A DNA stretch of 64,000 nt from an uncultured Chloroflexia bacterium. GTDB lineage: Bacteria > Chloroflexota > Limnocylindria > Limnocylindrales > CSP1-4. Below the pieces are notes generated by a model. That model had not been told where the DNA came from. It saw only the letters and a program-made list of their open reading frames with translations, and ran no database searches. Location of the stretch: positions 1-64,000 of the forward strand of contig CAVPPB010000003.1 in NCBI GenBank assembly GCA_963707215.1, read 5' to 3'. Every line of letters starts with the position of its first letter. Position 1 is the stretch's first letter. Shown piece by piece: positions 1 through 64,000 of the stretch. The translations under genes and the position numbers were made by a program.

Positions 1-151
1 GGTCGCCCCCGCTGATGAGGCGGCCTCGATCGTCGACGAGGAAGAGACGGCGATTCCACGGGATCCCGTCCAGCGTCAGGTCGACGCCCTCAGGATGCTG
101 GAGGGCGCAGCCCTTGAGGGGCGTGACGGAGATCCGGGTCAGCTCGACCAT
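1..151 (-). CDS. MOSC-domain protein, N-terminal part (runs off window start)
   Basis: Manual translation from ATG at 151: MVELTRISVTPLKGCALQHPEGVDLTLDGIPWNRRLFLVDDRG, resembling the MOSC N-terminal beta-barrel pattern (..P(V/L)K..G....L...G...(D/N)R...L.D..G); not in ORF track. Confidence 0.65.
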   Translation of the reverse strand, partial: MVELTRISVTPLKGCALQHPEGVDLTLDGIPWNRRLFLVDDRGRLISGGD

Positions 152-242
152 CGCCGCCGACGATACGCCACCCGGACCGGCCGATGCGACAGGTTCGCCC
201 AGCGGCGGCGAGGAGCGTCCGGGTGCGCGGCAGGGAAGGCCC

Positions 243-251
243 TGATACACT
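243..251 (+). promoter_or_regulatory. extended -10 promoter (TGnTACACT) of rpsB-tsf operon
   Basis: TGATACACT about 160 nt upstream of rpsB start. Confidence 0.6.
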
Positions 252-305
252 CCGCCGGGCCGCGAGGGCGCGGCCTCGATCACGCCCGGCCATCCGGCCG
301 GAGCC

Positions 306-387
306 CACACGCGGACCTGTCCGTCCGGGGCGGTGCCGACCTTGCGACGACGAGTCGCGGGGCGGTCCTCGACGCAGGGGTCCGCGG
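306..387 (+). promoter_or_regulatory. putative rpsB (S2) autoregulatory leader
   Basis: CACACGCGGACC...GGTCCGCGG closing stem with internal GGGGCGGTGCC, directly upstream of the rpsB SD; resembles known S2 leaders. Confidence 0.5.
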
Positions 388-413
388 CGGAAGAACCGAA
401 CAGGAGGTCCGAC

Positions 414-1436
414 GTGCCGTCCGTATCGATGCGGCAGCTGCTGGAGGCCGGGGTCCACTTCGGCCACCAGACCCGGCGCTGGAACCCGAAGATGCGCCCG
501 TACATCTTCGCCGAGCGCAATGGGATCCACATCATCGACCTGGCCCAGACGGTCCAGCGTCTCGACACGGCCCTCGATTTCGTCCGCGAGACGGTCGCCA
601 ACGGCGAGACCGTCCTCTTCGTAGGCACCAAGAAGCAGGCCCAGGAACCGGTCGCCGAGGAGGCCACCCGGGCCGGGATGCCCTACGTCACCAAGCGCTG
701 GCTCGGTGGCATGCTGACCAACTTCGTCACGATCAAGAAGCGGATCGGCCTGCTCGACCAGCTCGAGGCCCGCCAGCAGTCCGGCGAGTTCGAGCGCCTC
801 CCGAAGAAGGAGGCGGCGAAGCTCCAGGATGAGCTTGACCGCCTCAACGCGATGCTGGGCGGGATCCGCCGGATGAAGCGGGTCCCCGGGGCAGTCTTCG
901 TCATCGATCCGCACCGCGAGCGGATCGCCGTGACCGAGGCCAACAAGCTCGAGGTCCCGGTCGTCGGGACCGGGGACACGAACGTCGACCCCGATGAGCT
1001 CGACTACATCATCCCGGCCAACGACGATGCCATCCGGGCGATCCGCCTTCTGGCCTCGCTCGTCGCCGACGCCTGCATCGAGGGCGCTCAGGAGCGCGGC
1101 GCCCGGGCCGCCGTCGAGCCCGAGCCCGAGGTGGAGATCAACGTCGCCGAGCCCGACGTGGAGATCGGCGCCTCCGACGAGCTGGTCGCCGCCCTGGCCG
1201 GTGGTGGCGCTCTGACATTCGAGCCGGATGAGGACGATGAGCTCCTCCCCGGCGCCCGGATCCCGGACGCTGCCGAGGATGCCTCCAGCGCCGACGCCGC
1301 CACGGCTGCCGGAGCCACTGACGCCACCACGGCCTCTGGAGGCGCCGAAGGCGAGGAGGCGACCGAGACCCCGGAGCCTGCCGCGCCGTCCGAACCGGCG
1401 GAGCCCGCCGGGGCCGAGGACGCCCCGACCGCCTGA
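414..1436 (+). CDS. rpsB: 30S ribosomal protein S2 with long acidic C-terminal tail
   Basis: [40 protein letters not shown]; AGGAGG SD before GTG 414. Confidence 0.98.
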
Positions 1437-1485
1437 TCCCGCAGATCCCCGCGGGCCCGATGCCCGCACGACCCAGGAGTACGAC

Positions 1486-2085
1486 ATGGCGACCATCACT
1501 GCCGACGCGGTCAAGATGCTTCGCGAGCGCACCGGCGCAGGCTTCATGGACTGCAAGCGCGCTCTCGAGGAGGCCGACGGCGACGTCGACGCGGCGGTGG
1601 CCCTGCTTCGCGAGCGCGGTCTCGCGGCAGCCGCCAAGAAGGCCGGTCGCGATGCCCGGGAGGGGCTCGTCGGCAGCTACATCCACACCGGCGGCAAGGT
1701 CGGCGTGCTGATCGAGGTCAGCTGCGAGACGGACTTCGTCGCCCGGACCGACGAGTTCCAGCGCCTCGTCCGGGATCTGGCCATCCAGGTCGCCGGCCTG
1801 GCACCGCTGTACGTGTCGGTCGAAGGCATCCCGGAGGCTGATCTCCAGGCGAAGCGGGGGCAGCTCCGTGAGGATCCCGCGGTCTCCTCGAAGCCGGCCG
1901 ACATCCAGGAGAAGATCCTCGACGGACAGCTCAAGAAGTGGTTCAGGGAGACCGTCCTTCTCGAGCAGCCGTTCCGGGACGAGGAGCGGACCGTCGGCGA
2001 GCTCATCACCGACCGGATCGCCACCATCGGCGAGAACATCGTCGTCCGCCGGTTCACCCGCTACGCGCTAGGCGAGGAGCTGTGA
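1486..2085 (+). CDS. tsf: elongation factor Ts (short form, 199 aa)
   Basis: [39 protein letters not shown]. Confidence 0.97.
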
Positions 2086-2870
2086 GCGAAGCCGTCGCCA
2101 GACCCCAGCCGCCCTCCACCGAGCCGTCGGCCCACAGTCCGCGGTATCGGCGGATCCTCCTCAAGCTGTCCGGGGAGGCGTTGCTGGGCGACCGCCAATA
2201 CGGGGTCGACCCTGAGTTCTGCGCCTTCATCGCCCGCCAGGTCGCCGAGGTCAGCCGGCTCGGGACGGAGGTCGGGATCGTCGTCGGCGGCGGCAACATC
2301 TTCCGGGGTCTGGCCGCAGCCGCCCGGGGGATGGACCGGGCCACCGGCGACTACATCGGCATGCTCGCGACGGTGATGAACGGCCTCGCTCTCCAGGACG
2401 CCCTCGAGCGCGTCGGCGTGCCGACGCGGGTGATGACCGCGATCGCCATGAACGAAGTGGCCGAGCCCTACATCCGTCGCCGGGCGATCCGCCACCTCGA
2501 GCGTGGGCTAGTGACCATCTTCGTCGCCGGGACGGGTAACCCGTACTTCACGACCGACACCGCGGCGGCCCTTCGGGCGGTGGAGATCGGCGCCGAGGTC
2601 CTCCTGAAGGCGACCAAGGTCGACGGCGTCTACGATGCCGATCCGGTGACGAACCCGGGGGCTCGGCGGTACGCTGAGCTGGGCTACGGGGACCTCCTGC
2701 GCGATCAACTCAAGGTCCTCGATGCCGCCGCGGTGTCGCTGTGCATGGAGAACGACCTGCCGATCGTGGTCTTCGACCTCAACCAGCCTGACAACATCAC
2801 TCGGGTCGCCCTCGGTGAGCCGGTCGGGACCTGGATCGCCGCGGAGCCAAGGGGAGATGAACGCCGATGA
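2082..2870 (+). CDS. pyrH: UMP kinase
   Basis: [29 protein letters not shown]; GTGA overlap with tsf stop. Confidence 0.97.
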
Positions 2871-3424
2871 GCAGCGAGGTCCTCAGCGCCGCCGAGCAGA
2901 AGATGAGGCGCGCGGTCGAAGCACTCGAGCGCGACCTCTCCGGAGTCCGGACGGGCCGGGCGTCGACCGCCCTGGTCGAGCGGATCACCGTCGAGTACTA
3001 CGGGACCCAGACGCCCCTGAACCAGCTGGCCGGCATCAGCGTTCCCGATCCCCACCAGATCGTCATCCAGCCGTGGGACCGCGGTGTCCTCGGCGCCATC
3101 GAGAAGGCCATCATCAAGAGCGACATCGGCCTCGTGCCGAACGTGGACGGAACCGTCGTGCGACTCAACATCCCGCCGCTCACCGAGGAGCGCCGGAAGG
3201 ATCTGGTCCGGCTCGTCCACAAGCGGATGGAGGAGGCCCGGGTCGAGGTCCGGAACCTCCGTCGCGAGGCGGTGGACGACCTCAAGAAGGAGGAGCGCGA
3301 CGGGGACATGGGTGCCGATGAGGCGCATCGTGAGCTCGACGCGGTCCAGCGGCTGACCGACCAGTACATCGCCGAGGTCGACCGGGTCGGCGATGCCAAG
3401 GAACAGGAGGTCCTCGAGGTCTAG
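2867..3424 (+). CDS. frr: ribosome recycling factor
   Basis: [25 protein letters not shown]. Confidence 0.97.
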
Positions 3425-4212
3425 TGGCGCGAGTCCCACTGGCCAGACCCACCGACGCCCCGCCGTCGGCACACCAGGGACCGTCGCCGGAGCCCCTCGA
3501 CGGGGGCGAGGCGCTCGCCCTGGCGCCCGGCGAGCTACCGCGGCATGTCGCGATCATCATGGACGGCAACCGCCGCTGGGCGCGCGCTCGAGGGGTCCCC
3601 GAGCTCGAGGGCCACGCCGCTGGCGTGGCGGCTATCCGGGTGGTCCTCCGTCACGCGGTCAGACGTGGGATCGCGGTGCTCACCCTTTACGCCTTCAGCC
3701 GCGAGAACTGGGCCCGTTCCGACGACGAGGTCGTCGGGTTGTTCGCGCTGCTGGAGCAGGCGATCCGTGATGAGACCGCCGAGCTTCGCGAGCAGGGTGT
3801 CCAGGTCCGGCTCCTGGGTCGTCTCGAGGAGCTCCCTGCCGACACCCGACGGTCGATCGAAAGCGCCCTCGATGCCACCAGCGGTGGCGGTCGCCTGACC
3901 CTCAACATCGCCTTCAACTACGCTGGTCGCACGGAGCTGGTCGATGCCATCCGTCGGATCATCGCGAGTGGTACCCCCCCGGAGTCGATCGACGAGAGCA
4001 CGATCGCCGACGCCCTGTACACGCGCGGGCTGCCCGATCCGGACCTGGTGATCCGGACCGGAGGAGAGCAGCGGCTGAGCAACTTCCTGATCTGGCAGTC
4101 GGCCTATGCCGAGCTCTACACCTGCCCGGCCCTCTGGCCCGACTTCGGACCGGAGGCGTTCGACGCTGCGCTCCTCGAATTCGCGCAGCGGACCCGCCGG
4201 TTCGGCCGCTAG
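3424..4212 (+). CDS. uppS: polyprenyl/undecaprenyl diphosphate synthase
   Basis: HVAIIMDGNRRWA, YAFSRENW, IRTGGEQRLSNFLIWQ. Confidence 0.96.
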   Translation: MARVPLARPTDAPPSAHQGPSPEPLDGGEALALAPGELPRHVAIIMDGNRRWARARGVPELEGHAAGVAAIRVVLRHAVRRGIAVLTLYAFSRENWARSDDEVVGLFALLEQAIRDETAELREQGVQVRLLGRLEELPADTRRSIESALDATSGGGRLTLNIAFNYAGRTELVDAIRRIIASGTPPESIDESTIADALYTRGLPDPDLVIRTGGEQRLSNFLIWQSAYAELYTCPALWPDFGPEAFDAALLEFAQRTRRFGR

Positions 4213-4213
4213 G

Positions 4214-5068
4214 GTGGAGGTCCTCCGCCGGCGAGCGCTCGGCGCCCTCGTCGTCGTCCCCCCGCTCGTCGTAGCGATCCTGCTCGGGGAACCCTGGATC
4301 GCCGTCCTTGTCACGGTCGTCGTGGGCGTCGCCGCTCTCGAGGTCCTTCGGCTCTTTCGGGGTGCCGGCTACCCGACCCAGCTCGCCCTGGGGATCGCCC
4401 TGGCGGTGGTCGTCAGCCTCTCCATCGGCATCGCCTTCCGGGCCGACGTGGATCCGGCCCTGGCCGGCGCTGGCGTCCTGCTGGGTGCGATCGGGGTCAT
4501 CCTCGCCGCGGTCGGTTCTTTCGCACGTCCCGACCCGAGGGATGGTTTGGCAGCCTGGATGACGACCGTGTTCGGGGCGCTCTACGTTTCCCAGCTCGGC
4601 TTCGTCGTTCGCCTGGGCCAGGTCGCGCCGCCGATCGGGGCGGATGCCCCACTGGACATGCTGAGCGCGTCGCAAGCTTGGGTCATCATCCTCGTCCTGG
4701 GCGTCTGGTCGTACGACACCGGTGCCTACCTTGTGGGCAGTCGCGTGGGCGGCCCGAAGTTCCTGACCCACATCTCGCCCTCGAAGACGTATGCCGGCCT
4801 GGTCGGCGGGTTCGTCGCTGCCACCGTGATCGTCGCCCTGGGTCTATGGGCCGTGGGCGCACCGGTCGTACATGCCGTCTTCCTCGGACCGCTGCTGGCG
4901 CTGGCTGCCCAGGCCGGGGACCTGGCAGAGTCGGTCATCAAGCGGGCGGCCGGAGCCAAGGACTCATCGAACCTGATCCCCGGCCACGGTGGCATCCTCG
5001 ACCGGATCGACTCCTTCCTCTTCGCGGCGCCCGTCGTGACCCTGTATGTCCTGGCCTTCCTCGGCTGA
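4214..5068 (+). CDS. cdsA: phosphatidate cytidylyltransferase
   Basis: Hydrophobic; SPSKT, GDLAESVIKR...KDS..LIPGHGGILDRIDS. Confidence 0.95.
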   Translation: MEVLRRRALGALVVVPPLVVAILLGEPWIAVLVTVVVGVAALEVLRLFRGAGYPTQLALGIALAVVVSLSIGIAFRADVDPALAGAGVLLGAIGVILAAVGSFARPDPRDGLAAWMTTVFGALYVSQLGFVVRLGQVAPPIGADAPLDMLSASQAWVIILVLGVWSYDTGAYLVGSRVGGPKFLTHISPSKTYAGLVGGFVAATVIVALGLWAVGAPVVHAVFLGPLLALAAQAGDLAESVIKRAAGAKDSSNLIPGHGGILDRIDSFLFAAPVVTLYVLAFLG

Positions 5069-6278
5069 GGCCCGCGCCGGTGGCCCGCTCGGGGTGGCGC
5101 TGCTGGGTTCGACGGGCTCGATCGGCCGGCAGGCGGTCGACATCCTCGAGTTGCATCCCGGCCGCTTCCGGGTGGTCGCCCTGGCGGCCGGGCGGAACGC
5201 GCGGCTGCTCGGCGAGCAGGCCCGGTCGCTCCGGCCACGGGTCGTCGCGGTGGGGCCCGGATCCGCCGCCCCGGAGGTTCCTGACGGGGTGATCGTCCGC
5301 GATGATGACGCCGCGCTGACGGAGCTGGCGGTCCGGGACGACGTCGACCTCGTCGTCGTCGGGACCGGTGGGATCGTGAGCCTCCGACCGGTCCTCGCGG
5401 CGCTCGGCGCCGAGAAGGTCGTCGCGACCGCCAACAAGGAGACGCTCGTCGCCGGTGGCCACCTGGTCATGGCGGCGGCTCGTCGGCTCGCGGGTGCGAT
5501 CGCGTCCGAGCGTCCATGGGATCCGCTCGGCAACGCGCTCGGCTGGCTTCGCCCGATCGACTCGGAGCACTCGGCCATCTGGCAGTGCCTCGTCGGCGAA
5601 GGGATGGCAGGGATCGAGCGCCTCGTCCTGACTGCCTCCGGCGGGCCGTTCCGCGACCTGTCGGAGAGCGAGCTGGCCCGCGCGACACCCGAGCAGGCGC
5701 TCCGCCACCCCACCTGGACCATGGGCGCCAAGATCACGGTCGACTCGGCGACCCTCGTCAACAAGGGTCTCGAGGTGATCGAGGCCCACTGGCTGTACGA
5801 TCGGCCCTACGACCACATCGATGTCGTCATCCATCCCCAGAGCCTGGTCCATTCGGCCGTCCGGTTCGTGGACGGCTCGCTGAAGGCCCAGCTCGGAACG
5901 CCGGACATGCATCTTCCGATCCAGTTCGCCATGACCTACCCCGAGCGGCTGCCGTCGCCGGCTGCCCCGCCGGACCTGCTGACGGCCGGCCCTCTCGAAT
6001 TCCTGGCTCCCGACGAGACCCGCTTCCCGGCCCTCCGCATCGCCCGGGAGGCTGGTGGGCTCGGGTCCCGGGCGACGACCGCGCTCATCGCGGCCGACGA
6101 GGTGGCGGTCGGACGGTTCCTTGCCGGCTCGCTGGACTTCCCGGGCATCGCCCGACTCCTCGAAACGGCCGTCGGGCGGTTCGGCTCCGGCACCGATCAG
6201 GCGCCGGACCTCGCTGCCGTCGAGGAGCTCGACGCCGAGGTCAGGGCGGCCCTGGCGACCGAGTCCGGGACCGCCTGA
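5046..6278 (+). CDS. dxr: 1-deoxy-D-xylulose-5-phosphate reductoisomerase
   Basis: [37 protein letters not shown]. Confidence 0.96.
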
Positions 6279-7381
6279 TGGACATCGTCGCGATCCTCCA
6301 GGGTGTCGTCGGGATCGGCCTGTTCATCCTGATCCTGGGGCTCCTGGTGCTCGTCCACGAGATCGGTCACTTCTTCATGGCCCGTCGAGCCGGCGTCCGG
6401 GTCCACGAGTTCGGGATCGGGTTCCCGCCCAGGGCGAAGGTCCTCCGTTCCGACGGCGAGACCCTGTACACCCTGAACTGGCTGCCGATCGGCGGCTTCG
6501 TCAAGCTGGAGGGCGAGGACGGCGACTCGGACGACCCGCGCTCGTTCACCCGGGCACCCTTCCTGACGAAGCAGGTGATCCTGATCGCCGGTGTCGTCAT
6601 GAACCTGCTCCTTGCCCTCGTCCTGATGATCGGTGTCGCCTGGATCCCCCAGCGGGTCCTGGCGCTGGGCTTCGAGACCGTCCAACCGGAGTCGCCGGCC
6701 GCAGAGGCGGGCCTCGTCGGCGGGAGCCAGCTCATCGCCATCGACGGTCGCTACTACGACGCCTTCGACACGCCCCAGGCCATGGTCGACGACCTTCGGG
6801 CGAGCGCGGGCGAGCCGGTCGACCTGGTCGTCATCACTCCGACGGGCAGCCGCCAGGAGGTCGCCGTCACCCTCCGGGAGCCCGAGGAGCTCGGGCCCGA
6901 CAAGGGTGCCCTCGGCATCGTCACCCTCGAGGCGAGCCTTCTCGACGAGACGTTCACCCGTTCGCCGGTGGACGCCTTGGCCACGGGGGCCGAGCGGACC
7001 ATGGCCGCCTTCGGCCTCATCCTCGACGGCCTTGGTCAACTGGTCACCTCGATCGCCACGCGGCCGACCGAGCCTCCGCCGGTGACCGGCCCCGTCGGTA
7101 TCGCCGTGTCGATCTCCGACGTCTTCTGGCAGGCAGGGATCGTGGCCACCATCTACCTGGCCGGCCTGCTCTCGGCCAACCTCGCGCTGGTCAACTTCCT
7201 GCCCTTCCCGCCGCTCGATGGCGGACGGATGTTGATGCTGGCCGTCAAGCGGGCCGCCGGCACCCGGGTCAGCGTCCGGGCCGAGCAGCTGACCTACGTG
7301 GTCGGCTTCATGTTCCTCTTCGGCTTCCTCATCTGGATCACGGTCTTCGACGTAGCCCGCCTGGGGGGCGCCGTCCAGTGA
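6278..7381 (+). CDS. rseP: M50 site-2 protease with PDZ-like domain
   Basis: [24 protein letters not shown]. Confidence 0.93.
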
Positions 7382-8633
7382 CCGACCCGGCGGCCTTGCG
7401 GCCGCGCCGGCGGCCGACCGCTTCGGTCGATGTGGGTGGGGTCCTGGTGGGGTCGGCCCACCCGGTGGTCGTCCAGTCCATGACGAACACGGACACCGCC
7501 GACCCGGATGCCACCGCGCTCCAGGTCGCCCGGCTGGCCCACGCCGGATCGCAACTCGTCAGGGTGACGGTCAACACTGACGCCGCTGCCGCGGCCGTCC
7601 CGGAGATGATGCGCAAGCTCCAGGACCTCGGCGTCGAGGTCCCGGTCGTGGGCGACTTCCACTACAACGGCCACAAGCTCCTGGTCGACCATCCGGAGAC
7701 CGCCCGGCTGCTTGCCAAGTACCGGATCAACCCGGGCAACGTCGGGACGAAGCATCGGGACCTCAACTTCCAGACGATCGTGCGGGTCGCTGTCGATAAC
7801 GACAAGCCGGTCCGGATCGGCGTCAACTGGGGCTCTCTGGACCAGCAGCTGCTGACCGAGCTCATGGACGTCAATGCGCGGTCCACCGACCCCGCCGACA
7901 GCCGGGACGTGATGATCGAGGCGATGATCCAGTCGGCCCTGCGATCGGCTGAGCTGGCCGAGGGGACCGGGATGCGTCACGACCGGATCATCCTCTCGGC
8001 GAAGGTCTCCGGCGTCCGGGACCTCGTCGATGTGTACCGCCGGCTGGCGGCCCGATGTGACTACCCGCTCCACCTCGGTCTCACCGAGGCAGGCATGGGC
8101 ATGAAGGGGATCGTGGCCTCGACGGCCGGCCTCTCGATCCTCCTGAACGAAGGGATCGGGGACACGATCCGGGTCTCGCTGACCCCCGAGCCCGACGGCG
8201 ACCGCGCTCTTGAGGTCGAGGTCGCCCAGCAGGTCCTCCAGTCGATGGGCCTCCGGTCGTTCCTTCCCCAGGTCACGGCGTGCCCCGGCTGCGGCCGGAC
8301 GACATCGACGTTCTTCCAGGAGATGGCCCGGGACATCCAGCAGCACCTTCGGACCGGATGCCGGAGTGGCGAGAGCAGCATCCCGGCGTCGAGGACCTCA
8401 AGGTCGCGGTGATGGGCTGCGTCGTCAACGGGCCGGGCGAGAGCAAGCACGCGGACATCGGCATCAGCCTGCCCGGCACCTTCGAGGAGCCGGTAGCCCC
8501 GGTCTTCGTCGACGGTCGGCTGGATCGGACCCTCCGCGGGGACGGGCTGGTCGACGAGTTCATCGCCATCCTGGAGGCCTACGTGGCGAAGCGGTACCCG
8601 GCCAGCGACCCGACCCCGACGGCGACGGCCTAG
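7378..8633 (+). CDS. ispG: HMBPP synthase IspG (one frameshift near 8351, likely sequencing error)
   Basis: [33 protein letters not shown]; continues in another frame as [12 protein letters not shown]. Confidence 0.93.
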
Positions 8634-8729
8634 GACCGCGGTCCCCATCCGCCGGGCTTCGGCCCGGGCCGCGCGCGGCGCGCTCGCCCTGCTCCGGCTG
8701 GCTCGATGGCGTGGGCGGGACGTGCGGTG

Positions 8730-8735
8730 TATACT
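8730..8735 (+). promoter_or_regulatory. -10 box of nusA operon
   Basis: TATACT about 90 nt upstream of nusA. Confidence 0.55.
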
Positions 8736-8761
8736 CCGCCGACATCCGATGGCCGCCTCCG

Positions 8762-8787
8762 AACGTGGGTGACCCCCACGTTTCTTC
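8762..8787 (+). terminator. attenuator-like hairpin in nusA leader (rimP-leader-like)
   Basis: AACGTGGG-TGACC-CCCACGTT followed by TCTTC, between promoter and nusA SD. Confidence 0.55.
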
Positions 8788-8827
8788 ATGTCAGGCCGAT
8801 CGGTCGATGAGCACGAGGAGGAGCAAC

Positions 8828-10205
8828 GTGAGTCGGGATTTCGTCGGCGCCCTCCTGCAGCTCAACGCCGAGAAGCAGGTCCCCCGCGAGCAGCTGATCC
8901 GGACCGTCGAGGAGGCCATCCAGTCCGCGTACCGTCGCGTCGACGGCGACGAGGACATCCACGTCCAGGATCGACGGCGAGACCGGCAAGATCCGGGTCT
9001 TCCGCGCCCGCACGTCGTCGTCGGAGGTCGAGGACGAACTGACCGAGTTCACCCTCGAGGAGGCGCGCACGCACGAGCCCGAAGGCCGAGCTCGGCGAGC
9101 TCGTCGAGTACGAGCAGCTCGACGCCGGAGGCATTCGGGCGGATCCACGCCCAGACCGCCAAGCAGGTCGTCCTCCAGCGACTGCGCGAGGCGGAGCGCG
9201 ACGTCGTGTTCGACCAGTTCGCCAGCCGCGAGGGCGATCTCATCACGGGCACCGTCAACCGGGTCGAGCCGCGGGCGATCATCCTCGACGTCGGCAAGGG
9301 CGTCGAGGCGATCCTGGCGACCAGCCGAGCAGTGCCCGCTCGAGCACTACCGGATCGGCCAGAACGTCAAGGCCTACGTGCTCGAGGTCCGGCGCGCGAC
9401 CCGCGGCCCACAGATCTACGTCAGCCGGACCCACAAGGGCTTCCTGCGTCGGCTGTTCGAGCTCGAGGTGCCCGAGATCCACGCCGGCACGGTCGAGATC
9501 AAGGCCATCGCCCGCGAAGCCCGGCAGCCGCTCGAAGGTCGCCGTCGCCTCCCGCCAGGAGGGGCTCGACCCGGTCGGGGCGACCGTCGGCCAGCGCGGC
9601 GCCCGCGTCCAGGCGGTCGTCGCGGAGCTGGGTGGCGAGAAGATCGACGTCATCCCCTGGAGTGACGACCCGGCGTGTTCGTCGCCAAGGCTCTCAGTCG
9701 CCGGCCCAGGTCCTGGCGTCGACATCGACGAGGAGAACCGCATCGCCAGCGTGACCGTGCCCGAGCGGATGCTCTCGCTGGCCATCGGCCGCGGAGGGCC
9801 AGAATGCCCGACTGGCCGCCCGGCTGACCGGCTGGCGCATCGACATCCGGAGCGACGCGCCGGTGGCCGAGGAGCCTGCGCCAGACGCCCGAGCCCGAGG
9901 CGGCCAGACGCCCGGCTCGAAGCGCCTGGCGCCCGAGCCCGAAGCGACCCCGCCGCAGCGCAGACGTCGAGCCCGCCGAGCTCGCCGAGGTGGAGGTCGC
10001 CGTCGGACAGCCACCGCGAGCCGCCGACGCCGAGCCGGTGACAGCAGCCCCAAGCACGACACGGCGAGCCGAGGCAAGGCCCCGGCGGCCGAGCCGGCGC
10101 CCGACGTCGCCACGTCGACGGCAGCGGTCGTGACCGCGCGGTGAAGCCGAAGCGAGCGCCGCCGCAAGCCGAAGGCGGCAGTCCGACGAGGAGGTGTCGT
10201 CGTAG
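8828..10205 (+). CDS. nusA: transcription factor NusA (multiple indels; end approximate)
   Basis: Fragments AFGRIHAQTAKQVVLQRLREAER, GPQIYVSRTHKGFLRRLFELEVPEI, LSLAIGR in shifting frames; GAGGAGG SD before GTG 8828. Confidence 0.9.
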
Positions 10206-10506
10206 CGGCGGCCGGCAGCGGCGCGCCGCCCGGGTGCGCCGGCCGCCCGTCGCGGACCTGCGTCGCCTGCCGGACCAGCGCGCCCCAAGCGGGAGCTGCT
10301 CCGGATCGTGCGGACTCGCGGACGGGCGCGTCGTCGCTCGATCCCGGCGGCCGGCAGCCGGTCGCGGCGCCTACCTGTGCGCCGAGCCGGCCTGCCGGCG
10401 GAACGCCCTCGCGCAAGGAGCGCTCGACCGAGCGCTCGCGGACCCAGCTCACCACCCGACCTCGAGGCCGAGCTGGCGGTGTCGACTACCCGACACCGAA
10501 GCATGA
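10193..10506 (+). CDS. ylxR: YlxR/RnpM family protein (indels; ends approximate)
   Basis: RTCVACR...KRELLRIVRT and GRGAYLC fragments between nusA and infB. Confidence 0.75.
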
Positions 10507-10521
10507 CCGAAGGAGGATCCC

Positions 10522-12438
<1,917 letters not shown>

Positions 12439-12494
12439 CCGGCCGCCGGCGGCGCGCCTACGCCAGCGTGCCCTGAGCGACGAGAAAGCCGACG

Positions 12495-13135
12495 ATGACC
12501 CAGCGCACGCACCGCGTCGACCAGCTCCTTCGCGAGGAGATCGGCGGCGATCCTGGCCCGCGAGATCGCCGATCCTCGGCATCGGTTTCGCGACGTCACC
12601 GACGTGGAGACCACGCCCGACCTGCGGCACGCGAAGGTCTGGGTCAGCGTCATCGGGCCGGACCCCGAGCGCGATGAGACGGTCAGCGCGCTCCAGCGTG
12701 CCATGGGCTACGTCCGGCGCGAGCTCGGGCATCGGCTGCGCCTCAAGCGGATCCCGGCCCTCCACGTGCGCCTGGACGACACGGCCGAGCGGAGCACGCG
12801 GGTCTGCGGCTCCTGGCGGAGATCGACTCCGGTCTCGAGGCCGAGGACCTGCCGTCGGGCGAGACGCTGCCCACGCCGGTGCCCCGGATCCGCCACGGCG
12901 ATGAGCGCGAGGACGCCGACGATAACCCGGCGACGACCGGTGACACCCCGGCGACGACCGATGACGCGTCGGCGACGACCGATGATGCGTCGGCGGCCGG
13001 CGAGCCTCGACCCGACGCTGGTCCGCCGCGCCCCGCAAGGGATCCCCGCGCGGCCGCCGCCCCGGCGGGTCGCCGGCCGGAGGCGGGACGCGGCGCTCGC
13101 GGTCCGGCCGTGGTCAGGGAAGGCATCGCCGGTGA
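12495..13135 (+). CDS. rbfA: ribosome-binding factor A with long C-terminal tail (indels)
   Basis: RVDQLLREEI, VETTPDLRHAKVWVS, RLRLKRIPAL; position after infB. Confidence 0.88.
12928..12995 (+). repeat. 3x 21-bp tandem repeat in rbfA tail
   Basis: CGGCGACGACCGGTGACACCC / CGGCGACGACCGATGACGCGT / CGGCGACGACCGATGATGCGT. Confidence 0.85.
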
Positions 13136-14162
13136 CTGTGGATCGCGTCAGTTCGCCGACACGGTGCCCGGCGCCGTCGTCGAGCGCCTCCTGGGTGCCC
13201 GGACCGTGCTGGCGGTCGGGCACGAGCACCCGGACGCCGACACGCTCGGGGCGACGCTGGCCGTCTGTCGGCTCGTCGAGGCACACGGTGGACGGCGACG
13301 GCCGTCTGCACCGATCCGGTGCCGTCGCTGTACGACTTCATGCCCGAGGCGAGCCCGTTTCCGGACGATCCCGACCCGGGATGGCCTACGACCTCCTCGT
13401 CGTCGTCGGACTGCGGCTCGCTCGAGCGGATCGGCCGGTGTCGGCGTCCGCCACGCCGAGCCTCCTCGGGTCGCTGCCGCGGGTCGTGCTCGATCATCAC
13501 GCCCGCAACGAACCGCTCGGGCGGCCGATTGGATCGACCCGGTGCGGCCGCGACCTGCGAGATGGTCGACGCTGCTGGCCGTCCGCCTCGGCGTCTCGTC
13601 GACCGATGGCGATGGCGCCCTGGCTACCGAGCTGATGGCCGGCGTCGTCATGGATACCGCGACGTTCGCGCACCCGAACGCGACGCCGAGGACGCTGGCG
13701 GTGTCGGCCGCGCTGTCGAGGCCGGGGCACCGCTGCTCGGACATCTCACGCCGTCTCTACCGCACGAAGCCCGATGCCCAGCTCCGCCTGTTCGGACGGG
13801 TGCTCGATCGGCTGCAGACGAGCGACGACGGCCGGTCGTCCACTCGTCGCTCCTCGAGGCCGACCTGTGGCCACCGGCACGGATGCCGCCCACTCGGAGG
13901 GGCATCATCGATCTGCTGGCGCCAGTCCGAGACGGCCGAGGTCGCGACTCCTGTTCAAGGAGCAGGGCACGGCACGACCCGGATCAGCGTCCGGACCCAG
14001 CCCGGCGGCGTCGACGCCACGGTGCTGACGGGGCGCTTCGGCGGCGGAGGCCACGCCCGGGCCGCCGGTGCGACGGTCGAGCTCCCGATCGACGAAGCGC
14101 GGCCGGTGGTGCTCGTCGAGGCAGCGCGGCTGGCGGCCGCGGTCGACCGCCGGTCCGCCTGA
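13132..14162 (+). CDS. nrnA: DHH/DHHA1 phosphoesterase (nanoRNase/pAp phosphatase; indels)
   Basis: HEHPDADTLG, LDHH, DTATF, FGGGGHARAAG; position rbfA-DHH-truB. Confidence 0.85.
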
Positions 14163-14164
14163 CG

Positions 14165-15130
14165 ATGCCGAGGCGACCGCGCTCGGACGGCTGGACGGCG
14201 TGCTCGTCGTCGCCAAGCCGGCCGGCCCGACCTCCCACGACGTCGTCGGCCTCGTTCGCCGACTGGCCGGCTCACGCCGCGCGTCGGCCACGGCGGGACG
14301 CTGGACCCTTCGCCAGCGGCGTGCTGCCGATCTTCCTCGGCTCGCGCCACCCGCCTGGCCGAGTACCACCTCGGGCGACGAGAAGACGCTACCGGGCGAC
14401 GGTCTGCTTCGGCGCCTCATCGACGACCGACGATCTCGAGGGGGAGCTCACCCCCTCCGACCGCTCCCCGGACCGGTCGGCCGTGGAAGCCGCTCTGGCG
14501 GGGCTCCTGGGTTCGATCGAGCAGCGACCACCGGCTTTCAGCGCGATCAAGATCGGGGGCAGGCGAGCCTACGCGATGGCCAGGGCAGGACTGACACCCG
14601 ATCTGCGTCCCCGCACCGTGACGATCCATCACCTCGAGGTCATCGACTGGAACGCGGCCGATCCCACGCGGCCGATCGCCACCATGGACGTGATCTGCTC
14701 GGCCGGGACCTACGTCCGCGCGCTCGCCCGCGACCTCGGGGCAGCGACCGGGAGCGCGGCCTACCTCGGGTCCCTCGTGCGCACCGCGAGCGGCGACTTC
14801 GACATCGAGGGGGCCCTCGCGGTCGACGCGATCCGCGAGGCGGCGGCCGCCGGTCCGCAGGGTGTGGCGACCCTCCTCCGGCCGGTCGATGCCGGATTGG
14901 AGTGGATGCGAGCCGTCGCCATCGCGGACGAGTCCGTGCCGCGTCTGCTCCAGGGCCAGGCCGTCCCACCACCGCTCGACCGACCTCCCGAAGCTGGCGG
15001 AGGACCCGTTCGGATCCAGGATGGCAGGGGACGCCTCTTGGCCATCGGCGAGATCAGCGACGGCCGGATCGCCCCGAGGAAGGTCCTGCTCCGTGACCGA
15101 ACGGCCGTCCCGGCGGGCGACGATGGCTGA
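14165..15130 (+). CDS. truB: tRNA pseudouridine(55) synthase (indels in 5' part)
   Basis: KPAGPTSHDVV, GHGGTLDP, PPAFSAIKIGGRRAY, CSAGTYVRALARD. Confidence 0.92.
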   Translation: MPRRPRSDGWTACSSSPSRPARPPTTSSASFADWPAHAARRPRRDAGPFASGVLPIFLGSRHPPGRVPPRATRRRYRATVCFGASSTTDDLEGELTPSDRSPDRSAVEAALAGLLGSIEQRPPAFSAIKIGGRRAYAMARAGLTPDLRPRTVTIHHLEVIDWNAADPTRPIATMDVICSAGTYVRALARDLGAATGSAAYLGSLVRTASGDFDIEGALAVDAIREAAAAGPQGVATLLRPVDAGLEWMRAVAIADESVPRLLQGQAVPPPLDRPPEAGGGPVRIQDGRGRLLAIGEISDGRIAPRKVLLRDRTAVPAGDDG

Positions 15131-15944
15131 CGGTCCGACCAGCCCGATCCGCCTCGTCCTCGGCGTCGACCAGCTTGCGGCCGAGGGCGAGCGGCTGCTG
15201 CTCACCGTCGGCGTCTTCGACGGGCTCCATCGAGGTCACCGCTACCTCCTGGGCCGACTGCGCCGGGCGGCCCGTCGACTCGGCGCGCACCCGGCTGTGG
15301 TCACCTTCGATGCCCACCCCGACGCGGTCGTTCGGGGCCACGCTCCGCCGCTGCTGCTCGACCCGGAGGAGCGCCTCGGCCGGTTGGCCCGTGCCGGGAT
15401 CTCGACGGTCGTGGTCCAGCACTTCGACGACGCGCTCCGGCGGACGACCTATGACGCGTTCGTGGCCGCGCTGGCTGCACGCGCGAGCCTCGCCGGCTTC
15501 GTCATGACACCCGAGGCCGCCTTCGGACATGAGCGCCGGGGCACCCCGGAAGCGCTCGCCGCCCTGGGCCGAGTGCGCGACTTCACGGTCGTCGTCGTCG
15601 AGCCGTACGAGCTGGACGGGGGTCCGGTCCGCAGCAACCGGATCCGGGGCCTGGTGGAGACCGGCGACCTCGCCGAGGCCCGGCGACTCCTGGGCAGGCG
15701 CCTGGCGGTAGTCGGCCGGCCCGTCGCAGTCGTCGACGGTCTCCAGGAGGTCCGCCCGACCGTGCCGATGGCCTTGCCACCCGACGGCGCCTACCGGGCG
15801 GTCGGCTGTGCGCCGTGGACGGCCTTCGGACCTGGTGGTGGACGGAGCGCCCCGTTCCGGGCCATCGTCGATGGTGGGCGACTGCTCGTTCCCGAGCGTG
15901 TCGCCAGACGGCATCCCGGCGGCCTCCGGGTGACCCTGGCCTGA
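15123..15944 (+). CDS. ribF: FAD synthetase (FMN adenylyltransferase intact, riboflavin kinase module degenerate)
   Basis: GVFDGLHRGH, TFDAHP, FGHERRG, VRSNRIR; the C-terminal part lacks the PTAN kinase motif. Confidence 0.8.
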   Translation: MADGPTSPIRLVLGVDQLAAEGERLLLTVGVFDGLHRGHRYLLGRLRRAARRLGAHPAVVTFDAHPDAVVRGHAPPLLLDPEERLGRLARAGISTVVVQHFDDALRRTTYDAFVAALAARASLAGFVMTPEAAFGHERRGTPEALAALGRVRDFTVVVVEPYELDGGPVRSNRIRGLVETGDLAEARRLLGRRLAVVGRPVAVVDGLQEVRPTVPMALPPDGAYRAVGCAPWTAFGPGGGRSAPFRAIVDGGRLLVPERVARRHPGGLRVTLA

Positions 15945-15995
15945 TCCAGCGAGATCTTCTCGGACGGTCGGTAGCGTCCGCCACGGGCTCGACGT

Positions 15996-16024
15996 TTGCC
16001 GTCGGTCGGCCGGCCTGCTATCCT
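15996..16024 (+). promoter_or_regulatory. sigma70-type promoter of rpsO(-pnp)
   Basis: TTGCCG-17 nt-TATCCT with TG extension. Confidence 0.7.
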
Positions 16025-16077
16025 GCGGCGGTTTGTAGAGGTTTGGAACAGATCAGCAGTTCGTGTCGGAGGACCGA

Positions 16078-16347
16078 GTGCCGCTCGCGCGGGAAACGAA
16101 ACAAGAGGTCATCGCCGGATACGCCGTCGCCGAGGGCGACACCGGCTCGCCAGAGGTCCAGATCGCGCTCCTTACCGAGCGGATCAAGGGCCTCACCGAG
16201 CATCTCCGGCGGTTCCCGAAGGACAACCACTCGCGACGCGGCCTCCTCAAGCTCGTGGGCCAGCGACGTCGCCTTCTCGCCTACCTGGTGAAGACCGACG
16301 ACGCCCGCTACCGGGCCGTCATCGGACGGCTCGGCCTGCGCCGCTAG
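16078..16347 (+). CDS. rpsO: 30S ribosomal protein S15
   Basis: [33 protein letters not shown]; GGAGG SD. Confidence 0.98.
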
Positions 16348-16460
16348 CCAGCCGCGACGGGGACCTCGGGCCGACCGCCCGGGGCCCGACCGTATCGGCG
16401 CCGGCGGCCGGCCCCCAGGCCAGGTCGATGCCTCCTCCACGACAGGAGGAAACACTACCC

Positions 16461-19043
16461 GTGTCTCACGTCTTCGAGACGACCCTCGGTGGTCGCACCC
16501 TGACCATCGAGACCGGCAAGCTCGCCAGGCTCGCCGGCGGCTCCGTCACCGTCCGCTACGGTGACACCATGGTCCTCGGGACCGCCAACCGCTCGGAACC
16601 CCGCCCGGGGCTCGACTTCTTCCCGCTCACCGTCGACTTCGAGGAGCGGATGTACGCGGCAGGGAAGATCCCTGGCGGATTCATCAAGCGCGAGTCGCGT
16701 CCGTCAGAGGCCGCCATCCTGGCCGCACGGTTGACCGACCGGCCGATCCGGCCGCTGTTCCCGGAGGGCTACAAGGACGACGTCCAGGTCGTTATCACGG
16801 TCCTCTCGACGGATCAGGAGAACGACCCGGACATCCTCGGCACGATCGCCGCCTCGGCCGCCCTGACGATCAGCGAGATCCCCTTCCAGGGGCCCGTCGC
16901 GGCCGTCCGGGTGGGCCGTATCGACGGCGAGTTCGTCGTCAACCCGTCTACCAGCGACCTCGAGGCATCCGAACTCGACCTCGTCGTCTCGGGCACCCGC
17001 GACGCCATCATGATGGTGGAGGCTGGGTCGAAGATCCTGCCGGAAGACGTCATGGCCGAGGCCATCCTCTTCGGCCACCGAGCGCTCCAGCCGATCATCG
17101 ACCTGGAGGAGGAGCTGCAGCGAGCGGTCGGGAAGGCGAAGCGTCTGCCGTACATCGAGCCGGCGGTCGGCTCCGTCGTCGACTTCGTGGACCGCTTCAA
17201 CGCCGGTGAGACCTTCGTCGTCGTCGACGTCGAGACGACGGGCACGGACCCGCGGACGGCCGAGCTCGTCGAGCTTGCGGCGGTCAGGATCCAGGGCGGC
17301 GCCATCGTCGATCGTTGGTCGACCCTCGTCGATCCAGGACGTCCCATCGTCGGCAACCAGATGCACGGCATCACCGATGCCGATCTGGCGGGGGCGCCAA
17401 GCCCAGCCGACGCCGCTCGCCGATTCGTCGAGTATGCCGGCGACGCCACGATCGTCGGCCACTCGGTCGGCTTCGACCTGGCCTTCATCGAGGAGGCGCT
17501 CGGAGACGGGACGCGCTTCGAACCCGGCCGCTACGCCGACACGCTGGTCATCGCCCGGGAGGGCTATCCCGGCGCCGAGTCGTATCGGCTCGGCGATCTC
17601 GCGGCCTTCTTCGGGGTCGACCTGTCCCAGGCCCATCGTGCCCTCCCCGATGCCGAGGCGACGGCCGGGCTGTTGATCCGCTTCGGGACCGACCTGCAGG
17701 TCCGCCTCGACGCCCTCAAGGCCGGCATCGCCGACGCCATCAGGGCTCATCGCAGTGGCGGCGACGCGGCCGCCCTCCTCGAGCGGGCCCGTCGTGAGGC
17801 CCGCGTCGGCAAGGGCCTCTTCGGCCTCGTCCACAAGAAGGTCGTCCGGCGGCTCGTCGTCGACGAGGGGATCCGGATGGACGGCCGGGGCCTCGACGAG
17901 ATCAGGCCGATCGACGTGGAGGTCGGCCTGCTGCCGCGCGCCCACGGCTCGGGCCTCTTCACCCGTGGCGAGACCCAGGCCCTGACGATCGCGACGCTCG
18001 GGCCGTCCTCGGACGTGCAGCGCATCGACACCATCAGCCCGGAGACCGAGAAGCGGTACCTCCACCACTACAACATGCCCCCGTATAGCACGGGCGAGAA
18101 CAAGCCCATGCGCGGCCCGAGCCGCCGCGACATCGGCCACGGCAACCTGGCCGAGCGGGCGCTCATCCCTGTCCTCCCCGACGCCACCGAGTTCCCGTAC
18201 GTCATCCGGCTCGTCAGCGAGTGCGTGACGTCGAACGGTTCGACGTCGATGGCCTCGACCTGTGGCTCGACGCTCGCCCTGATGGACGCCGGCGTGCCGA
18301 TCAAGGCCCCGGTCGCCGGAGCGGCCATGGGGCTCGTCCTCGAGGCCGACGGCAGCTTCGCCGTGCTGACCGACATCCTCGGCAAGGAGGATGCCTTCGG
18401 TGACATGGACTTCAAGGTCACCGGCACCAGCGAGGGCATCACGGCCCTCCAGATGGACATCAAGGTCAAGGGCATCGACGAGCGGGTCATCCGCGAGGGC
18501 CTGGCCAAGGCGCTCAAGGCCCGCCTGGCGATCCTCGAGAAGATGACCTCGGTGCTGCCCGAGGCCCGCGCGGAGATCAACCCGTTCGCCCCCCGGATCA
18601 TCACGATGAAGATCAACCCGGAGAAGATCCGGGAGATCATCGGCAAGGGCGGCAGCATGATCCGCAAGATCCAGGAGGAGACCGAGACGGAGATCAACGT
18701 CGAGGACGACGGCACGGTCGAGATCGCCGCCGTCAACTCCGACAACTCCCGCAAGGCGATCCAGTGGATCGAGAGCCTCACCCGCGAGGTGGAGATCGGT
18801 GCCCTGTACATGGGCAAGGTGACCCGGATCATGGGCTTCGGAGCGTTCGTCGAGATCCTTCCCGGCAAGGAAGGCCTCGTCCGCATCGGTGAGCTCGCCG
18901 ACTACCACGTGCCGAGCGTCGAGGACGTCGTGTCCGTCGGCGACGAGGTGATGGTCGTCGTCACCGAGGTCGACCGCCAGGGGCGGGTCAATCTCTCCCG
19001 CAAGGCGGCGATGCAGCGTCATCTCGCTCAGGGCCGCTCCTGA
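16461..19043 (+). CDS. pnp: polynucleotide phosphorylase (860 aa) with internal DEDDh exonuclease domain
   Basis: PH1 (FFPLTVDFEER..AAGKIPGGFIKRE), PH2 (RMDGR, HGSGLFTRGETQ, SNGSTSMAS, DAFGDMDFK), KH (IIGKGG), S1 (FGAFVEI); AGGAGG SD before GTG 16461. Confidence 0.97.
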   Translation: MSHVFETTLGGRTLTIETGKLARLAGGSVTVRYGDTMVLGTANRSEPRPGLDFFPLTVDFEERMYAAGKIPGGFIKRESRPSEAAILAARLTDRPIRPLFPEGYKDDVQVVITVLSTDQENDPDILGTIAASAALTISEIPFQGPVAAVRVGRIDGEFVVNPSTSDLEASELDLVVSGTRDAIMMVEAGSKILPEDVMAEAILFGHRALQPIIDLEEELQRAVGKAKRLPYIEPAVGSVVDFVDRFNAGETFVVVDVETTGTDPRTAELVELAAVRIQGGAIVDRWSTLVDPGRPIVGNQMHGITDADLAGAPSPADAARRFVEYAGDATIVGHSVGFDLAFIEEALGDGTRFEPGRYADTLVIAREGYPGAESYRLGDLAAFFGVDLSQAHRALPDAEATAGLLIRFGTDLQVRLDALKAGIADAIRAHRSGGDAAALLERARREARVGKGLFGLVHKKVVRRLVVDEGIRMDGRGLDEIRPIDVEVGLLPRAHGSGLFTRGETQALTIATLGPSSDVQRIDTISPETEKRYLHHYNMPPYSTGENKPMRGPSRRDIGHGNLAERALIPVLPDATEFPYVIRLVSECVTSNGSTSMASTCGSTLALMDAGVPIKAPVAGAAMGLVLEADGSFAVLTDILGKEDAFGDMDFKVTGTSEGITALQMDIKVKGIDERVIREGLAKALKARLAILEKMTSVLPEARAEINPFAPRIITMKINPEKIREIIGKGGSMIRKIQEETETEINVEDDGTVEIAAVNSDNSRKAIQWIESLTREVEIGALYMGKVTRIMGFGAFVEILPGKEGLVRIGELADYHVPSVEDVVSVGDEVMVVVTEVDRQGRVNLSRKAAMQRHLAQGRS
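17211..17684 (+). other. DEDDh (DnaQ-like) 3'-5' exonuclease domain inserted in PNPase
   Basis: ExoI FVVVDVETTG, HGITD, ExoII GHSVGFD, DTL..AR, L..LA..FG, ExoIII HRALPDA; in frame. Confidence 0.93.
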
Positions 19044-19062
19044 GGCACCTCCGTCCCGAGAG

Positions 19063-19090
19063 GCGCACCCCCGGGATCCCGGGGGTGCGC
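19063..19090. terminator. perfect 28-bp palindrome after pnp (terminator-like stem)
   Basis: GCGCACCCCCGGGA|TCCCGGGGGTGCGC; no U-tract. Confidence 0.6.
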
Positions 19091-19099
19091 TGCTATACT
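19091..19099 (+). promoter_or_regulatory. extended -10 promoter of asd
   Basis: TGCTATACT about 40 nt upstream of asd ATG. Confidence 0.7.
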
Positions 19100-19137
19100 C
19101 GGCCGGTGCCCTGATCGTTCCTGATAACGGGAGAGGT

Positions 19138-20223
19138 ATGCCCTCCGACACGACGACGCCCCTCTCGGTCGCGGTCGTCGGCGCTACCGGCGTCGTCGGC
19201 CGGACGATGATCCGCGTGCTTCTCGAACGTGGCTTCCCGATGCGCGAGCTGCGGCTCCTGGCGTCGGCCCGGTCGGCCGGGTCGACCCTGACCCTCGACG
19301 AAGTGTCCTACCCGGTCGAGGAGGCGACCCCGGACGCGTTCGAGGGGGTCGACGTCGCTCTCTTCAGCGCCGGTGGCGGGACCTCGAAGGCGCTTGCCCC
19401 GGAGGCGGCGGCTCGAGGTGCGACGGTCATCGACAACTCCTCCGCCTGGCGGATGGACCCGACCGTCCCGCTCATCGTCAGCCAGGTCAACCCGGAGGAC
19501 GGCGCCTGGCACGAAGGGATCGTCGCCAACCCCAACTGCTCGACGATGCAGCTCATGCCGGTCCTTGGCGCTCTCAGGGACGCCGTGGGCCTCGAGCGGG
19601 TGGTGGTCGACACTTACCAGTCGGTCTCGGGTACCGGTTCCAAGGCCATCGCCGAGCTCGAGGGGCAGGTCCGTGCATACGCGGCCGGCCAGGAGCCGGT
19701 CGTCTCGGTCTACCCGCACCAGATCGCCTTCAACGTGCTGCCCGAGATCGACGTCTTCCTCGACAACGGCTATACGAAGGAGGAATGGAAGGTCGTCACG
19801 GAGACGCGCAAGATCCTCCACCTTCCCGAGCTTCGCGTCTCGTGCACTGCGGTCAGGGTGCCGGTCTTCGTGGGGCATTCCGAGGCGGTCCACGTCGAGA
19901 CCGTCGATCCGATCGACCCGGACCATGCCCGTGCGTTGTTCGCAGCGACGCCCGGCGTAGTGGTGCAGGACGATCCCGGGTCGCACCTCTACCCGCTGGC
20001 GACGAAGGCCGCCGGGGTAGACGACGTATTCGTCGGCCGAGTCCGCCAGGACGTCTCGATCCCCGATGCCCGGGGTCTCGTGTTCTGGGTCGTCAGCGAC
20101 AACCTCCGCAAGGGAGCTGCCAGCAACGCCGTCCAGATCGCCGAGGTTCTCCGGGAGCGGGACTGGGTCCAGGCCGCGGCGCGACGTCAGCCGGACGGCG
20201 TCGACGGCGGACCGGCTCGGTGA
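19138..20223 (+). CDS. asd: aspartate-semialdehyde dehydrogenase
   Basis: VVGATGVVG, IDNSSAWRM, ANPNCST, TYQSVSGTG, DNLRKGAA. Confidence 0.97.
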   Translation: MPSDTTTPLSVAVVGATGVVGRTMIRVLLERGFPMRELRLLASARSAGSTLTLDEVSYPVEEATPDAFEGVDVALFSAGGGTSKALAPEAAARGATVIDNSSAWRMDPTVPLIVSQVNPEDGAWHEGIVANPNCSTMQLMPVLGALRDAVGLERVVVDTYQSVSGTGSKAIAELEGQVRAYAAGQEPVVSVYPHQIAFNVLPEIDVFLDNGYTKEEWKVVTETRKILHLPELRVSCTAVRVPVFVGHSEAVHVETVDPIDPDHARALFAATPGVVVQDDPGSHLYPLATKAAGVDDVFVGRVRQDVSIPDARGLVFWVVSDNLRKGAASNAVQIAEVLRERDWVQAAARRQPDGVDGGPAR

Positions 20224-21113
20224 CGGAGGCCGAGCGCCGGGCGGCGCTCGAGCGGATCGCCGATGAAGTCCGCGCCTGCACTGCGTGTCGGCTCCATGAA
20301 GGCCGTGCGCAGGCGGTGCCGGGCGAGGGCCACCCGTCGACGGAGGTCCTGTTCATCGGCGAGGCGCCTGGCCTCAACGAGGATCGACAGGGTCGGCCCT
20401 TCGTCGGCGCCGCCGGCCAGTTCCTTGACGAGCTCCTCGGCTCCGTCGGCTGGCGCCGTGACGAGGTCTACATCACCAACGTCGTGAAGTGCCGCCCACC
20501 GCAGAACCGCGACCCGGAGGCCGACGAGATCGCCGCCTGTGCGCCCTTCCTGCAGCGGCAGTTCGAGATCCTCGAGCCGACCCTCGTCGTGACGCTGGGC
20601 CGCCACTCCATGGCCCGGTTCCTGCCTGGAGCCAGGATCGGGCAGGTCCACGGGACCGTGCGACCCGCGCCGGAAGGCTCGCCGGCGGAGGGCACCGATA
20701 TCTTCGCCATGTACCACCCAGCGGCGGCGCTCCACCAGGGGTCGCTCAAGGCCACGCTGCTCGAGGACATGGCCCGGGTCCCGGGCGCTCTCGTCGATGC
20801 CCGGGCCGCCCGGGTCTCGTCGGAGCCGATCGGGCCGACGCCCGAGGCTGCCCCATCAACCCCGTCGGAGGCACCGGCGGCAGTGACCGCAGCCTCCGTG
20901 GGTAGCGAGGCTGGAACGGATGCTACCGAGGAGGCCGGTCCAGTCGAGCGCGGTGCGAGGCTGGCCGGACCGGCGGCGGCCGACGGTCCCGGATCCACCG
21001 ACCGCAACCCCGAGATCCAGACGGCCGACGATCGCCTGCCCGCCCCCCAGGCGCAGCCAGACGAGCCGGTCGCTACGGCGATCGACGACGACCAGATGAT
21101 GATGTTCCGCTGA
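20220..21113 (+). CDS. family-4 uracil-DNA glycosylase with disordered tail ending QMMMFR
   Basis: CTACRL, GEAPG, PFVGAAG, NVVKCRPPQNRDP, YHPAA. Confidence 0.93.
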   Translation: MTEAERRAALERIADEVRACTACRLHEGRAQAVPGEGHPSTEVLFIGEAPGLNEDRQGRPFVGAAGQFLDELLGSVGWRRDEVYITNVVKCRPPQNRDPEADEIAACAPFLQRQFEILEPTLVVTLGRHSMARFLPGARIGQVHGTVRPAPEGSPAEGTDIFAMYHPAAALHQGSLKATLLEDMARVPGALVDARAARVSSEPIGPTPEAAPSTPSEAPAAVTAASVGSEAGTDATEEAGPVERGARLAGPAAADGPGSTDRNPEIQTADDRLPAPQAQPDEPVATAIDDDQMMMFR

Positions 21114-21140
21114 GGCGGACCGCTATTGTGAACGAGGCTC

Positions 21141-22808
21141 ATGACTGACACGACGACGCCGCTCCGGATCATCCCGCTCGGTGGGGTGGGGGAGATCGGC
21201 AAGAACATGTACGTCTTCGAGTACGGCGATGACATCGTCATCGTCGATTGCGGCCTGATGTTCCCCGACGAGGAGATGTTCGGGATCGACCTCGTCGTCC
21301 CCGACGTGACGTATCTCCGCGAGCGTCGTGACCACGTCCGGGCCTTCCTGATCACCCACGCCCACGAGGACCATGTCGGCGGGCTGCCCTACATCCTGCC
21401 GGACTTCCCCGGGGTCCCGATCTATGCGTCGACCCTGGCTCGGGGCCTATTGGGGAACAAGATCAAGGAGCACAAGCTCCACGCCAACCCCCTCCTGGCG
21501 CTCGACCCGGGCGACGAACTGGAGATCGGCCCGTTCACGGCCATCCCGTTCCGCATCGGCCACTCGATCCCCGACGCCATGGGTATCGCGCTGCGGACCC
21601 CCGTGGGGATCGTCGTCCACACCGGCGACTTCAAGTTCGATCACACCCCGGTCGACGGCAAGCTGTCCGACTTCGCGACCCTGGCTCGCCTGGGCGCCGA
21701 GGGCGTCATCTGCCTGTTGTCGGACTCGACCCGGGCGGAGAACCCCGGCTACACACCGTCCGAGCGGACCGTCGGCGAGGCCTTCCGGGAGATCATGGAG
21801 CCGCTCGACGGGCGGGTGATCGTCGCCACCTTCGCGAGCAACATCGCCCGTGTCCAACAGGTCCTCGACGCGGCCGCCGCGATGGACCGCAAGGTGACGG
21901 TGATCGGTCGCTCGATGGAGCAGAACTTCCGCATCGCCACCGACCTCGGCTACCTCAAGTACGAGCCCTCACGGATCGTCGCCAAGGACCGGATCAAGGA
22001 CGTACCCGACGACCGACTCGTCATCGCCACCACCGGCGCCCAGGGTGAGCCCATGGCCGGGCTCGCCAGGATGGCGAACCGGGATCACCGGTTCGTCGAG
22101 ATCCAGCCAGGCGACACGGTCATCGTCTCCGCTAGCCCGATCCCCGGCAACGAGGAGTATGTCGCCCGGACCATCGACAACCTGTTCAAGGCCGGCGCGA
22201 ACGTGTACTACCACACCATCAAGCGTGCCCACGTTTCCGGCCACGCCAGCCAGGAGGAGCTGAAGCTGATGCTCGGCTTGACCAAGCCGAAGCACTTCAT
22301 CCCGATGCACGGTGAGTTCCGGATGCAGGTCCAGCACGGACGGCTGGCCGTCGAGACCGGCGTTGCCCCGGAGAACGTCTACATCATCGAGAACGGGATG
22401 CCGATCGAGATCCTGGCCGACGGCTCCGCGCGCCGCGGGACCCCGGTCACAGCCGGCTACGTCCTCGTCGATGGCATCAGCATCGGGGATGTCGGCGAGA
22501 TCGTCCTGCGCGATCGGCGGGCGCTCGCGAACGACGGCATGTTCATGGTCGTGGTCACGGTGGACAAGCAGACCGGCGCTGTCATCGGCCGGCCGGAGAT
22601 CATCACCCGGGGCTTCGTGCCGATGAACGAGCGGGATCCGCTCATCGAAGAGGCTGCGGACCGGGTCATCGCCGCGATCGAGAACCCCGGCGACCATATC
22701 AGTGAGATCGGCCTCCTCAAGAGCCAGATCAAGGACGGCGTCAGTCGCTTCCTGTACGAGCAGACGAAGCGTCGGCCGATGGTCTTCCCGGTCGTGGTCG
22801 AGGTCTGA
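21141..22808 (+). CDS. rnj: ribonuclease J
   Basis: PLGGVGEIGKNM, THAHEDH, HTGDFK, HVSGHA, PMHGE. Confidence 0.97.
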   Translation: MTDTTTPLRIIPLGGVGEIGKNMYVFEYGDDIVIVDCGLMFPDEEMFGIDLVVPDVTYLRERRDHVRAFLITHAHEDHVGGLPYILPDFPGVPIYASTLARGLLGNKIKEHKLHANPLLALDPGDELEIGPFTAIPFRIGHSIPDAMGIALRTPVGIVVHTGDFKFDHTPVDGKLSDFATLARLGAEGVICLLSDSTRAENPGYTPSERTVGEAFREIMEPLDGRVIVATFASNIARVQQVLDAAAAMDRKVTVIGRSMEQNFRIATDLGYLKYEPSRIVAKDRIKDVPDDRLVIATTGAQGEPMAGLARMANRDHRFVEIQPGDTVIVSASPIPGNEEYVARTIDNLFKAGANVYYHTIKRAHVSGHASQEELKLMLGLTKPKHFIPMHGEFRMQVQHGRLAVETGVAPENVYIIENGMPIEILADGSARRGTPVTAGYVLVDGISIGDVGEIVLRDRRALANDGMFMVVVTVDKQTGAVIGRPEIITRGFVPMNERDPLIEEAADRVIAAIENPGDHISEIGLLKSQIKDGVSRFLYEQTKRRPMVFPVVVEV

Positions 22809-22812
22809 CCGG

Positions 22813-25146
22813 GTGGCACGGACGAGTCGATCGCGCCGCGCGGGGACACGCAGGAGCACCCGCTCGAGGAGCACTCCCCGGGTCCAGCCGGACGTCGTCC
22901 GCTCGCTGGTGGGTCTGGGCCTGCTCGTCCTGGGCGTGATCACCCTCATCGCGCTGGCCTTGCCGGGCGAGGGGACGCTCACGACGTGGTGGCGGGACTT
23001 CTTCGCTCCCTGGTTCGGTACGGGTCGTTGGGCGCTGCCCTTCCTGCTCCTGGCCGCCGGCGTCTACGTCGAGTTCTATGCCGGTCGGGCAGGCAGCTCA
23101 GGCAGCCGCTGGGGAACCATCCTCGTCTGCCTGGCCGTCATCTACATCGCCGGACTCGGGCTCCTTCACCTGGTCGATCTGCCGGACCGGAGCGGCGGTC
23201 GCATCGGCGCCTTCGTCGGCGACCTGCTGGCGAGCCTCGTCAGCACCCCGGGAGCGATGGTCGTCCTGGTCGCCGTCACCGTTGCCTCGGTGCTCGTCAT
23301 CCTGGATCGCAGCCTCGGCAGTGTCCTCGGGCCGGCCTGGGACCGCGCCAGGGGGCTGGGCGGCACCCTCCGGGCGTCGATGCGAACCGAGGCGCCCGCG
23401 ACCGACGGCTCGACCCCCCGGGGTGCCCGGCAGGGTGCGTCGGCGACGACCGGCAGCGGTGGCGCCGGACCGGTCTCGAAGTCGCCATCGCCGGGTCAGG
23501 CCGCGGTCTGGGGTCCGGAGGGAGAGGCGACGCGCCCGGGGGCGATCCCGGTCGCGGTGCCTTCGGCCGGCCCGGTCTCGTCGACCTTCGCCCCGGCGGC
23601 CACGGCCGTCCGACCGGAGCCGGTCGTCCCGCCGGTTCCGGCGATGGTGCACCGCGACCCCGACGATGTGACCGAAGCGGGCGATGCGCCGCCGGCGATC
23701 GACGAACCGCCCTACGCGCTGCCGCCGCTGACCCTCCTCGAGGACGTAGCCCTGCCGACCGGGGGGGCGTCCATGGATCATGAGCGCAATGCCGCGATCA
23801 TCGTCGGCAAGCTGGCCAGCTTCAACATCCCGGCCCGTGTCATCCGCTGGAACGCCGGGCCCGTCGTGACCCAGTACGAGGTCGAGCCTGATCCGTCGAT
23901 CAAGGTCAGCCGGATCGAGGGCCTCTCCGACGACCTCTCGATGGCCCTGGCCGCACGGACCATCCGCATCGAGGCGCCGATCCCCGGCAAGAGCGTCGTC
24001 GGCATCGAGATCCCGAATATCGACTTCAACGTCGTCGCCCTGCGGCGGATCCTCGAGGAGGTCGACTTCGATGGCTCCGGCTCCAGGCTGACCTTCGCCC
24101 TCGGTCGGGACGTGGCGGGCCACGCCCGGGCTGCGGATCTCTCGAAGATGCCGCACATGCTCATCGCCGGGGCCACCGGCTCGGGCAAGAGCGTCATGGT
24201 CAATGCGCTGATCGCCAGCCTGCTGATGCATGCCACGCCCGATGAGGTCCGGCTCATCCTGATGGATCTCAAGCGAGTGGAGCTGGCGTCCTACAACGAG
24301 CTGCCCCACCTCCTCGTGCCGGTCATCACCGAGCCGGACCGAGCCAAGGCTGCGCTCAAGTGGACGGTCGCCGAGATGGAGAGCCGCTACCGCCGCTTCG
24401 CCGGGGCGACGGCCCGGAACATCACCACCTACAACGAGAGCCGGGCCGACCCGGCCGACCGGCTGCCGTACATCGTCATCATCATCGACGAGCTCGCCGA
24501 CCTCATGATGCGCGAGGGCAAGAACGTCGAGGACCCGATCGTTCGCCTGGCCCAGAAGGCCCGGGCCACCGGCATCCACCTGGTCCTGGCGACCCAGCGT
24601 CCGTCGGTCAATGTCGTCACTGGCCTCATCAAGGCGAACTTCCCGAGCCGGATCGCCTTCGCGATGGCTTCGCAGATCGACTCGCGGACCATCCTCGACG
24701 CCCCCGGCGCCGAGGACCTCATCGGGCGCGGCGACATGCTCTTCCAGCCGGCCGACCTGCCGCGGCCGATGCGCCTCCAGGGTGTCTTCGTCTCGGACAT
24801 GGAGATCCGGGCGATCACCGAGTACTGGCGCTCGTGGGACCACCACTACGATCTCGGCATCGTCGCCTCCGACGAGGCCGATGCCGCCGGCGGGGACGAT
24901 CTGACCGACGAGGATGCCGACCGATTGCTGCCGGATGCGGTCGAGGTGATCCGGGAGTACGATCGGGCCTCGGCGTCGCTCCTCCAGCGGCGACTCCGGA
25001 TCGGGTACGCCCGGGCGGCCCGCATCATCGACCAGCTGGAGGCCCGCGGCTACGTCGGACCGTTCGACGGCTCGAACGCCCGCCAGGTGCTCCGGCGGGA
25101 CGAGACCCCGGCCGCGGTCGACGCGCTGGAAGACGAGCGACCATGA
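22813..25146 (+). CDS. ftsK: DNA translocase FtsK/SpoIIIE
   Basis: 4TM N-terminus, GATGSGKS, IIDELADLM, LATQRPS, gamma domain SLLQRRLRIGYARAARIID. Confidence 0.96.
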   Translation: MARTSRSRRAGTRRSTRSRSTPRVQPDVVRSLVGLGLLVLGVITLIALALPGEGTLTTWWRDFFAPWFGTGRWALPFLLLAAGVYVEFYAGRAGSSGSRWGTILVCLAVIYIAGLGLLHLVDLPDRSGGRIGAFVGDLLASLVSTPGAMVVLVAVTVASVLVILDRSLGSVLGPAWDRARGLGGTLRASMRTEAPATDGSTPRGARQGASATTGSGGAGPVSKSPSPGQAAVWGPEGEATRPGAIPVAVPSAGPVSSTFAPAATAVRPEPVVPPVPAMVHRDPDDVTEAGDAPPAIDEPPYALPPLTLLEDVALPTGGASMDHERNAAIIVGKLASFNIPARVIRWNAGPVVTQYEVEPDPSIKVSRIEGLSDDLSMALAARTIRIEAPIPGKSVVGIEIPNIDFNVVALRRILEEVDFDGSGSRLTFALGRDVAGHARAADLSKMPHMLIAGATGSGKSVMVNALIASLLMHATPDEVRLILMDLKRVELASYNELPHLLVPVITEPDRAKAALKWTVAEMESRYRRFAGATARNITTYNESRADPADRLPYIVIIIDELADLMMREGKNVEDPIVRLAQKARATGIHLVLATQRPSVNVVTGLIKANFPSRIAFAMASQIDSRTILDAPGAEDLIGRGDMLFQPADLPRPMRLQGVFVSDMEIRAITEYWRSWDHHYDLGIVASDEADAAGGDDLTDEDADRLLPDAVEVIREYDRASASLLQRRLRIGYARAARIIDQLEARGYVGPFDGSNARQVLRRDETPAAVDALEDERP

Positions 25147-26624
25147 CGACCCGTAACCACGCCCGTCCCGTCCGCGATCGGACGTCGAGCCGACGTTCGA
25201 ACGGAGGTCCGCCGCCAGGCTTCGACGGACCGGCCCTGCCGGAGCGACTCGCTGCCGCGCGCGAGCGGAAAGGGGTCGATCTCTACCGTGCCGAGCGGGA
25301 CACGAAGATCCGGGCGCGGTATCTCGCCGCCCTCGAACGGGGCGACGAGCGGGACCTGCCGGGTACGGTGTACACGAAGGGCTTCCTGCGCAACTACGCG
25401 ATCTACCTTGGACTCGACCCCGACGAGGTCCTGGCCCAGTGGCACGCCGAGCACGGCGATCCTCGGGCCCCGCTGGCCGAGATCGCCGGGCCTCGGCCGC
25501 TCTCAGCGCCGCGACCGGGACTCACGTTCTCGCCGGGCATCCTCGTGGCGGTCCTCATGACCATCGCTGTCGTCGCCTTCTTCGGCTACCTGGGTGTCCA
25601 GCTGCTGCGCTTCGCCAAGCCCCCCACGATCGCCGTGAGCGTGCCAGCCGCCGCCGTCACCGAGGTGGACGAGACGACCACCGAGTACACCTTCCGGGGG
25701 ACCTCGATCCCGGGGGCCACGGTCGAGATCGCCGCGACGGGTCGCGAGCAGCCGTACCGGGTCTCGGCCGATGACGACGGCGCCTGGACCGCCGTCGTGG
25801 ACGTCTCCCGTGGCCAGAACCAGTTCGAGGTGAATGCCAAGGACCCCGAGACCGGCAAGATCGCGGAGACGCCGGTCCAGCGGGTCATCGTCGTCCCGTT
25901 CCCGGAGATCCTTGCCCCGACACTGACCGTCGACTCACCTGAGGATGGCGCGACCTTCGAGAACGGTGCTATCCCGGTCACCGGGCGGACGACGAATGCG
26001 TCGTCCGTCACCGTCCAGGCCATCTATCTGGCCCCCCCGGGCGAGCCCATCCCGTCACCCGTGGCCAGCCCGTCCCCGCCGCCGTCCCCATCGGCGGCGC
26101 CGTCGCCGAGCGTCGGGGCCGCCCCCGACCCCAGCGCCGGTCCTTCGCCGTCGCCGGTGCCGGATGCCTCGTCCACACCGGACGGGGCCGAACCCGGCGG
26201 GACGACCGTCGAACCGGAGACCGACGGCAGCTTCTCGGTCCCGCTCGAGCTCACCAGTGGCCAGTGGCGGATCGTGGTCACGGCTACGTCGGCCGAGGGC
26301 AAGACGGTCTCGCTCGACCGTGCCGTCACGATCAGCTACACCGGCGTCACGCTCGTCGTGACCATCGAGGGCAGCGCCGCGTGGCTGAAGGTCTGGGTCG
26401 ACGGAGCGCTCGACCCGACGATCGGCGGGGCCGGGCAGACCGTGCGCCCAGGTCGCTCCCTGACCTTCACCGGCGACGACTCGGTCGAGGTACGGACCGG
26501 GAACTCCGGCGGGACCCTCTTCACCCTGAACGGTGAGGCGCTCGGTGCCCTCGGCCGGAGCGGGATCCCGGAGACCTGGCTGTTCGCGCCGCCCGATCCG
26601 CCGGTCCAGACGAACCGTCGCTGA
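25143..26624 (+). CDS. rodZ: RodZ-like HTH membrane protein with extra Ig-like domains
   Basis: HTH ([27 protein letters not shown]), one TM, beta-rich repeats, C-terminal WLKVWVDG...VRTGN..G..LNG. Confidence 0.8.
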
Positions 26625-26629
26625 GCGGC

Positions 26630-27136
26630 GTGGCTGGCCGCGACCTCGTCGACCTTGCCGAGCGCCTCCAGGCCCGGTGCCTGGCCGGGGCGTGGACGGT
26701 GGCAACGGCCGAATCCTGCACCGGCGGCCTCGCGGCTCACGCCCTCACAGCGGTGCCCGGATCCTCGGGCTACGTCGTCGGGGGCGTCGTCGCGTATGCC
26801 GACCGGATCAAGGTCGAGCTACTCGGGGTGCCGACCGACACCCTCGGAGCGCACGGTGCCGTGAGCGCCCAGGTCGCGGTCGCCATGGCCGCCGGTGCCG
26901 TTGAGCGCCTGGGGGCCGATCTGGCCGTCGCCGTGACCGGGATCGCCGGTCCGGCCGGAGGCAGCGCCGAGAAACCGGTCGGCACCACCTATATCGCCAC
27001 GAGCGGCATCGGTGGGACCGCGGTCCGACGGTTCCATTTCGACGGCGACCGGGTCGCCATCAGGGACGCGGCCGCCGCGGCGGCCCTGGAGATGCTCCTC
27101 GACGCCACCGGAGCCGCCGATCCGGTCGATCGATGA
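26630..27136 (+). CDS. CinA C-terminal domain protein (NMN deamidase PncC-like)
   Basis: AESCTGG, PGSS, GAVS, TGIAGP.GGS.EKPVG. Confidence 0.9.
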
Positions 27137-28677
27137 CGGCTGCGCGTCGCGGCGCCATCGGGGCCGGCCTCGAGCCGGCCCGAAGGGCACGGAAGATCGT
27201 CCGTGGCGAGCGGATCCATGTCGTGGGGGTCGCCGGGGCCGGTGCCAGCGCAGCCGCGCTGCTGGCGGCTGCTGCCGGGGCGACGGTGACGGGCTGCGAC
27301 CCGGGCGGGCCGTCGCCCTACACAGCGGCGCTGGAAGCTGCCGGGATCCCACTCACCTGGGCCCACGACGCAGCCCATGTGTCCACGCAGCCGCCGCCGA
27401 GCCGGCTGGCGGTCACCAAGGCGCTGACGGCGATCGATCCGGACCATCCGGAGCTGGTCGCTGCTCGGGCTGCCGGGATCCCGGTCGAGGCGTGGCAACA
27501 GGTCGTGGCCGACGCCGCGACCGATCGCCGCCTCGTGGCCGTGGCTGGCACGCATGGCAAGAGCACGACCGCCGGGTGGCTTGTCCATGTCCTCACCGGC
27601 GCAGGCCTGGATCCTTCTGCCTTCGTCGGGGCGCTGCTGCCTGCAGGCGTCGTCGGTGGCCCTCCGGCGACGGCTCGGATCGGCGGGGGTGGCGTGCTCG
27701 TGGTCGAGGCCGACGAGTACGCGGGCAACTTCGACCCGTACCGCCCCGACCAGGTCGTCCTCACGAACATCGACTGGGACCACCCCGACGTCTTCGCCGA
27801 TCGAGCCGACGTCGTCGACGCGTTCGAGTCATGGATCCGGAGAGCGGCGACCGCCGGCCCTGGGCCCACGGTCATCATGAACGTCGGGGATGCCGGATCG
27901 CGTGAGCTCGAGGCTCGCCTCGACGACCCGGGGATCACCATCCGACGCTACGCCCTCGGCGATGAACCACGGGCAGGGACCGCCGACGCCTCCGGTGGGT
28001 CCGACCGGCCGGATCCCGGAGGCGTCCTCGTGGGGGATATCGTGGAGGCCACCCCCTCGGGGACGACGCTGGGCCTGCGCCTGGATGGGCGTGAGCTGGG
28101 TCGGGTGGTCCTGGCGACCGCAGGCCGCCACAATGCCGCTGACGCCCTCGCCGTCATCCGCGGAGCCCTGGACCTGGGCGTGCCACTCGCGCGGATCCTC
28201 GACGAGCTCGGGTCCTTCCACGGCGTGGGCCGCCGGCTCGAGCTCAAGGGCTCCGCGGGCGGGGTCGCTGTCTACGATGACTACGGGCACCACCCCACGG
28301 CGATCCGGGAGACCCTTGCGGCGGTCCGTCAGCGCGAGCCTGGTCGACGCGTCTGGGCCATCTACGAGCCGCTCACCTACCATCGCACCGCTGCCCTCCT
28401 CGACGCGTTCGCCGACGTCCTGGCCACGGCCGACGCCATAGCGATCGCCGACATCTGGGCCGGGAGGGACCCGGACCTGACCGTGACCTCGGCGGCGGCC
28501 CTTGCTGATGCCGTCCGGACCCGGGCTCCGGACCGCCCGGTCCATGCTCCTGGATCCGTGGAATCGACCGCGGCCTTCCTGGCCAGCGCCGTCGTGCCCG
28601 GGGACGTGGTGCTGGTCATGGGCGGGGGACGGAGCTATCGGATCGCCGAGCTCCTGGTCGCGGCGCTCGCGAGCTGA
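27133..28677 (+). CDS. murC: UDP-N-acetylmuramate-L-alanine ligase (MurC/Mpl family)
   Basis: [37 protein letters not shown]. Confidence 0.8.
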
Positions 28678-28851
28678 GCCTCGATCACCAGCGACCCCGG
28701 AGGCGGATCGTCGCTTCGAGGCAGCCGGCCTTCCCGACCCATGGAACGCCGTCAGGCGGCATACTTGTCGCTATCCAGCACGAGCCGCGGCCGGTCGCGT
28801 CATCGGCGATCGGCAACGGCGCGCGACGCGGACACGATGGAGGTGGACCGT

Positions 28852-29343
28852 TTGGCCGGAGAGGTCTCGTTCGACGTCGTCAGCGACTTCGACGCCCAGG
28901 AGCTTCGCAACGCCCTTGACCAGGTCCGGCGCGAGACGACGGCCCGGTACGACTTCAAGGGTGTCACGGTCGACCTCCAGCAGGGCGCGGATGAGATCGT
29001 CCTGGTGACCGACGACGAATACCGTGCCAAGGCCATCCGCGATCTCATCGAGTCGAAGGCGCTCCGACGCGGGCTCTCGCTGAAGATCTTCGACTGGGGG
29101 TCGATCGACCCGGCCGGAGGTCATCGTGTGCGCCAGGTCATCACCCTGCGTCGCGGCCTCCCCGATGAGCTCTCGAGGCGCCTGGTCAAGGACATCCGCC
29201 AGTCCTTTCCCAAGGTCCAGCCGCGGGTCCAGGGCGATGCCATCCGCGTGGTCGGCAAGAGCAAGGACGAGCTCCAGCGGGTGATCGCCTACCTGCGGGA
29301 CCTCGATCTCGAGGTGCCGCTCCAGTTCGAGAACTACCGGTAG
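28852..29343 (+). CDS. yajQ: YajQ family nucleotide-binding protein
   Basis: SFDVVS, RYDFKG, QGDAIRV.GKSKDELQ, LQFENYR; GGAGG then TTG 28852. Confidence 0.92.
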   Translation: MAGEVSFDVVSDFDAQELRNALDQVRRETTARYDFKGVTVDLQQGADEIVLVTDDEYRAKAIRDLIESKALRRGLSLKIFDWGSIDPAGGHRVRQVITLRRGLPDELSRRLVKDIRQSFPKVQPRVQGDAIRVVGKSKDELQRVIAYLRDLDLEVPLQFENYR

Positions 29344-29361
29344 GGGAGGGGAGGCGGAACG

Positions 29362-29457
29362 ATGATGCCCGGCAGCCGCTACATGCGGGTCGTGATGGTG
29401 ATCGTCATGGTCCTCGTCGTCCTGGGTCTCGTCGTGTCCACGCTTCCGAGTCCGTGA
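29362..29457 (+). CDS. 31-aa single-TM small protein
   Basis: MMPGSRYMRVVMVIVMVLVVLGLVVSTLPSP; GGAGG SD; stop overlaps next ATG (TGATG). Confidence 0.65.
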   Translation: MMPGSRYMRVVMVIVMVLVVLGLVVSTLPSP

Positions 29458-31535
29458 TGGCCGACGAGCACGACACGACGGAGATGGAGCCGAGCGGGAT
29501 CGACGCGGGGTCGGCCGCCATCGAGGGGCCGCCCACCGAGGGGGATCGGGGCACACCGCTCGAGGGCTCGGGTCCTGCCGATCCGCTCGTGCCGAGCCCT
29601 GACGCGCTGCCGGTGACGCTCGAGACGCCGCTGCAGGGTCCATCCGACGAAGCCGTCACGGAGCTCGCCTCCGAGACCGGGTCGCCGGGCATCGAGTCGG
29701 CAACCTCACCGGCCGGCGAGACCGAGCCTGGACCCCCGGCCGGATCGCCACCGGTCGTCCAGCCACCTCCTGATCCCACCGCACTCCCCGTCGAGGAGGA
29801 GGAGGCGCCGGTGGAGACCCAGGACCGGATCGACGCCACGCAGCCCGCGGTGCCCCGCGGGGCCTCCGCCGGTGGCCCTGACCTGACCGTCGCGCAGGCA
29901 GTCGCCACGGCCCTGCGGGGGGCCGGTATGCGCTGGGCGTTCACCGTCGCGGGCGAAAGCTTCCTCGGCCTGCTCGAGGCGCTCACCGACAGCGGGATCC
30001 GCGTCGTCGCGACCCGACACGAGGGCGGCGCGGCGTTCATGGCAGAGGCCGTCGCACAGCTCACCGGCCGGCCGGCGGCGGTCCTCGCGACGCGGGCCGT
30101 CGGCGCCTCCAACCTGGCCATCGGGCTGCACACCGCTCGGGCGGACTCGACCCCTCTGGTCGCCCTCGTCGGCCAGGTCGAGCGGGCCGTGCGCGGTCGC
30201 GAGGCATTCCAGGAAGCCGATCTCGTCGGATCCGTCGGAGCCCTCGCGACGTATGCGGCCGAGCCGACATCGCCGTCCGAGGCTCGGGCGGCGACCTCCG
30301 AGGCGCTTGCCCGGGCGCTCGGCGGTCGACCGGGACCGGTGCTCCTGGCCTTCCCAGAAGACCTCCTCGACGAGCCGGCAGAGGGGTGGGATGGGTCCCT
30401 CGAGAACGGTGCGGCCCCGGCTGCCCGGCCGGACCCGGAGGTCGTTCGGTCGATCCTCCACCTGCTGGCCGGTGCCGAGCGACCGGTGATCCTGGCCGGT
30501 GCGGGCGTCCTCCGGGCTCGTTGCTCGACCGACCTGCTTCGTCTCGCCGAGGCCCTCCGGGTGCCGATCATCGCCTCGTGGCGACGAGGCGATGTCGTCC
30601 CGAACGAGCACCCGTTGTACCTGGGCATGACGGGATTCGGGGCTCCCGCCACGGTGCAGCAGCGGCTCGAGGCTGCCGATGCGGTCCTCGTGCTCGGGTC
30701 GCGGCTTAACGAGATCACCACATTCGGCTACCGCGTCCCACGTCCGGGTATCCGTTGGGCGCACGTCGATCTCGAGCCACGTGGTGGGAGCGACGACCCG
30801 TCCCCGCCCGACCTCGCCCTGGCCGCCGATGCCAGGGCCTTCCTCCGGACGGCCCTGCGCCGCCTCGATGGGGCGGTCCTGGAGGTCGCCGTCGCGGACC
30901 GGCGGGCTGCGGGCAATGCGACCGATCGGGCGGCATACGAGGCGGCCTCGTTGGTCGACGGGGCCACCTGGAGCGGCCCGGGCGTGCACCCGGGGAGGAT
31001 CGTCGCGTCTCTGGGCCGAGTCCTCCCGGAGGATGCCATCGTGACGACCGACGCCGGCAGCTTCGCTGGATGGCTCGCCCGTGGGTTCCGGTTCCGCCGA
31101 CCGGGCACGTTCCTCGGCCCGACCTCGGGTGCGATGGGATACGGGCTCCCGGCTGCCATCGCGGCGGCGCTCGTCCACCGCGACCGTCCAGCGGTCGCCT
31201 GGACCGGCGACGGCGGGTTCGCGATGACGATGGCGGAGCTGGAGACCGCGGTCCGCGAGAAGCTGAACGTGATCGCCGTCGTCCTCGACAACGAGCGCTA
31301 CGGGATGATCCGGTCCCACCAGGATCTGCGGCCGGGCGGTCGGGGCGTGGCAACCGATCTGGGTCCGATCGACTTCGCCGCCGTCGCCCGGGGGTTCGGG
31401 GCCCAGGGCGTTCGTATCGACCGCGACGAGGACTTCGAGGCTGCGCTCCGTACCGCGCTGCGGGCAGGCGGCCCGACGGTCCTGCACCTGCCCCTTGACC
31501 GGGCATGGACGAGCGTCAACGACCTGCCCGGCTGA
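29457..31535 (+). CDS. thiamine diphosphate enzyme (acetolactate synthase-like) with long Pro/acidic N-terminal extension
   Basis: GESFL, TRHEGGAAFMAE, SGAMGYGLPAA, GDGGF..T..ELET...DN..YG. Confidence 0.9.
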   Translation: MADEHDTTEMEPSGIDAGSAAIEGPPTEGDRGTPLEGSGPADPLVPSPDALPVTLETPLQGPSDEAVTELASETGSPGIESATSPAGETEPGPPAGSPPVVQPPPDPTALPVEEEEAPVETQDRIDATQPAVPRGASAGGPDLTVAQAVATALRGAGMRWAFTVAGESFLGLLEALTDSGIRVVATRHEGGAAFMAEAVAQLTGRPAAVLATRAVGASNLAIGLHTARADSTPLVALVGQVERAVRGREAFQEADLVGSVGALATYAAEPTSPSEARAATSEALARALGGRPGPVLLAFPEDLLDEPAEGWDGSLENGAAPAARPDPEVVRSILHLLAGAERPVILAGAGVLRARCSTDLLRLAEALRVPIIASWRRGDVVPNEHPLYLGMTGFGAPATVQQRLEAADAVLVLGSRLNEITTFGYRVPRPGIRWAHVDLEPRGGSDDPSPPDLALAADARAFLRTALRRLDGAVLEVAVADRRAAGNATDRAAYEAASLVDGATWSGPGVHPGRIVASLGRVLPEDAIVTTDAGSFAGWLARGFRFRRPGTFLGPTSGAMGYGLPAAIAAALVHRDRPAVAWTGDGGFAMTMAELETAVREKLNVIAVVLDNERYGMIRSHQDLRPGGRGVATDLGPIDFAAVARGFGAQGVRIDRDEDFEAALRTALRAGGPTVLHLPLDRAWTSVNDLPG

Positions 31536-31612
31536 GGACGCCTTCGAGCCGGTTCAGTGGTTGCCGGCGCAACGATATTCTGCCATGCTGGGGTCCCCAA
31601 AGGAGTCCGAAC

Positions 31613-32614
31613 ATGCCCGCCGTCAGCGTCCCCGATATCACCGTGCTGCCTCGTGTCGCGAGGCCGGACCCCATGGCGGCCGTGCAGCGTCCGGTCCGGA
31701 GCGTGACGGTCGCTCCCAGTGCGTTCGAGGGCGAGGGATTCCCGGTCAGGCGAGCGTTCGCCGGCGTCGATCTCGCCGATCTGGATCCGTTCGTCCACCT
31801 CGATCAGATGGGCGAGGTGGAGTACGCCCCGGGTGAGCCCAAGGGCACGCCGTGGCATCCGCATCGCGGCTTCGAGACCGTGACCTACATGATGGACGGG
31901 ACGTTCGAGCACAGCGATTCGAACGGTGGGGGAGGGGTCATCACCAACGGCGACACGCAGTGGATGACCGCGGGGGCCGGGATCCTCCACATCGAGAAGC
32001 CGCCAGAGGCGCTCGTCGTCAGCGGCGGCCTCTTCCACGGGCTCCAGCTCTGGGTGAACCTGCCGCGCGCGCAGAAGTGGGCGGCACCGCGCTACCAGGA
32101 TCTCCGCGCCTCGGAGGTCGCCCTCCTCGCCTCCGAGGACGGCGGGGCGCTCCTCCGGGTCATCGCCGGCGATCTCGGAGGACACCGCGGCCCGGGCTCC
32201 ACGTACACGCCGATGACGATGGTCCATGCCACCGTCAGCGCTGGCGGCCAGGTGGATCTGCCGTGGCGAGCCGACCAGAACGCCCTTCTCTACGTCCTGT
32301 CCGGCCACGGCACCGTGGGGCCCGATCAACGACCGGTGCGGACCGGCCAGCTCGTCGTCTTCGGCGCCGGCGACACGCTGACCTTCACGGCGGCCGAGGT
32401 CCAGGAGAGCCGGAGCCCGAGTCTTGAGGTCGTGCTCCTCGGCGGCCGGCCGATCCGCGAGCCGGTGGCGTGGTACGGCCCGTTCGTCATGAACACCCGA
32501 GACGAGATCATCCAGGCCATCGAGGACTACCAGGCGGGTCGCCTCGGCTCCGTCCCGGCCGTCCACGGCGCGCCGACCACCTTGGTGGAGTCGCGGGCGT
32601 CGCACGCCGACTGA
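31613..32614 (+). CDS. pirin family protein
   Basis: DPFVHLDQM, WHPHRGFETVTY, QWMTAGAGILHIE, GPFVMNT. Confidence 0.95.
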   Translation: MPAVSVPDITVLPRVARPDPMAAVQRPVRSVTVAPSAFEGEGFPVRRAFAGVDLADLDPFVHLDQMGEVEYAPGEPKGTPWHPHRGFETVTYMMDGTFEHSDSNGGGGVITNGDTQWMTAGAGILHIEKPPEALVVSGGLFHGLQLWVNLPRAQKWAAPRYQDLRASEVALLASEDGGALLRVIAGDLGGHRGPGSTYTPMTMVHATVSAGGQVDLPWRADQNALLYVLSGHGTVGPDQRPVRTGQLVVFGAGDTLTFTAAEVQESRSPSLEVVLLGGRPIREPVAWYGPFVMNTRDEIIQAIEDYQAGRLGSVPAVHGAPTTLVESRASHAD

Positions 32615-32643
32615 CCCGCCCTCGACACGCAGAGGAGCACGCC

Positions 32644-32973
32644 GTGGCATACGACGAAGGACTCGCGGAGCGGATCCGCCGCGTCGTGGGGTCGCAGCCC
32701 GCTGCCATGGAGCGGAAGATGTTCGGCGGGATCGCCTTCATGATCAACGGGAACATGGCCTGCGGGGTCATCGGGAGGGATCTCATGGTCCGGGTCGGTC
32801 CCGACGCCCATGACTCGGCCCTGTCCGAGGCTCACGCGCGACCGATGGACTTCAACGGGCGCCCGATGCGGGGGATGGTGTTCGTCGCTCCTGCCGGGGT
32901 CGCGAGCGATGCCGATCTCGAACGCTGGGTCGAGCGCGGAGCCTCATTCGCGGGTTCCCTGCCGGTCAAGTGA
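32644..32973 (+). CDS. TfoX N-terminal domain protein
   Basis: MAYDEGLAERIR, ERKMFGG..FM.NGNM, PMDF.GRPM.G. Confidence 0.88.
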   Translation: MAYDEGLAERIRRVVGSQPAAMERKMFGGIAFMINGNMACGVIGRDLMVRVGPDAHDSALSEAHARPMDFNGRPMRGMVFVAPAGVASDADLERWVERGASFAGSLPVK

Positions 32974-33013
32974 CGATCACCGGGATCGGACCGCAGCCGT
33001 GGAGGTCGAAGCG

Positions 33014-33421
33014 ATGACGACAGGTTCCGGCACACCCGATGATCCCTGGGTGCTGCGCACCCCACCGGGCACCTCGGAGTACGCCATGTGGCGTGACGAA
33101 GACGCCGATCCCCCGGCGCTCGTCTGCCAGGTGGGCACCACCCAGCTCCGCTACCGCCTCCGGGCGATCGAGGATCTGCACGCGATGCTCCGGGCCGACG
33201 GCGGATGGATGCCGCTCGGGGCGGCCGACGAGCAGAGAGCTGCAGCCGGGGGCACCGTCGAGGCGTGGGGGCGTTCGGCCGACAACCCGGTCGGGGGCTG
33301 GTACGGTCTTCGCAAGGGCTACCGAGGCCGGTTCGGGATGTACGTGCCGCCGTTGCTGGAGGTTCTCGGGCTGGCCGAGCTCACTCACGAGCCTCGCAAC
33401 AACCGGATGCGCGCCGTCTGA
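33014..33421 (+). CDS. conserved hypothetical protein (DUF6855-like, from recall)
   Basis: GTPDDPWVLRTPPGTSEY...NPVGGWYGLRKGYRGRFGMY; GGAGG SD. Confidence 0.7.
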   Translation: MTTGSGTPDDPWVLRTPPGTSEYAMWRDEDADPPALVCQVGTTQLRYRLRAIEDLHAMLRADGGWMPLGAADEQRAAAGGTVEAWGRSADNPVGGWYGLRKGYRGRFGMYVPPLLEVLGLAELTHEPRNNRMRAV

Positions 33422-33516
33422 CACTGGCGACCCTCCCGGGCCGGCTCTTGACCGGTGTGCGAGCATCGGTCCACGGCCGCCCGGGTGGCCCGGGTGGCCG
33501 GTGCTGGAGGCGTCCC

Positions 33517-33780
33517 ATGCCCTCGCCGACCCTGTTCCCTGCGAGCGTCCTCCGAGCGCCCGCCCCGTCCGCCCGGTGTTCGTGTGAGCACTCGATCCAC
33601 TGTGACTGCGCCTGTCACGGACGCGACTGCGACCCGACCCAGACCAGCTGCGACCTGGACTTCCTGCCGGACGATGGCGGGCTCACCCGCTGGGGCTGCG
33701 CCGGCTGCACGCCGGGCGAAGCCGGGGCCCACTACCTCGGCTGCGAGCTGATCGGCTGGAACGTGTCACTCGGGCGGTGA
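33517..33780 (+). CDS. small Cys/His-rich protein (87 aa)
   Basis: CSCEHSIHCDCACH...C...C...CAGC...HYLGC; GGAGG SD. Confidence 0.6.
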   Translation: MPSPTLFPASVLRAPAPSARCSCEHSIHCDCACHGRDCDPTQTSCDLDFLPDDGGLTRWGCAGCTPGEAGAHYLGCELIGWNVSLGR

Positions 33781-33880
33781 GCCACCCGATCGCCCCGCCA
33801 GACTCATCCAAGGACCCTGCCACGCTCGTGGCCGCCTGCTAGGCTCTGCAGCCCCAGCCTGACCGCGCACGGAGACCGCG

Positions 33881-34366
33881 ATGCCGACGATCACCCCGAA
33901 CCTGTGGTTCGATGGCCGTGCGGAGGAGGCAGCCGCCTTCTACACCTCGATCTTCCCGAACAGCCGGATCGAGGCCGTCACCCGGGCCCCGGCGGACAAC
34001 CCGAGCACCGCTGTCGGCGAGGTCCTCCTGGTCCGCTTCACGCTCGACGGGATGCCGTTCGTCGGCATCAACGGCGGCCCTCGATTCCCGTTCACCGAGG
34101 CGGTCTCGTTCGAGATCGACTGCGAGGATCAGGCCGAGGTCGACCGCTACTGGGACGCCCTCGGCGGAGGGGGAGGGGATCACGGGCAGTGCGGCTGGCT
34201 CAAGGACCGCTTCGGGCTTTCGTGGCAGGTCGTGCCGCGGAGGGCGGCCGACTACCTTGGCGGCCCCGACCCGGAGGGCGCGGCGCGGGCCATGACGGCG
34301 ATGCTCGCGATGGGCAGGCTCGACGTCGAGACCCTCCGGCTCGCCTACGAGGGCCCGGCGGAGTGA
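33881..34366 (+). CDS. VOC/PhnB-like protein
   Basis: ITPNLWFDG.AEEAA.FY, QCGWLKDRFGLSWQV. Confidence 0.92.
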   Translation: MPTITPNLWFDGRAEEAAAFYTSIFPNSRIEAVTRAPADNPSTAVGEVLLVRFTLDGMPFVGINGGPRFPFTEAVSFEIDCEDQAEVDRYWDALGGGGGDHGQCGWLKDRFGLSWQVVPRRAADYLGGPDPEGAARAMTAMLAMGRLDVETLRLAYEGPAE

Positions 34367-34524
34367 GCGAGCCGTCGGCCAGGGAGCCGACCGCCCTCGG
34401 TCGTGTCCCGGCGGTCATCACCATCGCCGCCGAGGCGCATGCAGGGTTCCGGCCGATCCCTCAGTTCGGCCCGTACCACCCGAATCCGCTGATTCGCTGC
34501 CACCAGCGGCTGCTCGTCCGCTAG
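34363..34524 (+). pseudogene. possible GNAT acetyltransferase remnant
   Basis: 53-codon ORF ending AGFRPIPQFGPYHPNPLIRC, like GNAT C-termini (GF..IP.FG.Y...P...C); core missing. Confidence 0.35.
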
Positions 34525-34529
34525 ATCCG

Positions 34530-36578
34530 ATGGCCCGTCCCTCGTATCCGGTCGCCCCCGCCACCGATCAGGTCGACGATCATCACGGCACGCCGATCGC
34601 GGACCCATATCGACCTCTCGAGGATGCGGACGCTCCAGCGACCCGCTCCTGGATCGCCGCCGAGAATTCGCTGACTGAACGGATCCTCTCCGGGCAGCCG
34701 ACCCGTCCGGCCATCCGGCGGCGCCTGGCCGAGCTATGGGACCATCCGCGCGCCGGCGCGCCCTGGCGACGCGGCGACCGCTGGTTCCAGCTCCGTAACT
34801 CGGGGCTCCAGGACCAGGACGTCCTGTGGACCACCGACGAGCCGGGAGCGAACGGAACGGTCCTGCTCGACCCGAATGCGCTCGGCACCGAGGGCACGAC
34901 GACGCTCGCGGCGGTTGCCGTGGCAGACAGCGGCAGGCTCGTCGCCTGCGCGACGAGCGAGGCGGGCTCGGACTGGCGGACCTGGACTGTCCGGCGGGTC
35001 GCCACCGGGGAGGAGATGGCGGACCGGGTCCCCTGGAGCAAGTTCTCGTCGGCTGCCTGGACGGAGGACGACGCAGGCTTCTTCTACGCGCGCTACCCGG
35101 AGCCGCCAAGAGGCGCGGCGGACGACGCTCCGAACACCGACATGGAGCTCCGCTACCACCGAGTCGGGACGGATGTGGCTCGAGATCGGCTCGTGTTCGC
35201 GACGCCGGATCAGCCCGAGTTGGGGTTCGAGCCCCTCGTGACCGACGATGGCCACCTCCTCGTCGTGACGATCTCACGGGGGACCGACCCCGAGAGTCGG
35301 ATCCATGCCGCCGACCTCTCAGCCGGGATCGAGGGCGCCGTGGTGCGACCGGTCCTGGACCAGGGGGACGCCCTGTACGAGCCGATCGGCGCCGTCGATG
35401 GGACCCTGTACCTGCGGACCGATCTCGATGCCCCACTCGGCCGGGTCATCGCCGTCGACGTCGATCAGCCGACGTCGATCCGGGAGATCGTGCCGGAGAG
35501 GGAAGACGCCCTGGAGCGGGCCGAGCTCGTCGGCGACCGCCTCGCGCTGGCATACCTTCACCATGCCCACCACCGTCTGGCCATCCACGAGCGTGACGGT
35601 CGGCACGTGACCGACGTCGCGCTCCCGGGGATCGGGACCATCGTTGACATGGCGGGCCGCCGCCACGACGAGGAGCTGTACCTGACCCTCGCGACCTTCT
35701 TCGAACCAGCGGTGGTCGTGGCCGTGCGGATGACGACCGGCGCCGTTCGCGTGGTGAGCCGCCCGGCGCTCTCGTGGGATCCGGCCGTCTACGTGAGCGA
35801 GCAGGTCTTCGTGGCTTCCAGGGACGGCACCAGGGTCCCGCTGTTCCTGGCCCGTCGGCGGGACGTGACGCCGACGGGCGACATCCCGACCCTGCTCTAC
35901 GGGTACGGCGGCTTCCAGATCGCAGTCGGACCGACGTTCAAGCCCGAGTGGCTCGCCTGGATGGAACGTGGCGGCCTCCTCGCCGTGGCCTCGCTCCGTG
36001 GGGGAGGGGAGTACGGCAAGTCCTGGCACGATGCCGGTCGCCTGGCAGGCAAGCAGAACGTGTTCGACGACTTCGCCGCGTGCGCCCGCTGGCTGGCAGC
36101 ATCCGGCTGGACCCGGCCCGGTCGGATCGGCATCACGGGTCGTTCGAACGGCGGCCTCCTGGTGGGGGCGAGCCTGACCCAGCACCCGGAGCTGGTCGGG
36201 GCGGCCGTCGCCGAGGTCGGCGTGATGGACATGCTCCGGTTCCACCGCTTTACGATCGGCCATGCCTGGACGAGCGACTACGGATCGCCCGACGACCCGG
36301 AGCAGTTCCACGTGCTCGCCGCCTACTCGCCGCTCCACAACATCCGGGATGGGGTGGCCTACCCGCCGACCCTGGTGACGACCGGCGACCACGACGACCG
36401 GGTCGTGCCCGGGCACTCGTTCAAGTTCGCTGCGGCGCTCCAGGCCGCCCAGGCCGGCGATGCGCCGATCCTGATCCGGGTCGACACCGACGCGGGCCAC
36501 GGGCTGGGCAAGCCGATCAGCAAGCTGATCGACGAACGCGCCGACGTCCTCGCCTTCCTGGAGCTGGCGCTCGCATGA
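34530..36578 (+). CDS. prolyl oligopeptidase (S9A)
   Basis: DPYRPLED, YGYGGF, GRSNGG nucleophile, DHDDRV, AGHG. Confidence 0.95.
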   Translation: MARPSYPVAPATDQVDDHHGTPIADPYRPLEDADAPATRSWIAAENSLTERILSGQPTRPAIRRRLAELWDHPRAGAPWRRGDRWFQLRNSGLQDQDVLWTTDEPGANGTVLLDPNALGTEGTTTLAAVAVADSGRLVACATSEAGSDWRTWTVRRVATGEEMADRVPWSKFSSAAWTEDDAGFFYARYPEPPRGAADDAPNTDMELRYHRVGTDVARDRLVFATPDQPELGFEPLVTDDGHLLVVTISRGTDPESRIHAADLSAGIEGAVVRPVLDQGDALYEPIGAVDGTLYLRTDLDAPLGRVIAVDVDQPTSIREIVPEREDALERAELVGDRLALAYLHHAHHRLAIHERDGRHVTDVALPGIGTIVDMAGRRHDEELYLTLATFFEPAVVVAVRMTTGAVRVVSRPALSWDPAVYVSEQVFVASRDGTRVPLFLARRRDVTPTGDIPTLLYGYGGFQIAVGPTFKPEWLAWMERGGLLAVASLRGGGEYGKSWHDAGRLAGKQNVFDDFAACARWLAASGWTRPGRIGITGRSNGGLLVGASLTQHPELVGAAVAEVGVMDMLRFHRFTIGHAWTSDYGSPDDPEQFHVLAAYSPLHNIRDGVAYPPTLVTTGDHDDRVVPGHSFKFAAALQAAQAGDAPILIRVDTDAGHGLGKPISKLIDERADVLAFLELALA

Positions 36579-37555
36579 AGGCCGCCCTGCGTACGCGGTA
36601 CGGTCCACCGGATGTCGTCGAGGTCGCCGACGTGGCCCGGCCGGAGCCGGTCGGCGACGAGGTCCTCGTCCGTATGCAGGCCGCCTCGGTGAACCGCGCC
36701 GACCTCGACCTCATCTACCCGAAGCCGGGCTTCGTTCGCCTGTTCCTGGGGGTGCGGGCGCCGCGGGCCCCCGGGATCGGCTGTGATCTCGCCGGTGTGG
36801 TCGAGGCCGTCGGCCCCACGGCCAGGAGGTTCCGGCCGGGTGATCGCGTTTTCGGGGACATGTACCCGTTCGGGCTCGGCTCGTTCGCCGAGTACAAGGC
36901 CGTGCCCGAACGCGCCCTCCTGCCGATCCCCTCGGGCCTGAGCTTCGAGGTGGCAGCCACCCTTCCGCACGCCGGGATCCTGGCGGTCCAGGGCCTCCGT
37001 CGCCGTGGCGGGAATACGGTCCGTCCGGGCGACAGGGTCCTTGTCGTGGGGGCATCGGGCAACGTCGGGCCGTTCGCCGTCCAGGTCGCGAAGTCGCTCG
37101 GGGCGGAGGTCACCGGTGTGTGCAGCACGGCGAAGACGGAGTTCGTCCGGTCCCTCGGCGCCGATCACGTCATCGACTACACGAAGGAGGACTACACGAC
37201 GAGCGGCGCCCGGTACGACTGGATCGTCGACGTCGAGTCGCATCACGGGATCCCCGCGGTCCGGCGGGCACTGCGGCCAGGCGGCACCTACGTGACCCTG
37301 GGTGGGGGAGCGTGGCTCATCCTGGGCGCGCTGACCCTGGGCCCCCTGATGTCGCTGAGGAGCGACCGCTGGTCCGGCCTCTTGCTGTGGTGGCGACCGT
37401 TCGCGGCCGAGGACATGACGACCCTGACCGCGCTCGTGGCCGACGAACAGGTCAGGCCGGCGATCGACCGAAGCTTCGGCCTGGATGAGGTCGCGGAAGC
37501 ACTGCGCTACGTCGATGACGGTCACGCCCGGGGCAAGGTCATCATCAGGCCCTGA
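36575..37555 (+). CDS. NAD(P)-dependent MDR-family oxidoreductase
   Basis: YGPPDV, GASGNVG, LGADHVIDY, ARGKVII. Confidence 0.9.
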   Translation: MKAALRTRYGPPDVVEVADVARPEPVGDEVLVRMQAASVNRADLDLIYPKPGFVRLFLGVRAPRAPGIGCDLAGVVEAVGPTARRFRPGDRVFGDMYPFGLGSFAEYKAVPERALLPIPSGLSFEVAATLPHAGILAVQGLRRRGGNTVRPGDRVLVVGASGNVGPFAVQVAKSLGAEVTGVCSTAKTEFVRSLGADHVIDYTKEDYTTSGARYDWIVDVESHHGIPAVRRALRPGGTYVTLGGGAWLILGALTLGPLMSLRSDRWSGLLLWWRPFAAEDMTTLTALVADEQVRPAIDRSFGLDEVAEALRYVDDGHARGKVIIRP

Positions 37556-37593
37556 TCGCGCCCGACGGACGCGGCAGGCCGCGGCGGGCTACG

Positions 37594-37863
37594 ATGCGGC
37601 TCGTGCGCTACCTCTCGGCGATCCTGCTCGTCCTGTCGCTGCCGGCGGGCGCCCTGGGCTACGCGCTCGGCGCCCGCATCGTCGAGGCCGTCGGGTTCCC
37701 CGAGCCCGTGCAGGGCATCCTGGCGCTCTTCCTGCCTCTGTTCGTCGGGGGCCTCTTCATGATCCCATTCGTCGCTGTCTTCTTCGACCGGATGGCGAAA
37801 CGGGATCTCGCGGCACGGCCCCAGAGCCGTGGCGGGAAGCCGGACGACAAGGGTCGCAGGTAG
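37594..37863 (+). CDS. small 2-TM membrane protein (start may be GTG 37603)
   Basis: Two hydrophobic stretches; TACGAT 7 nt before GTG 37603. Confidence 0.65.
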   Translation: MRLVRYLSAILLVLSLPAGALGYALGARIVEAVGFPEPVQGILALFLPLFVGGLFMIPFVAVFFDRMAKRDLAARPQSRGGKPDDKGRR

Positions 37864-37998
37864 ACGACCCGAGCTCCTTGCGATGCGGAGCGGCCATGGA
37901 GCGTCGCCTGGCGAGTCGGTCGTGCACGTACAGGACGCGCCATCCGCGTCGGATCTCGCCGGAACCGATCAGGTCGTCGAGGCCTATACGTGCACATG

Positions 37999-38721
37999 TC
38001 AGATGGTCGGTGGGACGGGCCTGCCCGGGAACAGCAGCCTGAACTGCTTCGCGTACTGGCGCTTGCCCACGAGGCGCCAGAGCACCTTCACGGAGAGGGG
38101 CATGCCCGCGTAGAAGAGCTTGCGCTCGGCGGGCGTGGAGTTCGCGAGCAGCATCCCGAGCTGCGGCAGGAGGCGACTCTTCGGGATCGCGTCGACGCTG
38201 TGGTCGCCCATCGCCGTCCACTCCTCCGTGGTGACCACCCGCTCGGCCACCGGGACGACCTCCACCACTTCACGGCGCAGGTGGACCTTCAGCACCTCGA
38301 GCATCCGCACGTAGGCATCGGCCAGCTGTTCGCCGATCGCCGGGTCGGCCGTCGCGCGCCATCGGGCGAGGAGCGGCTCCGCCTCCGCGAGCAATGCCGC
38401 GACCTGCGCGTGGTGCGCCCGCATCTGGCCGACGTGGAGCGCGCAGGCCGGGGCGCGCTGCTCGAGCTTGTCCCACAGGAACTCGTCTTCGCTCTCGTGA
38501 TGCGTGTGCAGCGTCGTGTCGAGATCGGCGAGCCACTGGCCGAGGAATTCGCTGCGTGCCGTGTCGCCGGCGGGGGCGCCGCGCACCATCCCGGGCGCCT
38601 GTTCGTATCCCCACAGGAACGCGTTGTGCAGGATGCGCATGTCGTCGCCGTTGCACAGCTTCGGCCCGTCGGGAACGGGCGGAGCGGTCTCACCGGGCAG
38701 GGGGACGTACTCCATGGCCAT
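37999..38721 (-). CDS. hemerythrin-like (HHE) domain protein
   Basis: MRILHNAF, LHTHHESED, HHAQV, HLRRE. Confidence 0.85.
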   Translation of the reverse strand: MAMEYVPLPGETAPPVPDGPKLCNGDDMRILHNAFLWGYEQAPGMVRGAPAGDTARSEFLGQWLADLDTTLHTHHESEDEFLWDKLEQRAPACALHVGQMRAHHAQVAALLAEAEPLLARWRATADPAIGEQLADAYVRMLEVLKVHLRREVVEVVPVAERVVTTEEWTAMGDHSVDAIPKSRLLPQLGMLLANSTPAERKLFYAGMPLSVKVLWRLVGKRQYAKQFRLLFPGRPVPPTI

Positions 38722-39334
38722 GAACGGAGCTCCTGGTGGCGGGGTGGATCGTAAGGAAGCCTAGGGTCCACGACCGCGACCGGCAATCGGCAATCCCGCC
38801 ACGCGGACGCCGTCCGCGCTTCGTGGCGCACCGTGCGCGCTCGCATCGGCGGCGCGGATCGAGCCTTGCCTGGGCGGCGGATTGACCACGGGGCATGAGG
38901 ATCGATGCCGCCACGGCCATCCCATGCGTACCGGTCACGGACTTGACCGACGAACTGGCTCACGGCGCCCGCAGACCGTCGGGTTCGTGACCACAGGTCG
39001 ATAATCAGACAGCGCCGCCGGGATTCTGCTGCCCACTGGTCGATGAGACCGGATAAGCCGTCGACCGTCATCGCCGAAGTCGTCCGCGATGCCATCGACC
39101 CGACCGTCCCGAGCGATCCTGGTGACCGTCGGGCTCGCCACGCCCGCCTCCTGGCTGCAGCGGGGCGGTTGCACTCGGGGACTGGAGATCTGGCCGCACT
39201 GCGACCGACCCTGGCGATCGTCGGCCCGCTCCGTCAATTCGTGGGACACTTCGTGCACAGGAGTAGGACCGCCGCCCGCAGGGACCGCGCGACCCGGCTG
39301 AGGCCACGACGTGAAAGGAGCGGGAGTGACCGCG

Positions 39335-40099
39335 ATGACCAGCACCGCCGCACGCCCGGCCTGGGTGGAGCTCGCCACGGATGATCCAGCAGCCGCACGC
39401 GACTTCTATGCGAAGCTGTTCGGCTGGCAGGTCCAGGTCGATCCCGATCCACAGTACGGCGGCTACGGCATGGCTCGGCTCCCCGGTGGCGAGGGGGATG
39501 TCGCGGGCATCACGGCCAAGATGATGTCCGAGGCGCCGACGGCCTGGAACCTCTACATCGGCACCGATGACGCCGATGCCCTCAGCGCAGCGGTCACGGC
39601 CGCGGGCGGCAGCGTCCTCGCACCCGCCTTCGATGTCGGCGAGATGGGCCGGATGGCGGTCCTTGCCGATCCGACGGGGGCCGTGATCTCGGCCTGGCAG
39701 GCTGGCAGCATGCGCAGCTTCCGGACGGGCGAGCCGGGCACCTTGGGCTGGGCGGAGATCAGCGCGCGCGGGATGGACAAGGCGCGGGCGTTCTACGAGG
39801 CGGTCTTCGGCTGGACCAGCACGTCGAGCCCGATGGGGGAGGGCCAGCCCGACTACGTCGAGTTCTCGGTAGGCGGCGAGAGCGTCGTCGGCGGCATGGA
39901 GATGATGCCGATGGTCCCGCCCGAGGTGCCCAGCTACTGGATGCCGTACTTCAACGTCGAGAGCGTGGAGGACAGCTTCGAGCGCGCGATCGGTCTGGGC
40001 GCCACGGAGCTCGTGTCCCCGAGTGACATGCCGGGCGGCCGGTTCGCCATCGTGCAGGACCCGCAGGGAGCCGCGTTCGGCCTGCTTCGGCTGGGCTAG
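39335..40099 (+). CDS. tandem VOC/glyoxalase family protein
   Basis: WVEL.T.D..AA..FY..LFGW; DPTGA; WMPYF.V; DPQGA. Confidence 0.92.
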   Translation: MTSTAARPAWVELATDDPAAARDFYAKLFGWQVQVDPDPQYGGYGMARLPGGEGDVAGITAKMMSEAPTAWNLYIGTDDADALSAAVTAAGGSVLAPAFDVGEMGRMAVLADPTGAVISAWQAGSMRSFRTGEPGTLGWAEISARGMDKARAFYEAVFGWTSTSSPMGEGQPDYVEFSVGGESVVGGMEMMPMVPPEVPSYWMPYFNVESVEDSFERAIGLGATELVSPSDMPGGRFAIVQDPQGAAFGLLRLG

Positions 40100-40312
40100 G
40101 CGACTCCAGAGCTCGCCCGTCGCTTCAGGGCGCTTCAGGGCGCTTCCGTCAGCGCCACGACCCGGCTGGATACGCGGCATCACGGCCCCCGCGGCCCGCC
40201 GAGACCGCCAGAGGCCGGTCCTTCCTACGCGTGATGCGGGCCTGCGTCAGCTGACGCGCCCAGGAAGCCGGCACAGGCTGACGACGCACATCCGCACCTG
40301 GTGTGCGTCGCT

Positions 40313-40340
40313 GCAGGACATAACTTACCTTATCGGTAGT
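40313..40340 (-). other. dif-like XerC/XerD recombination site
   Basis: Minus strand ACTACCGATAA-GGTAAG-TTATGTCCTGC (11-6-11), AT-rich, intergenic, at the point where gene orientation converges. Confidence 0.75.
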
Positions 40341-40396
40341 GAGCCAGCGGACCTGAAGGGCCTCCCTGGCACCGAGGATCGCGGCTCGTCGCAGCG

Positions 40397-41728
40397 TCAG
40401 GCCAGTGCCGTGTCCGGCGCCCGCCCCTGGCGCGGTTCGTGGCGAGGCTCGTGGACCTGGGTCAGGAGCAGCGCACCCAGCGCGAACAGGACGAGCGCGG
40501 CGAGCATCGCTGCTCGAGCGCCGACGGCCTGGCTGACCGCCGCTCCGGCGACGAACATGATGGCGCCGCCGATCGCGGTGGCGATGGGTCCGTTCGTCGC
40601 CTCGACGATGTTGCTCATCCCCATGTAGCGACCTGCGGACGCCTTGGGGATGATCTCGGTCATCAAGGCCCAATCCACGGCGAGGAAGGCGCCACCACCC
40701 AGTCCGACGATGGCTACCCCGGCCACGGCAATCGGCATGCTGGGAGCCAGTCCGACGATGGTCATCCCGACGGCTCCCGCGCCGGCTGCCATGAAGATCA
40801 CCGGCTTCCGCCCGATCCTGTCCGAGAGCCGGGCTCCAGGAAGCGTCCCGACGACGGTCGCCGTGACGGACGCTGCCAGCGTGATGAGGATCCACATACC
40901 CCGTTCCTGGCCGCCGATGTCGAAGACGCGCGCCATGTAGTAGATGTTCAGGTTCATGAAGAAGCCAACGGCCATCAGGATGCAGAACCTCGACGCCAGG
41001 AGATAGACGTAGTCGCGCTCGCGGAGGATGTCCCGGCCGAAGGTCTCGAGGCCGATGCGTGTCCACGACCTCCCCGCTCGAGCCTTGCCTGGCGGGCCGC
41101 TCGGGACCCAGAGGGCCGTGCCGATCCCGGTCGCGAGGATGATGGTACCCAGCAGGAGCATCGGGACCGTGAAGTCCTCGTCGAATGCTGGTAGGTATCC
41201 GAGGGTCATGATCAGGTAGCCACCGACCAGGCCGAGCGTGATCATCAGGCCCATCAACCCGCTGGCGATGCCGACCTGGCGCTCGGGGACTAGGTCCGGG
41301 ACGAGGCCGGCGAACGGTCCCCTGGCGATGTTCGACGTGAGCTGGAGGAGGACGAAGAAGCCGATGAGGGCGACCACGGAGTCGGCCATGGCCAGGCCCG
41401 CCATCGCCAGGAAGGTCGCGGCGGAGCCAGCCACGATGAAGGGCTTCCGTTTGCCCCACCGCGTCGTCACGTGGTCGCTCACGGAGCCGGCCACGGGCAT
41501 CGTGAGGGCGGCGACCGGCATCGCAACGAGCTCCATGACGATGAGGATCAGCTCCCCTTCGTCTCCGCCGAGCTGCTGGGTCCGTTCCTGCTGGAACACC
41601 TCGAACCCGCCCCAGATCGAGTTCAGGGCGAACCAGAAGATGCTGATCTGGAACAGCTGGACCGCCGACAGGGCGGCGGTCGGGCGCGTCGGCTGGTCCG
41701 GCGTCGATCCCATCGCAGGCGGTTCCAT
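40397..41728 (-). CDS. MFS transporter
   Basis: About 12 TM; GSVSDHVTTRWGKRKPF and LSDRIGRK loop motifs. Confidence 0.9.
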   Translation of the reverse strand: MEPPAMGSTPDQPTRPTAALSAVQLFQISIFWFALNSIWGGFEVFQQERTQQLGGDEGELILIVMELVAMPVAALTMPVAGSVSDHVTTRWGKRKPFIVAGSAATFLAMAGLAMADSVVALIGFFVLLQLTSNIARGPFAGLVPDLVPERQVGIASGLMGLMITLGLVGGYLIMTLGYLPAFDEDFTVPMLLLGTIILATGIGTALWVPSGPPGKARAGRSWTRIGLETFGRDILRERDYVYLLASRFCILMAVGFFMNLNIYYMARVFDIGGQERGMWILITLAASVTATVVGTLPGARLSDRIGRKPVIFMAAGAGAVGMTIVGLAPSMPIAVAGVAIVGLGGGAFLAVDWALMTEIIPKASAGRYMGMSNIVEATNGPIATAIGGAIMFVAGAAVSQAVGARAAMLAALVLFALGALLLTQVHEPRHEPRQGRAPDTALA

Positions 41729-41777
41729 GGCGTCGCTCCCCTGACCTCTCCGACGCACGGCGGGTCCTCGCGTTGCA

Positions 41778-42596
41778 TCACGCACGGCAGGCGTTCCCGT
41801 AGTAGAGCGGCAGGTCGAAGCCGATGTGGGCTGCGATGGGGATCGCGAGCGAGCCGGTCCGCAGGACGATGAGCCCGGCCAGGAGTCCCCCACCGGTCAT
41901 CGCGACCCACAGGAGAGCGGATGGTCCGCCCACGTCGGGTCCTGCCGCATGGGCGAGACCGAACACGACGGCCTGGCCGACGATGGCGACCGGCGCGCCG
42001 AGCACCCGCGTCGTCCACGCCTGGAGACTGCCCCGATAGGCGACTTCCTCCATGAGGCCGTTGCTGACCGCGAACACCGTGGCGGGCAGCAAGGCGATCG
42101 GATCATCCAGCCGCAGATCGATGGGCCCGAAGAACGGCTCGGCGAGCGGCGGGCCGAGGAGCAGGCCCGTAGGCCCAGCGGCGACGAAGGCGAGCGTGGC
42201 GATCAGCCCGACCCGACGGGACGGCCGCCGAAGCCCCAGCTCGCCTGCCCCACCCCCTACGAGCGGCAAGAGGACGGCGACCGCCCCCAACGTGAGGATC
42301 GCCTCGACGAAGCGCCAGGTCGCGAAGGGCGCATCGATCGAGGCACAGGTCGACCCATCCGTGGCCGTGGCCGGCAGGTCGACCAGGCTCCACACCAGGC
42401 TGACGGCTACCGGGATCCCAGCAGCCCACGCCCCGGCCTCCGGGTGCCGTCCACGCGCCCGGAGGACCACGAAGCCCGTCGCCAGGACCGCGAGGCCGAG
42501 GGGGGCGACCGGGCGGACCACCGCGATGAGTGCCAGCAAGGCGAGCGGAATGACGGCCAGGAGCGCGGGACGCGGCGGGAGGCGATCGTCGCGCAT
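41778..42596 (-). CDS. CPBP (Abi/CAAX) intramembrane metalloprotease
   Basis: EEVAYRG, FGLAH, AHIGFD. Confidence 0.88.
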   Translation of the reverse strand: MRDDRLPPRPALLAVIPLALLALIAVVRPVAPLGLAVLATGFVVLRARGRHPEAGAWAAGIPVAVSLVWSLVDLPATATDGSTCASIDAPFATWRFVEAILTLGAVAVLLPLVGGGAGELGLRRPSRRVGLIATLAFVAAGPTGLLLGPPLAEPFFGPIDLRLDDPIALLPATVFAVSNGLMEEVAYRGSLQAWTTRVLGAPVAIVGQAVVFGLAHAAGPDVGGPSALLWVAMTGGGLLAGLIVLRTGSLAIPIAAHIGFDLPLYYGNACRA

Positions 42597-42727
42597 CGAG
42601 CGGAGCGTGGGTCCGTGACGGCTCGACCGCAAGGGCCGGAGCGACGGGCCCGGGATCGCGGGGCCGGCCCGTCCCAGGGAGGGGTCGCTGGCGAGCCACG
42701 TCCTCGACGCGGCGGGCACAACGAAGC

Positions 42728-42811
42728 GCCCGAAGGAACCTCAGGTCCGTCACCGGCCCCACAAGAGCAAGCCCCTGCAGCACCGCCGTCGTTCCAGTGG
42801 CCCCTTCGGGC
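42728..42811 (-). ncRNA. candidate rod-like small RNA or structured leader (84 nt)
   Basis: 41-nt arms pair in register on the minus strand (26 WC + 8 G-U, 7 mismatches); TAGATT -10 box 7 nt upstream. Confidence 0.5.
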
Positions 42812-42852
42812 AAAACCGAATCTACGCGAGCCGAGGGTCCAGGGGAAGAGGG

Positions 42853-43515
42853 TTATCCACGAGTTTCGGATGAACCGGCGGGATCCGACGGTGTTGTCCA
42901 CACGGCGTCCACATCCGGGCGGTCGAGGTAGCGCCCGTCCGGCCCGTCGAGCTCCAGCGCCCAGGTGCTGGCGTCGGGCACGACCGGCCATCCATCGGGA
43001 TCGAGCCGCACGATCTCGGGCTCGGCCCCGACGACACCGAGGCTCCAGGTGTCGTGGGCCCGCCGGGAGACCCGGATCATGACCGGGTCGACGTGCAGGT
43101 AGGGGTCGACGGCCAACCCGGGCACGACCGCGGCCTCCCCCACCCTCGAGGTGGTCTCGAGGCTGCGCGCCAGGGCCGCCAGGACCACGATGGAGCCCGG
43201 GACGAGGAGGCCGTGCCGGGAGCTCCACTCCACGGCCACATGGCGCAGGCCGTCGGCGGTCGCGACGTTGCCGTGGACCGCGTCCTCGGCGCGCTCGGGA
43301 TGAAGCGTCAGGAGGCCGCTCGCTGACGTCATCTCGAGCCTCGACCAGCGGCCGAGCGGATCGAGCTCGAGCAGGATCCCGAGCGTCCCACCGGCGACCT
43401 CCCGGACCTCGCGCCAGCGTCGGCCTCGCGACCCTTCGGCCACCGACCACCACGCCCGCCGGCCGTCCACCGACAGGCCGTGGCCGGCCTGTCGCAGCCA
43501 GACCTGGTCAGGCAT
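42853..43515 (-). CDS. hypothetical protein downstream of hflX
   Basis: ATG 43515 overlapping hflX end; [15 protein letters not shown]...LTLHPE...HGNV; GC3-rich codons. Confidence 0.7.
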
Positions 43516-44866
43516 CGCCGGGGGTCCGAGAAGGTCGGTCGGCCTCGATCCCGACGTCCTCCGGTACGTCGAGGGTCGCCGTCGCGCGTCCGGCCGCCGC
43601 GAGCAGCTCGGCTGCGAGCTCCGGGGGCACGCGCCCACGGACCCGGACGTCGCGGGCCCGGTAGTCCAGGTCGACCGTGCCCCGTTCGCGAACGCGGGCC
43701 AGGAGCTCGCCGGCGGTGTATGGCACGGCCGCGTCGACGTCGACCCAGATCGATGCCAGCAGCGCCGCGATCTCACCGCGGAGGGTCTCGAGGCCATAGC
43801 CCGTCAAGGCGGAGACGAGCACGGATCCGGCGATGGCGGGGGCCGGGGTCGTGCCGTCGGAAGCCGCAGCGTCGAGCAGGTCGACCTTGTTGAAGACGAC
43901 GAGCCTCGGCTTGTCGCCGGCGCCGAGCTCGTCGAGGACGGTCTGGACCGTCGCGCGGTGTTCGGTGAAGTGGGGGTCGGCGGCGTCCACGACCTCCAGG
44001 AGGATGTCCGCCCGATTGACCTCTTCGAGCGTCGCCCGGAAGGCGTCGACCAGCTGGTGCGGCAGCTTGTGGATGAAGCCGACGGTGTCCGTGAGGATCA
44101 CCGACTGGCCCTCGCCGAGCCGGACGAGTCGGCTCGTGGGGTCGAGCGTCGCGAAGAGTCGATCCTCGGCCAGGGCGACGTCGCTGCCGACCATGGAGTT
44201 GAGGAGGGTGCTCTTGCCCGCGTTCGTGTAGCCGACGATCGACACGGTGGGGATCCGTCGTCGGTCGCGTCCGCGGCTCGCGGTGGCCCGCTGCTGGCGG
44301 ACCTGCTCCACCCGCTCCCGCATCTTCTTGATCCGCTCGCGGATGATCCGCCGGTCGGTCTCGAGCTGGGACTCGCCCGGCCCCCGGGTCCCGATCCCTC
44401 CGCCGGTCCGCGACAGGTGGGTCCACATGCGCGTGAGCCTGGGCAGCTGGTACTCGAGCTGGGCGAGCTCGACCTGGAGCCGCCCTTCGTGGGTCCGGGC
44501 ATGCAGGGCGAAGATGTCCAGGATGAGGCGGCTGCGGTCGATGACCTTGACCTTGAGGAGCTCCTCGAGGGCTCGCTGCTGGGCGGGGCTCAGCTCGTCG
44601 TCGGCGACCAGGACGTCGAAGCCGGTCTCCCGCTTGGCGGCCAGGAGCTCCTCCGCCTTGCCCTTGCCCACGTACCAGTTCGGATCGACGTGACGACGGT
44701 TCTGCCACTCTGCGCCGACGACCTCGGCCCCCGCGGTGTCGGCGAGGCTCGCCAGCTCAGCGAGGGACTCCGGGGCCGACCAGCCCTCCGCCGACCCGGT
44801 GTCGACGGCGACGAGGAAGGCCTTCTCCCGGGGCGGCTCGAGCTCGATCAGCCGTTCACGACCCAT
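43508..44866 (-). CDS. hflX: GTPase HflX
   Basis: [39 protein letters not shown]. Confidence 0.97.
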
Positions 44867-44870
44867 GGGC

Positions 44871-45857
44871 TCAGGATACCCGGGCCGGCCCGCGGCGCCG
44901 GGCCATGAGCCGGCGAACGGAGGCCAGGGCGGCCGGCAGCGGGTCCGCGGTAGGATCGAGCCACACGATGTCCGGCTCGCTTCGGAACCAGGTCCGCTGA
45001 CGGCGAGCGAAGGCGACATTGCGCCTCGCATCCAGGTCGACCGCCTGGTCCAGGTCCACCCGACCGTCGAGGAGCGCGAACGCTTCCCGATAGCCGATGG
45101 CGCTGAAGGCGGGCAGGTCCGGGTCCCACCGCTCCCGGAGGGCTCGCGCCTCGTCCACGAGACCGTGCTCGAACTGCCCGCGGGCCCGCGTCGCGATCCA
45201 CTCCCGATGGACCGCGGGCGGCGCATCCAGGCCGATCCAAGCGCTGCGACCCGGATAGCCGTACGGGACCGGGAGCGGGCCGTCGCCGCGGAGGAGCGCG
45301 ATCTCGAGGGCACGCGTGACGCGACGCGGGTTGCGCAGGTCCGTCCGCGAGGCAAGGGACGGGGCCGCCGCGCGGAGCCGTGCGACCTGGGCCTCCGGGC
45401 CTTGCTCGGCCAGGTCCCGCTCGAGCTCCTTGCGGAGCCCGGCATCGGACGGCAGGGCGTCGAGCGCTAAGCCGCGGGCGATGGCCCGGAGGTAGAGGCC
45501 GGTGCCGCCCACCAGCAGGGCCAGCGCACCTCGTTCGGCGATCCCGGCCAGGGCGGTCGCGACATGCTCGGCATAGTTGGCCACGCTGAAGCGAATGTCG
45601 GGATCGACGAGGTCCAGGCCATGGTGACGGACGCTGGCTCGGGTCGCCCGATCGACCTTCGCGGTGCCGATGTCGAGCCCCCGGTACACCTGCCGAGCAT
45701 CGGCGGAGACGACCTCGGCGTCGGCGCCCTCGGTGGCGAGCGCCTCGACGAGCCGCAGCGAAAGACCGGTCTTGCCGGTCGCCGTGGGCCCGGCGATCAC
45801 CAGCAGCGGTGGCGACGGATCGATGGCTCCGGGCGTGTGGCCTCCCGCGCCGGTCAC
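44871..45857 (-). CDS. miaA: tRNA dimethylallyltransferase
   Basis: [37 protein letters not shown]. Confidence 0.96.
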
Positions 45858-47530
45858 GCCGGCTGATCGGCCAGCGCCGTGCCCCGGAGCGAGTACGGGC
45901 CAGCGTGGTCGATCCGGACGTCGACGAACCGACCCAGCAGCCCGGGCTCCCCCGCGAGATGGACGAGCTTGTTGTGGCGGGTCCGCCCGGCCAGGCGGAC
46001 CTGACCCGGCGCCATGGCGGTCCGGGCCGGGCCGGCGTCGTCCGACGGCCCGTCGCCATCGTCGTGCTCGTGGGACGGATCGCGGGTCACGGCATCGACG
46101 AGGACCTCGACGGTGCGGCCGAGCCAGGCTCGGTTCCGGTCGTGGCCGATCCGCTCCTGGACCGCTAGCAGCTCGTTGAGTCGCCGACGCTTCTCGGCCG
46201 GCGGGACGTCGTCCACCAGGCGGGTCGCCGGCGTGCCCGGGCGCTCCGAGTAGGCGGCGGCGAAGACCTGGTCGAAGCCCACCACGCCGAGGAGCTCCAG
46301 CGTCGCCTCGAACTCGGCCGCGGTCTCGCCGCAGAACCCGACGATGACGTCGGTCGAGACGGCGATGCCAGGGACGGCCAGGCGGATCGACTCGAGTCGC
46401 TCGAGGTAGTGGTCGATGGTGTACTGCCGGCCCATCCTCCGGAGCATCCCGTCCGACCCGGACTGGACCGGCAGGTGGAGGTGCTCGCAGACGCTTCGGG
46501 CGGTCGCCAGCGCCCCGATGAGCCGGTCAGAGAGATCCCAGGGATGGGAGGTCACGAAGCGGAGCCTCGGGATCGCCGGCCGTCCCTCGGTGTCGACGAG
46601 CGCGTCGATGCCGAGGATGAGCGCGGCCAGGTCCGGCCGGCCATCGCGGTCGAGGCGTCGCCCGGTCCGTCGGGCCTCCCCTATGTGAGCGAACCGTACC
46701 TCGGCGGGCAGGTCGTGCCCGTAGCTGTTGACGTTCTGGCCGAGCAGGGTGACCTCGCGGTAGCCGGCCTCGGCGAGGGTCGCCGCCTCGGCCAGGACCT
46801 CGTCGTAGGGGCGCGATCGCTCCGGTCCCCGACTGAAGGGGACGATGCAGTAGGTGCAGGTCTTGTCGCAGCCGTAGACGATCGGCAGCCAGGCCGAGAT
46901 GGAGGACTCCCGGGCGATCCCGCCGCCGGCCACGGCGGTCGCCCTGGACCCGGCGAGATTGATGGCGTCCGAGACCGGGACCCGGCCGACCGTCGTCGTG
47001 GCGGCCACGCCGAGTGGCCCCCCGACGGCCGCCTGGGCGGAGTCGAGCCCGAGGCGATCGACGAGCTCAGGCTCCTCGTCGGGCCGGAGGAACAGGTCGA
47101 CGGACGGGAAGCGTCGGGCGAGGCCCGGCCGGTCACGCTCCCTGACAGCGCAGCCGGTGAGGACGACGCGCAGTCCCGGCCGGGCGGCCTTGAGCCGGGC
47201 GAGATGTCCCTGGCGGCCGATGACCTTGGCCTCGGCCGCCTCCCGGATGGCGCATGTGTTGATGACGACCAGCTCCGCCGCGTCCATCGTGGAAGCTTCC
47301 GGACAGCCGGCCGCGAGCAGGCGGCCGGCCATCTCCTCCGAATCGGACCGGTTCATCTGGCAGCCGAGGGTCCAGATCCAGAAGGACGGCAACGCTCGGG
47401 CGTCGGGTCGGAACTCGTGGAGCCGTGCGTCGGGAGCGACGAACGGCGCCCGCGGCGCTACCTGGCCCCAGGCCGAGGGGAGGTCGAGGACGGGGAGGGC
47501 GGGGCGAGGGCCGGAAGGGCTCTGGGTCAT
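45854..47530 (-). CDS. miaB: tRNA methylthiotransferase MiaB (radical SAM)
   Basis: TLGCQMN..DSE, NTCAIRE, GCDKTCTYCIVP, TRAM domain. Confidence 0.94.
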   Translation of the reverse strand: MTQSPSGPRPALPVLDLPSAWGQVAPRAPFVAPDARLHEFRPDARALPSFWIWTLGCQMNRSDSEEMAGRLLAAGCPEASTMDAAELVVINTCAIREAAEAKVIGRQGHLARLKAARPGLRVVLTGCAVRERDRPGLARRFPSVDLFLRPDEEPELVDRLGLDSAQAAVGGPLGVAATTTVGRVPVSDAINLAGSRATAVAGGGIARESSISAWLPIVYGCDKTCTYCIVPFSRGPERSRPYDEVLAEAATLAEAGYREVTLLGQNVNSYGHDLPAEVRFAHIGEARRTGRRLDRDGRPDLAALILGIDALVDTEGRPAIPRLRFVTSHPWDLSDRLIGALATARSVCEHLHLPVQSGSDGMLRRMGRQYTIDHYLERLESIRLAVPGIAVSTDVIVGFCGETAAEFEATLELLGVVGFDQVFAAAYSERPGTPATRLVDDVPPAEKRRRLNELLAVQERIGHDRNRAWLGRTVEVLVDAVTRDPSHEHDDGDGPSDDAGPARTAMAPGQVRLAGRTRHNKLVHLAGEPGLLGRFVDVRIDHAGPYSLRGTALADQPA

Positions 47531-48453
47531 CGGTGGTCGGCGGCGACGCGGCGGGCCAGGTCGGCGCCCACCGTGGCGGGGATGCGGAGATCGGCCAGGC
47601 GATCGGCGTAGGATCCGTCATCGCCATGGTAGTCGGTCCCGCCGGTGGCCAGGAGTCCGAGGTCGGCCGCGGTCCGGGCGAGATCGGCGATGGTCGCGTC
47701 GTCGAAGGAGCGGTAGTGGACCTCAAGCCCGGCGAGGCCCGCCTCGCGGAGCTCGGCCAGGACGTCCAGGCGCCGCGGTGCTTCGGCGAAGTGGGCCAGC
47801 ACCGCGATGCCGCCTGCGGCGCGGATCGCCGCGATGGCTTCGACAGGTCCGAGGCCCTGGCGAGGCAGATAGCCCGGCCGGCCTCGTGCCAGGACGCGGG
47901 AGAAGGCATCCTCGACGCTGCTGGCGTGGCCCGCCGCCACCAGCGCCCTGGCGGCCGTGGGTCGCCCGAGGGCGTCCTCGTCGTCGGGCACCAGCCCCTC
48001 GAGCTCTCGGTCGACGGGGAGGCCGAGTTCCCGCAGCCGCGCCACGATCGCCTCGAAGCGCCGGCGACGTCCGGACCGCTGCGCCGACAGGGTCGCCTCG
48101 AAGCGGTCGTCGTCGGGATCCATGCCGTAGCCGAGGATGTGGAGCTCGCCCTCCCCTTCCCCACCATCGACGCCGGGTCCGACCGCGTTGATCTCGACGC
48201 CGACGACCAGGTCGAGCGATGCCGCGCCCGCGGATCCGCCTGTGCCGCACAGGTCATGGATCCCGGCGAGCGTGTCGTGGTCGGTGATGGCGAGGGTCCG
48301 GATGCCCGCCGTGGCCGCCTGGCGAACGAGCTCGTCGGGGGCAAGCAAGCCGTCCGAGCGGCTCGTGTGGGTGTGGAGGTCGACCTCCGGGGCTCCGCGG
48401 CCCGGGTCGAGTCTTCCCGGGGCGGGACCGTGGCGGCCCGCCGTGGGTGGCAC
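47527..48453 (-). CDS. PHP-domain phosphoesterase (YciV/TrpH family)
   Basis: DLHTHTSRSDG, ITDHDT, GVEI, HILGY, GGTDYHG. Confidence 0.9.
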   Translation of the reverse strand: MPPTAGRHGPAPGRLDPGRGAPEVDLHTHTSRSDGLLAPDELVRQAATAGIRTLAITDHDTLAGIHDLCGTGGSAGAASLDLVVGVEINAVGPGVDGGEGEGELHILGYGMDPDDDRFEATLSAQRSGRRRRFEAIVARLRELGLPVDRELEGLVPDDEDALGRPTAARALVAAGHASSVEDAFSRVLARGRPGYLPRQGLGPVEAIAAIRAAGGIAVLAHFAEAPRRLDVLAELREAGLAGLEVHYRSFDDATIADLARTAADLGLLATGGTDYHGDDGSYADRLADLRIPATVGADLARRVAADHR

Positions 48454-48458
48454 TGGGG

Positions 48459-49352
48459 TCAGGCCTCGACGACCTGCTGGATCCGGACGATCGCCAGGGC
48501 TCGACCCGTGGCCGGATCCACGTCGACCTGGGTCGCCTGGACGACGACCGGTCCCTGGCCCACCTCGAACCGGGTCGGCAGCGCGTTGACGAAGCGGGGC
48601 AGGACGGTCCGTGGCTCGAACCCGATGACGCTGTGGAGCGGCCCGGTCATCCCCAGGTCGGACTGGTAGGCGGTTCCGCCGGGAAGGATCCGCTCGTCCC
48701 CGGTGACCACATGGGTATGCGTGCCGACCACCACGCTTGCCCGGCCGTCGAGGTAGAGCCCCATCGCCGTCTTCTCCGAGGTGATCTCGCAGTGGAAGTC
48801 CACCAGGCGGATCGTCGGCAGGGGCTCGGAACCCACGTCGAGCAGGCGATCTGCCTCCGTGAACGGGTTGTCGATCGGCTGCATATACGTCCGGCCCTGG
48901 AGGTTGATCACGGCGATCTCGGTGCCGTCCGTCGCGTGGAAGACACCCCAGCCTCGCCCCGGCACCTCGTGGGAGCCGTAGTTGAGCGGGCGCAGGATGC
49001 GCTCCTCCCGCTCGAGGACGGGGTAGATCTCGCGCTTGTCCCAGATGTGGTTGCCCGACGTGATGACGTCGACGCCGGCGTCGAAGAGGGCGGCGGCGGT
49101 GGACTCCGTGAGACCCATGCCTCCGGCAAGGTTCTCGCCGTTGGCGGTGACCAGGTCGATCCCCCGGTCTGCGCGAAGACCCGGCAGCACGTGCTCGACA
49201 GCGATCCGCCCCGGCTTGCCGATGACGTCCCCGATGAGCAGCACCCTGATCGATCCGCGCGGGCGCTCCGGGTCACTGTTGACGGGCCGACCGAGCAGCG
49301 TCCGGCCGGCGTCAGCGGCGTCTACGGCTGACCCCCGTCGCTCACTTGGCAA
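48459..49352 (-). CDS. ymdB: YmdB family metallophosphoesterase (start uncertain)
   Basis: [40 protein letters not shown]. Confidence 0.92.
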
Positions 49353-50877
49353 ACTCCACGGCCCGGGTCTCGCGGATCACCGTCACCTTGATCTGGCCCG
49401 GGTAGGTCAGCTGCTCCTCGATCTTCTTCACGATGTCGCGGGCGAGGCGCCCGGCGGTCAGATCGTCGATCTCCTCGGGGCGGACCAGGATGCGGACCTC
49501 GCGGCCGGCCTGGACGGCGAAGGTCCGCTCGACGCCGGCGAAGCCGCCGGCGATGGCCTGGAGGTCCTCGAGCCGCTTGATGTACGTCTCGACGGACTCA
49601 CCTCGCGCGCCCGGCCGTGAGGCGCTGATAGCGTCGGCGACCTGGACGATCGGAGCCTCGAGGCAGGCGAACTCGACCTCCTGGTGGTGGGCGGCGATGC
49701 CGTTGACGACCTTGAACGGGAGCTCGTTCCGCTGGGCGATCTGGGCGCCGATGGCGGCGTGCGGCCCCTCCACCTCGTGGTCGACGGCCTTGCCGATGTC
49801 GTGGAGCAGGCCGCCCATCTTGGCAGCCGTCACGTCGGCTCCCAGCTCGGCGGCGATGATCGATGCCAGCCGCGCCGTCTCGATGGAGTGGACGAGCACG
49901 TTCTGGCCGTAGCTGGTCCGGAACCGGAGTCGGCCGAGAAGCCGGACGACCTCGGCGGGCAGACCGGGGACGCCGGCGTCGTAGGCCGCTTGGTCGCCCG
50001 CCTGGCGGATGACGAGCTCGACCTCGGCACTCGCCTTGCCGACGACCTCCTCGATCCGACCGGGGTGGATCCGCCCGTCGGCGATGAGCTTGGTGAGGGC
50101 GATCCGGGCGATCTCCCGACGGACCGGGTCGAAGCCCGAGATGACGACCGTCTCCGGCGTGTCGTCGATGATGAGGTCGACGCCGGTCGCCTGCTCCAGG
50201 GCCCTGATGTTCCGTCCTTCACGGCCGATGATCCGACCCTTCATCTCGTCGGATGGCAGATGGACTGCGGTGACGGTGTGCTCGGCCGTGTGGTCGGCGG
50301 CGACCCGCTGCATGGCGGTCACGATGACCTCGCGGGCCCGATCCTGGGCCTCCTCGCGAGCCCGCCGCTCGATGGACCGGGCGAGCTTGACGGCATCGTG
50401 CTCGGCCTCCTCGCGGACCGCCTCGACCAGCATGGCTCGGGCGTCCTCGGCCGAGAGGCCCGAGACGCGCTCGAGGGCCACGACCTGCTCGCCATGGAGC
50501 CGATCGAGCTCCTCGCGGCTCCGCTCCAGCTCTCGCTCGCGGTCCATGAGCCGACGGTCACGCTGCTCGAGGAGGTCGGTCCGCTCATCGAGTTGCTCGT
50601 CTCGCTGGAGGAGTCGCATCTCCAGCGAAGAGAGCTCGGAGCGCTTCCGGCGGGCCTCCTCTTCGGCTTCACGCTGGAACCGCAGCTTCTCGTCTTTCGC
50701 CTCGAGGATGAGGTCCTTCTGCCGGGTTCGGGCGTCGGCCACGATGCGCTGCGCTTCGGCCTGGGCATTCTTGATGATCTGCGGCGACCAGACCCGGCCG
50801 GCCACCACGAATCCGATGACTGCCCCCACGACGGCAGCCACGACCGCCGCCACGAGGGCGATGATGGGCTCGTTCAA
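49342..50877 (-). CDS. rny: ribonuclease Y
   Basis: N-terminal TM, coiled coil, [13 protein letters not shown] (KH), LLHDIGKA (HD), [12 protein letters not shown]; TTG start with GGAGG SD. Confidence 0.96.
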
Positions 50878-51032
50878 GTTCGTTCGTCCTCCCCTCCGGC
50901 CACGGTCGGAGGTCTTGGCGAGGGGTGGACGGTCCAGGCGCGCTGGGCAGCGCGGGAGCGACCCTCGCCGGCTTTCTCTGCGTCGCGGCGTCCCGGAGGG
51001 ACGCGTTCGTCCTAGCCTACTACGCCCGACCG

Positions 51033-51637
51033 TCAGGGGTCGGTCGGCACCTCGTCGTCGAGGTCCGGCCGGTCGGCCGCCGTTTCCGAGCTCCGGATCC
51101 ATGCCGTCAACGCCGCGGCGGCGGTCGCCGGGTCGAAGCCGTTGCGGGCCAGGAGCGCGTAGGCGCGCTCTCGTCGCCGTCGTGGGTCCCTCTCGCGCAG
51201 CAGCGACTGGGTGCGCCGCTCGAGGAGCCTGGCAGCAGCCAGCGCGTCGGCCGAGCGGCCAGACGCTGTCGCCGTCTGGTCGGCCTGGTCGCGCTCTGCA
51301 ATGGCCTCGATCGCTATCTCGTCGGCGACCCCCTTCAGGCGCAGCTCGCGCCGGAGGGCGTTGGCGCCACGGGGGTGGGCGCGGTCGCGCGACTCGATCC
51401 AGGCGCGGGCGAACGCCGCGTCGTCGAGGTAGCCGAGGGCGATCAACCGCGCGATCGCTCCTTCGACCAGTTCGTCCCCGTAGCCCGCCCCGGTGAGCCG
51501 TCGACGGACCTCGGAAACGGTCCTGGGGCGGACTTCGAGGAAGCGCGCGGCCGCGTCTAGGACGATGGCAGGATCATCGACCGACGCTGCGCGCTCGCGA
51601 CGCTCGGCCGGGGTCGAACGCCGGCGACGCGACGCCG

Positions 51638-51641
<4 letters not shown>
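51033..51641 (-). CDS. recX: RecX regulatory protein, probable CTG start
   Basis: [44 protein letters not shown]; homology extends well upstream of the first canonical start (51446). Confidence 0.88.
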
Positions 51642-52693
<1,052 letters not shown>

Positions 52694-52766
52694 GGGTGTC
52701 CGCTCCTGTTCGTCGCTCAGCGACCGGCCACCAGGAGCGAGCACCGAGGGCGCTCCTCCCGACCGA

Positions 52767-52934
52767 TCAGGTCTCCTCGGTCTCCTCCTCGACCGGCTCC
52801 GGCTTCGGCTTCCGCGGCTTGCGGATCACCTCGACCTGCATCGGCGGTTCGGTGAGGGGCTGCAGCTTGGGCTGCCCGGCCTTGTCCTTGGCCTTCTTCT
52901 TGGGCTCGCGGTGTGGTCGATCTCGAGAACCCAT
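52767..52934 (-). CDS. 55-aa basic/acidic small protein
   Basis: [55 protein letters not shown]; GGAGG SD; below ORF-track cutoff. Confidence 0.7.
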
Positions 52935-52976
52935 GTCGTGGCCTCCGGCTTGAGCGAGAGGATAGGTCTGGGGCCT

Positions 52977-54137
52977 TCACTGCGACATCACCGCGACTTC
53001 GCCGGAACGAGCACCGGCGCGCGCGAGGAGGTCCGGGAGGCTCTGAGGGAAGATACCGGCCCGCAGCGCCGAGCGGATCCTGGCCATGAAGTCTAGGGTG
53101 AAGGTCAGGTTGTGACAAGTCGCCAGACGGTACGCGAGGAGCTCCTTGGCCCGGAACAGATGAGCCAGATATGCGCGCGAGAACCGCGTACAGAGGCGAC
53201 ATGGGCAGTCGTCCTGGGCGGGAGCCGGATCGTCGAGGAACCTGGCGTTCCGCAGGTTCAGGCGCCCGCCGGGCACCCACAGCTGGCCGTTCCGGGCGAC
53301 CCGCGCCGGCAGGACCGAGTCGAAGAGGTCGATCCCCTGGTGGACCGCCACCAGCAGGTCTGCCGGCGTCCCGAGGCCCATAAGGTAGCGGACCCGTGGG
53401 TCGAGACCCAGCCGCGGAACGACGACGTCGAGGACCGCGGCCCGCTCCGCGGGGGTCTCGTCCCCGGCCAACCCGCCGATGCAGATGCCATCGAACGGCA
53501 GCCCCGCGATGAGGTCCACGGAGGCCTCGCGGAGGTCGACCTCGAGACCGCCCTGGACGATCCCGAAGAGCGCTTGGTCGGTCCGCCGGTGAGCGGCGAG
53601 TGAGCGCTCCGCCCAGCGGTGGGTCCGCTCCGTGGCGATCGCCACGGTCTCGCGCGTCGAGCTGTGTGGCGGGACCGGCTGGTCGAAAGCGACCGCGACG
53701 TCGGCCCCCAGGGCCTCCTGGACGGCGATCGCCTGCTCGGGGTCGAAGCGATGGAGACTGCCATCGTGGTGGCTCCGGAACGTCACGCCGTCGTCGTCGA
53801 CCCGGCGGAGGTCGTCGAGCGAGACCACCTGGAAGCCCCCGGAATCGGTCAGGATCGGACGGTCCCAGGCCATGAAGCGGTGGAGCCCACCGAGGCGGGC
53901 GATCCGCTCGTGTCCCGGCCGGAGATACAGGTGATACGTGTTCGCAAGGATGATCGACGCCCCGACCGAGTCGAGGTCGTCGGGGTCGAGCGCCTTCACC
54001 GTGGCGTTCGTGCCGACCGGCATGAACTGCGGTGTGTCGACCGTTCCGTGGGGCAGGTGCAGCCGCCCGAGCCGCGCCCGGGTCGAAGCGTCGGCGGGCG
54101 GTCCGACCAGCACCTCGAAGCGGGCGGCGCCGGGCAC
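52977..54137 (-). CDS. tgt: tRNA-guanine transglycosylase
   Basis: TPQFMPVGT, NTYHLYLRPG, DSGGFQ, RYLMGLG, CPCRLC zinc site. Confidence 0.95.
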   Translation of the reverse strand: MPGAARFEVLVGPPADASTRARLGRLHLPHGTVDTPQFMPVGTNATVKALDPDDLDSVGASIILANTYHLYLRPGHERIARLGGLHRFMAWDRPILTDSGGFQVVSLDDLRRVDDDGVTFRSHHDGSLHRFDPEQAIAVQEALGADVAVAFDQPVPPHSSTRETVAIATERTHRWAERSLAAHRRTDQALFGIVQGGLEVDLREASVDLIAGLPFDGICIGGLAGDETPAERAAVLDVVVPRLGLDPRVRYLMGLGTPADLLVAVHQGIDLFDSVLPARVARNGQLWVPGGRLNLRNARFLDDPAPAQDDCPCRLCTRFSRAYLAHLFRAKELLAYRLATCHNLTFTLDFMARIRSALRAGIFPQSLPDLLARAGARSGEVAVMSQ

Positions 54138-54159
54138 GGGCGCTGATCCCTCCGCCGAC

Positions 54160-55242
54160 TCAGCCGGTCGGCCCGGCGCCCAGGGTGGACTCCCAGAGCG
54201 CGGCCATCTCGGGTTCTGCGCGCCGAGGCGCCGGGACCTCATAGCCGAGCGCGGCGAGGTGAGCCCTGGCATTGTCGGTGGCGACGCGACCCTGGGGCGT
54301 CCGATCGAGGAAGCCGAGGCGCAGCAGGTAGGGCTCGTAGACGTCCTCGATTGTCTCGGTCTCCTCGGCCAGGACCGCCGCCAGCGCCGCGACCCCGACG
54401 GGCCCCGATCCGAACTTCTGGACGATCGCCGCCAGGAGCTTGCGATCGGTCGCATCGAGGCCGAGATCGTCGATCTCGAGGGTGGCCATCGCCTCCTGGA
54501 CCGCCCTGTCGTCGACCCTGCCGTCGAAGTGGACCTCGGCGTGATCCCGGACCCGCTTCAGAAGACGGTTGACGATCCGGGGCGTTCCTCGACCGCGCCG
54601 GGCGATCGAGGCCGCCGCGTCCCCGACGACCTCGACCCCGAGGATCCCGGCCGATCGCTGGACGATCGCGGTGAGATCGGTCTCGTCGTAGAAGTCGAGG
54701 CGATAGGTCGCCCCGAAGCGGTCGCGGAGCGGGCTGCTGATGCGGCCGGCCCGGGTCGTCGCGCCGACGACCGTGAAGGGCTTGAGGCTGAGCCGGAGCG
54801 AGCGCGCCGACGGGCCCTTGCCGATCATGACGTCGAGGGCGAAGTCCTCCATGGCCGGGTAGAGGATCTCCTCGACCGCCCGCGACAGCCGGTGGATCTC
54901 GTCGATGAAGAGGACATCGTGCTCGTCGAGCGAGGTCAGGATGGCGGCCAGGTCGCCGGGACGTTCGACGGCCGGCCCCGAGGTGAACCGGATGTTCACC
55001 TCGAGCTCCCGGGCGACGATCGAGGCGAGCGTGGTCTTGCCGAGACCGGGCGGGCCGTACAGGAGGATGTGGTCCGCGGCCTCTCCCCTGCCCCGGGCCG
55101 CTCGCAGCAGGACCGAGAGGCTGGCCTTCACCTCGCGCTGGCCGACGTACTCGTCGAGGGTGTGCGGCCGAAGGGTCGTCTCCACGCCCAGATCGGTCTC
55201 GTCGAGGAGGTCGGCGGCAAGGAACCGGGGGTCGTCCGACAT
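54160..55242 (-). CDS. ruvB: Holliday junction helicase RuvB
   Basis: [33 protein letters not shown]. Confidence 0.98.
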
Positions 55243-55272
55243 GGTCGCGAGTCTAGCACGCAGGACCCCGTT

Positions 55273-55288
55273 TCGCACAGATGTTCGA
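55273..55288. promoter_or_regulatory. LexA (Cheo-type) SOS box over the -35 region of the ruvB promoter
   Basis: Minus strand TCGAAC-ATCT-GTGCGA vs CGAAC-N4-GTTCG; extended -10 TGCTAGACT at 55250-55258. Confidence 0.6.
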
Positions 55289-55362
55289 TGCGCCGACGAG
55301 TGTCTCTTGGTCCCGTCGGCGAAGTACGACCCTCGGGCTAGGGGTTCTGGCAGAATGCCCGC

Positions 55363-55839
55363 ATGCGGCTCTCGCGACGCTCGGAGTACGGCCTGCGAGC
55401 CCTGGTCGATCTGGTCGACCATGTGGATGCGGGTCCGGTGCCACTAGCCGCCCTTGCCGAGCGCAATCGCCTGCCCGGCAAGTTCCTCGAGCAGATCCTC
55501 GCGGCCCTCAAACATGCCGGCATCGTCCGCACGACGCTCGGCGCCCACGGCGGCTACGCCATGGCCGTCGACCCGGCCCAGGTCACGGTGGGGCGGGTCA
55601 TCCGGCTTCTCGATGGGGCGCTCGCCCCGATCGGCTGCGTAAGCCTTCGGTACTACGAGCCGTGCACCTGCCCGGACGAGTCGACCTGTCGCCTCCGCGA
55701 CCTGATGATCGAGGTTCGCGACTCGATGCTCGCGATCCTCGACCGGGAGACCCTGGCAGACCTCAGGGCCCGCAGCGGTCAGCCATCGCTCGATCCGCGG
55801 GGCCTGCACGCTGACGCCCTGGCCGGCCGCCGTCCGTGA
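55363..55839 (+). CDS. Rrf2 family transcriptional regulator
   Basis: EYGLRAL, KFLEQIL..L...G.V..T.G..GGY; Cys cluster CVS...CTCPDESTC. Confidence 0.92.
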
Positions 55840-56408
55840 CCGGACCGCGCGGCGTCGATGCCCCGTCGACGGGGACGGGCTCCGGGACGGAGGTCGGTCT
55901 CCCCTACCGGCCCTCCGTCGGCATCCTCCTCTTCGACTCCGACGGACGGGTCTTCGTCGGCCGGCGCCTGCGTGGCGCGGTCGGGACCTGGCAACCCCCG
56001 CAGGGCGGCATCGATCCCGGCGAGACACCGCTCGAGGCGGCCCTGCGTGAGCTCGAGGAGGAGACGAGTATCGTCTCGGTCGAGTCCCTGGCCGTGAGTG
56101 CCGGCTGGTACACCTATGAGCTGCCTGCGGGACTCCCGGATCCGCCCCGCTGGGCCGCCCGCTACCGGGGCCAGCGCCAGTGCTGGGTGGCCCTCCGCTT
56201 CATCGGGAACGCTGACGAGATCGATCTGGCTACCGAGCACCCCGAATTCTCCGACTGGCGCTGGGCGTCACTCGAGGAGCTCCCGGGGATGGGGGTCTCG
56301 TTCAAGCGGCCGGTCTATGCCCGCGTCGCCGCAGAGTTCGCCAGCCTGGCCGAGTCGTCGACCGACGCCCGGGTCAGGCGGGTACGAGGGTCCGCAGGGC
56401 AGCCTTGA
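55836..56408 (+). CDS. rppH: RNA pyrophosphohydrolase (Nudix, RppH-type)
   Basis: YRPSVG, WQPPQGGID.GE...AA.REL.EET, YRGQRQ.W, HPEF..WRW, FKR.VY. Confidence 0.85.
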   Translation: MTGPRGVDAPSTGTGSGTEVGLPYRPSVGILLFDSDGRVFVGRRLRGAVGTWQPPQGGIDPGETPLEAALRELEEETSIVSVESLAVSAGWYTYELPAGLPDPPRWAARYRGQRQCWVALRFIGNADEIDLATEHPEFSDWRWASLEELPGMGVSFKRPVYARVAAEFASLAESSTDARVRRVRGSAGQP

Positions 56409-56961
56409 CCCGGTCCTCGAGGTCGCTCGCGGAGGCGCCATCGACGAGCGCAGCGCGTGACGCATCGCGCGCCTCGGTGGCGGAATACCCCAGGGCCTGG
56501 AGTGCGGCGACGACCTCGTCCTCGCCGGCCGGTCCGACGGCCGGTGCCACCGAGGCGCCCGCGGCCGCGACCTTCTCCTTGAGCTCGAAGATGATCCGTT
56601 CGGCCAGCTTGCGACCGATCCCCGGGATGGCGGTGAGGACGGCCTGATCCTGTTGCAGGATGGCCAGCTGGAGGTCGGCCGGAGGGCGGCTGCCGACGAT
56701 CGGAAGAGCGATCCGGGGGCCGACGCCGTTGACGGTGAGGAGGAGCTCGAAGAACCCGAGCTCTTCCGGCGTCCGGAACCCGAAGAGCGCCTGCTGATCC
56801 TCGCGGACCAGGTGGTGCGTGTGAAGTCGCAGTCGCTCGCCGATCCGCGCCACGGCGAGGACGGCCGGGGCGGCGTTGACCCGGTACCCGATGCCGCCGA
56901 CCTCGATGACGAGCGCGTCGGTCCCGATCGACGCGACGGTCCCGTCGACAGAGGCGATCAC
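56374..56961 (-). CDS. ruvA: Holliday junction protein RuvA
   Basis: GGIGYRV, VRED..LFGF, VNGVGPR, IPGIGRK.AERI, ALQALGY. Confidence 0.96.
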   Translation of the reverse strand: MIASVDGTVASIGTDALVIEVGGIGYRVNAAPAVLAVARIGERLRLHTHHLVREDQQALFGFRTPEELGFFELLLTVNGVGPRIALPIVGSRPPADLQLAILQQDQAVLTAIPGIGRKLAERIIFELKEKVAAAGASVAPAVGPAGEDEVVAALQALGYSATEARDASRAALVDGASASDLEDRVKAALRTLVPA

Positions 56962-57563
56962 CGGCGTCCTGAGCTCCGAGCCCTCGCCTCGTCACGAGCC
57001 AGGGCCTCTCGGACGGCGCGGTCGTAGGAGGAGCGGCCCTCGGCGATCGGCGCCACGGCGGCCCGATCGAGCACGGCAGCCGTCGGCTGCTCGCCCACCC
57101 GCTCGCGGTGGGCCGCCCAGATGGCGATGGCGAGAGCATCAGCGGCATCGTCGGGCGTGGGGGTCACGTCCATGCCGAGCACCAGGCGGACCATCCGGGC
57201 CACCTCCTGCTTCCCGGAACGACCGTGGCCGGTCACGGCGACCTTGACCTCGGACGGGGTGGCCTCGCGGACCGGCAGGCGGTGCTGGGCGGCTGCGAGG
57301 AGGACGACACCCCTCGCCTGCCCGACCGCGAAGGCGGTCTGGGCGTTGCGGGAATAGAAGATGCGCTCGACGGCCACCAGATCCGGCCGATGCAGCTCGA
57401 TGAGCTCGACCACCTGCCGATGGATGGCATCCAGGCGGTCCGGGAGCGGTGTGCTCGCCGTCGTCGACAGGCAGCCGTGGTCGACCGCGCGCAGCCGGCC
57501 GTTCCGTTCGACGACGCCGTAGCCGAGAGCGGCGGTCCCCGGGTCGATGCCCAGGATGATCAC
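56958..57563 (-). CDS. ruvC: crossover junction endonuclease RuvC
   Basis: ILGIDPG, VGQARG, DDAADALA. Confidence 0.96.
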   Translation of the reverse strand: MIILGIDPGTAALGYGVVERNGRLRAVDHGCLSTTASTPLPDRLDAIHRQVVELIELHRPDLVAVERIFYSRNAQTAFAVGQARGVVLLAAAQHRLPVREATPSEVKVAVTGHGRSGKQEVARMVRLVLGMDVTPTPDDAADALAIAIWAAHRERVGEQPTAAVLDRAAVAPIAEGRSSYDRAVREALARDEARARSSGRR

Positions 57564-58312
57564 CCGGCGACCTCGGCGAAGAGTTCTTCCGGGATGTCGA
57601 AGTTCGCAGTGACCCGGGAGACGTCGTCGAGGTCCTCGAGGTTCTCGACGAGACGGAGCGCCTTGCGCGCGTGGTCGGGATCGAGGTCCACCGTCTGCCT
57701 GGCGATCATCGTCGATTCCGCCGACTCGATCGAGATGGCAGCGGCCTCGAGCGAGGACCGAACGGTCTGGAGCTCTCCCGGCGTCGTGTAGACGTACATC
57801 CGTTCCGGATCGTCGGTGTCCACGTCGTCGGCCCCGGCATCGATCGCCGCGAGGGCGATCTCGTCGGTATCGACCCCGGCAGCCGGGACCGTCACGACCC
57901 CGCGCGGCTCGAATTGCCAGGCGACGGCGCCGGAACCGGCCAGTTGGCCACCGGCTTTGCTGAACACGGCCCGGACCTCGGCCGCCGTCCGGTTGCGGTT
58001 GTCGGTCTGGGCCTCGACGAGGATGGCGATGCCGCCGGGACCGTAGCCTTCGTAGACGACCTCCTCGAACTCGGCGGCATCACCGGCCCCGGTCGCCCGC
58101 TCGATGGCCCGCTTGATGTTGTCGGCCGGCATGTTGACCGATCGGGCCTTGTCGACCGCAAGCCGGAGCCGGTAGTTGGCGTCGGGATCGCCGCCGCCCT
58201 GGCGAGCGGCGACCGAGATCTCACGGGCGATCTTCGTGAAGAGCGCTCCGCGCTTCGCGTCGTTGGCGCCCTTCTGGCGCTTGATCGTCGACCATTTGGA
58301 GTGTCCGGACAT
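57560..58312 (-). CDS. yebC: YebC/PmpR family protein
   Basis: MSGHSKWSTIK, YEGYGPGG, TDNRNRT. Confidence 0.97.
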   Translation of the reverse strand: MSGHSKWSTIKRQKGANDAKRGALFTKIAREISVAARQGGGDPDANYRLRLAVDKARSVNMPADNIKRAIERATGAGDAAEFEEVVYEGYGPGGIAILVEAQTDNRNRTAAEVRAVFSKAGGQLAGSGAVAWQFEPRGVVTVPAAGVDTDEIALAAIDAGADDVDTDDPERMYVYTTPGELQTVRSSLEAAAISIESAESTMIARQTVDLDPDHARKALRLVENLEDLDDVSRVTANFDIPEELFAEVAG

Positions 58313-58320
58313 CGCGCGGG

Positions 58321-58338
58321 AGTATACCGGACTATCAT
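58321..58338. promoter_or_regulatory. back-to-back -10 boxes (yebC minus; EF-G2 plus)
   Basis: TATACT on minus strand 8 nt before yebC ATG; TATCAT on plus strand at 58333-58338. Confidence 0.55.
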
Positions 58339-58419
58339 GACCGGACCCGCGGTCGCCGCCTTGCGGCCGCGCTCCTGTGCGCGTCCCCCCGACCCACCAC
58401 CGTGAGGAACGACGAGCCG

Positions 58420-60501
58420 ATGCCGACCAAGAGCGTAGACCTCCCCCACATCCGCACCGTCGTCCTGGCCGGCCATGCCGGCTCCGGCAAGACGACGCTC
58501 GCGGAGCAGCTCCTCTTCCGTGCCGGCGCCATCTCCCGGCTCGGTCGGGTCGACGACGGCACGGCGAGCCTAGACTTCGAGCCCGAGGAGCAACGGCGGA
58601 AGGAGTCGCTCGGCGTAGCGGTGGCGACCTTCGAGCACGATGGCTACCGCATCACCCTCGTCGACACGCCCGGCTACCTCGACTTCGTCGCCGAGATGGT
58701 CTCCGGCATGCACGCGGCCGACGCCGCGCTTCTCGTCATGGACGCCAGCGGTGGCGTCGAGGCCGGTCTGGAGACCGCCGTCGACCAGGCCCGCGGTCTC
58801 GGCCGGGCGGCCTGCTTCGTCATCAACAAGTGCGACCGGGAGAACGCCGACCCCGGCGCTGCCCTCGATGCGCTCCGGGCCTCGTTCGGCAACAAGGTCG
58901 CGCCGCTCCAGATCGCGATCGGCGCGGGTGATTCGTTCGAGGGATACGTGGACCTCGTCCACCGCAAGGCCTACCGCTGGGATGGCAAGCAGGATGTCGA
59001 GATCCCCGTCCCCGACGGGCTCGCCGACGAGGTCGCCCTGCGCCGGGACCAGCTGCTGGAGGCCGCGGCCGAGGCCGACGACGACGTCCTGACGAAGTAC
59101 CTCGAGGGTGAGGAGATCTCCGACGCCGAACTCGAGAGCTGCCTCCATCGCGGCGTCCGCGACGCCATCCTCGCACCGGTCCTCGTCGCTAGTGCCGCAA
59201 AGGGGATCGGCATCCGAGGCGTGTCCGACGCGGTCACGCGCTACCTGCCGTCCCCCGACGAAGAAGCCGCGGCCCGGGCCTCGGATCGCGCCGGGACTGC
59301 CATCGAGGTCACCCCCGACCCGGACGGGCCCCTCGTGGTCCGGGTCTTCAAGACGGCGGCTGACCCGTATGTCGGCAAGCTCAGCTACCTGCGGGTGCTG
59401 TCGGGGACCCTGAAGGGCCAGGGGTCGGTCCTCAACGTCAACCAGGGCCAGGACGAGCGGCTCGGTCAGCTACTGCTGCTCCACGCCAAGGAGCAGGAGC
59501 CGGTCGGTGAGCTGAAGGCCGGTGAGATCGGGGCGGTCGCCAAGCTCGCAGTCACCCGTACCGGCGACACGCTCGCCTCGAAGGACCGCCCGGTCACCTT
59601 GCCGCCCATCGAGTTCCCGTTGCCGACGCTGATCCAGGCGATCGAGCCCGAGACGAAGGCCGACCTCGACAAGATGGGGGCTGCCCTCCAGCGGATGCAG
59701 GAGGAGGAGCCGGCGGCCCGGGTCGAGCGGAGCGAGGTCGGCGAGCAGCTGCTCGTCACCATGGGCGAAGCCCACAGCGCGGTCATCCTTGAGCGGCTCA
59801 AGCGCAAGTTCGGCGCCGCCATCGTCACCCACACGCCGAAGGTCCCATATCGGGAGACCATTCGCGGCAAGGCCCAGGCCCACGGGCGCTACAAGAAGCA
59901 GACGGGCGGCCACGGGATGTTCGGCGATGTCTGGATCGAGCTCGAGCCGAACCCCGCGGGCGGTGTGGAGTTCACCGAGCGGGTCGTCGGAGGCTCGGTG
60001 CCGCGGCAGTTCTTCCCCGGCGTCGAGAAGGGCATCAGGGAGACGGCAGCCGAGGGTGTCGTGGCCGGCTATCCCCTGAGCGACTTCAAGGCGACGCTGT
60101 ACGACGGCTCCTTCCACACGGTGGATTCGAACGAGCTCTCGTTCAAGATCGCTGCTTCGATGGCCCTCAAGGACGGCGTCCAGCAGGCCAAGCCGGTCCT
60201 CCTCGAGCCGATCATGTCGGTCACCGTTCGGATCCCGGAGGCCTACATGGGCGACGTCAACCGGGACCTCAACGGACGCCGCGGGCGCGTCCTGGGTCTC
60301 GACTCGGCCGGCGACGGCATCCAGGTCATCACGGCCCATGTCCCCCAGGCAGAGATCTTCAGCTACGCGACGGAGCTGCGCTCGCTGACCGGTGGCCGAG
60401 GGTCCTTCGAGGCCGAGCTGGATCACTACGAAGAGGTCCCCGCCCACCTCACCCAGAAGATCGTCGAGGCCGGCCACAAGGACGCCGACGCCGGGCACTG
60501 A
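58420..60501 (+). CDS. elongation factor G paralog (EF-G2-like)
   Basis: GHAGSGKTT, DTPG, NKCD, KKQTGGHG, LLEPIM; G2 RGITI replaced by RKESL; outside the str operon. Confidence 0.9.
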   Translation: MPTKSVDLPHIRTVVLAGHAGSGKTTLAEQLLFRAGAISRLGRVDDGTASLDFEPEEQRRKESLGVAVATFEHDGYRITLVDTPGYLDFVAEMVSGMHAADAALLVMDASGGVEAGLETAVDQARGLGRAACFVINKCDRENADPGAALDALRASFGNKVAPLQIAIGAGDSFEGYVDLVHRKAYRWDGKQDVEIPVPDGLADEVALRRDQLLEAAAEADDDVLTKYLEGEEISDAELESCLHRGVRDAILAPVLVASAAKGIGIRGVSDAVTRYLPSPDEEAAARASDRAGTAIEVTPDPDGPLVVRVFKTAADPYVGKLSYLRVLSGTLKGQGSVLNVNQGQDERLGQLLLLHAKEQEPVGELKAGEIGAVAKLAVTRTGDTLASKDRPVTLPPIEFPLPTLIQAIEPETKADLDKMGAALQRMQEEEPAARVERSEVGEQLLVTMGEAHSAVILERLKRKFGAAIVTHTPKVPYRETIRGKAQAHGRYKKQTGGHGMFGDVWIELEPNPAGGVEFTERVVGGSVPRQFFPGVEKGIRETAAEGVVAGYPLSDFKATLYDGSFHTVDSNELSFKIAASMALKDGVQQAKPVLLEPIMSVTVRIPEAYMGDVNRDLNGRRGRVLGLDSAGDGIQVITAHVPQAEIFSYATELRSLTGGRGSFEAELDHYEEVPAHLTQKIVEAGHKDADAGH

Positions 60502-60608
60502 CGGCGGGTCGATCCCACGCGCACGCTCTCGAGCGAGGGCCGTCCTCGGGTCGACCGGCGTCCCCGCCGAGGGACGCCCAGGATCCTCGGCGCCGGTGGG
60601 CGCCATGG

Positions 60609-61364
60609 TCACCCGATGCTCGCCAGGGCCGCAGCCAGGTCGATCCGCCCCTCATACAGGGCTCGTCCGACGATCGCCCCGCTCGCCCCGGCCGCTCGTG
60701 TCGCCAGCAGGTCCTCGATCGAGCTGATCCCGCCTGAGGCCAGGATCATGCCGGCGCCGAGGTCGACGGCCGAGCGCAGCAGGGCCAGGTCGGGGCCCCG
60801 GAGCACCCCGTCTCGGTCGATCGCCGTCACGGCGAAGATCCCGACGCCGGCCTCGGCGAGGCGTTGCATCGCCTCGCCCATCGGCACACCAAGGGCGTCG
60901 GACCGCCAGGCGTCGCCCAGGGCCAGCCCATGTCGCACATCGATCGCGGCCACGATGCGGGACGCCCCGAAGCGCTGGACCAGGACGCCGGCGAACCCCG
61001 GGTCTTGCAAGGCCGCGGTCCCGATGACGGCGCGGGCGGCGCCGGCCTCCAGCATGCCCGCGACTGCGTCCACGTCCCGCAGCCCCCCCGCGACCTGGCA
61101 GGCGACGGAGGCCCCGACCTGGCGAACGATGTCCTGGACGACGCCCGTCTGGACTGGCGACCCGGACGCACCGTCGAGATCGACGACATGGATCCAGCCC
61201 GTCCCCGCCTCGGCGAAGGAGGTCGCGACGGCCAAGGGGTCGTCGCCGTAGACGGTCGGCTGCTCGAGTCGACCCCGTCGCAGGCGGACCACGCGGCCGC
61301 CTTGGAGGTCGATGGCCGGCATGATCTGGAAGGACCCGTCGTCCGGGACCGGAGTGATTGACAC
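60609..61364 (-). CDS. hisA: ProFAR isomerase
   Basis: PAIDLQGGRVVRL, HVVDLDGA, GGLR, TAIDRDG, SGG, GRALY. Confidence 0.9.
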   Translation of the reverse strand: MSITPVPDDGSFQIMPAIDLQGGRVVRLRRGRLEQPTVYGDDPLAVATSFAEAGTGWIHVVDLDGASGSPVQTGVVQDIVRQVGASVACQVAGGLRDVDAVAGMLEAGAARAVIGTAALQDPGFAGVLVQRFGASRIVAAIDVRHGLALGDAWRSDALGVPMGEAMQRLAEAGVGIFAVTAIDRDGVLRGPDLALLRSAVDLGAGMILASGGISSIEDLLATRAAGASGAIVGRALYEGRIDLAAALASIG

Positions 61365-61381
61365 CGGATCCGCTCTCCTGC

Positions 61382-61413
61382 TAGCGTTGTAGCACGTTAC
61401 TACGATAGCACGC
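61382..61413. promoter_or_regulatory. putative TrpR/HisR-type tandem operator (8-bp periodic)
   Basis: TAGCGTTG TAGCACGT TACTACGA TAGCACGC between divergent hisA and the TrpR-like gene. Confidence 0.55.
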
Positions 61414-61422
61414 CACCGATCG

Positions 61423-61779
61423 ATGGGACTGCCCCAGCCAGCGAGGTCCACGATGCTGCCCGCAGATGATGATTGGCGGACGCCGGCCGTTGACGCCCTC
61501 CTACGGGCACTCGTCAGCCTCGACTCGACCGACGACGCCGCCCGGTTCATTCGGGACCTCTGCACCGTCGGCGAACTCCAGGCCATGGCCCAGCGTTGGG
61601 CGGTCGCCAGGATGCTCGACGACGGGCTCCATTACGCCGAGATCTCGCGCCTGACCGGAGCGAGCACGGCGACGATCACGCGGATCGCCGCCTGGTTGCA
61701 CCACGGCGAGGGTGGCTACCGCCTCATGCTCGACCGCGTCCGCACGGCGCCGAGCGCGGGCAACCCGACACGCTCGTGA
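61423..61779 (+). CDS. YerC/YecD (TrpR-like, HisR) repressor
   Basis: F.RDLCT..EL..MAQRW.VA.ML...Y.EI...TGASTATITR. Confidence 0.9.
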   Translation: MGLPQPARSTMLPADDDWRTPAVDALLRALVSLDSTDDAARFIRDLCTVGELQAMAQRWAVARMLDDGLHYAEISRLTGASTATITRIAAWLHHGEGGYRLMLDRVRTAPSAGNPTRS

Positions 61780-62639
61780 TGCGAGACCGTCTGCGACTCG
61801 CCGTGCCGAACAAGGGACGGCTGGTGGAACCGACCCTCGCCCTGCTGCACGACGCGGGTCTCGTCTTCGAGGAGCACGACCGCAGCCTCGTGGCGCGGGT
61901 CCAGAACTACGACCTCGACATCCTGTTCGTGCGGACGAATGACGTCATCGAGTTCGTCGGCGATGGGGTCGCAGATCTCGGCGTCACGGGCATCGACCTC
62001 CTGGCAGAGTCAGGCGCCGATCTGCCGCGTCTGCGGAACCTGGGATACGGTCACTGCCGCCTCGCGGCGGCGGTCCCCAACGACACCTCGTTCCGGGCCG
62101 TCGAGGACCTGGCCGGGCTCCGGGTGGCCACAGCGCACCCGCGCTCGACGCGCGACTTCTTCGAGCGAGCCGCGGTGCCCGTCGAGGTGATCCCGATCTC
62201 CGGCGCGGTGGAGGTGGCCCCGCGTCTCGGCCTTGCCGAGGCGATCGTCGACCTCGTCTCCACCGGATCGACCCTGGTGATGAACGGCCTGCGGCCGATC
62301 GCCGACGTCCTCGCCTCGGAAGCGATCCTGGTCGGCAACCGCGAGGCAGTCGGGCGGAGGGCCGGTGACCTGGCCGCCATCGACACCATGCTGAGCGCAG
62401 TGATCGCGGCGCGGGGCCGAAAGTACCTGATGATGAACGCTCCCCTCTCCCGCCTGGAGGAGGTCACGGCGCTGCTTCCGGCCCTCGAGTCACCGACCGT
62501 CATCCCGCTCAGCCATGAGGGCATGGTCGCCGTCCACTCGGTCGTGGGTGCCGACGAGGTCTGGGGCCTCCTCCCGCGCCTGAAGGCGAGCGGCGCCAGC
62601 GGCATCCTGGTGCTGCCGATCGAGAAGCTCGTGCCATGA
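61779..62639 (+). CDS. hisG: ATP phosphoribosyltransferase (long form)
   Basis: LAVPNKGRL, DLGVTG.D, GAVEVAP, IVDLVSTGSTL, C-terminal regulatory domain. Confidence 0.96.
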   Translation: MRDRLRLAVPNKGRLVEPTLALLHDAGLVFEEHDRSLVARVQNYDLDILFVRTNDVIEFVGDGVADLGVTGIDLLAESGADLPRLRNLGYGHCRLAAAVPNDTSFRAVEDLAGLRVATAHPRSTRDFFERAAVPVEVIPISGAVEVAPRLGLAEAIVDLVSTGSTLVMNGLRPIADVLASEAILVGNREAVGRRAGDLAAIDTMLSAVIAARGRKYLMMNAPLSRLEEVTALLPALESPTVIPLSHEGMVAVHSVVGADEVWGLLPRLKASGASGILVLPIEKLVP

Positions 62640-64000
62640 CGATGCACCCGCGTCCCCAGTCCCGTCCGCCGCTGCGGCTGTCGCGTCTCGATCTCGGTCG
62701 GCTGGGCAAGGATCAGCTCGTGGCGACCCGGCGTGACTCCCTGGTCCGCCGGGGCGCCGTGCCGGACGGCCGGGTCCGTGATGGGGCTCGGGCCATCCTT
62801 GGGGACGTCCGGGACGGTGGAGCGGACGCGGTGCGGGCCGCCAACGAGCGGTTCGGTGGCGGTCTCCCTGATGGCCGGCTCATCCTCGAGCGGAGGGAGC
62901 TCGCGGCCGCCCGCGACGCCCTCGGTCCAGCCGTCCGGGCCGCGCTCGACCAGGCCATCGCCAACGTCCGGCGGTTCGCCGAGGCGCAACGACCGTCCAC
63001 GACCGTCACGACGATCGAGCCCGGGGTCGAGCTGGAGCGACGCTGGGTGCCGCTCGCTCGCCTCGGGGCCTATGTGCCGGGTGGCACCGCCCCGTACCCG
63101 TCATCGCTGGTGATGACGGTCGCCCCGGCTGCTGTCGCCGGCGTGGGCACGGTCGTCGTCGCCTCCCCGGCCGCAGTAGACGGCGCCGTCGATGCCGTCC
63201 TGGCCGGCGTCGCGGGCCTGCTCGAGGTGGACGCGTTCATCGTCGCGGGTGGCGCCCAGGCGGTCGGGGCGATGGCCTACGGGCTGCCGTCGGAGGGCGT
63301 CCCTCCTGTCGACCGCATCGTCGGCCCGGGAAACGCCTGGGTGACGGCGGCCAAGCTCGAGGCCTTCGGTGACGTGGGCATCGACCTGCCGGCCGGACCG
63401 TCCGAGGGGATGGTCCTCGCCGACGCCACGGCAGATCCGCGGGTCGTCGCCGCCGACCTCATCACCCAGGCGGAGCATGGACCCGACTCCCCTGCCCTCC
63501 TGGTCACGACCGACGCCTGGCTCATCGACGCCGTCGAGGCGGAGATCGGCCGTCAGCTCGTCCGACAGCCCCGGCGAGCGATCCTTGAACGTGCCCTCGT
63601 CGACCACGGGGTCCTGGTGCTGGCGCCGGACATCGGGACCGCCATCGACTTCGTCAACGACTACGGCCCGGAGCACCTGTCCGTGGAGACCGCGGATCTG
63701 GAGACGACGGTAGGGCGGATCCGCAATGCCGGATCGGTCTTCGTGGGCCCATGGGCACCCGAGTCGGCCGGCGACTACGCCTCGGGTGCGAACCATGTCC
63801 TTCCGACCGGCGGGCTCGCCAGGAGCTGCGGGGCCCTGGACATGGCTGCGTACGGCAAGTACGTCCAGGTCCAACGGATCGACCGGGAGGGCCTCGGACG
63901 GCTCCGTGCCGCCATCAGCACGCTGGCCACGGCCGAGGGGCTTCTCGCCCACCGAGCAGCCGTTGAGATCCGGTTCGACTCGGCTCGGTCCGAGGCCGCC
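62636..64000 (+). CDS. hisD: histidinol dehydrogenase (runs off window end)
   Basis: Open frame from ATG 62636: GAYVPGG..PYPSS, GPGN, AGPSE, QAEHGPDS, GDYASGANHVLPTGG. Confidence 0.95.
   Translation, partial: MTMHPRPQSRPPLRLSRLDLGRLGKDQLVATRRDSLVRRGAVPDGRVRDGARAILGDVRDGGADAVRAANERFGGGLPDGRLILERRELAAARDALGPAVRAALDQAIANVRRFAEAQRPSTTVTTIEPGVELERRWVPLARLGAYVPGGTAPYPSSLVMTVAPAAVAGVGTVVVASPAAVDGAVDAVLAGVAGLLEVDAFIVAGGAQAVGAMAYGLPSEGVPPVDRIVGPGNAWVTAAKLEAFGDVGIDLPAGPSEGMVLADATADPRVVAADLITQAEHGPDSPALLVTTDAWLIDAVEAEIGRQLVRQPRRAILERALVDHGVLVLAPDIGTAIDFVNDYGPEHLSVETADLETTVGRIRNAGSVFVGPWAPESAGDYASGANHVLPTGGLARSCGALDMAAYGKYVQVQRIDREGLGRLRAAISTLATAEGLLAHRAAVEIRFDSARSEAA

Follow-up and report, generated by a model that had tools for sequence, protein, structure and literature searches.

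Can one polypeptide join the phosphorolytic ring of PNPase to a hydrolytic exonuclease, and if so, what might the second site do? The question is raised by pnp (P0001), which lies on the forward strand at positions 16461–19043 of the 64,000-nucleotide stretch of Chloroflexota DNA analysed here (the window) and encodes a PNPase of 860 aa that carries a DEDDh domain in its interior. PNPase is among the most studied and most conserved of RNA-decay enzymes, and a form whose chain held a further nuclease site of different chemistry would provide a compact model for the coordination of phosphorolytic and hydrolytic 3′–5′ degradation, a topic hitherto approached through multi-subunit exosomes and degradosomes. 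The preliminary description knew of no PNPase of this kind; searches of the literature likewise returned no paper describing a PNPase with an internal DEDDh domain, and the architecture has apparently never been studied.

The reading frame is sound. Translation from a GTG start codon at 16461 gives 860 aa, the length also of the product's database copy and of most relatives, within a forward-strand frame that is open from 15996 to 19043 and has no stops internal to the gene. No other PNPase gene was found in the 3.26-Mb genome (84.8% complete) to which the window belongs. Upstream, also on the forward strand, is a 94-aa ORF (16063–16347) which, from the family features of its translation, we take to encode ribosomal protein S15; rpsO is the usual upstream neighbour of pnp. 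The infB gene upstream of rpsO is broken across three frames (10689–12904), and this is the indel-ridden stretch outside which pnp had, correctly, been placed.

By domain content the protein is a PNPase. Pfam recovered two RNase_PH and two RNase_PH_C domains followed by KH_1 and S1, and the PNPase equivalog model TIGR03591 scored 942.7 bits against a cut-off of 525.05, matching in two stretches, the second beginning at residue 444. PH1 occupies residues 1–223 (16461–17129; RNase_PH 11–141, RNase_PH_C 144–208, with helices of the structural model reaching residue 223), and the second RNase_PH stretch corresponds to the catalytic PH2, residues 471–700 (17871–18560). The KH domain (residues 714–771, 18600–18773, E 9.3e-12) and the S1 domain (residues 777–848, 18789–19004, E 1.9e-18) complete the chain. 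PH2 residues S594, S596–S599, D644, D648, D650 and K652 were invariant in 62/62 aligned sequences; these Ser, Asp and Lys motifs make up the phosphate- and metal-binding active site, which, together with KH and S1, is intact, as had been proposed. Canonical bacterial PNPases share the order PH1, helical linker, PH2, KH, S1, the rpsO–pnp synteny, the equivalog score far over cut-off and the invariant phosphorolytic residues, and were the best fold matches (E. coli 7ogl, 7ogk and 3gcm, C. crescentus 4aim and 4am3; TM on target 0.70–0.89). We infer that the product forms the usual trimeric ring.

Where the fused form differs from canonical PNPase is the linker, which holds a 160-aa DEDDh domain and retains the last third of the Pfam helical model. 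No contiguous helical linker (PF03726) was recovered: only profile positions 55–80 of 81 matched (residues 451–476), at 20.3 bits, under the cut-off of 24.6. This split defines the variant and is no ground for excluding it from the PNPase family. In an AlphaFold2 model (pLDDT 83, pTM 0.73), which predicted the exonuclease fold with confidence, residues 224–250 (17130–17210; helix 237–247) form an N-terminal remnant of the alpha-helical domain, in which G224 and K227 were invariant across the 62-sequence alignment. The DEDDh domain follows at residues 251–410 (17211–17690), and the C-terminal part of the helical domain, delimited by the model and the Pfam helical tail, at 411–470 (17691–17870). 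The final exonuclease helix runs on as a single long helix (394–432), succeeded by helices at 436–447 and 451–469. The landmark motifs bounding the two PH domains in the preliminary description, AVGKAKR and GIRMDGR, fall at residues 222–228 and 470–476, and its estimate of about 25 and 60 aa of helical flank agrees with the model, which has approximately 27 aa before the exonuclease fold and 60 after it. These flank lengths, taken with the approximately 64 aa that separate the points matching residues 237 and 459 in insert-less relatives, indicate that about 160 aa were inserted cleanly; the first helix of the linker precedes the insert.

The inserted domain is complete. Pfam RNase_T (PF00929) matched residues 253–404 (E 9.7e-26; score 91.7 bits, gathering cut-off 24) over profile positions 1–163 of 164, and a genome scan with the same model located it at 17217–17672. 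Exo I is represented by a D-x-E motif (D256, 17226–17228, and E258, 17232–17234), Exo II by D339 (17475–17477), and Exo III by H-x4-D, with His rather than Tyr (H392, 17634–17636, and D397, 17649–17651), all on the forward strand. The five residues, the very set predicted at the outset, were invariant in 122/122 insert-bearing proteins, even though the insert region is only 40–47% identical between families f1 and f4 (62–64% for the whole protein). Invariance in so divergent a region points to purifying selection on the catalytic residues, and the insert is most likely an active 3′–5′ exonuclease, predicted to be phosphate-independent. That it is instead a non-catalytic module, binding 3′ ends or nucleotides, or gating the NDP/phosphate pore and thereby regulating PNPase, strikes us as very improbable: the helical domain into which it is set has been proposed to affect NDP and phosphate access (PMC2723993), but binding alone would not need all five residues to be kept.

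As to its kinship, the insert groups by sequence with the proofreading-type domains of PolC, DnaQ and DinG. Among the ten solved-structure matches (E ≤ 1e-5) the best were the PolC exonuclease 2p1j (5.8e-24), PolC 9qpc and DinG 8zef, with Cas2-DEDDh, DnaQ and ExoX among the others; the top NCBIfam matches were DEDD + GIY-YIG (PRK07883), DinG and PolC. Neither the ten structures nor the 25 NCBIfam families listed, of 66, included RNase T or Orn. Pfam found no DEAD or Helicase_C_2 domain in it, and the exo-DinG models (TIGR01407 and NF005981) gave 110–115 bits, far under their cut-offs of 548–789. In PolC 9qpc the exonuclease is also internal (residues 447–605 of 1474), showing that the DEDDh fold tolerates being an insert; there, however, the host is a DNA polymerase whose own product the exonuclease proofreads, whereas PNPase normally degrades from the same 3′ end, without extending it.

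A chimeric contig or a gene-calling error might be suspected, given the frameshift-ridden stretch upstream in the window, but nothing else favours an artefact, and its probability is negligible. Identical in-frame junctions, within a frame free of internal stops, recurred in over 100 assemblies made independently and drawn from several sources, the contigs reaching 1.7 Mb; chimeric assembly was rejected on this conservation from assembly to assembly. The best 120 database proteins all combined PF00929 with PF01138, at 65–100% identity over the junction region. Full-length junction matches were obtained in three families of the class (f1 44/44 genomes, f2 6/6, f4 49/50), so relatives do retain the insert, and the claim of a PNPase with a DEDDh domain in its helical domain is upheld by Pfam, TIGR03591 and the conserved junctions alike.

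The insert is not class-wide. PNPases of families f3 and f5 and of five other Chloroflexota were ordinary, of approximately 740 aa and without it; matches in f3 and f5 covered the exonuclease part only and came from exo-DinG (5/5 checked), and the f3/f5 PNPases checked lacked the insert (5/5). A search for independent fusions, with the junction (aa 150–330) as query against 1.84 billion representatives, returned 35 proteins at E ≤ 1e-30, of which the listed rows above threshold were forms from the same lineage, mostly fragments and some covering part of the junction; such a search could overlook independent fusions that are highly divergent or joined elsewhere in the protein. Two candidates for an independent fusion were discarded: P0172, an odd match at 44% identity, is a frameshift-garbled copy, and P0224 is a different protein with three RNase_T domains, GIY-YIG and UVR.

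Two trees bear on the origin of the insert. In a tree of the PNPase core, from which the insert columns were removed and which was rooted on five insert-less PNPases from other classes, the insert-bearers formed one clade (100/100) with an insert-less f3+f5 clade as sister (100/99); in a tree of exonuclease domains, the inserts again formed one clade (95/95). Because both trees recover a single clade, the sequences argue for a single gain, in the common ancestor of f1, f2 and f4. In the exonuclease tree the inserts adjoined a long-branched, stand-alone exonuclease of 194 aa (92/84), apart from the DinG-exo group of the class, to whose exonuclease domains they are 43–49% identical. Origin of the insert from that group was neither supported nor rejected (AU test, p = 0.109).

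The setting in which the insert occurs is poor in other exonucleases of its kind. PF00929 matched once in the window's own genome and exactly once in 23/29 f1 genomes, and most insert-bearing genomes have no detectable RNase_T-type exonuclease domain besides the insert. Pfam scans of the draft genomes detected an RNB domain (RNase II/R) in none of 101 genomes from the class, and the RNase D-type domain PF01612 in none from f1 (0/29) or f2 (0/4), nor in the own genome. The DinG helicase domain (PF13307) was present in 32/33 f3 genomes and 1/1 f5 genome, compared, in the same scans of drafts, with 1/29 in f1, 0/4 in f2, 1/33 in f4 and none in the own genome; where f3/f5 genomes were checked (5/5), the DEDDh domain was the N-terminus of exo-DinG. 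Gain of the insert and loss of exo-DinG on one branch is, however, a single evolutionary coincidence and not a statistic.

This setting could suggest that the insert is a built-in nanoRNase, finishing the 2–5-nt limit products of the phosphorolytic site, particularly as most genomes have no Orn-type or other RNase_T domain elsewhere and the insert would, by analogy with the E. coli structure (PMC2723993), lie on the ring's product side, next to the pore reaching the active site. We consider this decidedly doubtful. A full-length NrnA-like DHH/DHHA1 gene lies 4–5 kb from pnp in f1, f4 and f5 alike (its product matches the NrnA model over the full length, scoring 77–82 bits against an equivalog cut-off of 350) and is present in all families, insert-bearing or insert-less. 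A nanoRNase gap specific to the insert-bearers is therefore unsupported, and the preliminary suggestion that the domain finishes nanoRNAs has no visible gap to fill; the absence of Orn and RNase T from the listed families and the structural matches also tells against it.

On balance, we lean towards a lineage-specific PNPase whose once-inserted DEDDh domain would supply hydrolytic 3′ trimming beside phosphorolysis, a reading drawn from sequence comparison. RNA 3′ ends would enter from the KH/S1 face and be phosphorolysed in PH2. The helical domain of E. coli PNPase is found on the other side of the ring from S1/KH, where it borders or lines a lateral pore that leads to the active site (PMC2723993); the fused trimer would correspondingly carry, on that opposite face and beside this pore, three metal-dependent hydrolytic 3′–5′ sites. 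Since a given 3′ end can be bound by just one of the sites at any moment, the two chemistries would alternate or divide the substrates between them. The hydrolytic site could allow phosphate-independent, irreversible trimming where the ring fails to complete or take up a 3′ end, candidate targets being stalled intermediates, stable-RNA precursors and short tails adjoining duplexes. In hosts lacking RNase II/R and an RNase D-type domain, the insert may do the job of the DEDDh domain of the sister families' exo-DinG. An RNA role is conceivable for this DEDDh subfamily given the precedent of Listeria DinG, a 3′–5′ exoribonuclease that clears unprocessed rRNA (PMC12774634, in the part available). 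The closest solved relatives, PolC, DnaQ, Cas2-DEDDh and ExoX, act on DNA, an observation that runs counter to an RNA role, and B. subtilis DinG prefers ssDNA and leaves ssRNA uncut with Mg2+ (PMC12525004, available part). Action on ssDNA or RNA–DNA hybrids as well is likely, and is inseparable from RNA activity by sequence.

Taken further, the same facts would make the insert mainly a DNA or R-loop exonuclease, successor to the lost exo-DinG, with PNPase as a platform for binding 3′ ends; we regard this as unlikely, though with an appreciable chance of being right. The top structural and NCBIfam matches named above are consistent with it, as are the finding of exo-DinG in f3/f5 and not in f1/f2/f4, and the want, in most insert-bearing genomes, of another RNase_T or PF01612 domain for DNA work. 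According to PMC12525004, the substrates of B. subtilis DinG include ssDNA and the RNA of R-loops, and PNPase is mentioned there as a further 3′ exonuclease acting on DNA tails. On the other hand, every RNA-handling feature is retained (KH, S1 and the phosphorolytic site), the exonuclease tree shows no descent of the insert from the DinG exonuclease of the class (though the AU test does not reject such a descent), and the exonuclease domains of Listeria and S. aureus DinG degrade RNA too (PMC12774634 and PMC12525004, parts available). Exo-DinG, an N-terminal DEDDh domain plus helicase in Firmicutes and Chloroflexota, with published 3′–5′ activity on DNA and RNA (the same two sources, as available), belongs to the same DEDDh subfamily (S. 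aureus 8zef, E 8e-17) and resembles the fused PNPase in that each genome has a single domain of this kind, borne by a larger enzyme that acts on nucleic acids; in the fused form, however, the carrier is PNPase and not a helicase, the domain is internal rather than N-terminal, and the inserts form their own clade.

The fused enzyme can also be compared with assembled RNA-decay machines. Rrp6 is a DEDDy nuclease and Rrp44 is of RNB type, and it is the placement of Rrp44 on the exosome ring to which the position of the insert can be likened. The eukaryotic exosome, a working analogy only, combines a PH-type ring with hydrolytic 3′–5′ nucleases (Rrp6, Rrp44), but its ring is catalytically dead and its nucleases are separate subunits, whereas the PNPase site here is intact; the insert is, moreover, predicted on the face opposite the RNA-binding cap, by analogy with E. 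coli PNPase (PMC2723993, available text). The Rrp6 parallel originally drawn is topologically loose, the predicted position recalling Rrp44 rather than Rrp6. In the Caulobacter crescentus degradosome a PH-ring phosphorylase and a DEDD hydrolytic exonuclease (RNase D) meet in one assembly, and its authors drew the exosome–Rrp6 parallel (PMC4245959, available part); there, in contrast, RNase E binds PNPase and RNase D as two distinct proteins with no covalent fusion, and RNase D is of the DEDDy type rather than DEDDh. The most ambitious reading, in which the fused protein would be a one-polypeptide counterpart of a nuclease-loaded exosome, its ring phosphorolysing RNA and handing 3′ ends via channel or pore to three DEDDh sites on the far face, and, following a functional transfer from DinG to PNPase, the inserted domain would be the cell's sole DnaQ-type exonuclease, active in both RNA quality control and DNA/R-loop processing, we hold to be improbable.

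The fused enzyme raises the questions of how structured RNA is matured and cleared in a lineage that has neither RNase II/R nor RNase D, and of whether the cellular job of a DnaQ-type domain can survive its transfer between a DNA helicase and an RNA enzyme. Among Atlas clusters combining RNase_PH with RNase_T, the commonest phylum listed was Chloroflexota. The carriers of the fused PNPase are abundant uncultured soil and freshwater bacteria.

The open frame holding the pnp gene runs from 15996 to 19043 on the + strand of the window, and a GTG start at 16461 gives a product of 860 aa (P0001), the length also seen in its database copy and in most relatives. Pfam finds a full-length RNase_T domain (PF00929; residues 253–404, E 9.7e-26, 91.7 bits, cut-off 24) between two copies of RNase_PH, the first at 11–141, along with RNase_PH_C, KH (714–771) and S1 (777–848); the last third alone of the PNPase helical-domain model matches, at 451–476. 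P0001 is well above the cut-off of TIGR03591, the NCBIfam PNPase equivalog (942.7 bits; cut-off 525), with the alignment falling into two stretches that leave out the insert, and the best NCBIfam families for the insert are DEDD + GIY-YIG proteins (PRK07883), DinG-exo and PolC-exo. P0001 is a PNPase family member carrying a DEDDh family member, in agreement with the preliminary description, which had proposed a domain scan. Assignment of P0001 as an exo-DinG (N-terminal DEDDh exonuclease + DinG helicase), an RNase T or an Orn was rejected. No second PNPase was found in the window's own genome (3.26 Mb, 5 contigs, 84.8% complete). The S15 gene lies directly upstream of pnp, with ribF, truB, rbfA, infB and nusA farther upstream, and asd (aspartate-semialdehyde dehydrogenase, 19138–20223) lies downstream. 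A further downstream frame (19785–21113) encodes a family-4-type uracil-DNA glycosylase domain, its long N-terminal part overlapping asd and probably not coding.

The fused architecture recurs well beyond this contig. Of 8000 candidates scored for a query spanning both junctions (P0001 residues 225–470), 1188 proteins reached E ≤ 0.001. All 120 matches listed had PF00929 with PF01138, at 65–100% identity; most were 858–869 aa, their assemblies came from JGI, ENA and NCBI with contigs up to 1.7 Mb, and those bearing names were Candidatus Limnocylindrales or Chloroflexota MAG proteins. Among whole genomes, full-length junction matches were present in 40/41 close relatives and, across the class, in 44/44, 6/6 and 49/50 genomes of families f1, f2 and f4, respectively; because the match recurs in this way, a chimeric assembly is ruled out and the fusion stands as first proposed. 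Insert-bearing proteins are already in databases under generic names, and the RNase_PH + RNase_T pair is visible in ESM Atlas clusters. Open-access full-text articles yielded no description of a PNPase with an internal DEDD/DnaQ exonuclease, and nothing on Limnocylindria ribonucleases.

Not every family of the class has the architecture. For f3 (match in 47/49 genomes) and f5 (1/1), the junction query was covered over its exo part only, and the five loci fetched (L010–L014; G041, G043, G050, G048, G052) all encoded an N-terminal RNase_T followed by DEAD and Helicase_C_2, that is, exo-DinG of ~890–1040 aa. In these five genomes, the PNPases were 737–749-aa frames matching P0001 at ~5–237 and 459–851, with ~64 aa between. 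Among the matches listed from a 301-genome phylum sample, full-length junction matches were confined to f1, f2 and f4; outside the class, the best matches checked were exo-DinG (3/3), and the PNPases examined were without insert (5/5). These distribution counts include genomes flagged as unpublished (G099, G118, G122, G127, G136, G142, G153, G310, G335, G383, G422); no pattern would change if these were dropped, and alignments and trees were built without them. Genome scans for the DinG helicase C domain (PF13307) were positive in 32/33 f3 and 1/1 f5 genomes, compared with 1/29 in f1, 0/4 in f2, 1/33 in f4 and none in the window's own genome, so that the domain was not detected in 65/67 insert-bearing genomes scanned, counting the window's own, and the DEDDh domain is found on either DinG or PNPase. 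Of the two exceptions, the one in f4 was a fragment at a contig end; the one in f1, an open frame of 2041 aa (G117:C10:19756-22632) that matched RNase_T weakly and also matched Helicase_C_2, may represent a very large exo-helicase fusion distinct from f3-type DinG.

In a maximum-likelihood tree of the PNPase core (24 sequences, insert columns removed, five out-of-class PNPases as outgroup), the 14 insert-bearing sequences formed one clade (100/100), with the insert-less f3+f5 clade (100/99) as sister; support for the branch uniting these two clades was weak (77/78). Likewise, 19 PNPase inserts formed one clade (95/95), divided into f4 and f1+f2, in a tree of 43 exo domains. Given a single insert clade in both trees, the simplest history would be one gain at one position. 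The inserts lay outside the DinG-exo group, and their neighbour in the tree (92/84) was a free-standing exonuclease of 194 aa on a long branch; a tree constrained to unite the inserts with the DinG exo domains of the class was 13.6 log-likelihood units worse and was not rejected (AU test, p = 0.109). Besides the insert, 3/4 f2 genomes scanned (1.0–1.4 Mb) have a second, very divergent 206-aa DnaQ-like ORF (L047, G025:C2:301250-302000), with a branch length of 2.9 in the exo tree.

Both active sites are conserved. The complete DEDDh set originally noted (D256, E258, D339, H392 and D397) was invariant in all 122 aligned insert-bearing proteins, comprising P0001, 108 database proteins of 850–885 aa and 13 ORFs taken from f1, f2 and f4 loci; 11 sequences that were fragmentary or of outlying length were omitted, as was the database copy of P0001 itself. 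Between f1 and f4 the insert region is 40–47% identical (whole protein, 62–64%), so the catalytic set has stayed fixed while the sequence around it diverged. The PH2 phosphate- and metal-binding residues, which we take to form the PNPase active site, were invariant in the 62-sequence PNPase alignment A1, bearing out, together with the Pfam KH and S1 matches, the claim that the phosphorolytic site, KH and S1 are intact.

An AlphaFold2 model of P0001 built from A1 (pLDDT 83, pTM 0.73) places after PH1 a helix (237–247) and an exo fold (strands 252–289, helices to ~410), whose last helix is continuous as one long helix (394–432), then helices 436–447 and 451–469, and then PH2. Foldseek whole-chain matches were PNPases only (7ogl, 7ogk, 4aim and others). 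Sequence comparison placed the insert closest, among solved structures, to PolC exo (2p1j, 5.8e-24), DinG (8zef), Cas2-DEDDh, DnaQ and ExoX; neither RNase T nor Orn was among solved-structure matches at E ≤ 1e-5. The homologous exo domain is internal in PolC also (9qpc, 447–605). P0224, a metagenome protein of 1045 aa, has three RNase_T domains in tandem followed by GIY-YIG and UVR; it would appear to be an enlarged version of the PRK07883-type DEDD + GIY-YIG proteins. The helical domain of E. coli PNPase is described as lying on the ring face opposite S1/KH and as contributing to an active-site pore believed to serve NDP and phosphate (PMC2723993); by analogy, we infer that the three exo domains of the predicted trimer would crown the side of the ring remote from RNA entry.

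The exosome pairs a PH ring with Rrp6/Rrp44. P0001 resembles it and the Caulobacter degradosome in combining PH ring and DEDD nuclease, but here the two are joined covalently and the ring is predicted to be active; in Caulobacter, PNPase and RNase D are described as both held on RNase E (PMC4245959). For the RNA-decay field, such a fused enzyme is of genuine interest.

The insert is the sole DEDDh domain in most insert-bearing genomes: it was the one PF00929 match in the window's own genome, f1 had exactly one match in 23/29 genomes and two in the other 6, and in f3/f5 the domain is carried on DinG. RNB (RNase II/R) was found in 0/101 genomes of the class, the same scan being positive in 11/14 control genomes. 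PF01612 (RNase D / Pol I 3′–5′ exo) was not found in f1 (0/29), f2 (0/4) and the window's own genome, and its single f4 match lay within the PNPase insert itself. These bacteria seem to have an unusually small 3′–5′ exonuclease set.

The insert is most likely an active, metal-dependent, phosphate-independent 3′–5′ exonuclease riding on PNPase. Because a given 3′ end could not be in both active sites at once, hydrolysis and phosphorolysis would take turns or serve different substrates. An activity centred on DNA or R-loops, which we regard as rather improbable, would accord with the insert's sequence kin, which are enzymes acting on DNA, with the coincidence of insert gain and exo-DinG loss, and with B. 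subtilis DinG, which is described as preferring ssDNA and, in hybrids, the RNA strand (PMC12525004). We lean slightly towards an RNA-centred activity, with side activity on DNA likely: the PNPase carrier keeps every RNA-handling feature, insert-bearing genomes are without the further families of hydrolytic 3′ exoribonuclease covered by the scans, and Listeria exo-DinG, of the same subfamily as the insert, is described as clearing unprocessed rRNA in vivo (PMC12774634). A tie to phosphate scarcity, with hydrolysis used when phosphorolysis is limited, is speculation.

The architecture of the preliminary description was upheld; one of its suggestions, that the insert could finish nanoRNAs (2–5-nt oligos), found no support. 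DHH (PF01368) was found in 101/101 genomes, usually as two matches, a RecJ-size frame and a 320–450-aa frame 4–5 kb from pnp. Three of the shorter frames, from insert-bearing f4 and f1 and insert-less f5, aligned end to end with the NrnA model at 77–82 bits, below the equivalog cut-off of 350; a candidate nanoRNase is therefore present with or without the insert. In relatives, the NrnA-like gene is intact (320–340 aa) between rbfA and truB. In the window's own genome a fragment alone was detectable (13206–13283, 26 positions, E 0.008), inside a frameshift-ridden stretch (10689–14300) in which infB is broken into three overlapping frames (10689–11393, 10936–11946 and 11348–12904); the split infB and the DHH fragment reflect either local assembly indel errors or real decay.
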